From: Gracilinanus agilis
Taxonomy: Eukaryota
DNA length: 63,849 nucleotides
Direction of reading: 5' to 3'
Assembly (NCBI RefSeq): GCF_016433145.1
Contig: NC_058131.1
Location: 556,366,887-556,430,735, forward strand
Made by a program: the position numbers and the translations under genes. Of the stretch, positions 1 to 63,849 are shown piece after piece (within the stretch, counting starts at the first letter, position 1; the number at the start of each line of letters is the position of its first letter). The notes beneath the pieces were generated by a model. That model saw only the letters and a program-made list of their open reading frames with translations. It searched no databases and was not told where the DNA came from.

Positions 1-100
1 AAGAGTACATGCTTATGGAGAGGTGAGAGAAAACAGGAAGTAAATGGATAAGAGGAATTATGTAAAATTCATCATATATTTATGTTACATGTATACACAT

Positions 101-152
101 GTATATATATATATATATTTGTGTGTGTATCTATCTCTATCTCTATATCTAT
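101..152. repeat. (TA)n/(TG)n/(TCTA)n compound microsatellite
   Basis: Directly visible simple repeats. Confidence 0.8.
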
Positions 153-696
153 ATTTCCAAAAGACAGGGGGAAATTACACTATGTATATATTTACATACA
201 CAGAGGCATTTGCATGTAGATAAATACATATATGTATGTGTATGTATATATATTATTTATGCACATTATGGATGTTAGGCAAATTTCTTACAATTTCATA
301 TAGAAGGTTACTATTATATAGGCACAGCTTTCATTTCCTTTTGAATATTAACAGGAAATTCACTTTTTAATTAAATAACCACCTCTTGTCTTTTATTGTG
401 AAGTAAGTTCTTATATTTTATACCCACCTTCATCCTACCAAGCCCCCATTGTACTCATTGAACATAAAAAAGACAGATTGAGAGGTTGTGAATGAGTTCT
501 TTTCTTTGTATCCAAAACATTGGATCATTTAAATCAAATCCCCAAATCCCCTTCCTTCAGCAATGAGCTGGCTCACATTGCCTATATCACACATTTTTCT
601 AGCCCTTTTTATTTTTAAAATCTTTAAGATTTTCATAACCCTTTCCTCATGTTTACTGTTAGTCAAAGAGTGCAGAGTCAAAAAGTGTTTTTGTAA

Positions 697-800
697 CCCC
701 AAGTTACAAATGAGAAAATTAGAACTCAGCAAGGCAAAGTAATTTGTCTGAAACCACACAACATATGGAATAGCCAGTAACTGAATCTAGATTTTTAAAG
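697..800 (-). mobile_element. MIR/CORE-SINE fragment
   Basis: 'acaaatgagaaaatttag...aaggcaaagtaatttgtctgaaaccacac' resembles the antisense CORE; degenerate. Confidence 0.45.
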
Positions 801-2029
801 GATTATCATTTTCTAACCTACCTCTCTGATTTAAAATATGAAGATTATGGATTACAGAATAGGTAGAGCAAGCTAGATATATCATCATTGCTATCTCTCA
901 GTGTTTTTTGAGATCCATGATGATAAGTCCTAGGTACCTATACTGGTTCACTGGTAATGCTCTTGATAAAAATAAGTTGAATGGAAATGATCTGCATATT
1001 AGTGCTGAGAATTCATTTTAGTTTTAAGACCTTATCCAAAACATTTGTCTTTTTCAATGTTCAGAGGCAAGAAATAAATCCCATCTCATCATCTAAATTT
1101 ATTTATTTCCCAAGAAGATAACATCTGAAGTGAACAAGATTTCCTAGATTCTGGTGGTTATGATTTATTAAATGTTAACAAAGACCTGGTTCCTCGTTCA
1201 GTCTTTGTCCTATAACAAATGGCAATCATCATTATTAACTGCTGAGTCCAAGTAGAAAAGATAGCTTTCCTCACATTTTTCACAAAAATGTTGGATGAAT
1301 GCTAAATTTCAAAAATCACACTAATTGTGTCAACTGAGTAATTCCTATAACGACATTGAAATATTCCCTTAAGGCTTATTCCTTTTAGTTAGCTTCTTCT
1401 CCGTTCTGTCTGCATTAAAAGTCAACTCATTTAACTTTGTCCTTAATTTTGTCTAGAAGAGTCAAAGGCTTAAGTCAGAGAGAGATTTCAAGACCATGAA
1501 ATGGAATTGAATATCATTAAGGTAAAAAATCACACAAACACCTCAGTTGCCTCACTCTTTCAATAAGTATTAAAGTCTTCTTAACCCTTAACATGACTGT
1601 AAGCTAGACCTCTACCACTATCACTTTTTACATTTGTCATCATGGTGCCCAAAGGATATCTTCAATGTGAATAATTTTATCTACTTCCACCTACCAGTTC
1701 TGAAGCAGACTCTAAAGGAAAAGAATCAGGTAAAAGAAAAGGATCCTCCAAAACCATCATTCTTTGGAATTAATCACATTCCATCAACAAAATTCTATTT
1801 ATTTGTCTTCCATTTATCGATAATTAAAACTCAGAAACCTAATCGTTGTCAGTGACCAATAGGAAAATGTTTGTGGAGTGAAGTCATCTTGCTGTGGGAG
1901 TTATTAAAACATTCTTCTTTGATTTTTCCAGGGACGCAGGAATAAGAACGTTTAAATTGTTGCTTTGTGATTTCAAGAAATGGAACATCCCACAAGGAAT
2001 ACAGGCCATAAATTTAAAGCTAAGAAGTC

Positions 2030-2420
2030 ACATTTGGAAGTCATTAAGTATTTATTATGTGTCTATTATATGGCAATCACAATGTTAAACACTAGGGATA
2101 AAAAGAAAACAAAAAAAGTCTGCTTTCAAGGAGCTCACAATCTAATGGGGGGAGACAGCATGCAAATAATGAAGAAGGTATATATAAGATAAATTAGAAA
2201 TAATTTCAAAGAAAAGGCATTAAGACCAAGAAGGAGTAGGTAAGTTTTCTTTCAGAAAGTGAGTTTTTTGCTAATTCTTGAAAGAATTCAGTGAAGCCAG
2301 GATGTTTAAATGAGAGAGGAGAGAGTTCCAGACATGAGGACAGCTAGTAAAAAATGTTCTGGCTCTAAAGTGTCCTATATGAAGAATAGTAAGGTAGCTA
2401 GTGTCATTGATCACAGAATA
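2030..2420 (-). mobile_element. L2 LINE 3' fragment
   Basis: 'aagtatttattatgtgtc...ctttcaaggagctcacaatctaatggggggagacag' is the typical antisense L2 3' end. Confidence 0.55.
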
Positions 2421-2439
2421 TATGAAAGGTATCTTAGAG

Positions 2440-2600
2440 ACCATCTAGATCAACTCCCTGTCCTATTTATATAATGGAGAAACTAAATCTCAATTAGGTG
2501 AAGTAGCTTGCCTAAGTTCACAGTTAGAATGTCTGAGGGAAGATTTGATCTTAGTTCCTTCCTAACTCCATATCTACACTCTCTGTCCACTATGCCTCTT
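2440..2600 (-). mobile_element. MIR/MAR1-type CORE-SINE
   Basis: 'ggagaaactaaatctc...gcttgcctaagttcacag...gatttgatcttag' matches the antisense CORE. Confidence 0.65.
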
Positions 2601-3158
2601 ATAAGGTCACCTTGAATTGTTGTCAATTTCAGACAGTTTGTAACTTGATCTTATTTAACACTGTTCTGTGTATCTTCCCATAGGAGTCCATTTGCCTAAA
2701 GTAGACATGATATGAAGCATTGGCACACATTTCCAGGACCCTAAGAGACTCAGGTCAGTGCTAATTAAAGCCAGAAACTGGGAAACTGAAAATTCCTATA
2801 CATCTCATTTTTATTTTTATTTTTTCTTAACAGTAATTTTTGTTGGATGCTTTTAAGATCTATGCCGTTTGCTGGATAACTGAAGTGCTAATTTCTGGGT
2901 GTAAAAAGAATGAAAATAGACAGCCTACAAATAATTATTCAATGTTTCAATAATCACTTATTGTTTAACCCTCATCATGCCAAGAAAATCTGCATTAGCC
3001 ATGAAGAGGGTAGAATTTCTCATTCTGATAAGTAAAGTCTATGGTTTTGATATGGGTAAGATCAGATATATACATTCTTTTGCTCTTTTGAGTTGTGGAA
3101 CAATATGAGGTAGAAATGGCAAATTAGTATACAAATGGCATTGAGAAATATAGAGACA

Positions 3159-3268
3159 GGGAGCAATTAGTTGGTTCAGTGGTTTGAGAGCCACTTCCTA
3201 GCTGTGTGACCCTGGGCAAGACACTTAATCCCCATTGCCTAGCCCTTACCACTCATCTGCCTTGGAAC
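3159..3268 (+). mobile_element. SINE1_Mdo-type SINE, 5' half (split by the ERV)
   Basis: Matches the intact copy at 36050-36250 through '...ctgccttggaac', with an internal deletion. Left TSD AGAAATATAGAGACA at 3144-3158. Confidence 0.9.
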
Positions 3269-3945
3269 TGTAAGAGGGAGATTTTATATATTTTATAGAT
3301 ATATATTTAAAGTGTGGCCACCAGGAATCAATAATTCATATTGATTCCATAATTAAAAGCCAAGTCAGGATTGGGTTTAAGGTAGTTTATTTACAATTAG
3401 GAAGGTAAAAGGTAGGGCAATAGAGAGAGGGAGAAGCTAGTCCAGGCCTGCAGAGGCCTGGATGGAGAGAGAAGGTTAAAGGGCTAAATAAATTAGGCTA
3501 CAAGCCACAAGGCCTAGCATTCAGATAGGCTAGAGCCTACTTAAGGTAGAGTGTTGGAAAAAAAGCCAAGGTAGGCCAAGGAAGTCAGCCTAACTTACCC
3601 ACGTGACCATTCAGAGTAGAAGCTGCCTGAGGTCTCCCCAGAGATCCTTCAGCACCAAGTTCAAAGCAGGAACTCCCTTAGCAGGAAGTAACCAACATAC
3701 TTGAAGAGAAAGTGTCTTTTGTCACTTCCTGTGGGTCCACCTCTAATTCAAGTGGACAAATGGCAGCCTCTACACTGATTTGGACTGCCCAAAGGGCAGT
3801 CCCTTGTTCTTGATTTGTTACTTATTGTCACGTGTGGGTAACTCATCCCCTTCCCCACTAAGGGAGGTGGGGATGATATCATCTCTATGCCTAGGGTAAG
3901 TAGAGTTTTGACTATGAATGGGCTAGAGCTAATTCTATTAACACA
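3269..3945 (-). mobile_element. ERV 3' LTR (677 bp)
   Basis: Minus strand starts TGTGTTAATAG just after the PPT and ends CCCTCTTACA. AATAAA at 3386-3391 (-). Confidence 0.9.
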
Positions 3946-3955
3946 ATCCCCCCTG
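3946..3955 (-). other. Polypurine tract (CAGGGGGGAT) abutting the 3' LTR
   Basis: G-run immediately 5' of the LTR TG on the minus strand. Confidence 0.8.
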
Positions 3956-5424
3956 ATGATCATATTGGGTGCCTAGTCACCCCAAGTGATCATTTTACAT
4001 AATCATCTTATACTCACAAAGGTCTTCTAACTACAATAGTTAGAGATAAGAGGGGAAATGGAAAAGAGATAAAGCAAAACCAATGTTTTGCTACATGCAT
4101 TAACAAGAAACCAATTGGGGGCAGTCCCCTATAGGTATAACATGTACAATTAAAGTAACTGTTCAAACCCCATCAGTACAATCAGTTGTACCCAAAAGTT
4201 CATTCTGGATAGCTCAATGCAACAAACTCATCAGTTCAATCAATTGCAACCCAAAGTTCATTCTGGATCTCTTGATTAAATGTAGATTTTTCAGGCATCT
4301 CTCTGCAAACAGTTCATTCTCTGGATTAAGGAATCAGCAAGTTTCTTTCCCTGAGAATTTTCTTGAACAAAATCAAAAATTAAATCTTGGATATAATAAA
4401 AATACAACTAAATCTTGGATTTTTATAAAAATACAATACCCCCCTGACTTGGGTATTTAGAAAGAAATACCCAGATCAGCTCAAGATATATAGTTGAGTC
4501 ATGGGGTTGTATGAGTAAATTCAAAAGAAAAAACAAAAGTATATAAAAAATCAAATAGAAGAAAATTGAAACTTTGGAAAAAGAAAACATTAAAATCAAA
4601 ATCAAAATATCAAAAGCTATGTATATAAAATTTTTGAAGAAACAAAATTATTAGGGTCCAATTAATAAAATTTCCATCCTACTAGTCTGTAGGACACAAT
4701 GCAGTAATACTGCATTTACCCATTTGCAGCTAAGACTACAGGAAGTTGCCATTCTATAAGAGAGAAAAAAGGACCAGATTAATATGCAAGGGAAGTGTCT
4801 GTCATTTCCTTCATTCTCAGGAATATATGGGTGAGCCAGATGATAGCCAACCTGTGGTACCTGACTGGCAGTGTAGTTCGAAGAGTCCTATGTCTTAACA
4901 TATGTTAAGCATTGAAACAGCGATTCTTACACTGAGTTCAAGTCCTTTGTGTTGGCATGGGAGTACCTCAATCCCACCTGTATTTGTATGAGCTCTTTAA
5001 GTTTGTGCTCCTTGGCACTGTGCAGATGTTCTCATCAATCCCATTGGATTGGTCGGTCGGTCTCCATGACCTTGTGCTTTGTTATTAGCACTATTAACTG
5101 CTCTTGTGTTCCCTTCTCCTGGAATCAGACAGAAGCATTAATCACAGTCCCATAACATTTAACAATATATGGCAGGTTCCCAAAGTCTAAACCTTGTGAG
5201 TAAGCAATAATATTACAGCATATATTTTATAGCATTGCAAAAAATAATGAAAAAAAATTAAGTGATTATATGTACTTAAGTACAAGAAATGAGAAAAGAC
5301 AAAAAATATCAATTATTCTATTAAAAGATATTAGGAAAATCAATAAGAAAATTAAAATAAAATCAGGGAAAGAATCAAGACAAACCAATGATTCAAAAAT
5401 TAGCATCCATTAGTCTACGAACTG

Positions 5425-8400
5425 TTATCTCCATGCAGGTAACAGGAAACAATCAGGTTCAATAGAAGATGCCCTCTTTACATGTGAGCAATGAATCCAA
5501 GAGTCCTTTTCTCCAATTTTTATAGCTGTTAGAGTAGTTAATAAATTTCAAACAGGCCATCCCATGAAGGCTGGGTTGCCCCAGTGCACTGGAAGTTCTT
5601 TATATACACCTTGTCTCCTGGGTTCAGGTCATAAAGTGAAAAGTCTATTGGTCCTGCTTGTACTGCAGTTCCAGATTCATGGAGTTCACTCAGTTTGTAT
5701 TGCAATTCCCATATATAGGAAGCAATAGAAGTATCTCCTCCTAAAAGTGTTGTATATGCAGGAGAAAAAGGCTTAGCCTGTATAGGAGGATGTCCAAAAA
5801 GCATCTCATATGGTGAGATGTGTAGATCTCCCCATGCCTGCTTCTAATAATAGAGCTAGAGGAAGAATTTCAGGCCATTTTAGATGTGTCTCAGTACATA
5901 ATTTGCCAATCATAGTTTTAAGTTCTCTGTTCATCCATTCAACTTGGCCTGAACTCTGGGGGTGATATGGTACATGGAATTTTGGAGTTATCCCCAGACA
6001 GGAATATATTTCACATAAAACTGAATCAGTAAAGTGACTCCCCCTGTCCGAGTCAATATGTGCAGGCAGGCCAAAACGAGGAATGATTTCTTTTAAAAGT
6101 ACCTTGGCAACAAAGGCTGATGTGGCTTGGGCAGTAGGAAACACTTCCGGCCACCTGGTCAGTTGATCCACTATGACTAGACAGAATTTATATTGTCCAG
6201 CCTTTGGCATTGTTATAAAATCAATTTGAGGGTACTCAAAAGGTGTGTATGCCAATGGATGCCCATCAAAAGACTTGCCACGAAAGGCGTGCTGGTTATA
6301 TGCTTGGCAGGTAGGGCAAGCTGCACACACTTTAGAGGCTATAGTGGTTATGCTAGGAGCTATCCGTACCCTTTTAACAGAGTCCACGATGCCCTGGGTA
6401 TCAAAATGACCATTTTTTATGAATAGATTGGCAAATTTCGTGATAAAAGTGTCTAGGGAGCAGGGGTTTTCCTTCAGAGGACACCCATACTCCAATTATC
6501 TCTTTAGCTTTAAATTTCTGCTTCCATTTTGTTACTTCCTTCTCATCATAGGAAAGTGATAAATTTGAGTCATCAGTGGTTGTTAATGTTAAAATTAATT
6601 CAGGCCCTTCTATAGCTGCTAGCTTTGCAGCAGTATCTGCCCGGTCATTTCCCCTAGAGACAGGGTCAGTGCCACCTGTATGGGCAGAGCAATGAACTAC
6701 ATCTAGGGCTTTGGGTAGCTGGAGAACAGAAAGAACTTCATTAATAAATTTTGCATTAGCTATAGATTTTCCAGCTGAGGTTAAAAATCCTCTCTGGAGC
6801 CATAACATACCCACTGCATGACATATTCCAAATGCGTATCGAGAATCCATATAAATTGTTGCCCTTCTATCTTTGGCAATTATACATGCATGTTTTAGGG
6901 CTATGAGTTCTGCGGCTTGAGCACTTAGATTTGAGGGCAGTGAAGCTGACCATACGGTGTTAAATTCTGTGACTACAGCAGCTCCAGTGTAGCATATGCC
7001 ATCCCTCATAAAAGAAGAACCATCAGTAAATAAAACTAGATCAGGATTCTCTAAAGGAGTGTCCAGGAGATTGTCTCGAGGCTTTTCAGCCATTGACACG
7101 AGTGTTTCACAATTATGTAAAGGTTCTTCTGAGACTGGTAAATCAGGAAGCAAGGTGGCAGGATTAAGAGTTGTACAACGTTTTAAAGTAATATTTTCAT
7201 TATTTAGGAAGGTTATTTCATACCTTGTAATTCCCTGATCAGAAAATGACTGTGTTCTATGCCTTAGCAGTAATGCTTCCACCTCATGTGGGCACATAAT
7301 TGTTAATGGGCATCCCAATACTAGATCAACAGATTTTGTCACTAACAGAGCTGTGGCAGCTACGCCTCTAAGACATGGTGGTGCACTTGCAGCTATAGGG
7401 TCCAGCTGGGCCAAATAATAAGCAACTGGACACTTGTAAGGTCCCAAAGTTTGGATTAAAACACCTGAAGCTACCCCTCTATGCTCATGTACATATAAAG
7501 TAAATGGTTTGTTATAATCTGGGATGCCTAGAGCAGGAGCAGACAGGATAGCTTGTTTTAAATTCGATAAAGCTAACTTGTGCTCTGGCTCTAATTTAAG
7601 TGGTTCAGGGACCGAATCTTTTGTTAATGCTATAAGGGGTTTAGTAATTTTCCCATAGCAAGGGATCCACTGTCTGCAAAAACCTGTTGCTCCTAAGATT
7701 GCTCTTAAGTATTTTTTAGTGGTAGGATCGCTCAATTTTTGAATATTTTCAATGCGTTTAGGGGATATATAGCTGGTACCAGCTGTCAAAATGAACCCCA
7801 AATATTCTACTCTGGGGAGACACCACTGAACTTTTCCTTTTGATATCTTATGTTCTCTTTTATGTAATTTACTATCTTCTTGGCATGTTTTAGCATCTGG
7901 TGAAGCCAGGAGCAAGTGATCCACATATTTAATTAATTTACTATTTTTAAATGTTATATTATCTGTATCTTGGCTCAAAATCAGAGCAAAAATGGATGAA
8001 CTTTCACAATACCCCTGAGGAAAACGCCCCCAGAACTACTGAGAATTATTCCAGGTAAAGGCAAATATATGTCTGGAATCCTCATGAATAGGAATTGAGA
8101 AAAAGGCTGAATACAGGTCCACGACCTGTAAAGTAAGTGGTTGTACTGGGAATAGAGGAAATTATTGTGTTTGGGTTTGAAACCACTGGGGGTCTCTTTA
8201 TAACATGATTGTTTATAGCCTTTAAATCTTAAACAAATCTATATTGGGGTTTTCCATCTGGGCCTAATATTGGCTTCTTAATAGGTAGAATAGGTGTATT
8301 ATATTTTGACTTGCATGGGATTATTATTCCTTGCTCAATTAATGTATTTATCACTGGGGTAATTCCCTCAATGGCTTCTTTTGATAAGGGGTACTGAGGA

Positions 8401-9016
8401 ATGGAGGGAGCTGGCCCTCCTCTTGTTCTAATCGGAAAAGGAAGAGCTGATTTAAGTAGGCCTACATCAGTAGAAGATGTGGCCCAGAGAGAGTCTGGGA
8501 TATCATCTGGGATTTCAAAAGTGGGAGGCTCCTTTACTTCCTGCTCTTCTGAGAGAAGTACAGGGAGCAAGTTTAAAGAGTCCTCAGGTAATTCCAGTGA
8601 CATAGAACCATCTGGATTGCAAATTATTGTGGCTTTAAGTTTATATAATAGATCTCTTCCCGGTAAGTTTGTGGGGGATCCAGGCATTAAAAGAAAGGAG
8701 TGTTCGATTGATAAAGGTCCAAGACTAACCAAATGAGGAGAAAGTTTTGGGACCTTTTGAGGTGTTCCTGATACCCCTACTACGTTTAGAGAGCTAGTAG
8801 AATTACAGTTTACATCTGGCTTGCTCACCAGTACTGATCTTGAAGCCCTAGTGTCTAGCAAACAATCGTAATATGAATTTCCCACTTTTAGGGTTACATG
8901 AGGTTCCTTACTATTTGGGGGGCAATGTATGGGGATAATGGGCATTAGAACATCAGGGTCTGGAAAGTCAAAGGTTTACTTTTTTGATTCCAAAGCCTTC
9001 CCCCCCACACACACCT
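5425..9016 (-). pseudogene. pol: ERV pro-pol pseudogene (protease, RT, RNase H, integrase)
   Basis: Protease EPHVTLKVG...LLDTRAS (DTGA mutated). RT FPQGYCES and YVDH (YVDD mutated). RNase H FTDGSS/AQAAELIAL/DSRYAFG/NDRAD. Integrase HKNGH...CPTC, QIDF/DSDRG/VEWMN, and a C-terminal WDGLF...WIHCSHVK module; stop at 5425. Several frameshifts and in-frame stops. The TGA-terminated gag followed by pro fits the class I readthrough layout, now one base out of frame. Confidence 0.93.
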
Positions 9017-10667
9017 TCATAAAGATGCTTGGGCTCCATGCCCCTCCCCCCCCCCCCACTGAGGGGCATTAGCACCCTGATTAGTTCTGGGGCAAGCTCC
9101 ACTTAAGATATACTGTTGTGGGGTCACTTGGAATGAGTTATCATCATCCCAAGATTTATTTCTAGCATTTCTATCATGCCTAAAATTACTATTCCTGGAA
9201 TCATCATCATCATCATCATTATTATTCCTATTCCTGTTGTTATTCCTATAGTTATCTTTCGGCTGGGCATCATTTCTGAAAAACCTTGAGAAATTTCTAC
9301 AAGTCATCATTGTATGGCCCTTTTTTGCACAGAAAGAAAAGATAGTGGGCCTATTCTTAGATTCTTGGAGAGGGGCTATAATCTCTCCTTTATTTTTTAG
9401 TTTTTCTTTTAGCATTTTTTTTCTGCTTTTAAAGTATCCATTGAGTCAGTATCTTTCTCACGTTCTTGTGCTTGGCCCCTAAAAACATTGGATCCTACTT
9501 TCCTCAATTCCCCAAGGGTCATAGTTTCCCAGGTTGGGCAGTTAGTTTTAAAGTAGTCTTTGACTATTTTGCAGGAATTTTTTACAAATTGCCTAAGTAC
9601 ATGTTTAATATCCCGTTCCATGGCTAAATCAAGGCCCAAATATATTTCTGCAACCTCAATCAGCCTGTCCATAAAATGGGAGGGAGTTTCATGGGTAAGT
9701 TGTCTGGTTTCCTAGAATTTTGACCAGGTGTCCTCTGTATCAGCACAGGTTTTCATGGCTATCAATAATGCCTCCCTGCTGTCATGCAATTTCTTAATAT
9801 CTGTTGCAGAATTATCTTTTTTATGGTTGGCCCGAGTAATGATCCTCTCTTTCCCAGCAACTGTCAGAAGTTCATCTAAAACATTTTCAACATCCTGCCA
9901 GGTAGGGTCATAAGTTCGGAATATATTGCCTAATTTTTTTTAAAACTATGAATAGTTCTTTCTCAAAAGTGGGCATATTTTCTTTAAATCTAGTGAAATC
10001 ATCAGGGCTGAAGGGAGTAAAGTGTCTTACAGACACCAAGTCTCCTTCAGTATTAAAAGTGGGTACTTCTCGTAAAGGAAATAGCACTGCATTATCTTGA
10101 GTTCCTGTCTCTGTCTGAGTAGAGGCAGAGAGGGTAGGGGCTGAAGCAGCAGCAGCATCTAGGACTGTCTGTGGGAGGGGCTGAGGGGTGGGTTGGATGG
10201 GTTGTGGAGGGGGCAGGATGGGCTGAGGATGGGGCGGTACAAGTTTGGGAGGGGGGGTGGGTTGAGGAGGGAGGGTGGCAGTATCAATATCAATGGATTG
10301 AGTGGAGCGTGTGTCAGGAGCGCTTTCAGAGGAATCCTCAAATGAGGAAGTATGGAGGAATAATTCTCTCTTTTGTTGGAATTTCCTTCTCAACTGTTTC
10401 CTCTTTTTTAAATGGTTTTTTACATAAGCCATCAGTTGCTCTACATTCCTCTCCAACTTACTCGTTTTCCTTATTGAGAAGTAAAGATAAATCACTCCCC
10501 CTACAAGCATTGCCATCACCCTTAAATACAGTGTGAGAAATATCCCTTGAATTGTATTTTGTGGGACTACTAACCTGAAAAAAAAAACTCACTCCTATAA
10601 TGTTGATCCAGTTTTTAAAAGTCTGGACTCCAGAGTTCACTAAGTCTTTAATGGGCTGAAACCACAT
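9017..10667 (-). pseudogene. gag: ERV gag pseudogene (hydrophobic N-terminus, Pro-rich region, p30-like CA, CCHC NC, N/D-rich tail)
   Basis: FPLREV...FTPFS, YDPTWQDV, ETPSHFMDRL (MHR-like), and F-x2-C-x4-H-x4-C knuckle. Three frameshifts and an in-frame TAG at 9712-9714. Confidence 0.88.
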
Positions 10668-11244
10668 TTTGTTCCAGAAAATTGATAAATCTGCCTATAA
10701 CTTACTCTTGTCAGTAGATGTCACTAATGGGTAAGGTTTTCCTTCTAAGGGGTGGGCTAAGGTTCTATTGTTTTTGGATTAAGACTTCCTTTTGTTCCTG
10801 CCTGGCAGAAGACAAAGGCTATAGCCTGAGGCTGAGTTCTAGAGATTAGGTTCTTTGAGGGTAGACAGGGCTAAAAAGCAGTTGGGAGTGTCTTTCAAAG
10901 GCTCTGGGAGGCTCTTTTCAGTTGTAAAAGTCTGAAGGTTTTTTTTTTAATCTAAGTGCCTTCTACTCTGGGGAAAAGGGCCATTTAAATTCTAGCTGGC
11001 CCCATCAGGCTTTTGCTTTTTACCACTAAAGATTTTAAAACTAGAAACACAGTTTTGAAATAAAATAGAGAACCAAGCTAAGGCCTAGTTGTAGCCTAAA
11101 AAATTTACTCTCCCTAAAAAATCTACTAATATGCTGAATCTAGTGCCTTCTGCTTCCACTAGGAACAGGGCTGCTTTTAAACCTTATTCAGGTGTGTCCC
11201 AGGTGAAACTAAGGCCAGCTAATTGGGTTATTTGTTCCCTAAGG

Positions 11245-11297
11245 CAATACGTGGTTTTGATTCTATGATGGAAGAAAAAGGTTTAAAAAATAGGAAA
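11245..11297 (+). mobile_element. SINE1_Mdo-type SINE, 3' tail (other half)
   Basis: 'caatacgtggttttgattctatgatggaagaaaaaggtttaaaaaa' corresponds to the SINE1 tail. Right TSD AGAAATACAGAGACA at 11298-11312. Confidence 0.85.
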
Positions 11298-11509
11298 AGA
11301 AATACAGAGACAGACTGAACAAATTAAATGAGCCAAAATTTTTGTTCTCTATATATCTTTAAACATAGTTTGAAGGCAATCTTTCAAGATCCTTGTAATA
11401 AGTTCCCTTGGCTTGTTTATTTTATCTTGAATTCAGTCTGAACAGTATTAATTACTGATGTTCTTGTAGCTCCAAAAATATTTTCTCAGTTCTTAGTCAT
11501 ACAGCAATC

Positions 11510-11830
11510 ATAAACATGAATGTGATAAATTCATTCATAAAATGGAAGAGGATAGGAGAAGTCTTTGGAAACCAAACTCCAATAACATATTGTTTATAAG
11601 AAAAACACTTTAAATAGAAAGATTCACATCAAATTAAAATAAGAGACTATAATTGAATTTATTATTCTTCAGGTAAAGTAAAATAAAAAGATGAGTAACA
11701 ATCATGATCTCAGAAAAAAGAAAATTATAAGAGATAAACAGGAAATTACATTTTGCCAAAAGGTACAACAACCAATAAAGTAGCATCAATACCAAACACA
11801 TATGCACCAAATGGCATAGCTTCCAAATGC
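11510..11830 (+). mobile_element. Old L1 ORF2 endonuclease fragment
   Basis: Degenerate homologue of the L1 endonuclease region at 13010-13340. Confidence 0.6.
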
Positions 11831-11911
11831 AGTTACTAAGTATAATTCAAATATCATGGAGTCACAGTCAGGATTACATAAGACTAAAGAACTTCTACAT
11901 TAAAAGATCAG

Positions 11912-12245
11912 AAGAAATTGAATATAATGGACTTTTCTACCAGTATCAACGCAATGACTCAGGACAGTTTAGAGGAACTTAGGAGAAAGAATGCTATCCA
12001 CATCCAGAGAAAAATCTATGGAACCAGAAATGCATTAAAAATTTTGTGATTGACCACATAGTGATTAGGGTTTTGATGTTAAAGAATCGCTCTACTGCAA
12101 ATATGAATAACATGGAAATAGGTTTTGAACAATGATACATATAACCCAGTGGAACTTCTTGTCAGCTTTGGGAGGGGGAGGAGAAAGTGAGGGGGATCAT
12201 GAATCATGTAACCATGGGAAAATATTCTAAATTAAAAAAATATTT
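11912..12245 (+). mobile_element. 5'-truncated L1 3'UTR insertion
   Basis: L1 3'UTR with G-rich tract and A tail, flanked by TAAAAGATCA duplicates. Confidence 0.75.
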
Positions 12246-13391
12246 TTAAAAGATCAAAAGACTTGGAATATGATGTTCTGTGGAATAAGCAAACTAGGCT
12301 TACAACCAAGAATCACCTACCTAGCAAGAGCAAAATGGTTCTTTAATAAAAATAGAAGACTTCCAAGAAGCTTGATGAAAAGATCAGACCTAAACAGAAA
12401 ATTTAATGTTCAACTACATGACTCAAGGGAAGCATAAAAAAGTAAATAAGAGAGAACATTTAGGGCATTTAATGAAGTCAACTGTTTATATTCCTACATG
12501 GAAAGAAAATATTTGTAGTTCTTAAAATTTTTATCAGTATTAGAACAGTTAAAAGGAATAAAGATACAGTGGGTGTAGAAGTAAGCTGATTAGGATGACA
12601 TGATGTGCAAAAAAATTTTTAAAAATCAAGGGGTACAAAAGAATATTGTGCTAAGAGAGAGTTAGAATAGGGTAAATTATCTCACCTACAGAGGTATAAA
12701 AAACTACTAGAGTAGAGAAGAGGATGAAAGTGGTGATTGGCAATGCTTAAAACTTACTCTAATCAGCATTGGCTTATAGAAAGAATAACAACCATACTTA
12801 TTTGGGTATAGAATCCTAACATATTATAGAGAAGTAGGAGGGAAATAATATAAGAGGTAATAGAAGGGAAGGGGAAGTGGGGAAATGATGGTTTAAAGTA
12901 AAATACTTATGAGGAAGGACAGAGTGAAAGGAAAGAAAAAGAACAGGATCAAAAGGGAAAAATAAGATTAAGGGGAATACACAGTTGGTAATCATAACTA
13001 TGAAGACAAATGGCATGAACTCACCCATAAAATGGAAGCAGAAAGGAGAGTAGACTAAAACAGATTCCTATAATATATTGTTTCCAAAAAAAAAATTTTG
13101 AAACAAGGAGACATACACAGAGTATAGATAAGGGGCTGGGACAGAATTTGTTATGGTTTTGCTGAAGTAAAAAAAAAAGCAGTGGTAGTAATCATGATCT
13201 CAAACAGAGCTAAAGCAAAAATAGATCTTATTAAAAGAGATAAGGAAGGAAATTACATCTTGATAAAAGTTACTATAGACAACATTGTAGTGTCAATGCT
13301 AAACATACTTGTACCACATCGTATAGCCTCCAGATTTTTAAAGGAGAATTTAAATGAGCTTCATGAGGAAATAGTAAAACTATATTAGTAG

Positions 13392-14201
13392 TGTAGAAAT
13401 GATAATAAATAATGGAAATGGAGACACCAGGGTTATTATAATAAAACTAAGTGATTGTGGGTTTACACACTCGGTTGTAGGAGAGACTAGACCAGGTTGG
13501 AAGACCAGAGGTCAGCTATGCTGCTGCTAACTGACAAAATGGCTGTTGATCAACTGTCACCCTGGGCCAGAGGCAGGCAAACAAGCAGGCAAGGTAAAAG
13601 GGGTTTAACAGCTTTATTTATGTTAACTAAAAGGTGGGATAGGGATTTCTACTCTAAAACCCTTAAAACCTAATGACAAAACCACAGAGAAAGGGGAGGA
13701 TTTTCCCTACACTAACTTAGTGACCTAAACAGACAGGGCCCAAGGAGCTGTAATGGAGTCTCTGGGTGACTGCCTCAGACCTGGACCTGCCAGGCTTGAG
13801 CAGCACAGCTAAGGGCTGATGTGGCTTTGGAGTTCTCACTGTAATCCACCAATGATCTCTGGATGCCAAGAGCCAAGGTGGTCTCAGGTACCAACTTGAG
13901 AGGGTGTGCTTGAGACACTGTCCACCAGATCCCAAACTTCTCCTCTTCCCTTGGTACTGCACTGAAGATCTTGTCCTCTTTGCTAGATGCCACCAGGGAA
14001 AATCAGGATGCAGGTTGTCCTTTACTCTGAGATCTCCCAGGGCTAACCACAATTTGTGCAAACCCCTAATGGAGTCCCTCTCAGAGCACAAGTCACTTCT
14101 TCCTGCTCCTTCATTCCATCTTGGAATTCCCAGCTCCAGCTCCTTCCTGCTAGATACACCTTAATTCTTAATTCTTAATTAATCTAATCTTCCTCACAAC
14201 A
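13392..14201 (-). mobile_element. Solo LTR (family A, 810 bp)
   Basis: TG...CA ends, exact 4-bp TSD GTAG (13388-13391 / 14202-14205). L1 sequence is continuous across it. AATAAA on minus strand at 13613-13618. Confidence 0.9.
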
Positions 14202-15605
14202 GTAGGTAACTTCAACTTTGGCCTCTCAGATAAATCTAATTTAAAAAATAGGAAAAAGAGAAGTAAATGAAAATTTAGAAAATGAGATTTAATAGAACTC
14301 TGGAGTAAATTTAATGAGAATAGAAAAGAATATATCTTATTTTCAGTAATACATAACACCTACGCAAAATTTTACCATGTATTAGGGCACAAAATCTTTA
14401 CAACAAAATGCAGAAAAGCAAAAATAATAAATGCATTTTAGGTCATATTGCAATAAAAGCATAATTACTAAGGGTATGTGGAAATTCAAATAAAAATTAA
14501 TTTTAATCTAAATAATTTAATTCTAAAAAAGGAGTGGGACAAAGAACAAATTATAAAAAACAACCAATAATTTCACTTAAAAGGGTGACAATGAAAAAAC
14601 AACATATAAAAATTTATGGGAAAAGACAAGGCAATATTTAAGGGAAAATTTATATTTCTAAACACTTACAATGAAATGAAATAAAGCATATCAATTAATT
14701 GGGCATGCAATTTAAAAAACTATAAAAAGAACAAATGATAAATCCTTATTAAAGACTAAATTGGGAATCCTAGAAATAAAAGGAGAAATTAACAAAATGT
14801 AAAGAGAAATACTGAAAAAATAAATAAAAGTAGGAGTTGAATTTATGAAAATACAAATAAAATAAGAGTATTAGTTCATTTGATTTTTTTAAAAAGTAAG
14901 AAAAATCAAATTACCAGTATAAAAAATGAGAAGAGTCAACTTACCACTAATGAAGAGGAAGTTAAAGCAATCATTATATGACAACAAATCTGACAATCTA
15001 ATTTAAATCAATGGATATTTATAAAAATATAAATCAACTAGATTATTAAAAAAGGAAATAGAATACTTAAATAATTCCATCTCAGGAAATGATATCTTGG
15101 GCCATCAATTAACTGCCTAAGAAAAATCCCCATCACAAGTGAGCTCTATCAGACATTGAAAGAACAATTAATCCCAATAATACATAAACTATTTGGGAAA
15201 ATAAGTAAAGAATCCTACCAAATTCTTTTTATGACACAAATATGATGGTAGTACCTAAGCCAGGAAGAGGAAAAAGAGAGGCAAAAAGTTATAGGCCAAT
15301 TTCTTTAATGATTATAGTGGAAAATTTTTGAAACAAAATACTAGCAAGGAGACTATAGCAATATATCACAAGGATCATTCAGTATGATCAGATATAAAAC
15401 AGTTTGTAAACAAATAAAGTCAGATCTAAACAACTGGAAAAGTATTAATTGCTCATGGGTAGGCCAAGCTAATATAATAAAAATGAAAATTCTGCCTAAA
15501 TTAACAAATTTATTCAGTGCCACACCAAACTATCAAAAATATTTCATATAACTATAAAAATAATAACAAAATTTATCTGTAGGAAAAATATCAAGAACAT
15601 CAAGG

Positions 15606-16206
15606 TATTATGGGAGACCTAGAGATAAACTCGGCTGAGAGGGCACTCTTGTCAGGAATGACAAGCTCCAATAATTAGCTTAAGAATAGAAATATGTATG
15701 TATTAATATTAATAAATATTATTGATTAAGTTGAATTATTGAGATGAATGGCTGGGAGGCAGGAGCTTTTGGAATACTGCCTCCCTGAGGAGATGAAGAT
15801 TTGGATTAATATACCCTCTGGACAAAAAAGGTTACATGATTCAGAGTGGGATGATGATGGGATAATGGAGTGATTTTTTTTTTGAGACTCTGAAATCTGA
15901 GATAGGTCATGTGATTATGTCTTTTGCCTCAAAGTCAAAAGGGGGTGACCTGTCCAGTTCAGTGGAAGATCAGATATTTGAGACACAAAATAAAAGCATA
16001 TCAGAAACACAACAGGAGGTGCCCATCTATGCTCATCAAAAATGAGGAGAAAAGACAGAGTGAATATTGTTCTCAGCTCAAACTCACCTTCCCATAGCCA
16101 GTACTTAAGGAATGCAAGGAGAAAAGGAATTCTTTGTGTGTTTTTTTTTACCTACGATACTTTTGGAGTTTGGGGGCATCTATGGAATGCTTGTGCCCCC
16201 ATGTCA
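15606..16206. mobile_element. Solo LTR (601 bp)
   Basis: TA(TG)...CA ends, near-TSD AAGG/AAGA. L1 ORF2 resumes across it. Confidence 0.75.
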
Positions 16207-16833
16207 AAGAGAATTGATGAAAAAATGTGAAGGAAAGTATCTAAGCTATACTATAAGGCAGTAAGCCTCAAAACAATCTGATACTGACCAAGAAATAGAA
16301 TGGTGGATCAATGGAATAGATTAAATACATATTATACAGGGAATAAAAGACCTCAGTAATCTAGTGTTTGGTAAACCTAAGGATTCTTGCTTTTGGAATA
16401 AAAACTCACTATTTGACAAAAACTGCTGGGAAAACTTAACAACATAATGGCAGAAAGTAGGTATAACCAATATCTCACACCCTGTACCAAGATGAGGTCA
16501 AAATAGGTGCATAATTTAGACATAAGGGGTGATACCATAAGTTAATTAAGGAAATATATAAGTTTACCTATAAAATCTATGAAGAAGGGAAGAATTTTTT
16601 TACTGAAAAGGAGATAGAAAACATTACAAGATATAAAATGAATCATTTTGATTATATTAAATTAAAAAGGCTTTGTACAAACAAGTGCAGTATAGTCAAG
16701 ATTAGAAGGGAAACAACAAATGAAAAGACATTTTTATAGTAAATTTTTCTGATAAAGCTCTCATTTCTCAAATATAGAGAACTAAGTCAAATTTATAAGA
16801 ATACAGGTCATTCCCTAATTGACAAACGGTTTT

Positions 16834-17662
16834 TGTGGAGGCTTAAACATAAGCATACATCTTTTATGACATCCTGATCATAAAGGTGGGTAAGTTCACT
16901 ATCTTTTTTAAAAAATATTTATTAATATTTATTTTTTAGAAAAGTTAACATGGTTACATAATTCATGCTCTTACTTTCCTCTTCACCCCCTGAGATCCTC
17001 CCCCCGCCATGGTTGATGTGTATTTCCACTGGTTTTAACATTTGTCATTGATCAAGACCTATTTCCAAATTGTTGAACCATTGGTGTGGTTCTTTTGAGT
17101 CTACATCCCCAATCATGTCCACCTCAACCCATGTGTTCAAGCAGTTGTTTTTCTTCTGTTTCCACTCCTGTAGTTCTTCCTCTGAATGTGGTTAGTGTTC
17201 TTTTCCATAAATCCCTCAGAATTGTCCTGGGTCATTGCAGTAAGTTAACTATCTTAAGAAACCTAGTGATGTTTGAGATCATAAGTGATGTTTGGGATGC
17301 AAACATGGGGTATCCCTCTGTGCTAAAACCCTTATCATAAAGCTACAAGCCAAGGATCCTTTGTATATTCAGCCACTTCTTGGGCCACAGTAGGCTGGCT
17401 TTGTCCCTGCAGCCCAGCAGGTGTGAAGTTCTTCATGTTGTCTTTGACCTATGGTTTCATGTGCTGATGAGGTAAGAAAAATGCCATTCCTCTGTAGTCA
17501 ACATTCTAGTGGTGAGCCTCTAGGAACTTAACTAGGTTCTCTCTCAGATGGCAGGCACACAGACATCTCTGTCTCATCCTGTAACACTTAAATTTGGTAA
17601 CTGGACTGAGAACACTAGATTACTGAATTCATTAACTTCTGCTCAGTGTGTATCTTCCTACA
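16834..17662. mobile_element. LTR-like element at the junction of two opposed L1s
   Basis: TGTGG...CTACA ends with unique internal sequence. No matching TSD. Confidence 0.6.
16906..17239 (-). mobile_element. 5'-truncated L1 3'UTR insertion inside the LTR
   Basis: Antisense L1 3' end. 16-bp TSD GTAAGTT(C/A)ACTATCTT at 16890-16905 / 17240-17255. Confidence 0.85.
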
Positions 17663-19300
17663 TTGATCTCCTCTCTATTTTATAGACAATATCAGGTCAT
17701 TCTGATGATGAATGCTTTGTAATATAGTTTGATATCTGGTACTGCTAAGACACTTTCCTTCACATTTTTTTTTTTCATTAATGTCCTTAATATTCTTGAC
17801 CCTTTCTTCTTCCATATGAATTTTGTTAAAAATTGTTATACCTTTATAAAATAAATTTTTGCTAACTTAGTTGGCATCAAACTGAATAATTAAATTAATT
17901 TAGGTAGAATTGATATGTTTATTATATTGGTTTGGTCTACTCATTAGCAATTAATATTTCTCTATCTATTTTTTATATGAAAAGTGGTTGGTTTTTTGTA
18001 ATTATGTTTATATACTAGCTGTGTTGAGATAACAGTACCATGTTTGTGTCATAGAAGAGAAGCCATAGGGCTCCTTGTTTGCCTATTTTCAAAATATTTA
18101 CATATTATTAGAATTTAAATATTTGATAGAACTTATTTGTGAATACTTTTGGTCCTCATGGTTTTTTTTTTTCTTATAGAGTTAATTGACAGCTTATTCA
18201 GTTTATTTTTCTTAAGTAAGGTTATTCTATCTCTTCTTTTGTTAGTTTGGGCAATTTTTGTATTTTTGTAAATATACAACAACTTCATTTGGATTGTCAA
18301 ATTTATTGGCATATAATTAGGCAAAATAGCTCCTAATAATTGCTTTAATTTCTTCATTGGTAGTGAGTTCTTTCTTCTCATTTTTTTATTCTGGTAATTT
18401 GGTCTCTTTTTTACATTTTGTTTTTTAACCTAGGATTTTAAATTAGTTCTTTTTATATATTTTTAATTGCATACCCAGTACATCAGTCTACTCTTTTTTT
18501 CTATTTTATGGATGTAAGCATTAAGAGATATAAACTTCTCCCCAAGTACTGCTTTGGTTGCATCCCATAAATTTTGGTATGCTCTCTCTTTGTTGTCATT
18601 CTCTTGGAATTACTGATTTTTCCATGATTTGTTCTTTGACATTTCATTCTTTAAGATTAGATTTAATTTCAAATTAATTTTTAATCTGTTTCCATGGTCC
18701 TTCATTGAATTTAGTTTTTATTTCATTATGGTCTGAAAATGATGTGTTTAGTATTTCTTCTTTTCTGACTTTGTAAGGTTTTTTGCCTTGAAACGTGGTC
18801 AGTTTTTGTGAAGGTGCCACGCACAGCTGAGAAAGAAGTATACTCCTTTCTTTCCCATTCAATTTTCACCTATTTACCATTTCTAACTTTTCTAAAATTT
18901 TATCTATCTCTTTAAATACCTTCATATTTATTTTATAATAAGATTAATATAATTCTCAGAAAAGAAAGTTGAAGTCTCCATTCATCATAATCAACTCACC
19001 CCATGTCCTCTTTCTAGGTATATTTCTTACAAGTGCCCTAATAATGATAAAGTTCTTAAGAGTTATAAATATCATCTTCCCATATCACAATATAAACATT
19101 TTAATCTTATTTATTTTCTTCTAATTTCTTTTTCATCTTTACCTTTTTATGATTCTCTTGAGTCTCATATTTAAAAGTCAAATTTTCTCTTCATCTCTGA
19201 TTTTTTTCATCAGGAATGCTTAAAAGTCATCCATTTCATTATATATCCATTTTTCCATCTGATGGATTATAATCATTCTTGTAAAAATAAGATTTTGAGC
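17663..19300 (-). mobile_element. Degenerate L1 (ORF1/ORF2 pieces)
   Basis: T-rich antisense of ORF2 blocks; mirrors 16210-16310. Confidence 0.8.
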
Positions 19301-19363
19301 TTTTTCCTTGACACCATTCCCAGGTACAAGTGGAAGAATCAAATATTTTCAGAACTGGTTCCC

Positions 19364-19418
19364 TGTGTGTGTGTGTATGTGTGAGTGTGCGCATGCGTGT
19401 GCGTGCGTGTGTGTGTGT
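19364..19418. repeat. (TG)n/(CG)-mixed alternating purine-pyrimidine tract
   Basis: Directly visible. Confidence 0.85.
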
Positions 19419-20410
19419 TTATTTGGGAAAATGGCTCGTTTATAAGTGAAGCAAATAAAATTATCTCTTTTTCCACCAGCATGGTCAGTGTGCAAAAGAA
19501 ACAAAGCATCCTTAAAGAATGAATAATTACTTTAATAACAATTTCAGAAGCACAATGTGCTTGGCACAATACACAAGAAATATATAGATGTTCTTGAAGT
19601 TTCCAAGATCATTGACTAAATTGTCCATTAGCCATCTCAATGTTTGGCATTGTATAGTTGCAACAATTGTCTTATTATCTGAAATCCAAAGCAATTTCTT
19701 TTAACCAATATTATGGTTCAAATGTTTGTACTGCTATTATATTGAACAACACCCATGAACAAAGTTGACCCTTTTCGCTGTATTATACAAATAAAAACAC
19801 TGAACTGAGGGCAATGACAATTGCACACTTCTCCATTACCTATTCTACAATGCCTCTTCATCCAAAAAATATGCATTCTCCTCCAGTTGTAGATTTTCCT
19901 CTGTTCTACTTAAGTTGCTTGTGGAACTTGGGCTAGAAGGACTATGGCCAGGAAACTGAACCAACTATAAAAGGCACCTTACAAAATTTATAGTAGATGT
20001 AGATAGGGACTTAATTCCTCCTTACCTTTATTATTTCAAGAAATATAAAAATCTGTGATGCAAATTCAATATTACTCCAATATTTATTTTTTCTCTCAAT
20101 GTTAAATATTCTTGTGCAATCGCTCTTTAGTTCCCATTTGAATGGAAAATATAATCTACATTCTCAGTCGTGCAAGGGAAACAACCTGATAATAAATTTA
20201 TTATAATATATTCTATTTTAATCCCATTTTAGCAAAGGTTGATGAATGAATCCTAATCCACATTATTAGTTAAAATTAGGAACAGATTCCATCCATTTTT
20301 TTCCCATTTTAGAGACAATAATGAAGCTAACCATCCCAATTCATTAATAGATTTTTATGGTCTTGAAGGATATATGTCTTAGAAGGCTTATTTCTCATGG
20401 TAGTCATCCA

Positions 20411-21343
20411 TTATTTCCAGGAGATGATATAACGGTTCCTTAATTTCCTCATGGCAGATTTGACATCTTCATTCCTAAGAGAGTATATGATGGGGTTCAA
20501 GAGAGGGGTACAAACGGTATAAAAGACAGAAAGAAATTTATCTATAGAGAGTCTGCTAAAGGGCCATATATAAAAGTAGATGCATGGCCCAAAGAAAAGT
20601 ATTACAACTGTGATGTGAGCTGTTAAGGTTGAGAGAGCCTTAGATGATCCACTTGAGGAACGGCGCCGGACAATGACTAATATGACAGTATAAGAAATAA
20701 TTAAGGCTAGGAAACAGCTCAAAGAGATCAGGCCACTGTTGGTTAATGTCATAATCTCCATTTCATAAGTATTCATGCAGGCCAACTCAATCACCAGGGG
20801 GAGGTCACAAAAAAAACTATCTACTTCATTTGGCCCACAAAATGGCAGATCTACTGTAAAGGCCAAGTGGCTCACAGAGTGAAGAATCCCCACAGCCCAA
20901 GATATAGCCACAAAAATTATGCAAAGTCTCCGATTCATAATAGAGCTGTAGTGTAGAGGTTTACATATAGCTATAAATCTATCATAGGCCATTGCTACCA
21001 ACAGCATCATCTCACTTCCCACAAAACTATGAAGGAGGAATATCTGGGCCATGCATCCCTCAAAGGAGATGGTCTTTTTTTCCACAAGAAAATCAGCAAT
21101 CATTTTGGGTGTGGCAAAATTGGACTGACAGATGTCAATGAAGGAGAGGTTGCTGAGCAGGAAGTACATGGGAGAGTTCAAATGGGAATCAGAGACAATG
21201 GTCAGGATGATTATAATGTTTCCCAGTACAGATGCCACATAGACTATGGTGAAGATCACAAAGAAGAAAAACTGAAGTTCCTGAGAATTGGAGAGCCCCA
21301 GCAATACAAACTCTGATACCACTGATTGATTTCCTCCAGCCAT
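20411..21343 (-). CDS. OR4K1: Olfactory receptor, OR4K1 orthologue (310 aa)
   Basis: Intact 7TM ORF with LNSPMY, MAYDRFIAIC, KALSTLTAH and PLLNPIIYSLRN. OR4K1-diagnostic strings ICQSNFATPK and TYEMEIMTLTNSGLISLSC (recalled). Splice acceptor at 21370-21371. Confidence 0.95.
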   Translation of the reverse strand: MAGGNQSVVSEFVLLGLSNSQELQFFFFVIFTIVYVASVLGNIIIILTIVSDSHLNSPMYFLLSNLSFIDICQSNFATPKMIADFLVEKKTISFEGCMAQIFLLHSFVGSEMMLLVAMAYDRFIAICKPLHYSSIMNRRLCIIFVAISWAVGILHSVSHLAFTVDLPFCGPNEVDSFFCDLPLVIELACMNTYEMEIMTLTNSGLISLSCFLALIISYTVILVIVRRRSSSGSSKALSTLTAHITVVILFFGPCIYFYIWPFSRLSIDKFLSVFYTVCTPLLNPIIYSLRNEDVKSAMRKLRNRYIISWK

Positions 21344-22252
21344 TTATTCAGTCTACAAGGTGTTACCACCTAAAGAGAAGAAAATTAAGGAAGAAATAAT
21401 CAACTGATTGTATTGTAATGTACATTAAATACCAGCTGATTTTTTCTTATAAAAAGGAATATTAGTTTTATAATTTTATGCCAAAATCAGAAAACAACTA
21501 TTTGTAATATTAATCAAAAAAAGCATTTTGTGGGTATCTATTATGTATAGAGACAATAATCAATTGTACTTTATTATACTCTATAAAACCCTTGTACATA
21601 ATCCATCATGCTCTAATATGTAACTATAATACTTTAATAGATGAGTATTTCTGCTATTTTTAATTCTCCCAACCCTATTATACTCTAGTAGATATATTAA
21701 GGGGATTTGAGATTCAGACATATAAAGATAAATTATATGGACAATCTACCTATGACAAATAAATGGTAATTTAATAGATAAATGAGAGATCTAGGAGAAG
21801 TCATTCTAAGATAGAATGGAAAAAAGGCTTGACAGAAAACAGAATTGACTTGACTATAGATCAATTAATGAGGTTTAAATAGGCAGAAAAGAAGGGTCAA
21901 GCACTTCAAGAATGGGAAATTATATGAATAAAGGTGAAGTGGAGAGGTATGTTTAGTAGACTAGTCCAATCTGAGCAGAAAGGATCAACATAGGGAGTGG
22001 TCAGAAGAGATAAGACTTAAAAGACTGGAGTCAGATGGTGGAGGGTTTTGAGCATTAGTATATGTAGTTGAGGCTCTATCCTATTTGAAACAAGGATTCA
22101 AGAAAAGTTTTAAAGAGAGTAATGTGATTAGACCAATTTTAAGGACAACAATTGCAATAGTTTATATTTGTTTAGTCATTTACCACTTCTAATAATCTTT
22201 TCATTGTTTAATCTTTTTAAAAACCCTGACATGAAATTGAAAGCAAGTATTT

Positions 22253-22376
22253 TCATTCATTCGTAAGTGAGCAAATTATTCAATAAACTTTTATTAAGCA
22301 CTTACTATATGCCAAGTATAGCACTAGGCACTGTAGTAACAATGAAAATGGAAGAATTCCTGCCCTAAAAGAGTTT
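22253..22376 (-). mobile_element. L2 3' fragment
   Basis: 'ttcaataaacttttattaagcacttactatatgccaag' L2 tail motif. Confidence 0.6.
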
Positions 22377-22500
22377 AAAAAAACAAAGTTAGCAGCAACT
22401 AACTGATTAAGGCCAGACCTAAACAACACATGCCATAAAGACCAGAGCCATAACTCAAACTTAGGTTTACATATGCCATCTTCAGCAGGGTTGTTTTTTT

Positions 22501-22501
22501 T

Positions 22502-22534
<33 letters not shown>

Positions 22535-22535
22535 T
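22501..22535. repeat. (TTG)n microsatellite
   Basis: Directly visible. Confidence 0.9.
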
Positions 22536-22789
22536 TTGTGGCTTGCTTGCCTGTTTCCTTTACCTTTATACCAAACTGGTTCAGGCATAGACAAGGTGAA
22601 GAGACTATATGTTGGGGAGACATTAGTGAAATATGTTAAAACTCTGTAAAGACATTTCAACAGCAGCTTTTTAGATACATACATGCCATGCTGAAAGTAC
22701 AAATTTGAAATGTTACAGTGGTGTTCAGAGACTCCAATCTAATACCAGCATGGATATTTGGCAGTATTTCATCACCCAAAGGTAGCTCT

Positions 22790-25700
22790 GTACAGTGGGA
22801 AAAAAATCTGAATATAGAAAAAGATAATCTGGGTCTAGTCTCGCCTCTTTACAATCTACAAGACTTTGGGCAAGACATTTCAGTGAGTTTCTATTTCTTA
22901 TCTGTAAGATAGGGGGAATGGAAGAGATCATCTAAGTTCACTCAGCTCTAAATCAGTGTTACTACGAACTCTATTAAATGTAATGAAAGTTTAATGAGAT
23001 AATGATGATGCTGGCCTACAGGATGGAGTTTAGATCCCATGGAGTCAGTGAGATTAATCTAGTCATCAAATTCTGAAGTAGAATATCCAAGCTTTAAAGC
23101 TAAAATATTAATAGTGACAAGAAGGAATAAGTCTCCAGAATGCAAGGAGTCATTTGTCTTATTTCATTCTAAATTTTGAAAGAGACATGAATGAGTCAAA
23201 TTTGGAAATTGTGAAGAAGACAGAATTTATTATATCATGTATGTACCAGTATCAGGGCAACAATGAGAAGAAAAAGCAAAAACTAAAGCAAGAAAAGAAG
23301 GAAAGAGAAATGGAAGAAAAGAAGGACAGTAAAAAAGTAATTGCTCTTAGCAAACCTGAAATAGTCACTATCATTAATGCATGTTTTTTTTGTATCTCTG
23401 AGCCTCAAAAGCAGTGGCATCTCCTATACTAGAAATTTTGAATGTTCTCTAGTTTCCACTTTTCCTATTTCCATTTAATTTCTGGTTAATTTGTACTAAT
23501 GTGCTTGAGAGTTTCACAAATGACTGTCAACTGCTAATCAGTGATCAACCCAATGTATCTGGCACCAGTGATCTTGCTCTAGTACATACAGTATTGATGG
23601 TGAGTGTTTGACTTTGAGTCAGCAAGACCTCAGTTCTGATTCTGTCAGTTACACTTATTTACAGTGTGACCATAAGTAAATCTTTGAGCTCTAGTTGCTT
23701 CAACTACAAAATGAGGTAAAAATTTATCATGTATTTAGCTGACAAGATTTCTGTGACATTCAAAGGAAATAATGTATTCCAAACAATTTGTGAAATTAAA
23801 GTTATTTTAATTACCAAGGTAGTTATGTGCTAATAAGGACAGATAAGAGACTACTTCTGTAATTATCATACAACTATTTAATCTCTATTAATTTCCTCAT
23901 CCAAAACATGAGGAATTAAGTGATGTTACTTCCATCTCTGTTGCAACATTTTCCTAAGACAAAGTATGTAGTTGTGTGATAGAAGCATATAAATAACAGA
24001 AACTCATGTAGGGCCCCTTGGTTTTCTTTAGAGTCTAGTTGCTTTCTGGTCAAGATTTCTTATTATCTCAGCACACTTCAGGTATAAGGAAGTTTCTAGA
24101 TAGGACTTGATATAGAACCTTTCAATTCAAAGTAAACTAATGTTCCACTGATATTTAAGCCATACCTGATGCGAAAGAAATGAGACTGGCCATATAGTCC
24201 AATACTATGTGAATTGGAGGTGGAGTCAGAGATGTGGCTTGGGCCACTTATGAACTCTATGACCTGGGGTAGGTCACTTAGTCTTGTTGTACCTCCCTTT
24301 CCACATCTATAAAATGGATTCCATGATCCTCTCTAGTTCTAAGTCATAGAGAGCTAGTGGCACTACTGATACATGATTTCTTTTTCTTTGTCCTGAATTA
24401 AAATTATGTTTTGATGGCTGGATCCTTAAAATACAGAAACCTATGGCAAGGAAGGATCTTGTCCAATAATAATAACTTACCTTTCTGCAATGTTTTACAA
24501 TTTACAAAGAACTTAACGTGCACAATTTGTTTTATTTGGTTCTCACAATAACTTTGGAAGGTAGGAAACACAAGCAATATTCTAGTACTGAGTTCAATGC
24601 TCCAGAACTTGGGATAGTCCCTAACACATAGCAGGTGCCTAAAAAAATGTTTGTTAGTTAAATGACTGGTGAGTTTCAGAAAAGAAAAGCAGCAGGTCCA
24701 AATGTCAGAGCAAGAATTCACGTCTAAATTCTCAAGACTTCTATTCTCATCACACTATATTGTCTCAGCTAGCCATTTTTTTGCCCTTACATAGTATCCT
24801 CTTCTATATTGCAGATGTCTAGTTACTAATGTAGTTATGAAATAAAAATCTAAGGAATGGAGTGGAAAGGAAAGAAGTAAAATAACTGTGATGCTCTTCC
24901 CCTTTTGTCTTTCTATAATGTCATGTTTTGCCTTTAGTCATATCAGGTATATCTTTGAATTATTCCTAGGAAATTTTGGAGCTAGATTTGGAGCTGGATC
25001 TAGGTCATAGCACAAGGAGCAAGTGTCTTTAATGGTCTCAAAGAGACAGAGTCAGTACTTCTGCCCTTCAAACTGATATAACCCCGATTTCAAATCTCAA
25101 GCCTCACAATGGAAAACATTGCCTCATTGGAGAAAGGAGCTCAGAGTTTGAACACTATCAGCACATTCAAAGTTCAAGCACCTAAATCAAATATATGATT
25201 CCAACATAAATACTTACGTTCTCAAATATACTTTTCTCTATAATCCTTGGTCCTTCTCTTTTTCTTTCTGACAGACGTCTCTAAATTTTCTTCTAAATAC
25301 TTTCGCCTGATACAAGTAATTTGACACTGAAAATTATGCAATATTTCATTGATTTAGTGCATTTTAAATGAATTTTCTCTAGTTCACTCTGCTGTATTCT
25401 AAGCCTCTAGGGAGTAGCAACTTCAACAGCAGCATTGATTGTGCACACATGGCTCCCTATCAAGGAGATACGCAATCTTTATACTATGGAAATATATAGT
25501 CTCCTCCTTTGGAGAAATATGAAATCATCCTTCAGTGGGAATTATTAAGCTATTAAGTAAAATTTCCAAGGGACAAAAAATGTAAGATTTTTTTAGTGTC
25601 AGCTAGCTTTAGTACTATGCTAGAAATAAAGAATATTAAAGTTAGGGTCATTATTTTGTTAACTCTTGACTTTCTGTCCTCCAGATATGAATTATAGCAT

Positions 25701-25920
25701 CTCATATCTTATACATAGAATATCATATAGAAGGAATTATAGTTAAAAGAGGCATTTTATTTCAGGGCATCATTTACTATAGCTCTCAGAAGAAACTTGG
25801 AGATTATTAAGTTCAAACTCCCTCATTATATAGGTGATAAAACTGAGGTAAGGAGAAAGTCAAATTTCTCTGGACCACTCAGATGGCAACTATCACAATC
25901 CAAACTTTATCCATTACAGG
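22790..25920. mobile_element. Scattered MIR/CORE-SINE remnants (~22790-22955 +, 23585-23800 +, 24160-24350 +, 24470-24650 -, 25740-25920 -)
   Basis: Degenerate CORE motifs (gtgtgaccttgggcaagtcactt / ctcagtttcctcatctgtaaaatgg variants). Confidence 0.55.
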
Positions 25921-26149
25921 AATGTAATGCAATAGGGTTTTTTGTTTGTTTTGTTTTGTTTTTGTTTTCTTTGCTGTTTCCCACACAGAGGGTTATTAAA
26001 GCTATTCTTTAAATTGTCCAATTAAATGAAAATAGCTATTTGCACAGCCTATTTTTGTGTATTTATACAACTATTTACACAAACAGAAAACAACTATTTA
26101 CACAAACATTTCTACCTTAGAGCTATTTTACTTGTTTAAAAAAACTTGT

Positions 26150-26360
26150 TCTAGACTGCTCTATTGCAAAAAGGAATAATATGGAAAAAGGTATCAAGTG
26201 ATAACATTTGTATAACCCAGTGGAATTGCTTGTTGGCTCTGGGGGAGGGGAGGAAATAGGGGATGGAAAGGAAATGACTCATGTAAACATGGGAACATAT
26301 TTGAAAAATAACATTTTTAAATAAAACTTTTAAAATTTTTAAAAATTAAAAATAAAAAAA
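26150..26360 (+). mobile_element. L1 3'UTR fragment
   Basis: 'ataacccagtggaattgcttg...gggggagggg...catgtaaacatggg' plus A tail. Confidence 0.75.
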
Positions 26361-26619
26361 GTTTTTTCTATAACAATAAGAATCTGCTTTATTTTGAAAG
26401 CCACATATTGGTTCTTGTTATGATACATACAACCCATTTCTTTTTTTTCAACATTTCAGCCTTTTAAATAATAGAAAATAACTATTGTAAGTCATCTTTT
26501 CACAAATATTTTTCTTCCTAAAGTGAAATATCTTAAAATCATTCTCAATATCACAGTTTTATGACTTAAGGTGATCACCCAGAAATCACTCAGAAAGACA
26601 CTTTTGATTACAACATTAC

Positions 26620-27330
26620 TCCAATATGCCTCTTTCTTTCATCTGACACTATTACTACTCTGATGCAGACTTCACCTCATGTCTAAACTATTCAAAGAGA
26701 CTGATGGTGGATCTGATTGATTCAATTCTCTCCCCACTCCAATCCATCATCCATTCAGGCACAGAAGTGATTTTTCCAAAGCACAGATTCAAATATGTCA
26801 GCCCACCTCTCAATAAACTCCAATGGCTCCCTTTCACTCCAGATTCAATTACCAAATCCTTTTTGATATTGAGAGCCCTTCATAATCTATCTCTCTCCCA
26901 CCTATTCAGGTTTTTTACACCTTAGCCCCCACCATATGCTTCAATCAATTGTCACTCAAGTGACAATGGCCTCCTAGCTATTCCTTGAACAAAATATTCT
27001 ATCTCTCAGCTTTGGACACTGTCCCTGGCTGTTGTCATACCTAGCATGTTCTCTCTTGTCATCTCTATCTATTGACTTCACTTAACTTTCTTTAAGTTAC
27101 AACTAAAATACCATTTTCAGGAAATCTTTCCCAACCCCTCTTAATTTTAATGCATTCCCTCTCTTGATTATTTCCTGTTCATCCTATATATGGCTTGTTT
27201 GTACATATTTTTTCTTGCAGCCTCTCCCATTTGATCATGAACTCCTTTAATGCTGAGACTGTCTTTTGCTTCCTTTTGAATTTCCAGGGCCTAGCACAAA
27301 AGTGTTTAATAGCTATTTGTTGTCTGACTA
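26620..27330 (+). mobile_element. L2 3' region
   Basis: 'ccactccaatccatcatccat...caatggctccct' through the L2 tail. Confidence 0.7.
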
Positions 27331-27467
27331 CTGCCAGACTTGATGGGTATGAGTAGGCTATAATAGATTATAAACAAAGAGTTATGCAGGGAAAATCATA
27401 TATAGGATACAATCAAATTTCTGAAAAAAGAAAAGAGGTTGGATACATAGCAAAAACAAAGGAGAAA

Positions 27468-28667
27468 GGGTAGCTAGTTGGCTCAGTGGACAGAGAGCCA
27501 GACCTCGAGACAGAGGGTCCTGGGTCCAAATTGGACCTTAGACAATTCCTAGCTGTATGACCCTGGGAAAGTCACTTAATTCCTTTTTTTTTTTTTTAGA
27601 AAAATTTTTTTCCATGGTTACATGACTCATGTTCTTGCTCTGTCTCCTCAGACCCCCCACCCCACCAGTAGCCAATGAGTATTTCCACTGCTTTCTTCCT
27701 GTGTCATCTATCAAGACCTATTTCCATATTATTGATAATTGTTCTAGGATGGTCATTGAGAGCCTACATCAAAATCGTGTCCGCATCAACCCATGTGTTC
27801 AAGCAGTTGTTTTTCTTCTGTGTTTCTACTCTTGTAGTTCTTCTTCTGAATGTGGGTAGCATTCGTTTCCATAAATCCCTCAGAATTGTCCTGGGTCATT
27901 GCATTGCTGCTAGTACAGAAGTCCATTACATTTGATCTTACCACAGTGTGTCATTCTCTCTGTATAATGTTCTCCTGGTTCTGCTCCTTTCACTCTGCAT
28001 CAATTCCTGGAGGGAATTCCAGTTCACATGGAATTCCTCCAATTATTATTTCTTTGAACACAATAGTATTCCATCACCAGCATGTACCACAATTTGTTCA
28101 GCCATTCCCCAGTTGATGGGCATACCCTCATTTTCCAGTTTTTTTGCCACCACAAAGAGCATGGCTATAAATATTTTTGTACATGTCTTTTCCCCTATGA
28201 TCTCTTTGGGGTATAAACCCAGCAGTGGTATGGCTGGATCAAAGGGAAGGCAGTCTTTTAGTGCTCTTTGGGCAGAGTTCCAAATTGCCATCCAGAATGG
28301 TTGGATCAGTTCATAACTCCACCAGCAGTGCATTAATGTTTCAATTTTGCCACATCCCCTCCAACATTCATTACTCTCCCCTGCTGTCATTTTAGCCAAT
28401 CTACTGGGTGTGAGGTGGTCCTCAGAGTTGTTTTGTTTTGCATTTCTCTAGTTATTAGAGATTTAGAACACTTTCTCATATGCTTATTGATAGTTTTGAT
28501 TTCTTTATCTGAAAAATGCCTATTCATGTCCCTTGCCCATTTATCAATTGGAGAATGGCTTGATTTTTTAATTGTCTGCCCCTTACAGATATTCTGCTTT
28601 GGAACCAATACTTAGTATTGATTCCAAGATGGAAGAAAAAGTGTTTTGTTTTTGTTTTTGTTTTATT
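27468..28667 (+). mobile_element. SINE1_Mdo-type SINE split by an L1 (halves 27468-27583 and ~28570-28667)
   Basis: 5' half ends at 'gtcacttaattcc'; 3' half contains 'ggaaccaatac..gtattgattccaagatgg'. Outer TSD AAAGGAGAA. Confidence 0.8.
27584..28569 (-). mobile_element. 5'-truncated L1 (ORF2 C-terminus and 3'UTR)
   Basis: Poly-T start; ORF2 Cys module CWRGCGKIETLMHCWW. Confidence 0.9.
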
Positions 28668-29070
28668 AAAGGAGAAGCAAAGAATAGCTCTCTTGCTCTG
28701 CTGGTGTCTTTATATTGCCAAGAAAATTTGAGAAAATATCTTTTCACTTTTGTTGAACCACCTGAAGTGAACTAATGGGTAGAAAAGGATGAAATCACAT
28801 AGAATGGGCAGGCATGGATGGATTGCAATCTGCAATTCTAGAGGGAATATCCACAGCAATGAGATGACAAGTCTGTTAGAATATTTAAGTACAAGATGGT
28901 TTCTTTACCTTTCCCCATCCATGTTACACCTTTCTTAATGTATTCTGGTTTGTAAATATTTGTCTTCAATGACAGCACCCGGAATTGAAGTGCAGGGTAC
29001 ATCAGGACCATCCTTGATCTGGATTCTATGCATCAATTCAAAAATTACAGAAAGTAAATTTGCAAATTTT

Positions 29071-29317
29071 TGTTGTTGAGTGATTTTTAATCATGTCCAA
29101 CTTTTCATGACTCCTTTTTGGAGTTTCCTTGGCAAAGATACTGGAATAGTTTGCCGTTTCCTTCTTTAGCTTACTTTACAAATGAGGAAACTGAGACAAA
29201 CATGGTTGAGTGACTTGCCCAGGGAAACATAGCCAGTAAGTTTCTAATGCCAAATTTAAACTCAAATCTTTCCAATTCTAGATCTGGCACTCTATCTACT
29301 ATGCCACTTAACTGCCC
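29071..29317 (-). mobile_element. MAR1-type SINE
   Basis: RTE-derived tail ('ttggcaaagatactggaatagtttgcc') joined to CORE and a tRNA-like head. Confidence 0.8.
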
Positions 29318-29519
29318 CAAATTTATAGATAGTAAAGATTTAGGGTTTTATTCTTTCATTCCATTAGAATAATAAGCAATTGTATTAATTTTGGCTAATC
29401 ATTTAACACTTATCTCATATTGAATTCACCAATATCCATTGAATTCACCACGTCTTTCTCATATGGGTTACTATTAAGCCAGGTGTTTGCTGTGTTGTGT
29501 TTATACAGCTAATTTTTGA

Positions 29520-30480
29520 GACAGAGGGACAGAGTGTAAAAAACTAAGGATTTAGAGGCAGAAAATTTAAGTTCACATGCTTATTCTTCTACATATTTCC
29601 TGCATCAATTTAAGCAAGACACTTTTCTCCTTTAAGTGCCAGGTGCATTTTATCTAAAAAAGTGGATAAAACGATCACTAAAGTTTCCTTCTATTGCAAG
29701 ATCTCTATGTTTACCCTAATCAAATTCCATTTTGTTAGCTTCACTCCATTGTACCAACCTAACAAGATTGTTCTCAAGCTTGATTCTATCAAACACTTAG
29801 TTGCCTGTGCCATTTATTTTATCTACAGACTTGAGACAAATGCATTCTGTTTTCATTCATGTCATTGTTAATAATACTGAACAAGTCACAACAACAGAAC
29901 AATGATCTTTTCACTAGAAATTTCCTTTAGTTTGCTGCTAATCTATTATCATCAACACCCTTTGGATACAGTTTTCCCACCAACTATGAACACAGAGAGT
30001 TATGTATCAGATTACTTTTCTCTATTTCCATCTTTGTCCTATGTTAAGCTGATTATAACTTTATGAAATCTTTTCCTGAAATAGAATTATAGTATTTATG
30101 TGGAAAAAAATGAACCTACATCTTCTTAATTCAGAGGCTGCCTTTCTATATACTCTGCCAGACTACTGCATGATACAGTAGAAAGAGGAATTAATTTGGA
30201 GTCAGAGGACCTTGGTGCACACAATGACTCTGCTTCTTACCACCTGTGTGACCTTAGAAAAGTCATTTGGCCTCTCTGAGCTTGACCTGTAAAATGCATG
30301 AGTCAGCTGAGGTCCTTTCTAACTCTAAATGAATGAGGTTTAAAATATATTAAATATTGATTATATATTAAGCCCTTGCTAAGATCTGGAGATACAAATA
30401 TAAGCAAGCAAGACATTTCATACCCTTAAAGAATTTATATCTTAACAGGCGAAGACAACATATATAGGAAACTAGAGCAG
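29520..30480. mobile_element. MIR remnants (~29520-29660, 30165-30335 +) and L2 tail (~30350-30480 -)
   Basis: Degenerate CORE and L2 motifs. Confidence 0.5.
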
Positions 30481-31059
30481 GAACAGAAAGGGGAAGGGAT
30501 AAGATTCTGTGATTCAATTGAAAGAGAAAGAAGAAAGAGTTTAAGTGGCATAATTTGAACCTGGCCAGATATTGATGTAGTGGCCCAGATGTAGCCAAAA
30601 TAGAGAGCCTGATATCTGGTCAAAGAAGTGTGAAAACCAGTGTAACATGGTTTGGAATTAGCCAGGAAGCTCCATAAGATTCTCTGAAATTATAAGTATA
30701 ATGTATATCTCTCAGTATCCCAGACAGTTCTCCAATAGGAAGAACATTTGCTGAACTATAGGGGTAAATGTAATTTCTTTTTAAAAGAATGCCCAATATT
30801 GATTAAATTACAGCCTTGTACAATTTTTTAAATAAAATACTTTTGCTTTCCTATGAGGTTTTTGTAGTGAACCTATACTGGTTTCTAGTGATTACAATTT
30901 TATTTTATAAATGTTCACTCAGAAAAATCTGTAACTTCTGCAACAAATCCTGTAACTTTATTACAAATTGCCATCAAGCACTCAGATTTGTAGTTTTTAT
31001 AATCTAGCCACCATTTCCTTTTGAAAATCAGGACAATATTTTCTGATCTCCACTTTTTG

Positions 31060-32010
31060 GACAATTTTACCATTCTCAAAAATTATCTTAAGATAATTTA
31101 AGGGACATAAATAGGCAGTTTTCAGATAAAGAAAACGAAACTATCAATAAGCACATGAAAAAGCATTTTAAATCTCTCATAGAGAAATGCAAATCAAAAC
31201 AATTCCAAGCAGATTGGCCAATATAGTAAAGGAAAATAATAAATATTGGAGAGGATGTGGCAAAACTGGAACGCTAATGAATTGCTGGTGGAGTTGTAAA
31301 TTGATCCAACCATTCTGGAAGACAATTTGGAACTATGCTCAAAGGGCTTTAAAAGAATGCCTGTCCTTTGATCCAGTCATATCACTACTGGGTTTGTACA
31401 CCAAAGAGATAATAGGGAAAATGCTTATGCAAAAATATTTATAGCTGCACTCTTTGTAGTGGCAAAGTATTTGAAAATGATGGGGTGTCCCTCGATTGGG
31501 GAATGGCTGAACAAATTGTGGCACATGATGGTGATGGAATACTACTGTACTGTATGGAATGATGAACTAGAGGATTTCTATATGAACTGGAAGAACCTCT
31601 AGGAACTGATGTAGAGTGAAATGAGCAGAACCAAGAGAACTTTATACACAGAAAGTGAAACATTGTAGAACAAAACAATTTAATGGACTTTGCTAGTACA
31701 AAACAATTCAAAGGGACTTATGAGAAAGAATGCCATCCACATTGAGAGAAAGAATTGTGGGAGGAGCAACAAAGAAGAAAAACAAATGACCAATCATTTA
31801 TTTATGTAAATATAATTGGAGGTTTTGGTTTTAAAAGATTGATCTACTGCAAAAATGAATAATATGGAAATAGGCATAAGTGATAACATTTGCATAACCC
31901 AATAGAAATGCTTATAGGATTTGGGAGGGAGGAGTGAAGAGGAGAGGGAAAGAAAATGAAATATGTAAACATGGAAAAATATTTTTAAAATAAAATAAAA
32001 AATATTGTTT
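31060..32010 (+). mobile_element. L1 ORF2 C-terminus and 3'UTR
   Basis: YWRGCGKTGTLMNCWW motif, G-rich 3'UTR, A tail. Confidence 0.85.
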
Positions 32011-32287
32011 ATGGCTAGTATTTTTGGTATCATAAGGAGGCATTAAATGAGATAGAAAACTAGATCTGGAGTCACAGAAGTGGATTTGAATCCTAAATAC
32101 ATCATTCATTTGATGTCTGATCCAAAGCTTTCCTAAATCTGGCCTGTCACTTCCCTCTCCACTTATTTCTTATCACATCCCTCCATTCTTCCTCTACTTC
32201 TAGAGGCCTGCTCTAGCTATGGCCTGCTAGCTATTCCCAGTGGAAAAAAAACTGCTTCATTTTTTTTTATAATTTATATACCTAGAA

Positions 32288-32470
32288 CAAGGGGTTTTGA
32301 CTCTTTCTGTATCTTGGATCCCTTTGGCTTTTTGGTGAATCCAATGGACTCCTTCTGAGAAGAGTCTTTTTAAAATATATATAAAAAGATAAAAAGAATT
32401 ACAAAGGGAACCAATTATACTGAAGTATAGTGATTGAAATATGTCAATGATCCCAAAGTTAAAACACCTT
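32288..32470. mobile_element. Ancient hAT-Charlie-type MITE (degenerate)
   Basis: Eroded TIRs ('caaggggttttgac' / 'gttaaaacaccttc') and loose 8-bp flanks. A related piece is split by an L1 at ~36899-37430. Confidence 0.45.
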
Positions 32471-32762
32471 CCTAAAGCTTAGTATAGTGTCTATTGGTTG
32501 TTTTGTGGTTGAAGTCATTTTCCCTTCTCTGGCCTTCATTTTCCCAAGTGTAAACTTAGAACATTAAAAAAAAGTTATATATGGTTACTTTAAATCCCAG
32601 CATTTTGTGATCTAAGATACTATCTGAACTCTCTTGCTATGTAGCTATCTTTTAAGAGTGAAACATAGTAACAATGATAATAAGAAGCATAACAGCAACA
32701 ATAGTTGACATATATAGTCATATACAATTCATAAAGGACTATAAGTTTAGAGGATGTTTGTC

Positions 32763-33734
32763 TCAATAAAGTGAGGATCTTATCATGAGGGATATTTCAG
32801 AAATCTTTTTGGGCTTCAAGTTTCGAGTCACAAGTTTCCTCATGGCAGCCTTCATGTCTTTGTTCCTTAATGTATAAATAATGGGATTCAAGATAGGGGT
32901 GAAAATGGTGTAAAATATGGCAAGGATTTTATCCACTGGGTAGGTGGTGAAAGGCCACACATAGATAAAGATGCAGGGCCCGAAAAACAAGATCACAACC
33001 ATGATGTGAGCACTCAGTGTGGAAAATGCCTTAGCCATTGCAGCAGAAGACTTATACCTGACAGTCAGCAGAATGACAATATATGAAATCAATAAAAGGA
33101 AGAAAGTGCTTAAGGAGAGAATCCCACTATTGGCCACAATTAATATTTGTATTGTATAGGAGTCAAGGCAGGCAAGCTTGGTCACTCTAGGAAGATCACA
33201 AAAAAAGCTATCTACCACATTGGGGCCACAAAAAGGCAAATTCACAGTGAATGACAATTGGCTCATAGTGTGCACAAAACCAACAGCCCAGGAGGTTAAT
33301 ACTAAGGCATTGCAGACATTCTGGTTCATGATGGTCACATAGTGTAGAGGTTTGCAGATGGCAACATACCTATCATAAGCCATGGAGACCAGCAGCACCA
33401 TCTCACCACCAGTGAAAAGGTGAATAAAAAAAATTTGGGCTATGCAGCCATTGAAGGATATGGTCTTGTGTTCATTCAGAAAATCTGCAATCATCTTTGG
33501 AGTAGCAAAAGATGACTGACAGATATCAACAAAAGACAGATTTCCCAGCAGGAAGTACATGGGAGAGTGCAGGTGAGCATCAAAGGTCACTGTAATGATG
33601 ATTAGAAGATTGCCCAGGATAATCATCCCATACAACAAGGAGAAGAAGAAGAAAAAGAAAAGCTGAAGTTCTTGAGAACTGGAGAGCCCCAGCAGCACAA
33701 ATTCAGAAACCACAGTAGAATTAGCTCTCTCCAT
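32763..33734 (-). CDS. OR4K5: Olfactory receptor, OR4K5 orthologue (323 aa from the first ATG)
   Basis: Intact 7TM ORF; CDLPRVTKLACLDSY, KSSAAMAKAFSTL and a long C-tail. The ORF-track start at 33746 is GTG; the ATG is at 33734. Acceptor AG at 33767-33768. Confidence 0.92.
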   Translation of the reverse strand: MERANSTVVSEFVLLGLSSSQELQLFFFFFFSLLYGMIILGNLLIIITVTFDAHLHSPMYFLLGNLSFVDICQSSFATPKMIADFLNEHKTISFNGCIAQIFFIHLFTGGEMVLLVSMAYDRYVAICKPLHYVTIMNQNVCNALVLTSWAVGFVHTMSQLSFTVNLPFCGPNVVDSFFCDLPRVTKLACLDSYTIQILIVANSGILSLSTFFLLLISYIVILLTVRYKSSAAMAKAFSTLSAHIMVVILFFGPCIFIYVWPFTTYPVDKILAIFYTIFTPILNPIIYTLRNKDMKAAMRKLVTRNLKPKKISEISLMIRSSLY

Positions 33735-34249
33735 GGACAAAAGCACCAGAATTGCTCAGAGAGAACCTTGAGAAGAAAGAAGGGAAATTAAAGTGATTGA
33801 ATACAAAGAATCATCCCTACTCTCTTTCTCACTCCAAACATCTTTATACAACTTTCAGGTGTATAATTAATTGTACATAGATATAATTATTATCACTGCT
33901 TAATATAATTAAATTCATTTCAATAAACATTTATTAGATGCCTATTATATACAAGGTAAGAGTTAGGATACAATGTTGATTTTAGTGTCAGGAAGACCTT
34001 CATTCAAATCCTGTAACTGAATCATGCTAATTGTTTTAATACTCCCCTATCTATTTTTTAGTGTACCTCTAATATTATAGCTCTAATATTTTTCAGGCAG
34101 TCCTCTAATATTGCATTGATAGAAGGAATTTATAATTGGAAATTCCCTTGAACAAAGATATTAAAGATTCAGTTTAAACATACATATATATGCATATATG
34201 TGTATAAAATATATGTAAATTTATATTATATATATACATGTTTATATAT

Positions 34250-35051
34250 TGTGAAGGATATGATCCTGTGTCTAAACACATGCGTATATACATATGTATA
34301 GATATACACATGGAAAAAATACAGCAAACACTTAATCTTACAAAGTATCTTCAGTTTATGTAATTGAAGTGAAGCTCATATGTGAACTCTTCAAGGCCAG
34401 GTGCAAAGATGTTAAGGAGACACATGTCATATAAAAGTAAACTATTTATTGAGAATATAAGGATAAAAAAGGATTTATAACTCTAAGGGATTCTAACTTC
34501 ACCCAAATCAAACTCCTTGTTTCTGCAAAGAACCAATTCTCCTGTTTCCTCAGGCAACACTGATCCTTCCTGATCTGACTAACCCAAATTTTCACTATTC
34601 TACAATAAATTAACACTATTATCCTTATACAAAGTTATAAAAATAACAAAGACCAGCTGGCTGAGCCTCAGCAAGAACCAAGTTAGGACTCTGAGCCTTA
34701 TAGGACTCAGAGTCCAAACCTAAGACCAGGTCTTTCTTTGGTCTTCTCAGATATAAAAATAATTTAGAAAATGTCAATAGACAGTCACTAGTGTTTCCCA
34801 AATTGGTAAAGGAAAATCACTTAGTTGCTTAAGGTTTTTCCCTGCTTTCCTTTTACCTCAGACAAGAGGGAGAAAAAAAATCACCTGTTCCCAACACTCT
34901 GAGAAAGAGAGAGTAACTGCTCCTTCTCAGAGTAATGGGCATACCCAGAGAAAGTAACTGCCACAGAAAAACCGTTAAACTATCAACATTTCAAATTGAC
35001 ACTGCCTCAGATCTTTTTAAACTCCAATTCTTTCTCAAGCCAGCTTCTCTA
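34250..35051 (-). mobile_element. Probable LTR-derived element
   Basis: Unique ~0.7-0.8 kb block with a minus-strand AATAAA near 34445 and CA-ending candidates. No TSD found; ends uncertain. Confidence 0.35.
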
Positions 35052-35374
35052 CATCTTATCTCTAATTTAATATAACAAGACTTAATTTCTAATATCATCC
35101 TTGTACTACTCAAAAATTGTCAGAATTTTCTATTTTCTATTAAACTTCAAACTCCTTTACCTGAGAAGATCCTTCATAATCTGCATCATTCTACATTTCT
35201 AGCCTTATTTTATATTATTTCCTCCATATATTCTATGGTTCATTTAAATTAAGGTATCCACTACCTCACTGGTATCCAGAAATCTCCATCTCACTACTCC
35301 AAATGTCTGATGGCTCATTTTTGGTATTTCCCTAATGTACCTCTAGAGATCAAGACAAATTTAATAACCACTAC

Positions 35375-35900
35375 TGAGCCTGTATCCCAGAGAGATAATA
35401 AAAAAGGGAAAAAACCTACTTGTACAAAAATATTTATAGCATCTCTTTTTTGTAGTCAAAAAATGGAAATTGAGGGTATGTCATCAATTGGGGAATGACT
35501 GAACAAATTCTGGTACATATTGGTGATGGAACACTTTTGTGCTATAGGAAAGGATTAGCAAGATGATATCAGAAAAATCTGGAAATATCTACAGGAATTG
35601 ATGCAGAGTGAAATAAGCAGAACTGGGAGAATATTGTACAGAATAAAAGCAAAATGGGATGATGATTATCTGTGAAAATGTGGGTTCTCTCAGCAATGCA
35701 ATAATCTGGGACAATCCTGAAAAATTTATGACAGGAAAAGCTATCCAATTCCAGAGAAAGAATTGTTGGAGTCATCTTTCACATCAGTGTATTTAAGGTT
35801 TTATTTTGGGGTTTGGTTATATACAAGTGTCCTCTTACAAGAATGACCAGCATGGAAGTGTTTTGAATGACAATAAAAATGAATAATTCAATAATTTAAA
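35375..35900 (+). mobile_element. L1 3' fragment
   Basis: ORF2 end (TCTKIFIASLF) and 3'UTR. Confidence 0.8.
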
Positions 35901-36049
35901 TTTAAATTTAAAAATCTTTATTAAGCAAAAAAAAGCCCAAACACATTTAATACTTCTATGTTAGTCTTCCAGAGCAGATTCATATCTTCCAAATACAATC
36001 TTCCAAAGTTTTCCAATGATGGGCCACAGGATCAAGAATGTAAATGTGA

Positions 36050-36250
36050 GGGGCAGCTGGGTAGGTCAGTGTATTGAGAGCCAGGCCTAGAGACAAGACA
36101 TCCTGGGTTCAAATCTGGCCTCAGATACTCCCTAGCTGTGTGACCCTGGGCAAGTCACTTAACCCCCATTGTCTAGCCCTTACTACTCTTCTGCCTTTGA
36201 GCCAATACACAGTATTGACTCCAAGACGGAAGGAAAGGGTTTAAAAGAAA
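36050..36250 (+). mobile_element. Full-length SINE1_Mdo-type SINE
   Basis: A/B-box head (GGGTTCAAATC), CORE and tail. 15-bp TSD AAGAATGTA(A/T)ATGTG at 36034-36048 / 36251-36265. Confidence 0.95.
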
Positions 36251-36974
36251 AAGAATGTATATGTGGGTATAAAATGATTTTTTCCAATTAAAATGTTTAA
36301 ATGATGCAAACCTAATGCCTGATGTAGTAGCAGTCAGTTCTACAGAACAACGGTAACAGAATATGGATAGGTCTGCCCTGCTTAGATTACTAGTTCAGTA
36401 ATAGTTAGCTGGGTTTGTGTGTGTATGTTATTTATTTGTTAATTCTTTTCCCCTTGTTTTTAAAAAGATATATAGCCAAGAAAGTGTGTTGGGTAGATCA
36501 CACTTCAGAGTGACCTGGCTGCTTTTGAACCACAAGTCTAAGGCTGGATGACTCATCTACTTTTGGACCAGTTAAAAAGGACTTCAATTATTATTATTGT
36601 TTATTTTGCCTAAAGTATCATTTCACTCTTTGTTATCAGGGAATTCAATTAGCCCCTTTTTCTGCCCATTTTTAAAATTAGAAACATAATCTATATAAGG
36701 AGATAGAATATTTAGGATACATAAAGAATTGTTTGGGGAAATTTTTCTTCATTGAAACATAGATAAAAGATGTAGCTTGTGTCAGAGGATGCAGATCTAC
36801 ATCTTGCTTCTAATCCTTACTACTCTAGGTGACTTTGGGCAAGTTACTTTACCTTCTTAGGTCTCAATGTCCTTATTTACAAGATGTGGTGGTTGGATCA
36901 GAGGTTCTTTAACATTTTTGTGACATAGAGTAAAGTTAAGATGGAAAAGCCATTGGAATTATTTTTCAATTATT

Positions 36975-37310
36975 TATATTTTATTATATTAAAATACCCA
37001 GTTCAGTTCTTCCCTCCCTTTCCTCTCCCTATTAGAGAAGGCAGCATTTGACAAAAAGATATAGATGTATATAAAATTATGTCTTATTAATTTCCATTAA
37101 TCATTTCTTTCTCTGGAGGTAGATATATACAAGTCATTCTTCAAACAATACTTCAGTTGCTGTATATAATGATCTCTGGATTCTGCTCACTTCATTCCTC
37201 ATATTTTCATGTAGGTCTTCCCAAAGTTAACCTGTTTGTCATTTCCTATGGCACAGTAATGTTCCATCACAGTCATATGCCATAACTTGTTTAGACATTT
37301 CCAAATTGGT
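36975..37310 (-). mobile_element. Old L1 3'UTR fragment
   Basis: Antisense L1 3' end motifs. Confidence 0.55.
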
Positions 37311-38326
37311 GAATAATTTTTTAACTACATTAAGAATACACAAGATTGTGAAGGAAGTCAATTTAGAGTGAGATAGGGTTCAAAGTATTTTTAAAAGATA
37401 AGTCCATTAACTCCAAGTAAAGAATCTCTTCCTTCTACCTATAAATCTTAAGAACAATTTAGTTTTAGTCATAGAATACAATCATTTTCTCATCCCATTT
37501 CCACACTTGCACCTACCAATATGCTACTTGTGGGATCATTTTTGCATTTATATCATTTTCACATACTATAGACACATATAAAGGTTCCAAGTATAAAGCA
37601 TAGCTTCCTCTAGCTTGGAAAAATTCAGAGGTGTTCTGGTCCTGGAAAAATCACCACATGTAGTCTGAAAGTTTCTATGAGGCTGTTCTCATTAATATCT
37701 ATATAAGTAATGTTAGTAGTAATCACAAAATGTAATTCACTGTTGAACCTTACAGTATTAGTGTGAAGATCAAATGAGTTTATGTAAAGTGCTTTTAAAC
37801 CACACAAATTAAAGCTATTATTATTATTAGGAATCAGAATAGGAAAATTGTTAGGATTGAACCAATATAACTCAACATTTCAGTCTTGCAAACTTGTGTT
37901 TCTCTTATTCTGTCCTAAGGATTAATACAAGACACTTTAAATTCACTCTAGTCAGAAAAACTTTCATTGGTTGCATCATATGGGGAAAGATATTCTTCCA
38001 TTCCAACATTATGCCACCCTTCTTATATGAATGTGAAGAATGAGACTGATTATTAGTAATCATCTGTTTCTACCTCATTATATTATAGATTAGGAAAATG
38101 GGTCACAGAGAAACAAAACTACTTAATTCAGCTATGTAATCTTAGGCAAGTAATTTAACTTCTGTCTGTTCAATCATTTTTCTCTACTGTAAAATAAGGA
38201 TAATAATATCTCCTACCTCCCAAGGATGTTCTTGGTATAAAATGAGACAATTTCCATATAGTTATTTGGAAAAAAAGAGGGCATGATATGAATTCTACCT
38301 ATTAGTTATTATCTGCATGTATAGAC

Positions 38327-38706
38327 TGTTGTAGGAATATGTAGGAATATATTTAGCTAAGAGAGGGAGCAGACTTGGCTGACAAGAGAATTTGGAATCT
38401 GGAGAGAGGGGACACAGTGACTCTGACAATCTGGCAGTTTGAAGCTGTCATGGAAGCCTGTGGATTTTATGGTGGATTGGTCAGACTCAACATCTTTGTA
38501 GCTGTTTCTTTGGATCTTAGATTGTGTTATCTTCAAGCAAGCCCAGTGAAGTAGTAGGTTGAGAAGTGGATTTTATCTGGTGTGGTGGACACTCAGAGAA
38601 TATCCCATCTCCCTCTCTTCACCCTTGGAACTAACTTGCTGTGTATCCTGTCTCCTGTAACAGCTTTTGAAAATATCAATCTGTCTGAAAACATCAAGCT
38701 GTTACA
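38327..38706. mobile_element. Possible short solo LTR
   Basis: TGTTG...TTACA ends around a higher-GC block. TSD not matched. Confidence 0.3.
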
Positions 38707-40332
38707 GAACATTTTGAAAACAAGTGCAGAGAGGGAAGAAGGGAGAGAGGCAATATAGATCATATAACTTCAGAAAGCTTACATGGAAATTTGTTATTAA
38801 ATTTAAAAATAAAAAATGTGGTTGACTATATTGATTAATTTTCAACAATAAAAATAGTGAGGAAGGGACACTGAGAAATCATTTGTCCTATCTAAATCAC
38901 AGATTCCCCTACATGAAGACTTTTTCTATGGGGTATCAATGCAGTTGATTAATTCACAGGAAAATATTCAAGTTATAATAAATCTATCCAATATATTAAT
39001 TTAGAGGAAAAAACAAATTATCAGTTGTTTCATTATACATATATATATATATATACAAACACACACATATATGGATGTATATTATATGCCTATATTTATA
39101 GATTAATCTTTTCCCTTTTCAACCCAACATTTGCATATCATGAAGTTACAGCTAGAACAAATGAGTTAATGATAAAACAAAATTTCATCTATTATAGAGA
39201 CGTAAACCTTTTCAATGTAAAAAATACAATTTCTGCTTGTTTTAGTTTTGTTTGTTTTTCAACTTAAAGGCCATGCCAATAACTCTCAGCATGAAGGATA
39301 AATTCTCTTTAGAAAATTTATAGGAAGACATGAACAAGAATTGAATAGGCTTAGAAGATACATATGTGTGAGCCTGTCTGGGTTTATCTGTAGATGTGTG
39401 ATATGCTTGTCAGTTTGTTACTGACCTCACTGAAGAATTATAGCCTTCTTGCACTCTTTCTTCAAAAACTTGTTACATCTTAAAAAACTTGAATCCTCCT
39501 TTTTCAGTTTCCCTCCTATTTCTCTCAGCACTTACTTGCTCCCCTATAAAACCTGGTGTCCCTTCAGGAATGATTTGATAATAAAAGTAATAAGACTGGA
39601 CACAACTTCCTATTACTATAATTTTTGCAATCTTGTTTTCTCACCTACCAGTTATGGAGCATGCCAGAGAAGTTCTTTTTGGAGTCTGAGAAACTAAGTT
39701 CTTCACCTTTTCTTAGTGTAAGTTGATTTACTTCAAAATGTAGATCTTTGCAAACTCCTCTTTTTGTAGTGAACTGGAAGACAGTCAACATTTTACATAA
39801 GTGACCAATGAAGCTTTTGAGACCTGTAAATACACAACAAAAGCCCATTGTGCAATGGGCATTATTAAAGCCTTTAACTAGGTTTTCCCAACGGTGTGAA
39901 AGGGACAACTTCTTAAACTAGAGTTTATGATTAGCAGGGATTGTTAGGACAATAAGAGGGAAAGCTATAGGTATCTGCACCTTTGCTGTGACATAAAATA
40001 TGTTGAATCCTGTGCAATTCCAGTCACTATATAGGGAAATTTTTGCATCAAAAGAGATTCTTGTGTTAGACATAGGAAAACCTTAGCAAACAGAAAATCT
40101 TAGCAAGCAAGAGCGGGCTATGTTCTTGTCCCATTCAGTATATAGTGAAGTTTTTGTTTTTTTTCAGTGTATACTTCTCAGAATGTCCATGGACTTAAAA
40201 AATCAATGGAGTCTCACAACAGTTCAAGAGATTATTGTCAAAAATCCCCTCCCAAATCAAAATAATAATGACTAGTAAGTGAAAATCTCTTTCTCTTCTA
40301 ACTAATCTACCTTCTAAATTCATACTCCAGAC

Positions 40333-40557
40333 CAGGGGTCAGCAACGTATGGCTCTTGAGCCATATCTGGCTCTTTTGAGGGCCAGATATGGCTCTTTCT
40401 GCAGGAGTCATAAAGTCGATTATTTTTCAGGTGCTGTTACAGGAGCGCATACTGTTACAGGAGTGCACACTGTGAGCACTGTACGGCTCACATGAAATTA
40501 CATTTTAAAAAATGTGGCGTTTATGGCTCTCACGGACAAAAAGGTTGCCAACCCCTG
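40333..40557. mobile_element. hAT (Charlie-group) MITE, 225 bp
   Basis: TIRs CAGGGGTCAGCAACGT / CAGGGGTTGGCAACCT. 8-bp TSD CTCCAGAC/CTCCAGAG. Confidence 0.92.
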
Positions 40558-40699
40558 CTCCAGAGCCTTTTTCCTACTTTCATCCATTTAACTTAAAGGC
40601 AGTTCCTTAATTTCCAGAGTGGGTACAAATATTTATTTACTTCCACTTGAACTGGGTTCTCCCATGCAAAATAGATTTACAAGAAAATATAATTGTTAA

Positions 40700-41610
40700 T
40701 CAGCAAATATTTATTGATCATCCAATATGCAACATATACTATGTTAAGTACTGGGAATGAAAAAAATAAAAGTGAAACAGGTCCTACTCTCAAAGAGTTT
40801 ACATTCTAATGATGGAAACAATATAGCATATATACAGAATATATATAAAATTAATACATTGTTGATTAGAGAGGGGGAAGCAGCTAAAGTCATTCATTTG
40901 AATTATGGTTACTCAGAACATTGATAATTTGTAAAAAATAGAGCTAACATTTAACTATTCTGTTATGGAAGGGTTCATCAAAATGAATTGTCCAAAGGCC
41001 ACTTCAGGTAATATCTTTATTATTTTATTAGGACCCATGATTTCAGCAGGATAGAGAACTCCTAATGTGAAATCTCTACCAGATGAACAAATAATCTGTA
41101 ATTTAATGAAAGATTGAGTGAGTTGTCTGTGTTTATGCAAATAATGTTAGAGGAAAGGTTTGAACCCAGGACTTCCTGGCTCTGCTTCTGATTCTTCAAA
41201 TGTCAGTACCATGCCTCAGTTGCCTTCCCCCACAGCAAGTTCTCTAATTACCTTAGACTTCCTCGCCCTGGAACATCCTTTCCCTTTGCAGATCCCTTCT
41301 CCCAATATTGAGTTCCTTCCAGAATCTCTGTTCTGAGGAAGAACTCAGGGCAACCATCCTTTTAATCTCTCCTGGTTCTATTTCTGACTCTCAGGACATT
41401 GTCACCTATATCCTATGTAGGTATCTCCCTTTTCTCATCCTATTCTGTCCACCAGCTTTTCAGATCCCTTTTATATGTTACTCTCTTCCATTAGACTATA
41501 AGCTCTTTGAAGGGAAGGGTTGTCTTTTTTTGCTGTCATTTGTAGGTGTCTCCCTTGTTTCAGTTCCTGGAACACAATAAAGACTTAACAAAATTCTTGT
41601 TGGTTTACTG
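40700..41610. mobile_element. L2 and MIR remnants (~40700-40830 -, 41100-41220 -, 41250-41610 +)
   Basis: L2 tail motifs and antisense CORE. Confidence 0.5.
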
Positions 41611-42216
41611 AATCCAAAGCTGGTTCTATGTCCACTAAACAATACTGCAAGGAATATATTTACTATCAGACCAAAATGGTTTCAAATGTAGAGATTAAAA
41701 TTAATATTCAAAGAACTAAATATTATATTTTTTAAAAGTTTTATTAGTAAAAAACTAACATAAAATACTAGAGTGAAAAAGGTGCTAAACTCATGTCATC
41801 CATACTCATGAATGAGACCATACTGCAAGGAACATATTTACTATCAGACCAAAATGTTTTCAGAAAAAATAAAATCATGTTGTTTACCAAATCTATTTTA
41901 CACACAAATGTAATGTATAATTATCTTATACATCTATGATTTATCATCTATTATCTATCACCTTTCAATCTTTATATCTATCTACTTATCTATCTCTATG
42001 TAGCTACAAGCAATTTTTTATCTGCAAAATATATATTTAGCATGGTCTATATGTGAAAATGTTAGGGCACATGTGTAAGCTATGATAAATGATGACCTGT
42101 TGATTTTCCCATCTACCTTATCTTTAACCTTGCTTTTTAGAGTATCATTAAAAGATGATTAGTGTCACTATAGAAGTAACAGATATGCAAAAAAGTAATG
42201 GCCATGAATATGGGTT

Positions 42217-43185
42217 CTAGTTATGAGGGGCCCTCATTGCCAGGAACTGTGAAAGCTGTCTGGAATTCAGGAGCTGACCTCTCAGTTTCTGCATTGCTGA
42301 TTTCATCTCTTTGTTTCTCAAGGTATAGATAATGGGGTTTAAGAGTGGGGTAAAGACAGTGTAAAATACAGAAAGGACTTTATCCATGGGAAAATTGCTG
42401 AATGGCCAAGCATAGATAAAGATGCAGGGTCCAAAGAACAATGTTACAACAGTGATATGAGCTGTTAAAGTGGCCTGTGCCTTAGCCATGCTAGCTGAAG
42501 AGTGATACTTCACAGTGACCAAGATGACTGTATAGGAAATTAGCAGCAGTATAAAGGAGATCACGGCCATCAGTCCACTGTCAGAGAGCATCATTATCTC
42601 TAGGATATATGTATCCACACAGGCAAGTTTGATGACCAGGGGAAGATCACAGAAAAAACTGTCTACTTCATTGGGACCACAGAAGGGCAGGTTCACAGTG
42701 AAGGCCAACTGGCTCAAGGAATGCAGGAGTCCAATGACCCATGAAGCCACAACTAATCCTGCACATTTCTGCAAACTCATAATGGTTGCATAATGTAGAG
42801 GTTTGCAAATAGCCACATATCTGTCATATGACATGGCCACAAGAAGCACCATTTCACCACCAGCAAAGACATGGAGAAAGAATATCTGTGTCATGCAACC
42901 ATTGAAGGAGATGCTCTTGTGTTCCAAAAGGAAGTCTGTAATCATTTTGGGTGTGGCAAAAGTAGATAGGCATACATCAATAAAGGACAGGTTACTTAGC
43001 AGGAAGTACATGGGAGTGTGCAGGACAGGTTCAGAGATCACTGTGAGAACAATGAAGAAATTACCCAGTAAAATAGCCACATAGAACAAGGTAAAAAACA
43101 GAAAGTAGAAAATTTGGAGCTCTGAGGACCCAGAAAACCCCAACAATATAAACTCAGCTACTCCTGAATAATTTGATTTGTCCAT
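42217..43185 (-). CDS. Olfactory receptor, OR4K family (OR4K15-related clade), 322 aa
   Basis: Intact ORF: LHTPMYFLL, MSYDRYVAICKPLHY, SASMAKAQATLTAH, PLLNPIIYTLRN. The ORF-track start at 43200 is TTG; the ATG is at 43185. Acceptor at 43219-43220. Confidence 0.93.
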   Translation of the reverse strand: MDKSNYSGVAEFILLGFSGSSELQIFYFLFFTLFYVAILLGNFFIVLTVISEPVLHTPMYFLLSNLSFIDVCLSTFATPKMITDFLLEHKSISFNGCMTQIFFLHVFAGGEMVLLVAMSYDRYVAICKPLHYATIMSLQKCAGLVVASWVIGLLHSLSQLAFTVNLPFCGPNEVDSFFCDLPLVIKLACVDTYILEIMMLSDSGLMAVISFILLLISYTVILVTVKYHSSASMAKAQATLTAHITVVTLFFGPCIFIYAWPFSNFPMDKVLSVFYTVFTPLLNPIIYTLRNKEMKSAMQKLRGQLLNSRQLSQFLAMRAPHN

Positions 43186-43394
43186 GGTCTCAAGTTTCAA
43201 AATTGGCTTAGACGTTTTCTGTGGAAAATTGGAAAAAGAATTGAAAATTATATCAAAGAATAATTAGAGAAATAAAAAAATGAAAGACGTAATCAGAAGA
43301 CAAATTCCCATTGAATGACAATTCGACTTATATCTTCTTCAGTACTTTGTTAAATACATAAACACATATGCATGCGTGCCTGGTGCCAGTGAGC

Positions 43395-43397
<3 letters not shown>

Positions 43398-43436
<39 letters not shown>
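43398..43436. repeat. (CA)n microsatellite
   Basis: Directly visible. Confidence 0.95.
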
Positions 43437-43438
<2 letters not shown>

Positions 43439-45329
43439 CATTTTCTTTCATAGGAAGTGTATATGTATTCTCTTACCCTTTAGAAGAGTATCCTCACATG
43501 TTATAACGATGCCAAGATGCCCACTGCTAATTAATTAATTCAGATTCAACTGATTTAGAATTTATGATAATTCAGATAGAGGCTCTTCTTAAACTTACCT
43601 TTATACATGCATACATATACATACACATATACATATATAAGCTATATGTCAAGAAAACGAATAGTTTAAATAAAACTGTATTGAATATGTTTCAACTTAG
43701 AAAAAATGTTATTTAGAACTGTAATAGCAATTGTGCATATATGAGTAACAAGTGGATGGGTATAAAAGATATAAAAGAAAGTACTTCATTAAGATTTTAT
43801 TAAATGCTAATTTCCATGTCATTTTTATCTGTTCTTTTAGACTAAGATGCCAAGACCTCTATTTGCTACCATTTTGTTAGCTTAGTAGGGGTTCTTGCAT
43901 AGATATGAAGAAAATGAAATGATTAAAAAGTAGAGCTCATACAAGAAATTCACTAGATGTTGTTTGACTTACCCTATAAATCTAAGATGCTATGGTTTTG
44001 ATAAAACCGCATTTCTTTTAAATATTCTGTAATTAGGAATATCACCAACTTGGACTAGACTTTTCCCCAACTTTTCTAAATTGATGCAATCATAGGAGTA
44101 TAGATCTAGAGATGAAAGGAATTTTAGAGTTCATGTAGCCTACTCCCTCTAATTTTACAAATAAACTGATCTTTTTTGGTATTCTCTAGTATTAGTTTTA
44201 AAAAGAAGATTCCACTAATGGAATTTATGACCAAGATTTGAATCTGGGTCTCATTTACTAGACATACAAAATTATGGGCTTGACAATATTGTAGTATCAC
44301 AGAAATTTCATGCTAGAAAGTGCCATGACAGTCACCTTGACCATTCCATTCATGAATGAGCTCCCTATAACATCCCTGACAAGCCATCAAATTTTAATAT
44401 AGGCCAAGGAAAAAACTAAACATTTAAATTTAAGCAACATTTGCTGGTTACCTATACTAAATATCAGTGAAACAAAAGAACAAATTTAGACATCACCAGA
44501 GCCTAAATCAGAGTGGGAGAGGGAGATGCCTAGGTTGTAATAATATGGTTCTCTTCTTAAAATAGCTCTTTATAAATGAACATAAGGAATGCTAGAAAAC
44601 CCCATTCTCTATATCATGTATTTATTTTGTTAATCAGGTCATAGTAGTAAAAAGGAAAGCATAGTCTCCTTTAGACAGTAATAGACAGGTCCCATTATTT
44701 TCAAATCTTGAGTGAGAAGAGTTGTGCCTAAGACAAAGCAATGCTTTGTCAGACTGGAAGTCTCAGTACCTGGGTCAGCATAAAAGGATCCCCATTTTAA
44801 GATGAGAAGTTTAATGAATAAAAAAAACAGTATGCAAATAAGTTATGGCTGAAAGAAAAGAAACAGCAAAATAAAAACAATAACTTTGAATAGATTTAAA
44901 TTCAGAGTGCAATAAATTTTATATTTTTCTAAAAAGAAGACCAAAGAAAACATTTCTTAATGTAAGTTGTCTGAATATGAATATTTCTTGTGGGAGGTAT
45001 TATTGAGAGATAAACAAAACTTACATGTGCCATTCTGAAATTGCCATATAGATTCATTGACAGTGTGGGTATCTCTACATTCTCTTCATTTCAGGCACTC
45101 CAAATGAATAAGCTGTGCTATAGTGACTTTAATAAATAAGTACTCCTTTCTTACTGCCTACTATCTTCTCATTTGGACCATTTAACTTCTCTTTGAGAGA
45201 TATGAACAATGAAGGTGGCATGGGGATTTAAGTCTGCTCATTGATTGGAAGGAAGTTTTGTTCCAGAGAGATAAAATGTTCTTAACATATTTCTTCCATA
45301 CCTGAACATGAGGGAATTGAGAACAGGAC

Positions 45330-45560
45330 CTTGAAACAAGATAGATAGATTCAAATCCACCCATAGACACTTTCTCCCTGTGTGACCCTGCACAATTTAC
45401 TAAGCTTTCTCTGTTTCAGTTTCTATACCTGTAAAGTGGTAATAATAATATCTATCTCCCAGGGTTCTTGTGAGGACCAAATGAGTTAAATTTGTAAAGC
45501 ACTTAGCATATTGCTTGGCACATAGTAAGCACTATATAAATGTTAGCTATTATTATTATT
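45330..45560 (+). mobile_element. MIR
   Basis: 'gtgtgaccctgcac...tttcagtttctatacctgtaaagtgg...aaagcacttagc...tattattatt'. Confidence 0.75.
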
Positions 45561-46109
45561 ATTTGCTATTATTAGTGTTTTCCTAAAATAAAGAAAGAAC
45601 AAACATAAGAGACAAAAGTAGCTTGAATCCAAGCACAAACTTGCCTAATTGAATCATCATGCACTAGCTACTATATGGATACATTCCCCATAGTGTTGAG
45701 ATGAAACAGGATAACTGGAATTGTTGGATTTACATAGTTTCATTTGGAGTGTCTAAGTAAGAGTGTGTCAACAAGAGCTTGTCAGCCGAAAGTTGCCATC
45801 CAATTACTGAACTTGCATTCTCTACAGATGTTGAAGGAAGAGGGAGAACAAAGGTAAATAGTGTTTACCACGTCTAACTGAAATACAAAGTCACCATATG
45901 GCCAGAAACAGCCCCCAAAGTTCTCGTGTTTTGGCCAGAAACTGAAACAAGTTCTCTGAGCACATTCCATGGTACAGCTACAGTAGGGAAATTTAGCCTC
46001 CACTCTAGTATATTGCTGTGCAACTTTTAAAAATGATATGAATAATCCAGAAAGGCAAGGACTGACATATATTATACATATAATAAGTGAAGTAAGCATA
46101 ATGAGCAAA

Positions 46110-47470
46110 ACCTGTGGAGAGGTTAAAGAGAATGAGAACTAAAAAAAAGGTTCATGGATTTATCAACTAAGACAGTGATAGGCAAACTTTTTTAAGAGGG
46201 GGTCAAAGAAAAGGAAAAGTTCATCTGTCAGTCTGTTTCTAAGGCAACTCTTTCGAAGTTTCATTGTATTGTATTCTACTCATTGTATTCATCAGATTAG
46301 GAATAATGTCATGGGGACCAGATAGAAGATTTCAGGGGGCCACATCTGGCCCACGGGGCATAGTTTGCCCCTCACTGAACTAAGAGATCATTAATGACTT
46401 CAGAGAATAGTTTTGGTGGAATGATGAGGTTGGAAGTCAGGTGGTAAGAAGTAAGCAAGAGGAGAGAAAATGGACAGCTTTTTTTGAGGAATTTAACCAC
46501 AAAAAAGCATAATAAATATAGGATGACAATTAGCAAGGGTAAAAGGATCAGGTGAGAGTTTTTGATGCTGGAGATGATATGGGTAAGTTTGTAGGCAACA
46601 AGGAAGGAGTCAAACACAGTAAAACTGAAGATAAGATATAATGGACATGAAAGGGGTATGATAGGAGGAGGAAGATGTTCTGGAGGAGACAGAATGGCCT
46701 GCAATCACTTATGCAAGTAAATGCATTTGCTTTCTCTAAGAGTAAGGCCACTGTTTCACATGAGACAGGGGTAAAGAAGGAGATAGAAAAAAGTAGAGGG
46801 AGCTCACAGATAATGGCATCTTTTGAGGGTGGAAATGAGACAAACTTAGCTAAGAGGGCATATGGAAAGGTTGAGGAGGGATAAAAAAAAGTATCTATGA
46901 AACTGTTAAAAGTGGAATGGTGAATAGATAAGGGAGATATAAATGGACTGCCTTATAGCAGGGAAGGTCCAATTGAAGCTGTGTAACATAAATTTGTAGT
47001 GGACCTAGTTAGAATGATTGCAAGATTTCTGTGTCTTTTTTCAGGAACACATATATAGGAGCAAAGGTAACAGATTTGGGAAGTAATCAAAGGCTGAGAC
47101 TTGACAGGATGCTATCAGTGATGTGATAAGGGGTCAAGGCATTTAAAAGAAGAGGACAATTCAGAATTGAATTGGTTTTAAATCAGTGAGGATGGGGGAA
47201 AAGAAGAGAAAGTAGCTAGTGCATGGGGTGATCTGGGATAGAACTAAGGGGCTGAGGAACTGGACATCACAGTGTGGATGAAAAGTAGAATTTGGTGAGG
47301 GAAGGCAGAGGGATATGTGGAAACTCAATGGATTATGGTCAGATAAAGGGATTTTAAAATGATTGAACATGAAGGCAGTGTATTTGTGGGTCACTGAAAA
47401 ATCAAGGGCAATACCATCTTTGTGTATAGGTAAGTTGAAGTGGAGGGATATTGATCCATACAAAGTGACA
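46110..47470 (-). mobile_element. L2 LINE (ORF2 region)
   Basis: Purine-rich antisense L2, continuous across the MITE. Confidence 0.7.
46173..46377. mobile_element. hAT (OposCharlie-type) MITE, 205 bp
   Basis: TIRs CAGTGATAGGCAAACT / CAGTGAGGGGCAAACT. Perfect 8-bp TSD AACTAAGA (46165-46172 / 46378-46385). Confidence 0.93.
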
Positions 47471-47671
47471 AAACACCTTTAATAGAAATTACATGTTTCA
47501 TAAATTGTTCTGGGAATGTCTCATTTTTATCTTTTTCTTTTCCCAATTACAATGATTATATGATTCATCAGGTACAATAATGTGATAGAATTATGACAAA
47601 TAAGCAATATTAGATATTTGTTGAAATTCTTCTAGATCTATGTAAAGGAAGCTGATAAAAATAGATTTTGC

Positions 47672-47740
47672 AAAAAAAGAAAAAGGAAAAAAGAAAAATT
47701 TAAAAAAAATTTAAAAAATTTAAAAATTTAAAAAATTAAA
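47672..47740 (+). mobile_element. A-rich, bodyless retroposed insertion
   Basis: Flanked by a perfect 15-bp duplication AAAAATAGATTTTGC. Confidence 0.65.
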
Positions 47741-47895
47741 AAAAATAGATTTTGCCTTTCATAAAGTTTTGCTCTATTTTCTCCCTCTTTTGGTTACTTT
47801 TCTCAGTTTTATACAAGAACAAAAAGATGTTAAAGAAACATTTATCATGGGAAAAAAAGAAGCACACAGTGGCTATAATAGTTATGAAGGCCAAT

Positions 47896-48867
47896 TCAAG
47901 GCAGCATGTCAGTTGATACTGGAGTAGGCTGAAACATCTGCCTGACACTTATGTGCTGGTTCTTCAGCTTCTGCATGGCTGCCTTTGCCTCTTTATTTCT
48001 TAGAGTGTAGATTATTGGGTTTAATATTGGGGCAAACACAGTAGAAAACACAGAGAAGATCTTGTCTACTGGGAAGCTGCTGAAAGGCCAGACATAAATA
48101 AAAATGCAGGGTCCAAAAAAGAGAGTCACTACAGTGATATGTGCAGTTAATGTGGCACGTGCCTTAGCCATACTAGCTGATGAACGATGCTGTACAGTGA
48201 CCAGGATGACGGTGTAGGAAATGAGTACCAGGAGGAAAGAAGTCACCCCCATTAGACCACTGTCCAAGAGCATTAGCACTTCTGGAACATAAGTATCAGT
48301 GCAGGCAAGTCTGATGACCAAAGTGAGATCACAATAATAACTGTCTACTATATTGGGGCCACAGAAGGGCAAGTTTATGGTGAAGGCCAGCTGGCTTAGG
48401 GAGTGCAGAATCCCAATTACCCAGGAAGCCACCAAAAAGCCTATACACTTGTTAAAACTCATAATGGCTGCATAGTTTAAGGGTTTGCAAATGGCCACAT
48501 ATCTGTCATACGCCATTGCCACAAGGAGCACCATCTCACCACCAGCAAAGACATGAAGAAAGAATATCTGGGCCATGCAACCCTCAAAAGAGATCGTCTT
48601 TAACTCTGCAAGAAAATCAGTGATCATCTTCGGGGTTGCATAGGTAGCCAGGCAAACATCAAGGACAGAAAGGTTACTCAGCATCATATACATGGGCTTG
48701 TGTAGGACAGGTTCCAGCATCACTGTGAGCACAATTAGAAGGTTTCCCAGCACAATGGCCATATAAAGCAAAGTGAAGAGTACAAAGAAAAGAATCTGGA
48801 GTTCCCACGAAGTGGAAAGTCCAACCAATACAAATTCAGTCACCCTTGAATGATTTCCTTGGTCCAT
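47896..48867 (-). CDS. Olfactory receptor, OR4K family paralogue of 42217-43185, 323 aa
   Basis: Intact ORF: MAYDRYVAIC, SASMAKARATLTAH, PILNPIIYTLRN. Several consensus motifs altered. Acceptor at 48891-48892. Confidence 0.9.
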   Translation of the reverse strand: MDQGNHSRVTEFVLVGLSTSWELQILFFVLFTLLYMAIVLGNLLIVLTVMLEPVLHKPMYMMLSNLSVLDVCLATYATPKMITDFLAELKTISFEGCMAQIFFLHVFAGGEMVLLVAMAYDRYVAICKPLNYAAIMSFNKCIGFLVASWVIGILHSLSQLAFTINLPFCGPNIVDSYYCDLTLVIRLACTDTYVPEVLMLLDSGLMGVTSFLLVLISYTVILVTVQHRSSASMAKARATLTAHITVVTLFFGPCIFIYVWPFSSFPVDKIFSVFSTVFAPILNPIIYTLRNKEAKAAMQKLKNQHISVRQMFQPTPVSTDMLP

Positions 48868-49054
48868 TACTTCCGGCTTTGACAGTTATCCTAAAAGGAA
48901 ATTAATCAAAAAGACAAATTACTATTGAGGATATGAAAGGAATATCCATTCCTAAGACTATGTCTCATTTATGTAGAAATTTAATTACGAACATTGTTTT
49001 CTGCAAATATTAAATCATTCTATTAGGCAATAGGGATATGGTGACAAAAAAAAG

Positions 49055-49500
49055 CATGAATGGAGAGTGAAATAAGCAGAACTAAGAGAACATTGTACAC
49101 AGTAACATCAATATCGTTCAATGAACAGCTATGAAAGACTTAGCTACTCTCAGCAATGCAATGATCCAGGACAATTCTGAAAGAGTTATGACAAAGAATG
49201 CTGTGCTCCTCCAGAGAAAGAAATGTTGGAGTCAGAAAGCAGATCAAAGCATAATACTTTTCAATTTAGTTTATTTGCAATTCTATTTTAGGGGGTTGTT
49301 TTTATATGAGTATTCCCTTATAACGATGGCAATATGGAAAGATGTTTTGCATGATAATGAATGTAAAACTTTGATCAAATTGCTTACCATTTCAGGGAGG
49401 GGAGGGGGAAGAGAAGGAGGAAGATAATTTGGATCTTATAATTTTGGAAAATGTCAAAAATTTTTATTGCATGTAATTGGAAAAAGGAAATACTTCTTTA
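49055..49500 (+). mobile_element. L1 3'UTR fragment
   Basis: 'gagtgaaataagcagaactaagagaacattgtacac...' with a G-rich tract. Confidence 0.75.
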
Positions 49501-50185
49501 AAATTTTAAAAGGGAGTGCATGAGAATAGGCCTTGCCTTCAAGGAGATTTTATTCTTTGGGATGGAGGAATATAACTTACCCAAAGATATAAAGAGAAAA
49601 GAGAGATTGCAATAAAGTGTGTGTGGGAGAATGGAAAAGCCTTCAAGGATTAGGCAGCAACTGAATTAAACCTTAAAAGTAGATAAGATAGCCATGCTTT
49701 GGGAACTAGAGGAAAGGTATGGTAGAAGCCTATCAATTAAGGAATGGCTAAACAAAGTGTGGTACAGAAAGGCAATGCAATATTGTTATACTTTTTTAAA
49801 TTGTGAAAAGGAAGAATTTAGAGAATTGAGACAATACTCTCACTTCTGATGAATTGATATAAAATAATAATTTTATCATAAGCAGATACAGGAAAACAAA
49901 ATGTATGATATTTATATTGTAAGTGGAAATAACTAAAAACAAAAATTTGCTCAAAGCAGTATAATTATAATTAGCAAACTTTTCCCTGAAGAACCTTCTA
50001 ACCTTCCGTCAGAGAAGTTGGGGCTCCTAATGTGGAACACAGAATTTACTATCAGACAGGCTATGATTTTTACTTTTGCTGATCTCCTATTCATTTTTTT
50101 TATAAGGGATGGCACAATGGGTTGAGGGAAGGAGGAAAAATATATTTTGTAATAAAGGTAATTAAAAATAGTAATAAAAATAAAA

Positions 50186-50366
50186 TTTTTTAAACCCTTG
50201 TACTTCAGTGTATTGTCTCATAGGTGGAAGATTGGTAAGGGTGGGCAATGGGGGTCAAGTGACTTGCCCAGGGTCACACAGCTGGGAAGTGGCTGAGGCC
50301 GGCTTTGAACCTAGGACCTCCTGTCTCTAGGCCTGGCTCTCACTCCACTGAGCTACCCAGCTGCCC
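50186..50366 (-). mobile_element. Full-length SINE1_Mdo-type SINE
   Basis: Reverse complement of the SINE1 head, CORE and tail; flanking AATAAAAATAAA duplication. Confidence 0.92.
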
Positions 50367-51039
50367 AATAAAAATAAATTTTAAAAAAGGAAGGCAACCA
50401 AAAGAAAAAAATTTCACAAGTTTTAGAAGCTATCATCCCATAAGTAATCTAAATAGAAGCTAGGTAAGCCCAGTAGGGCACTACAGTAGTGGATAATAAT
50501 GCTAAAAACTCACTCCTTTCTATCTGCTACTAGCCACCCTATTACTTCTCTTATTTTACATTCCAAACCAATTAAGAAGTATATTTTGATCACATAAATT
50601 ACTAAAATTTCAACAACTCTATTTAACCAATACGTTTTTAAGCCTCTACCCCAGTTTAATAAGCTAATGTCTCTATCTGAATTCAGGTCTTCCTTGCTCT
50701 TATGAAGATAAAATGTCAATTTTAGAGAACAGAGAATAATTCTGCTAGCCTGAGAAAAAAATCAAAAGAAAAAAATGCTTCAGTATCTCTGAGTCTATCA
50801 GTTCTCCATCTGAAAGTAGATAGCATCAATCACAGATTCTTAACATTATTACAATGAAATCTAAATGCCTTCTGTAATGCCATTTCGCTTTAAATGAATG
50901 TTCACAAAAACAGGCAAAGATAGGCAATTTGTAATAGCCATTAGAGTTTACATGACCATAGATTTAGAACCAGCAGGCACCTCAGAAGTCACTTCATCCA
51001 ACTCTCTCATTTTGTTGTTAGTCATTTTATAGATAAGGA

Positions 51040-51300
51040 AGGAAAGAAAGAAACATTTATTAGGTTACTTACAATGTGTCAGGCCATTGTGCTAAGTGTC
51101 TTGTAAACGTTATCTCATTTGATTCTCACAACTCTAGAGGATGGAGGCTACTATGAATCCTATTTTACAGTTGGGATAAGTAAGGCAGACAGAAGTTAAT
51201 GGACTCATCTAATCTCACACATCTAATAAGTGTCTGGTGCTCAATATGAAATCAGATCATTATGACTCTACTCACAGTGTTCTATCCACTATATCACCTA
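51040..51300 (-). mobile_element. MIR (with L2-like tail)
   Basis: 'tatctcatttgattctcacaac...attttacagttgggataag'. Confidence 0.65.
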
Positions 51301-51467
51301 CCTACTTTTAATTAAAGAAAAAAACTCAGGCAATTAATAACCTCTCAATATCCTCAGACAATTCTTTATGTTTCAGAATAGTTAATTACCTACTTGGTTT
51401 GAAGGAGGTTCCTAACTAGAAGTTCCCTACACAATGCCTTCCACTACTTTTTCCAACCACCAAAAAG

Positions 51468-51501
51468 TAATAATAATAATACTTATTATTATTATTATTA
51501 T

Positions 51502-51545
<44 letters not shown>

Positions 51546-51546
51546 T
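51468..51546. repeat. (ATT)n-(AGT)n compound microsatellite
   Basis: Directly visible. Confidence 0.95.
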
Positions 51547-53797
51547 TCAAAATTGTGTATTACCTAAAGATCTACCCTTAATTGTGTATCTAAGTATAAG
51601 GGCCTACCTGGCAAGTAATATAACAACAAGCAAATGCATTTTGGTGAGAAGTGGGAAGTTCATAACATGTCCAACAAAACAGTGAGACCTCATGATGGAA
51701 ACTCCATTAAAGCAAAGATGGAAAGGATTCTAATTTCTATTAACTAGCCTTCACCCCACTCTCCTCTTAATGCCAGTCCATATTAATGGAGAGTATCATC
51801 TCTTGCAAAATGAGGTACAAATGACAGGAAGAAAACAAAATCCCAAGCAGAGCTATTTATATACCTCCTGTTTTTGTCTATATCACTCTTACCTGATAAG
51901 TGTTTACTGTTTTATAAATTTTATTTCTTAATGTACAGGCAATAATAATATATTTTCATTTATTTTAAGCTTTTCTGGACTGTTTTGCTAGAGTAAATGT
52001 GAATTTTTATTTTAAAGAAGTTTTTTTTAATATTTTTAAAGTTTAACAGAGAATTTGTGTCAGGGAATCATAGAATCAAGAAGGGATCTCAAAGGTCATT
52101 TTGTCCAAATTTTGCCTCAACAAAAATCTCTGACAAGTGGTCATAACTATAGAACAGTGTAACCATTGATATTCATGCTAATAACTAAGTCATCAGACAG
52201 TAACCATTAAATCATATTAAGGATATTATTTTAAAAAGCAGAAAAGAATTTGAAATATTTTGCAATGATATTTATAAAAATGATTAAGTTGGATTTTGTT
52301 TATGGTATTAACTTTCCTGGTATCTCTTAATAAAGCCTTTTTTATGAAACTTCATTATTTCATTTAGAATGTTCTAAACTTCAAAATTACCAGACACACC
52401 CATGTGGCAAGAACCCAAATAGAGATGTTGAGTTTTGGTAAATATCAGTTAATTGAGAATCCTTTCATTCACTAAAGAACCCAGATAAAGAGGAGTCCTC
52501 TAATCTGAGATGTGATAGTAAATATTTAACAACTGTTTCTCTGAAATAAAAATAAATAAATAAATAAAAGGATGCAGGACATACTTTTAAGTTTAATCTT
52601 CATTAACAAAATTTTCTCCACCAATTCCTTATGTCTAGTCAATAAGCAAATCGGTATATTAAGCCCTGATTTGTAGTCATTTGTTAATTTTCACAGTGTA
52701 AATGCTCAAGCTGAGCATTTAACAGATAGTTCTCCCAAGCAGATATGAACTAGTTCCAGCATACTACTGCTTTTCAAACATTGTATATCAAAGAGAGGAA
52801 CGAAATGAATGGGAGAGCAAGTCATTAATATTTGGCATAAGCAATTTCACCTAAAAATCTGCAAATGCTACAAATCAGGACTCTACTTCTTACTTTGTTG
52901 ATTAGATTTGGCAAAGTAACAGGGAAAATGTTAACAAAGCAGATAAAATTTAGAAGTATTTTGGGTACATATTTTTGGAGACCAAATTGGTCAACATTTA
53001 CCACTATATCTCTGAGTATGTCATAATTCATTCCGTTGTGTCACCATTTCTCTAGTAAAGTGTTTTTTCAGTCTTCTCTAGGAAGAAAATCCATAGTAAA
53101 GCTTAAATAAAGTATCATAGGGACACATACCTGAATTATATTTGTGTTAAGAAATGTTGCTTGGTTTTTCCAATTCAGAAACTCTTACTGGAAACTTCAA
53201 CAATACCACAATATATGAAGATTTTTTCCCCTTTAAGTTAGCTCATAAACCACTTCCATAACAGATTTGCATTTTCATGAAGTCCTTTTTTGTTTACCTC
53301 CATATGAACCCTATTCTTAGCCTATACTCTTCATCAATCTCTCTAGAAAGTGGGGGTTAAATGACCCAGAGCAAAGTGATTTGTTCCCAGTGAGATCACT
53401 TGTTATTGAGAGGGTTTTTTTCTGTCTCATAGAAGAAGAAACAAAATGGCTTAAGTCCAGCCATCCAAACCACTAGTCTCTCTCCCCAGGCTCTTAGAGG
53501 TATTCCCTTATGCCTTTCACACAACCAATTAAATATATTATGACTCCAATAAATTTTAAAAGAATATCTTGTTAAAAGTTAAAAGTGTTAAAAGTGTATT
53601 AAGAGCATAGGAATTGAATCTTCACCTAGATCAGATTCTGACTTGGGCAAAAAGAATGGACAGAGACTAAGAAAAGCAAACATGAATTTGCAGTATTTCA
53701 AGACTGCCCAGGTCTTCTTGCAACTCACCCTTTCCCCCATCTTTCCCTATATCCCATCCAATCATATTACACCCAGTTCAATTAGACCTATTATTTT

Positions 53798-53940
53798 NNN
53801 NNNNNNNNNNNNNNNNNNNNNNNNNNNNNNNNNNNNNNNNNNNNNNNNNNNNNNNNNNNNNNNNNNNNNNNNNNNNNNNNNNNNNNNNNNNNNNNNNNNN
53901 NNNNNNNNNNNNNNNNNNNNNNNNNNNNNNNNNNNNNNNN
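53798..53940. other. Assembly gap (143 N)
   Basis: Run of N. Confidence 1.
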
Positions 53941-55480
53941 AACTATACTATAAAGCAGCAGTCATCAAAACAATATGGTACTGGCTAAGAGATAGAAGGG
54001 AGGATCAGTGGAATAGACTTGGGGTTAATGACATCAGCAAGACAGTGTATGATAAACCGAAAGAGCCCAACTTTTGGGACATGAATCCACTATTTGAAAA
54101 AAAAGACTGCTGGGAAATTTGGAAAACAATATGGGAGAGAATAGGTTTAGAACAACATCTCACACCCTACACCAAGATAAATTCAGAATGGGTGAATGAC
54201 TTGAATATAAAGAGGGAAACTATAAGTTAAGTGAACACAAAATAGTATACCTGTGAGATCTCTGGGAAAGGAAAGATTTTAAAACCAAGCAAGAGTTAGA
54301 GAAAATTACAAAATGTAAATTAAATGGTTTTGATTATAGTAAACTAAAAAGCTTTTGTACAAACAAAAACAATGTAGTCAAAATCAGAAGGGAAACAACA
54401 AATTGGGAAAAAATCTTTAAAACAAAAAACTCTGAGAGGGGTCTAATTACTCAAATATACAAGGAGTTAAATCAATTGTATAAAAAATCAAGCCATTCCC
54501 CAATTGAAAAATGGGCAAGAGACATGAATAGGCAATTTTCAGGTAAAGAAATCAAAAGTATCAATAAGCACATGAGAAAGTGTTCTAAATCTCTAATAAT
54601 TAGAGAAATGCAAATCTAAACAACTCTCAGGTATCACCTCACACCTAGCAGATTGGCTAAGATGAAAGAAGGGGAGAGTAATGAATGTTGGAGGGGATGT
54701 GGCAAAATTGGGACATTAATGCATTGCTGGTGGAGTTGTGAAATGATACAACCATTCTGGCTGGCAATTTGGAACTATGCTCAAAGGGCTATAAAAGACT
54801 GTCTGCACTTTGATCCATCCATACCATTATTGGGTTTGTACCCCAAAGAGATCATAGATAAACAGACTTGTAGGAAAATATTTATAGCTGCACTTTTTGT
54901 GGTGGCAAAGAACTGGAAAAGGAAGGTATGTCCTTCAATTGGGGAATGGCTGAACAAATTGTGGTATACGCTGGTGATGGAATACTATTGTGCTCAAAGG
55001 AATAATAAACTGGAGGAATTCCATGTGAATTGGAAAGACCTCCAGGAACTGATGCAGAGTGAAAGGAGCCGAGCCAGAAGAACACTGTACACAGAGACTG
55101 ATATACTGTGGTAAAATTAAATGTAATGGACTTCTATACCAGCAGCAATGCAATGACACAAGACAGCTCTGAGGGATTTATGGTAAAGAATGCTACCCAC
55201 ATTCAGAGGAAGAACTGCAGGAAAGGAAACATAGAAGATAAACAATTGCTTGAATGCAAGGGTTCAGGCGGACATGATTGAGGATGTAGACTCGAAACGA
55301 CCACACCAATGCAACTAACCACAATTCGGAAATAGGCCCTGAACAAGGACACATGTTACAACCAGTGGAAATGTGTGTTTGCCATGGGTGGGGGGAGAGC
55401 AGGGGTTGAAAGGGAAAGTAGGGGCATGAAGCATGTAAACATGTTAAAAATGAATATTAATAAATGTTAAAAAAAAAAAA
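53941..55480 (+). mobile_element. Relatively young L1 3' part (ORF2 C-terminus, 3'UTR, polyA)
   Basis: LYYKAAVIKTIWYW...HLTPYTKINS and CWRGCGKIGTLMHCWWSC; polyA at 55469-55480. Confidence 0.95.
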
Positions 55481-56022
55481 CTAATGACAAAACCACAGGG
55501 AAAGGGGAGAATTTCCCTACACTAACTTAGTGACCTAAACAGACAGGGCCCAAGGAGCTATAATGGAGTCTCTTGGGTGACTGCCTCAGACCTGGACCTG
55601 CCAGGCTTGAGCAGCACAGCTAAGGGCTGATGTGGCTTTGGGGTTCTCACTGTAATCCACCAATGATCTCTGGATGCCAAGAGCCAAGGTGGTCTCAGGT
55701 ACCAAGTTGAGAGGGTGTGCTTGAGACACTGTCCACTGGATCCCAAACTTCTCTTCACTTGGAACTGCACTGTAGATCTTGTCCTCTTTGCTGGATGTCA
55801 CCACCACACAGGATCCCAGGGAAAATCAGGATGCAGGTTGTCCTTTACTCTGAGATCTCCCAGGGATAATCACAGTTTGTGCTAACCCCTAATGGAGTTC
55901 CTCTCAGAGCAGGTCATTTCTTCCTGCTCCTTCATTCCATCTTGGAATTCCCAGCTCCAGCTTCTTCCTGCTAGATACACCTTAATTCTTAATTACTAAC
56001 TAATCTAATCTTCCTCACAACA
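55481..56022 (-). mobile_element. Second copy of LTR family A, cut by the L1
   Basis: Collinear with ~13670-14201 apart from substitutions and a 15-bp indel; ends CACAACA. Confidence 0.92.
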
Positions 56023-57280
56023 GTTGATACTTTTGTTGTTAGTTCAGGAAGTTAGAAAATTGCATAGCTAGAATTTATTACTTTGTTTTAGTTTAGCAAA
56101 TGTTTGCTTTAATACTATTTGTTGATCTTTTGCATTTAATCTCACTTTTCCTTTCTGTTCAAAATTTTGCAAAACTTAAATTCCCATTTCTTTCCTTTAC
56201 CTTTCCCATAACCCATCTTAGCTTTAGCTTAGATTAGTCTTAGCATAGATTAGGAGCTAGAAACCCCTTTTCTTATTTTGCAAAACCTTAGTTAGGGATA
56301 AGAGCATAGTTGTAGTTTAGTTTACTGTAAGTGTAAAATTTTCTCAGGATCTTAGGGACCTGAAAATGTTGCAAAGTATGAATTTCCAAAAGACAAATGA
56401 GCAGATTGTAATGCAGGGTTGCTACAAGAATCTCTTGCATTTGCAAAACCAACTGAAGCAACCCTGACAGTTGAAGAAATGGAATGTTGACCCTGGTCTG
56501 ACAGGCAAAAACCATTAGAGCCTGGACTATAAATATTCCTGCAGAACCAACTGAAGGGTTTTTGGGCTTTTGGGCTTTTGCCTTATGGCTTTTCCCCTGA
56601 CCTCTCCCTTGACATCCTGCTATCCCTGGATCTCCCCATTGAGCACTGGGAGGATGGAATTTGGGGGGGGTGGAGATCATGGGAACTAGCTTCTATAGGC
56701 AGGCAGGGACAACCTTAAAACAAGCCACCACCTCATTTAGTGATCTGCTGGACCTTATTACATCAGGGCAGTGAAATCTATCTTTGGCTGAGGGCTGGCT
56801 CCCTCAGCCTGACTTCTACCTCCTGTGACCCTCCCCTATCACTGCCTTCAACCTTAGCAATTAATTACCATACCTTACCCTTTTCCCTCAGCTTACCCTT
56901 GGCTTTAAAAAACCCCTTTGGCTTTTTTATTCAAAGAGCTTCTGGTGATTCATTATACCAACAACTAGTGCAAAGGCTGAAGAGAGAAAGAATAACTTTC
57001 CTTTATTTCTTGAGGGCTTAACCAGGCATGCATCTTGGGCAGGAAGTAAACCATCTTTTACTTCCTGTAGGCTAAGGTTTTCCTCCAGAAGGGAGGGGTT
57101 CTCTCCTCCTCCCCTTAAGGGAGTTTAGAGACAGTCAGGGAGGCTGACTAAAACCATCTCAGCCAGGCTCATACAATCTCTGGCTGGCCCAATTTATCTT
57201 TTATTGTAGAGATAGCCTCCCTGCCAAAAAGACTCAACTGATACCACCTAGAGCCTTCAAGTACAACCCTCAATTTAGCA
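56023..57280 (+). mobile_element. Probable LTR-derived element
   Basis: Unique block with TATAAATA at ~56527 and short GGGCTTTT repeats, ending TTTAGCA before L1 begins. No TSD found. Confidence 0.4.
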
Positions 57281-58304
57281 AGATTCATAGTCCTCTTTTA
57301 TTACACTATATACCATAAATTTTGATATGTTGACTCCATATTATCCTTCTCATTAATGGGATTATTTATTGTTTCTAGAATTTTCTTTTTACTCACCCTT
57401 ATTTTAGCATTAGATTATTTAGTTTCCTATTCGTTTTTTATTTCTCTTTCCAAATTTCTTTATCTTTTTTAATCAGATCTATTTTGCTTTAGTTTTGTTG
57501 GATTTCTATTCCTGCTTTATTATGTCAGATGATGCACATAAATTTTGCTTCAGCCCCTTGAACTTTACTCTATGTGTCTCCCTACCTCAAATGAGTTTCT
57601 TGTAAACAACGTATAATAAGAATCTGATTTTTCTTCCACTCAGCTCTCCACTTCCATTTTATAGGTGAGTTCATACCATTCACATTCACAATTGTGATTA
57701 CCAACTATATATTCTCCTCTATCTTATTTTTACCTTTGGATCCTGCTCTTTTTCCTTTCACTCTGCCCCTCTCATGTATTTTGCTTTTTATCAACCCCCC
57801 ACTTATTCCTCCCTTCTATTACTACCCCCTTGTCTTATTCCCTTCCTATTTCTCTATAGTGTAAGATTGAATTCTATACTTCAATCAGTAGGGTTGTTAT
57901 TCCCTCTCTGAACTAGTTATGATGACAGTAAGGTTTAAGCATTAACCATCACCACCTTCACCCTCTCCTCCACTCTAATAGTTTTTCATGCCTCTTTAGG
58001 GGAAATAATTTACCCCATTCCATCTCTCCATTCCCTTTTCTCTCAGTGAAATCTTTTTTTTTACCTCTTGATTTTTTTCCCCATACCATGTCATCCTAAT
58101 CAGGTTACTTCCACATCCTCTTTTTATGTATAGTCCTTCTAACTGCTCTACTGCTGATAAAAAAAATTAAGAAATAAAAATTCCACATAGCGGAAAGAGA
58201 AAGAGATATACAGTTTGACCTTATTGAGTCCTTTAAATTTTCTCTCTCTTCTTTACCTTTTTAGGTTTCTCTTTGGTCTTGTATTTAGATATCAAACTTT
58301 CTGT

Positions 58305-59171
58305 TGTTATGATGATAATAACAGATAGTTTGGAGAAGCAGATAAATGTATCAGGGTCAAATAGCACTTTAAATTAAGAGCCAGAGTTTGGCAGGCTACA
58401 GTGAGGAAAGGAGGGGGTAAAACACTCCTGATTCTCAAACCCCTCCCCCTCTAACTGCTTCTGCTTCAGTTGGTAATGAAGACAGGAATAAGATTCTTCT
58501 GGTAAGTTTCTCTTATGGCTGAAACCCCAATAATGTTTCTTTCTTAAATTTATATTCCTCTCAGGTCAGTTAGAGGAGATAGAACAGCTAGCTATCTAAC
58601 TGTTGAGGACAGAGGAGATCTTAAACTGGCAGTCAACAGGATTCAAACTAAATATACAGACTGAATTGTAAGTATCTTCCAAATAATTATCAGGCACAGA
58701 TTTGAAGGTAAAAAGTTATATTAGGAATTAACAAGGAAAATTAGAGAAGTTAATGAAGGGTTTAGGATAAAGGAAAGGTGACCCTGAACTGTTAAATTGA
58801 TGCCCCCTTCCCCCTCCTCACTGGAGGAGAGGAAGCACTTAACTAAAACTGGCTCTCTTGCTATAGATAAATATTTTACTCTCTAATTACTAAGTAATTA
58901 TATAATTATATTAATGATGAATAGTAATAACAAATAGGCTAACCCTATGAGTAGAAATCACTAGCTTATACTACAATGGCACCTCAGGTGAAACCCCCAA
59001 GTCAGCAGTGGCAAGCAGAGTGTCTGCTCCCATCCACTCCCACCAAATAACTGTCTTCAACCCTTCTCAACTGCCCCTCACCCAAAGTTCTCCAGGGAGT
59101 CCCCTGGAACTCTGGGTGAGGCTCTCCCTGTACCTTTGCAGGGATTCCATGCTTTGCATCTGCACACAACA
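58305..59171. mobile_element. Solo LTR (867 bp) in L1 ORF1
   Basis: TGTTATG...CACAACA, exact 4-bp TSD CTGT (58301-58304 / 59172-59175). Termini resemble family A. Confidence 0.9.
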
Positions 59172-59639
59172 CTGTTTAGGTCTGGTCTTTTCAGTAATAC
59201 TTGGAAAGCTTCTGTTTTATTAAATGACCATTTTCCCCCTAAAATAATATACTGTTTTGCTGGGTAGGTGATTCTGGGTTGTAAACCTAGATCTTTCACC
59301 TTACATAATATCATATTCAACACCTTTTGATACTTTAATGTGGAGGCTGCTATATCCTATGTAATCCTGACTCCATGGTAGTTGAATTTTTTTTTCTTTC
59401 TGGCTGCTTGCAGTATTTTCTCTTTAGCTTGGGGGCTCTTGAATTTAGTTATAATATTCCTGGAGGTTTTCTTTTGGGGATTTCTTTCTGTAGCTGATCT
59501 GTAGATTCTTTTAATTCCTATTTTATTCTCCTGTTCAAGGATATCAAGACAGTTTTCTGTGATAATGTCTTATATTATAGTATCCAGGCTTTAAAAAAAT
59601 TTTTTTTGACCATGGCATTCAGGTAATCCAATAATTCTT

Positions 59640-59908
59640 TTTTTTTTTTTACTAACATGTATTAATATTCATTTTTTAATCTGTTTACATACTTTATGCC
59701 CCTACTTTCCCCTTCACCCCCCGCTCTCCCCCCACCCATGGCCAATACACATTTCCACTGGTTGTAACCTGTGTCCTTGTTCAGGGTCTATTTCCCATTC
59801 ATGTCCGCCTCAGCCCATGCATTCAAGCAATTGTTTGTCTTATATGTTTCCTCTCCTGCAGTCCTTCCTCTGAATGTGGGTAGCATCTTTACCATAAATC
59901 CCTCAGAG
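59640..59908 (-). mobile_element. 5'-truncated L1 3'UTR insertion
   Basis: Poly-T start; 15-bp TSD AATCCAATAATTCTT (59625-59639 / 59909-59923). Confidence 0.9.
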
Positions 59909-61159
59909 AATCCAATAATTCTTAAATTGTCTCTCCTGTGTCTATTTTCCAGGTCATTTGGTTTTTTAGTGAGATATTTCATGGTTTCATCTGGGTTGTT
60001 TTCATTCTTCTGATTTTGTTTTATTGTTTCTTGATGTCTGATGAAGTCATTAGCTTCTAAGTTTTAAGAAATGATTTGTTCTATGAGCTTTTGAGCCTCC
60101 TTTTTCATTTGGACCATTTATTTTTGCATTGTTTGTATTTATCTTTCCATTTTTCCTCTGCCTCTCTTAATTGGTTTTTGAAATCCATCTTGAGCTCTTC
60201 CAGAATCTGAGGCTAATTCATATTTTTCTTTGAAGCTTTGCATGTGTTTGCTTTTCTTTCACTGTACCCTTCTGTGTTTGTGCCTTGCTCTTTGTCTCCA
60301 TAAAAGTTTTCTGTTGTTAGGTGTTTTTTTTTTCGATGTTTGCTCATTTTCCTGGCCTTTTTCTTGACTTCCACTTTTATTTCAAAGATAGGCTCTGTTC
60401 TCAGGGAAGAGAGGGCACTCTCTTAAACATTGGTTCTTCCTTCATATTACCTTTAGCCTTATTTCTGGGTTTCTATAAATTTCAGATCTTCCAACGTGGT
60501 ATGATAGCCCGTGGGGTGGGAGCTCTGAAAGCCATCTCCCACTGCTGGTTTAATCACACAAATTAGAACTCAGAGCACTATAAGCTAGCTACCTACCCTA
60601 TGCTGGAGCTCAAAGTCTAGCCTCAGAGTTGAGCAGGGGATTTTGATCTCACTCTGGGCTTTATAAGGTCAGGTACACTAAGGACTGCCTTGCCGTGGGG
60701 CTCAGACTTTGGCTTTTTTAAGGGTTAGCTAAATCTGGGCTCCTGTAAGTCAGCACCCTAGGAACTGTGTTCACTGGGAATCAGGAGGCCTAGCTCTGGG
60801 TTTATACAGACCTGGAGTACCAGACAGACTGCCTCAAGCTGGGATTCAGATCCTCACTACAAGCTTGGGCTGGGGCTCCTGGACTTACACAGATCAGGTG
60901 CATAGAACTGGTCCATTAGTATGCATTTTTTGGATAGACATTGAACATGGACAATCAGCTAGACCAAAGATTGAATAAGTGGAGAAGAATGGTTTTTCTT
61001 TTATTTTGGAAATTTCATAGATCTTTTAAGGGGTTGACTTGACATATTATTCTACTTCTATTTTATGGCTACGAGTAATGGAATACTTGGGAGAATTTAG
61101 GAAATAATTTATTCCAATAGAAGAAGAGAAGCACATGGTAAGAAAAAAGTAGTCTGTAC

Positions 61160-61978
61160 TGTGAAAGAGAATTCTTTACTCTATTGTCTATCCTGAGTTA
61201 ACACTAATTTAAGTACCATTTCTAGAGACTGAAGACAGGATTAAATCTTCTTTGTCTATCTTTTAAATTGAATCAAGAAAAGATTAAACAGGTAGTTAGC
61301 ACTAGATGAGAAGCCAGCAAAATACTTGGAGAGTATTTTTTTTTAAACTGGATTAGTCAGAAACTTGTGAATTCTTTTAAGAAGTTCCCATAAGAGTTCA
61401 CACCATCAGAAACTGTTCAAACAGGAAACTGAACCTTTTGATGAGAAATTGACCTTCAGAAGGTGAGAAGTCGATCCCACAGATACTGCCCTCTAGGCAG
61501 TGATAGACAATTTGGAAACTGTGATTGACCCTTGTAAAGAGGGGAGGAGACAAGAAGACACCATAAAAGCAAACCCAAACTCCCTCAAAGGAGATGGTCT
61601 TTGAGAAGGTAGTCTGAAGAGATTGTCTTCTGGAGATAGTCTTCTGACTAGGGAGGGTCTTTAAGGGAGCTTTGCTGAAGACTGCAGTTTGGATTGTGGG
61701 CTTGGAGCTTAGCTTCAGCTTAGACTCTGACTTGTGGACTACTTCCTTGGGTCAGCAATAAGGCTGACTCCCTTCCTAGTTTCCTAGGAGACTACCTTCC
61801 ATCCTGAAGGAGGCCTAGTGAGGACTAGTATAGGTATTTTCTCTAACCTCTTCACATTTCTCTACTTTATTGTTTCTCCTCTATTTTGATAAATAAACAT
61901 TTGACTTGAGATATAATAATTTCAGTGACCATATTATTTCATATAATTTAAGTCCAACCATTAAATTTAATCTTTATA
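61160..61978 (+). mobile_element. Probable solo LTR
   Basis: TGTGAAAG start, CATAAAA near 61563, AATAAA at 61892-61897, LTR-like end 'aatctttata'. TSD not matched. Confidence 0.55.
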
Positions 61979-61984
61979 ATAGAC

Positions 61985-63849
61985 ACATAATAGTCTAATA
62001 CACATTACTAAGAAAGAACTATATAAGGAAAATTATATCCAGGAGAAGAAAATCACCAACAATGGCAAATCCTAGAGAGAGATCAAGAAGGGTGAGGATT
62101 GGGAAGAAACTATTACACATGAAAATTAAAGTATCATTGGTAACTACTAAAATTAATAGAAATTCAGGGATTTTTCCCTCAGAGTAAAAAAGTACACAAC
62201 TGAAGTCAATATTTAATTTAATAATAACTGGAAATGAAGAAGTCAAAATACCATAATAAATGTACATCATTGTACATTTAGAAAACCAAAATATTTGGAC
62301 AAAATGATTATGGAGAGGATACATGATTTGAGCAAAGTCTCAGGAAATAATATTAACCCATAAGAATAATTTGAATTTTAAAAATAAAGATTTAGAAAAT
62401 ATCATAAAAAGAGATTCTATTTATAACAACAAAAAGACTAGCAACTATTTGAGAATTGATCCATCTAAATATACACAAGGTCTTTACAAAAACAAGTATA
62501 AAATTCTACTAAAGGATATAAATATACACCAGTAATAGGAAGGAAACTCGATGTTTATGGATGTGTTAGATTAATGTAATAATACCATCCTAGTTAGGTT
62601 AAGTCAATTACCTTTAGTCTCTTTTCACCACAATCCATCTTCCACCCTGATGCTAATGCAAATTTCCTAAAGAATAAATATGACTATGTCAGCCCCCTTC
62701 TAAGTAAACTCTAATGATTCCCTATTTTCTCTAGGTTTAAAAATAAACTCTTCCTTTTGGCATTAAAATCTTTTCATAATCCTCATCTGATTTCATCCTA
62801 TATCTCAAGACTTTTAATTTGTTACTAATAATATTATCTACTATATGTTGATCACCTAACCTATTCTATTGATCTAATACTTTAGTTCTTAACCAGTGCC
62901 AGAATGTTTTGATGATTATGATTTTATAGTATAGTTTGAGATCTGGTATGCTTAGGCCTCTTTCCTTCATAATTTTTCATTAGTTCTCTTGATATTCTTG
63001 ACCTTTTGTTTTTCCAGATGAATTTTTTTCCCTAGTTCTAAGAAATAATTTTTGAGTAGTTTTATTGGCATAGCCCTGAATAAGTAAATTAATTTAGGTT
63101 GCTTCATTGAGATTTTTTACCTTCTTTTCCATTAGGCCAGTTCTACTTTTTGAGGTATTGTGGGTTTTTTTCTATTTTTTTGTGCTTCCTTTACCAACCT
63201 GTTGATTCTTTTTTCATGATTCTCTTGTATCCACTCTTTCTTTTCCCAATTTTTCTTCTACCTGTATCATTTGTTTTTACATCTTTTTTCAGATCCTTTA
63301 GGAATTCTTTTTTATGCCTGAGACACATTTTTTGAGGCTTTGCCTATAGACATTTTCTCATTGTTTCCTTCTGAGTTTGTATTTTAGTATTCCTTGTCAC
63401 CATTGTAACTTTATATGGCCAGGTTCTTTTTTAAAATTTCTTACGCCCTTTTTAGCCTGTTTTATGACTTTTAACTTTCTGTTAAAGTTGGGCTCTGCTT
63501 TTGGTGGGGAGGAGTCATTATTCCAAGCTTCAAATTTTTATGATACTGTTTTCAAAAGCAGATTTAGGGTTCTATACATTTTTAGTACTTGCAAGGAGAT
63601 ATGATCTAAGGAGAGGTGTGGTCATTGTTCTTAGAAAGTGCTCTGGTCTGTGAGGGTCTACAGTCACTCCTTTCCATTCTGGAAGTAACCAAATCCATGC
63701 TCCACTGAAGTTACATGCTCTAGTGCTTGTCCTCACTCTCAGACTACAACCTAAGCCTGGGACCTGGATTTACATATAGGCAATGATAGAGTCCTACGCC
63801 CATAACCAGAAAAGTGTCTTCTGTAATTTCCTTTTGACCAATTGTATGT
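61985..63849. mobile_element. L1 ORF2 fragment (+, ~61985-62580), L2 piece (+, ~62620-62860) and antisense L1 fragments (-, ~62870-63849)
   Basis: Degenerate L1 and L2 motifs. Confidence 0.6.

Follow-up and report, generated by a model that had tools for sequence, protein, structure and literature searches.

An env-less class I endogenous retrovirus of marsupials with a predicted membrane anchor in place of the Gag matrix

A degraded class I element in the window

The window, the whole 63,849-nt stretch of Gracilinanus agilis DNA that was analysed, contains a broken class I endogenous retrovirus (ERV) on its minus strand, from 11247 to 3266. The 5′ LTR and primer site are missing, and what remains at that end is a 5′ leader (10668–11247) that aligns to the leaders of LTR-bearing sister copies. 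The gag ATG (10667–10665), which specifies Met-Trp and not Met-Gly, has A at −3 and is preceded by nine open codons and then an in-frame stop. The N-terminal ~40 residues (10544–10667) are predicted to form an amphipathic helix on the far side of the membrane. They are followed by a predicted transmembrane anchor of ~24 residues with a Tyr/Phe belt at its end (10472–10543), based on hydrophobicity and pN/pS, and then by a long helix, likely a coiled coil, with a Lys/Arg-rich stretch (10367–10471), assigned to the capsid side from the net charge in sisters. A Pro-rich spacer (10169–10270), which has no canonical late-domain motif in a scan of open reads, leads to the class I capsid with its FPLREV motif (10081–10064), the nucleocapsid region and the gag stop; this block (9017–10081) is broken here and was placed by Gag_p30 and 6hwx matches of a sister ORF. 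Pro-pol (5452–9011) lies in several pieces, with protease, reverse transcriptase (RT), RNase H and integrase (IN) identified by Pfam RVP, RVT_1, RNase_H and rve. About 1.5 kb of AT-rich, non-coding DNA without an env profile match occupies the expected place of env (3946–5451), and a 3′ LTR of ~680 bp (3266–3945) matches the 5′ LTRs of sisters at 78–95%.

This copy is a poor example of its family, because it lacks the 5′ LTR, has stops and frameshifts in both gag and pol, and carries a charged residue in mid-helix that has no counterpart in any of 15 open sisters. In addition, its gag frame breaks in a run of ten T (10587–10578); the ATG opens a frame of 69 aa, and the hydrophobic helix is encoded in another (10588–9908). 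An earlier, sequence-only reading of this locus had described the ATG with its upstream stop, the T-run break, the helix (10543–10472), the polybasic stretch, the Pro-rich region and FPLREV, and its coordinates were right. It had also joined the two frames by removing one T; natural sisters gave the same continuity.

Other features of the window are incidental. No tRNA genes were found in it. Interspersed-repeat DNA, with translations that we take by resemblance to be LINE-1-like, occupies 11380–13400, where the 5′ LTR side of the element would be. A 45-nt direct repeat, 84% identical and 58 bp apart, lies at 4166–4268 in the non-coding stretch before the 3′ LTR.

The element is of class I (gamma/epsilon-like), as the earlier reading had proposed. 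A natural 480-aa sister ORF matched Gag_p30 (E 2.9e-14; a second Pfam value was 1.1e-17) and the MLV-type capsid 6hwx (E 1.1e-14) and no matrix family, and the integrase C-terminus is of class I type (MLVIN_C, E 1.5e-14). Pro-pol follows the gag stop in frame in older and young copies. In 11 of 21 older copies, the commonest state, gag ends in TGA and pro continues in that frame, and the others have slipped in a G-run; a programmed gag-pro frameshift, suspected from single copies, was therefore rejected. Two older copies have complete LTR pairs, which are 89.6% and 93.2% identical.

The Gag start in sister copies, and the absence of matrix and env

A DNA search for sisters, in which 40 of 335 candidates were scored, gave 42 matches. 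The loci read numbered 39, made up of the window copy, 33 sequences of up to 10 kb and five shorter ones. Two pairs were more than 99.5% identical, and four loci were dropped before variants were counted. The gag ATG is kept in 38 of the 39 loci, none begins with Met-Gly, and the in-frame stretch upstream is open for 2–26 codons only and contains no Met. One natural frame runs from the ATG through the hydrophobic helix of ~24 residues at 24 loci, 22 of which have a best 19-residue Kyte-Doolittle mean (KD19) of at least 1.9; at three of the 39 it continues as far as the capsid motif. The T-run codon is frameshifted in 4 of 31 aligned copies. The best KD19 was 1.95–2.64 in 15 aligned sisters vs. 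0.05–1.08 in 27 Met-Gly matrix-type Gags, and because these ranges do not overlap, the helix is not due to chance. ATGs are depleted in the leader (0.4 per 540 nt vs. 2.4 expected; 23 sisters), while the post-pol region of the window, used as a control, is at expectation (32 vs. 32.1). A single frame that begins at the conserved Met-Trp ATG encodes, in order, the helix, the basic stretch, the Pro-rich spacer, capsid and nucleocapsid, followed by TGA and in-frame pro-pol.

The helix spans 24–28 residues and has both an aromatic belt and a basic stop. In 15 sisters the net charge is 0 to +1 before the helix, +1 to +4 just after it and +10 to +14 over the 50 residues that follow. The N-terminal segment has a hydrophobic moment of 0.38–0.59. 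Two older copies are longer by seven residues, in frame, in the long helix. The summed insertion energy of older copies (−2.0 to +0.8 kcal/mol, on a position-free scale) is only modestly favourable for the predicted membrane span. Two structure models of the N-terminus, both of low confidence (pTM 0.28 and 0.25), place a helix at residues 4–30 and 7–34; this N-terminal helix ends at a break, after which comes a long helix, and the models show two or three long helices and no compact bundle. A Foldseek search with such a low-confidence model returned no PDB match. As for a host donor of the N-terminal module, a profile search of longer proteins gave one unnamed match (E 0.08), the ESM Atlas no usable match and viral contigs none, blanks that are not proof of absence.

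We built a matrix profile from 23 Met-Gly Gags, and it recovered four left-out outgroup proteins (E 1e-12 to 1e-18) and two internal matrices. It found no match in the proteins of the group (best E 0.099) or in the first 2.6 kb of 54 loci, leaders included (best E 0.19), and profile-profile comparison with matrix returned a probability of 0.2%. A matrix hidden upstream or in another frame was ruled out by the same profile and its positive controls. The Met-Gly start and Trp-rich matrix domain of a gammaretrovirus-type Gag are thus both lacking, as the sequence-only reading had held.

The env gene that a gammaretrovirus-type provirus carries between pol and the 3′ LTR is also absent. The longest stop-free sense frame after pol is 78 aa in the window and 39–82 aa in eight older sisters, and the ~1.5 kb after pol in 20 young loci has stop-free frames of at most 92 aa. 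Neither profile nor tblastn searches found env in the 54 + 20 loci; the profile was built on a single set of 30 env ORFs from this genome, and a very old remnant could escape it. An env remnant was sought by motif scan as well and rejected, the CX6CC matches lying in gag or pol regions or in flanks. Elsewhere in the genome env ORFs abound, with at least 78 strong TLV_coat matches, mostly without stops; since the integrase at these loci is only 25–30% identical to that of the window element (12 of 30 loci with a match) and there is no DNA match, they belong to unrelated elements. Five of these env ORFs (L083–L087) are identical and form a tandem array on one chromosome with ~5.8-kb spacing, and their matched integrase is likewise 25–30% like that of the window. 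P[ST]AP, PPxY or YPxnL motifs were found before the capsid in none of 15 open reads (12 distinct loci). Late-domain motifs occur in 1 of 15 group members vs. 12 of 28 outgroups, a weak contrast because the nearest outgroups, from turtle and echidna, also lack them. In sum, Gag has no matrix homology and the element has no env.

A young subfamily, its relatives and the pattern of selection

A genome search with the window integrase scored 150 matches of 9,758 candidates, all at least 89% identical and many with a 1195-aa open frame; because the group is this large, it may make up much of the marsupial ERV load. Pol was fully open in 13 of 20 fetched young loci, and these copies differ by 1.1% on average (0.5–2.0%). 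The window pol is 86–94% identical to one natural young pol. Many young loci have assembly gaps over gag, but the readable starts show the same design, and gag (600 aa) is open together with pol in at least one copy. With the N-terminal 120 residues as query, a second search found 150 matches among 370 candidates, from which 30 loci were taken; six were unparsed and 19 distinct open copies were used. The young helix is stronger (KD19 2.6–2.8), and a second hydrophobic stretch appears at residues ~21–35 (KD15 1.5–1.7). In one older subfamily this first stretch is not hydrophobic (KD15 0.25), while the main helix is retained. Repeats of ~25 residues have lengthened the long helix in four young copies (L149, L151, L160 and L165); the opossum proteins A0A5F8HCD7 and A0A5F8GLG2 have repeat arrays of their own at the same place after the helix.

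Among database proteins, pol is 75–83% identical to its two closest matches, one of them named as Monodelphis, and at most 57% identical to all others (at most 46% over long alignments). The closest named proteins all come from Monodelphis domestica. A deep protein search found 251 proteins, and our figures on breadth come from the 150 listed. A quick tree, computed from 131 capsid regions, united ten rows, this Gag and Monodelphis or unnamed MetaClust proteins, in one group (SH-aLRT 100); six have hydrophobic N-termini, four are records without the N-terminal domain and none begins with Met-Gly. Outside this group, 2 of 121 rows were hydrophobic, both glyco-Gag-like with an intact matrix behind. 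A more careful tree of 43 rows, which included eight natural Gags from this genome, placed 15 rows beyond a long branch (100/100), in two subgroups that each mix opossum and own-genome rows. KD19 peaks at 1.5 or more in 14 of the 15, the remaining record being short, and no matrix profile match was found among them. In two rows of the second subgroup, both from this genome, the first in-frame Met is followed by Gly, which counts against a Met-Gly-free group; by eye, this Met-Gly aligns with an internal Met-Gly of an opossum protein, and no matrix lies behind it. Snapping turtle and echidna supply the rows closest to the group, Gags with a Met-Gly matrix. Because the root is a midpoint root only, saying that the matrix was replaced rests on matrix being general among the outgroups.

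The sequence-only reading had spoken of one lineage. The feature is indeed present there, but this was an understatement, as a whole marsupial group shared with opossum carries it. The pattern would fit descent from an ancestor that predates the split of the two marsupial lineages, and it would also fit a later exchange. The second subgroup has no env in any of 20 loci and includes one locus with LTRs 99.1% identical, and two or three hydrophobic peaks are seen in related families. The family of the window element is recently active, large and env-less, with close relatives in opossum. The Monodelphis Gags in or near the group (UniRef A0A5F8HCD7, XP_007499152, XP_056658484, XP_056674145 and, outside the trees, XP_056656115) share its capsid, at 50% identity for A0A5F8HCD7, and have hydrophobic N-termini without matrix, but differ in N-terminal sequence and in the number of hydrophobic stretches; databases annotate them only as uncharacterised or p30-domain proteins.

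Two further sets of loci stand out. At loci L114–L117 (oriented ~1450–3060), gag frames of 530–600 codons are open and 63–67% identical to opossum XP_007499152; the sequence is identical at three of the four, and a tandem pair lies 7,079 bp apart. At L115 and L117 pol has 18–21 stops and is in 8–9 pieces, and the LTR pairs are 92–95% identical. Open gag beside broken pol hints at host co-option of a hydrophobic-start Gag. In a second family of the group (L121–L131), ~300–420 extra codons without a Pfam match above cut-off lie between the gag stop and protease.

For older copies, variants were counted per column against the commonest codon. Singletons were near neutral (omega 1.06–1.13 over whole regions), and shared variants gave omega values of 0.29 for RT, 0.32 for IN, 0.77 for capsid and 0.84 for codons 1–112. 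Stops made up 0 of 65 shared non-synonymous variants in codons 1–112 vs. 6 of 72 singletons. The helix had omega ~1.1 across the old subfamilies, which counts against simple sequence conservation. Nevertheless, its changes at subfamily level were to hydrophobic residues in 9 of 10 cases (50% expected) and to polar residues in none of 10 (32% expected; P 0.01–0.02). Across the old subfamilies, then, it is only the hydrophobicity of the helix that is kept, and not its sequence.

The 19 young copies show purifying selection on the helix (pN/pS 0.16, bootstrap P 0.002; 0.16–0.20 over different counts) and diversification of residues 2–44 (pN/pS 2.83, bootstrap P 0.003). Shared variants per column numbered 37 non-synonymous vs. 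3 synonymous in residues 2–44, and 2 vs. 4 in the helix (Fisher P 0.003 between the two). These P values are rough, because pairs are not independent and recombination lies outside the model. The earlier expectation of helix dN/dS below 1 was therefore borne out in the young subfamily and not in the old ones. RT, RNase H and IN in young copies had pN/pS 0.12–0.20 (n = 13), and since pol is under purifying selection in old and young copies alike, the family replicated with this Gag. The young capsid (L146–L165) had pN/pS 1.3–1.4 against 0.12–0.20 in pol, a difference that is not significant (n = 10) and that suggests pressure from a capsid-binding host factor.

Reading of the Gag N-terminus and comparison with known systems

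We favour, as on balance probable, an env-less class I retrotransposon in which a predicted N-out/C-in span has replaced the matrix, so that particles would likely assemble on internal membranes and spread within the cell. SRP would bind the helix and direct insertion at the ER. The positive-inside rule is established, and with low charge before the helix and strongly positive charge after it, the predicted orientation is N-out/C-in, which keeps the capsid in the cytosol as a working capsid needs. About 40 residues would then lie outside, while the cytosolic capsids would assemble on internal membranes. The coiled coil and basic stretch may have assumed the clustering and the lipid or RNA binding of a matrix, and viral protease may separate the anchor from capsid by cutting the hydrophobic-Pro junction that precedes PLRE. 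A host factor may press on the exposed N-terminal segment. Conservation of the ATG and helix in old and young subfamilies supports a membrane-anchored Gag, and intracellular retrotransposition is the simplest reading because there is no env, pol is under purifying selection and the young copies form a burst.

The fast change of residues 2–44 would be more readily understood if these lay on the outside of the cell, and it counts against assembly on internal membranes. The anchor might instead take Gag to the plasma membrane, where the outward ~44 residues would act as a built-in mini-envelope, like reovirus FAST proteins or sORF2, for passage from cell to cell, for example from soma to germline. 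We think this rather unlikely, and equally doubtful the broader proposal that this marsupial class I group, long-lived yet still young, replaced matrix and envelope together by one capsid-fused module whose outward tip is a mini-envelope in an arms race with the host. The order of amphipathic ectodomain, N-out span, aromatic belt and basic patch is that of FAST and sORF2 as reported in PMC11952523, although by sequence only, and the diversification of residues 2–44 beside a conserved helix recalls the surface parts of viruses. However, the module is fused to the capsid and not encoded by a separate small ORF, canonical late domains and an N-myristoylation motif are missing, and five sequences have neither a Cys motif nor a glycosylation sequon within the first 48 residues. 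A luminal or cytosolic host factor could also cause the same selection.

The N-terminus could also be membrane-bound with no luminal part, either as a cytosolic hairpin, which the second hydrophobic stretch of young copies makes possible, or through recruitment by SRP, as for the Gag of mouse intracisternal A-type particles (IAP), which is reported to be bound by SRP and brought to the ER membrane but not translocated in vitro (PMC3945221). The element would still be an intracellular retrotransposon. The two or three peaks of related families point the same way, but the first stretch is not hydrophobic in the older subfamily noted above, which keeps its main helix, and the length, aromatic belt and basic stop of that helix are the usual marks of a full span; we judge this reading unlikely. 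Reinfection with Env supplied in trans by other ERVs, the anchor being an alternative plasma-membrane targeting signal, would have the many long env ORFs of this genome to draw on. Env capture normally needs matrix, however, and with matrix and late domains absent and the env loci belonging to unrelated elements, we hold it to be quite improbable. A last reading, in which T-rich leader DNA yields the hydrophobic frame incidentally, or the frame is a side product of glyco-Gag type, and structural Gag starts elsewhere, is hardly credible. T-rich codons do favour hydrophobic residues, and omega is near 1 across the old subfamilies, but no downstream Met is common to all subfamilies, no matrix lies behind, purifying selection acts on the young helix, the design recurs in opossum proteins of different sequence, and the two true glyco-Gag-like matches keep an intact matrix behind their hydrophobic part.

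The membrane-anchored, intracellular Gag that we prefer bears on a wider question. The change from infectious retrovirus to intracellular retrotransposon is known at the level of Gag mainly from mouse class II elements, and the present group would be an independent example from class I and a more radical one, with a predicted membrane span in place of the matrix. The matrix-bearing turtle and echidna outgroups polarise the change, and the young copies offer open frames, so it becomes testable whether loss of env generally needs re-addressing of Gag, and which host factor drives change at the N-terminal tip. If the outward tip were a mini-envelope, no earlier vertebrate ERV would be known to pass from cell to cell without Env, and at some loci the host may have co-opted this Gag.

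Among known class I Gags, MLV glyco-Gag has an N-terminal signal anchor, which belongs to an accessory extension that precedes an intact matrix, and Gag lies in the lumen. Here, in contrast, no such extension exists (2–26 open codons upstream and no matrix downstream), the anchor belongs to the sole Gag start, and the charge pattern predicts a cytosolic capsid. Zebrafish BHIKHARI Gag is reported to bind membranes without a classical matrix via an N-terminal coiled coil (PMC12067270, whose main text does not contain the word ‘transmembrane’), and Drosophila Gagr is described as a domesticated gag that gained a transmembrane domain (PMC7231272). Unlike our element, these are of Lokiretrovirus or Metaviridae origin and are non-autonomous or a host gene. 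The sORF2 proteins of Drosophila MDG1-group retrotransposons and the reovirus FAST proteins are described as having a short amphipathic ectodomain, one N-out span, a Tyr belt and a basic patch (PMC11952523). The same succession is seen here, and the sORF2 host element is also env-less, but those are separate small proteins, often myristoylated, whereas ours is capsid-fused with a Met-Trp start; we found no sequence link between the two. Literature searches turned up no account of env-less ERVs, either marsupial or of class I, whose Gag is transmembrane, although Repbase and the supplement of PMC11334065 may already name these families.

MusD/ETn and the marsupial, much amplified MEBrv 3 of dasyurids (PMC11334065) resemble our element as env-less LTR retrotransposons derived from retroviruses; they differ in being class II and are not known to have a transmembrane Gag. 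The three class I clades of PMC11334065, MEGrv 1–3, are given there with env and with LTRs of 281–486 nt, against ~620–680 nt here. None of the findings that would have spoken against the sequence-only reading and that sequence can answer (a Met-Gly matrix, a closed or unconserved frame, or env-bearing relatives) came to light, and its interpretation is partly supported. Its likening of the element to mouse IAP, which is reported to have arisen from IAPE by a new signal addressing Gag and by losing env (PMC10924933), holds for the loss of env together with a new hydrophobic Gag N-terminus and for the large intracellular expansion. The analogy is nevertheless loose. IAP gag-pol is class II (betaretrovirus-like) and its Gag stays untranslocated in vitro, whereas here capsid and integrase are class I, the matrix appears to be replaced outright by a predicted full span and coiled coil, and the design extends over many families in two marsupial genomes. 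The group is convergent with IAP in kind, combining loss of env with re-addressing of Gag, yet it is not an IAP.
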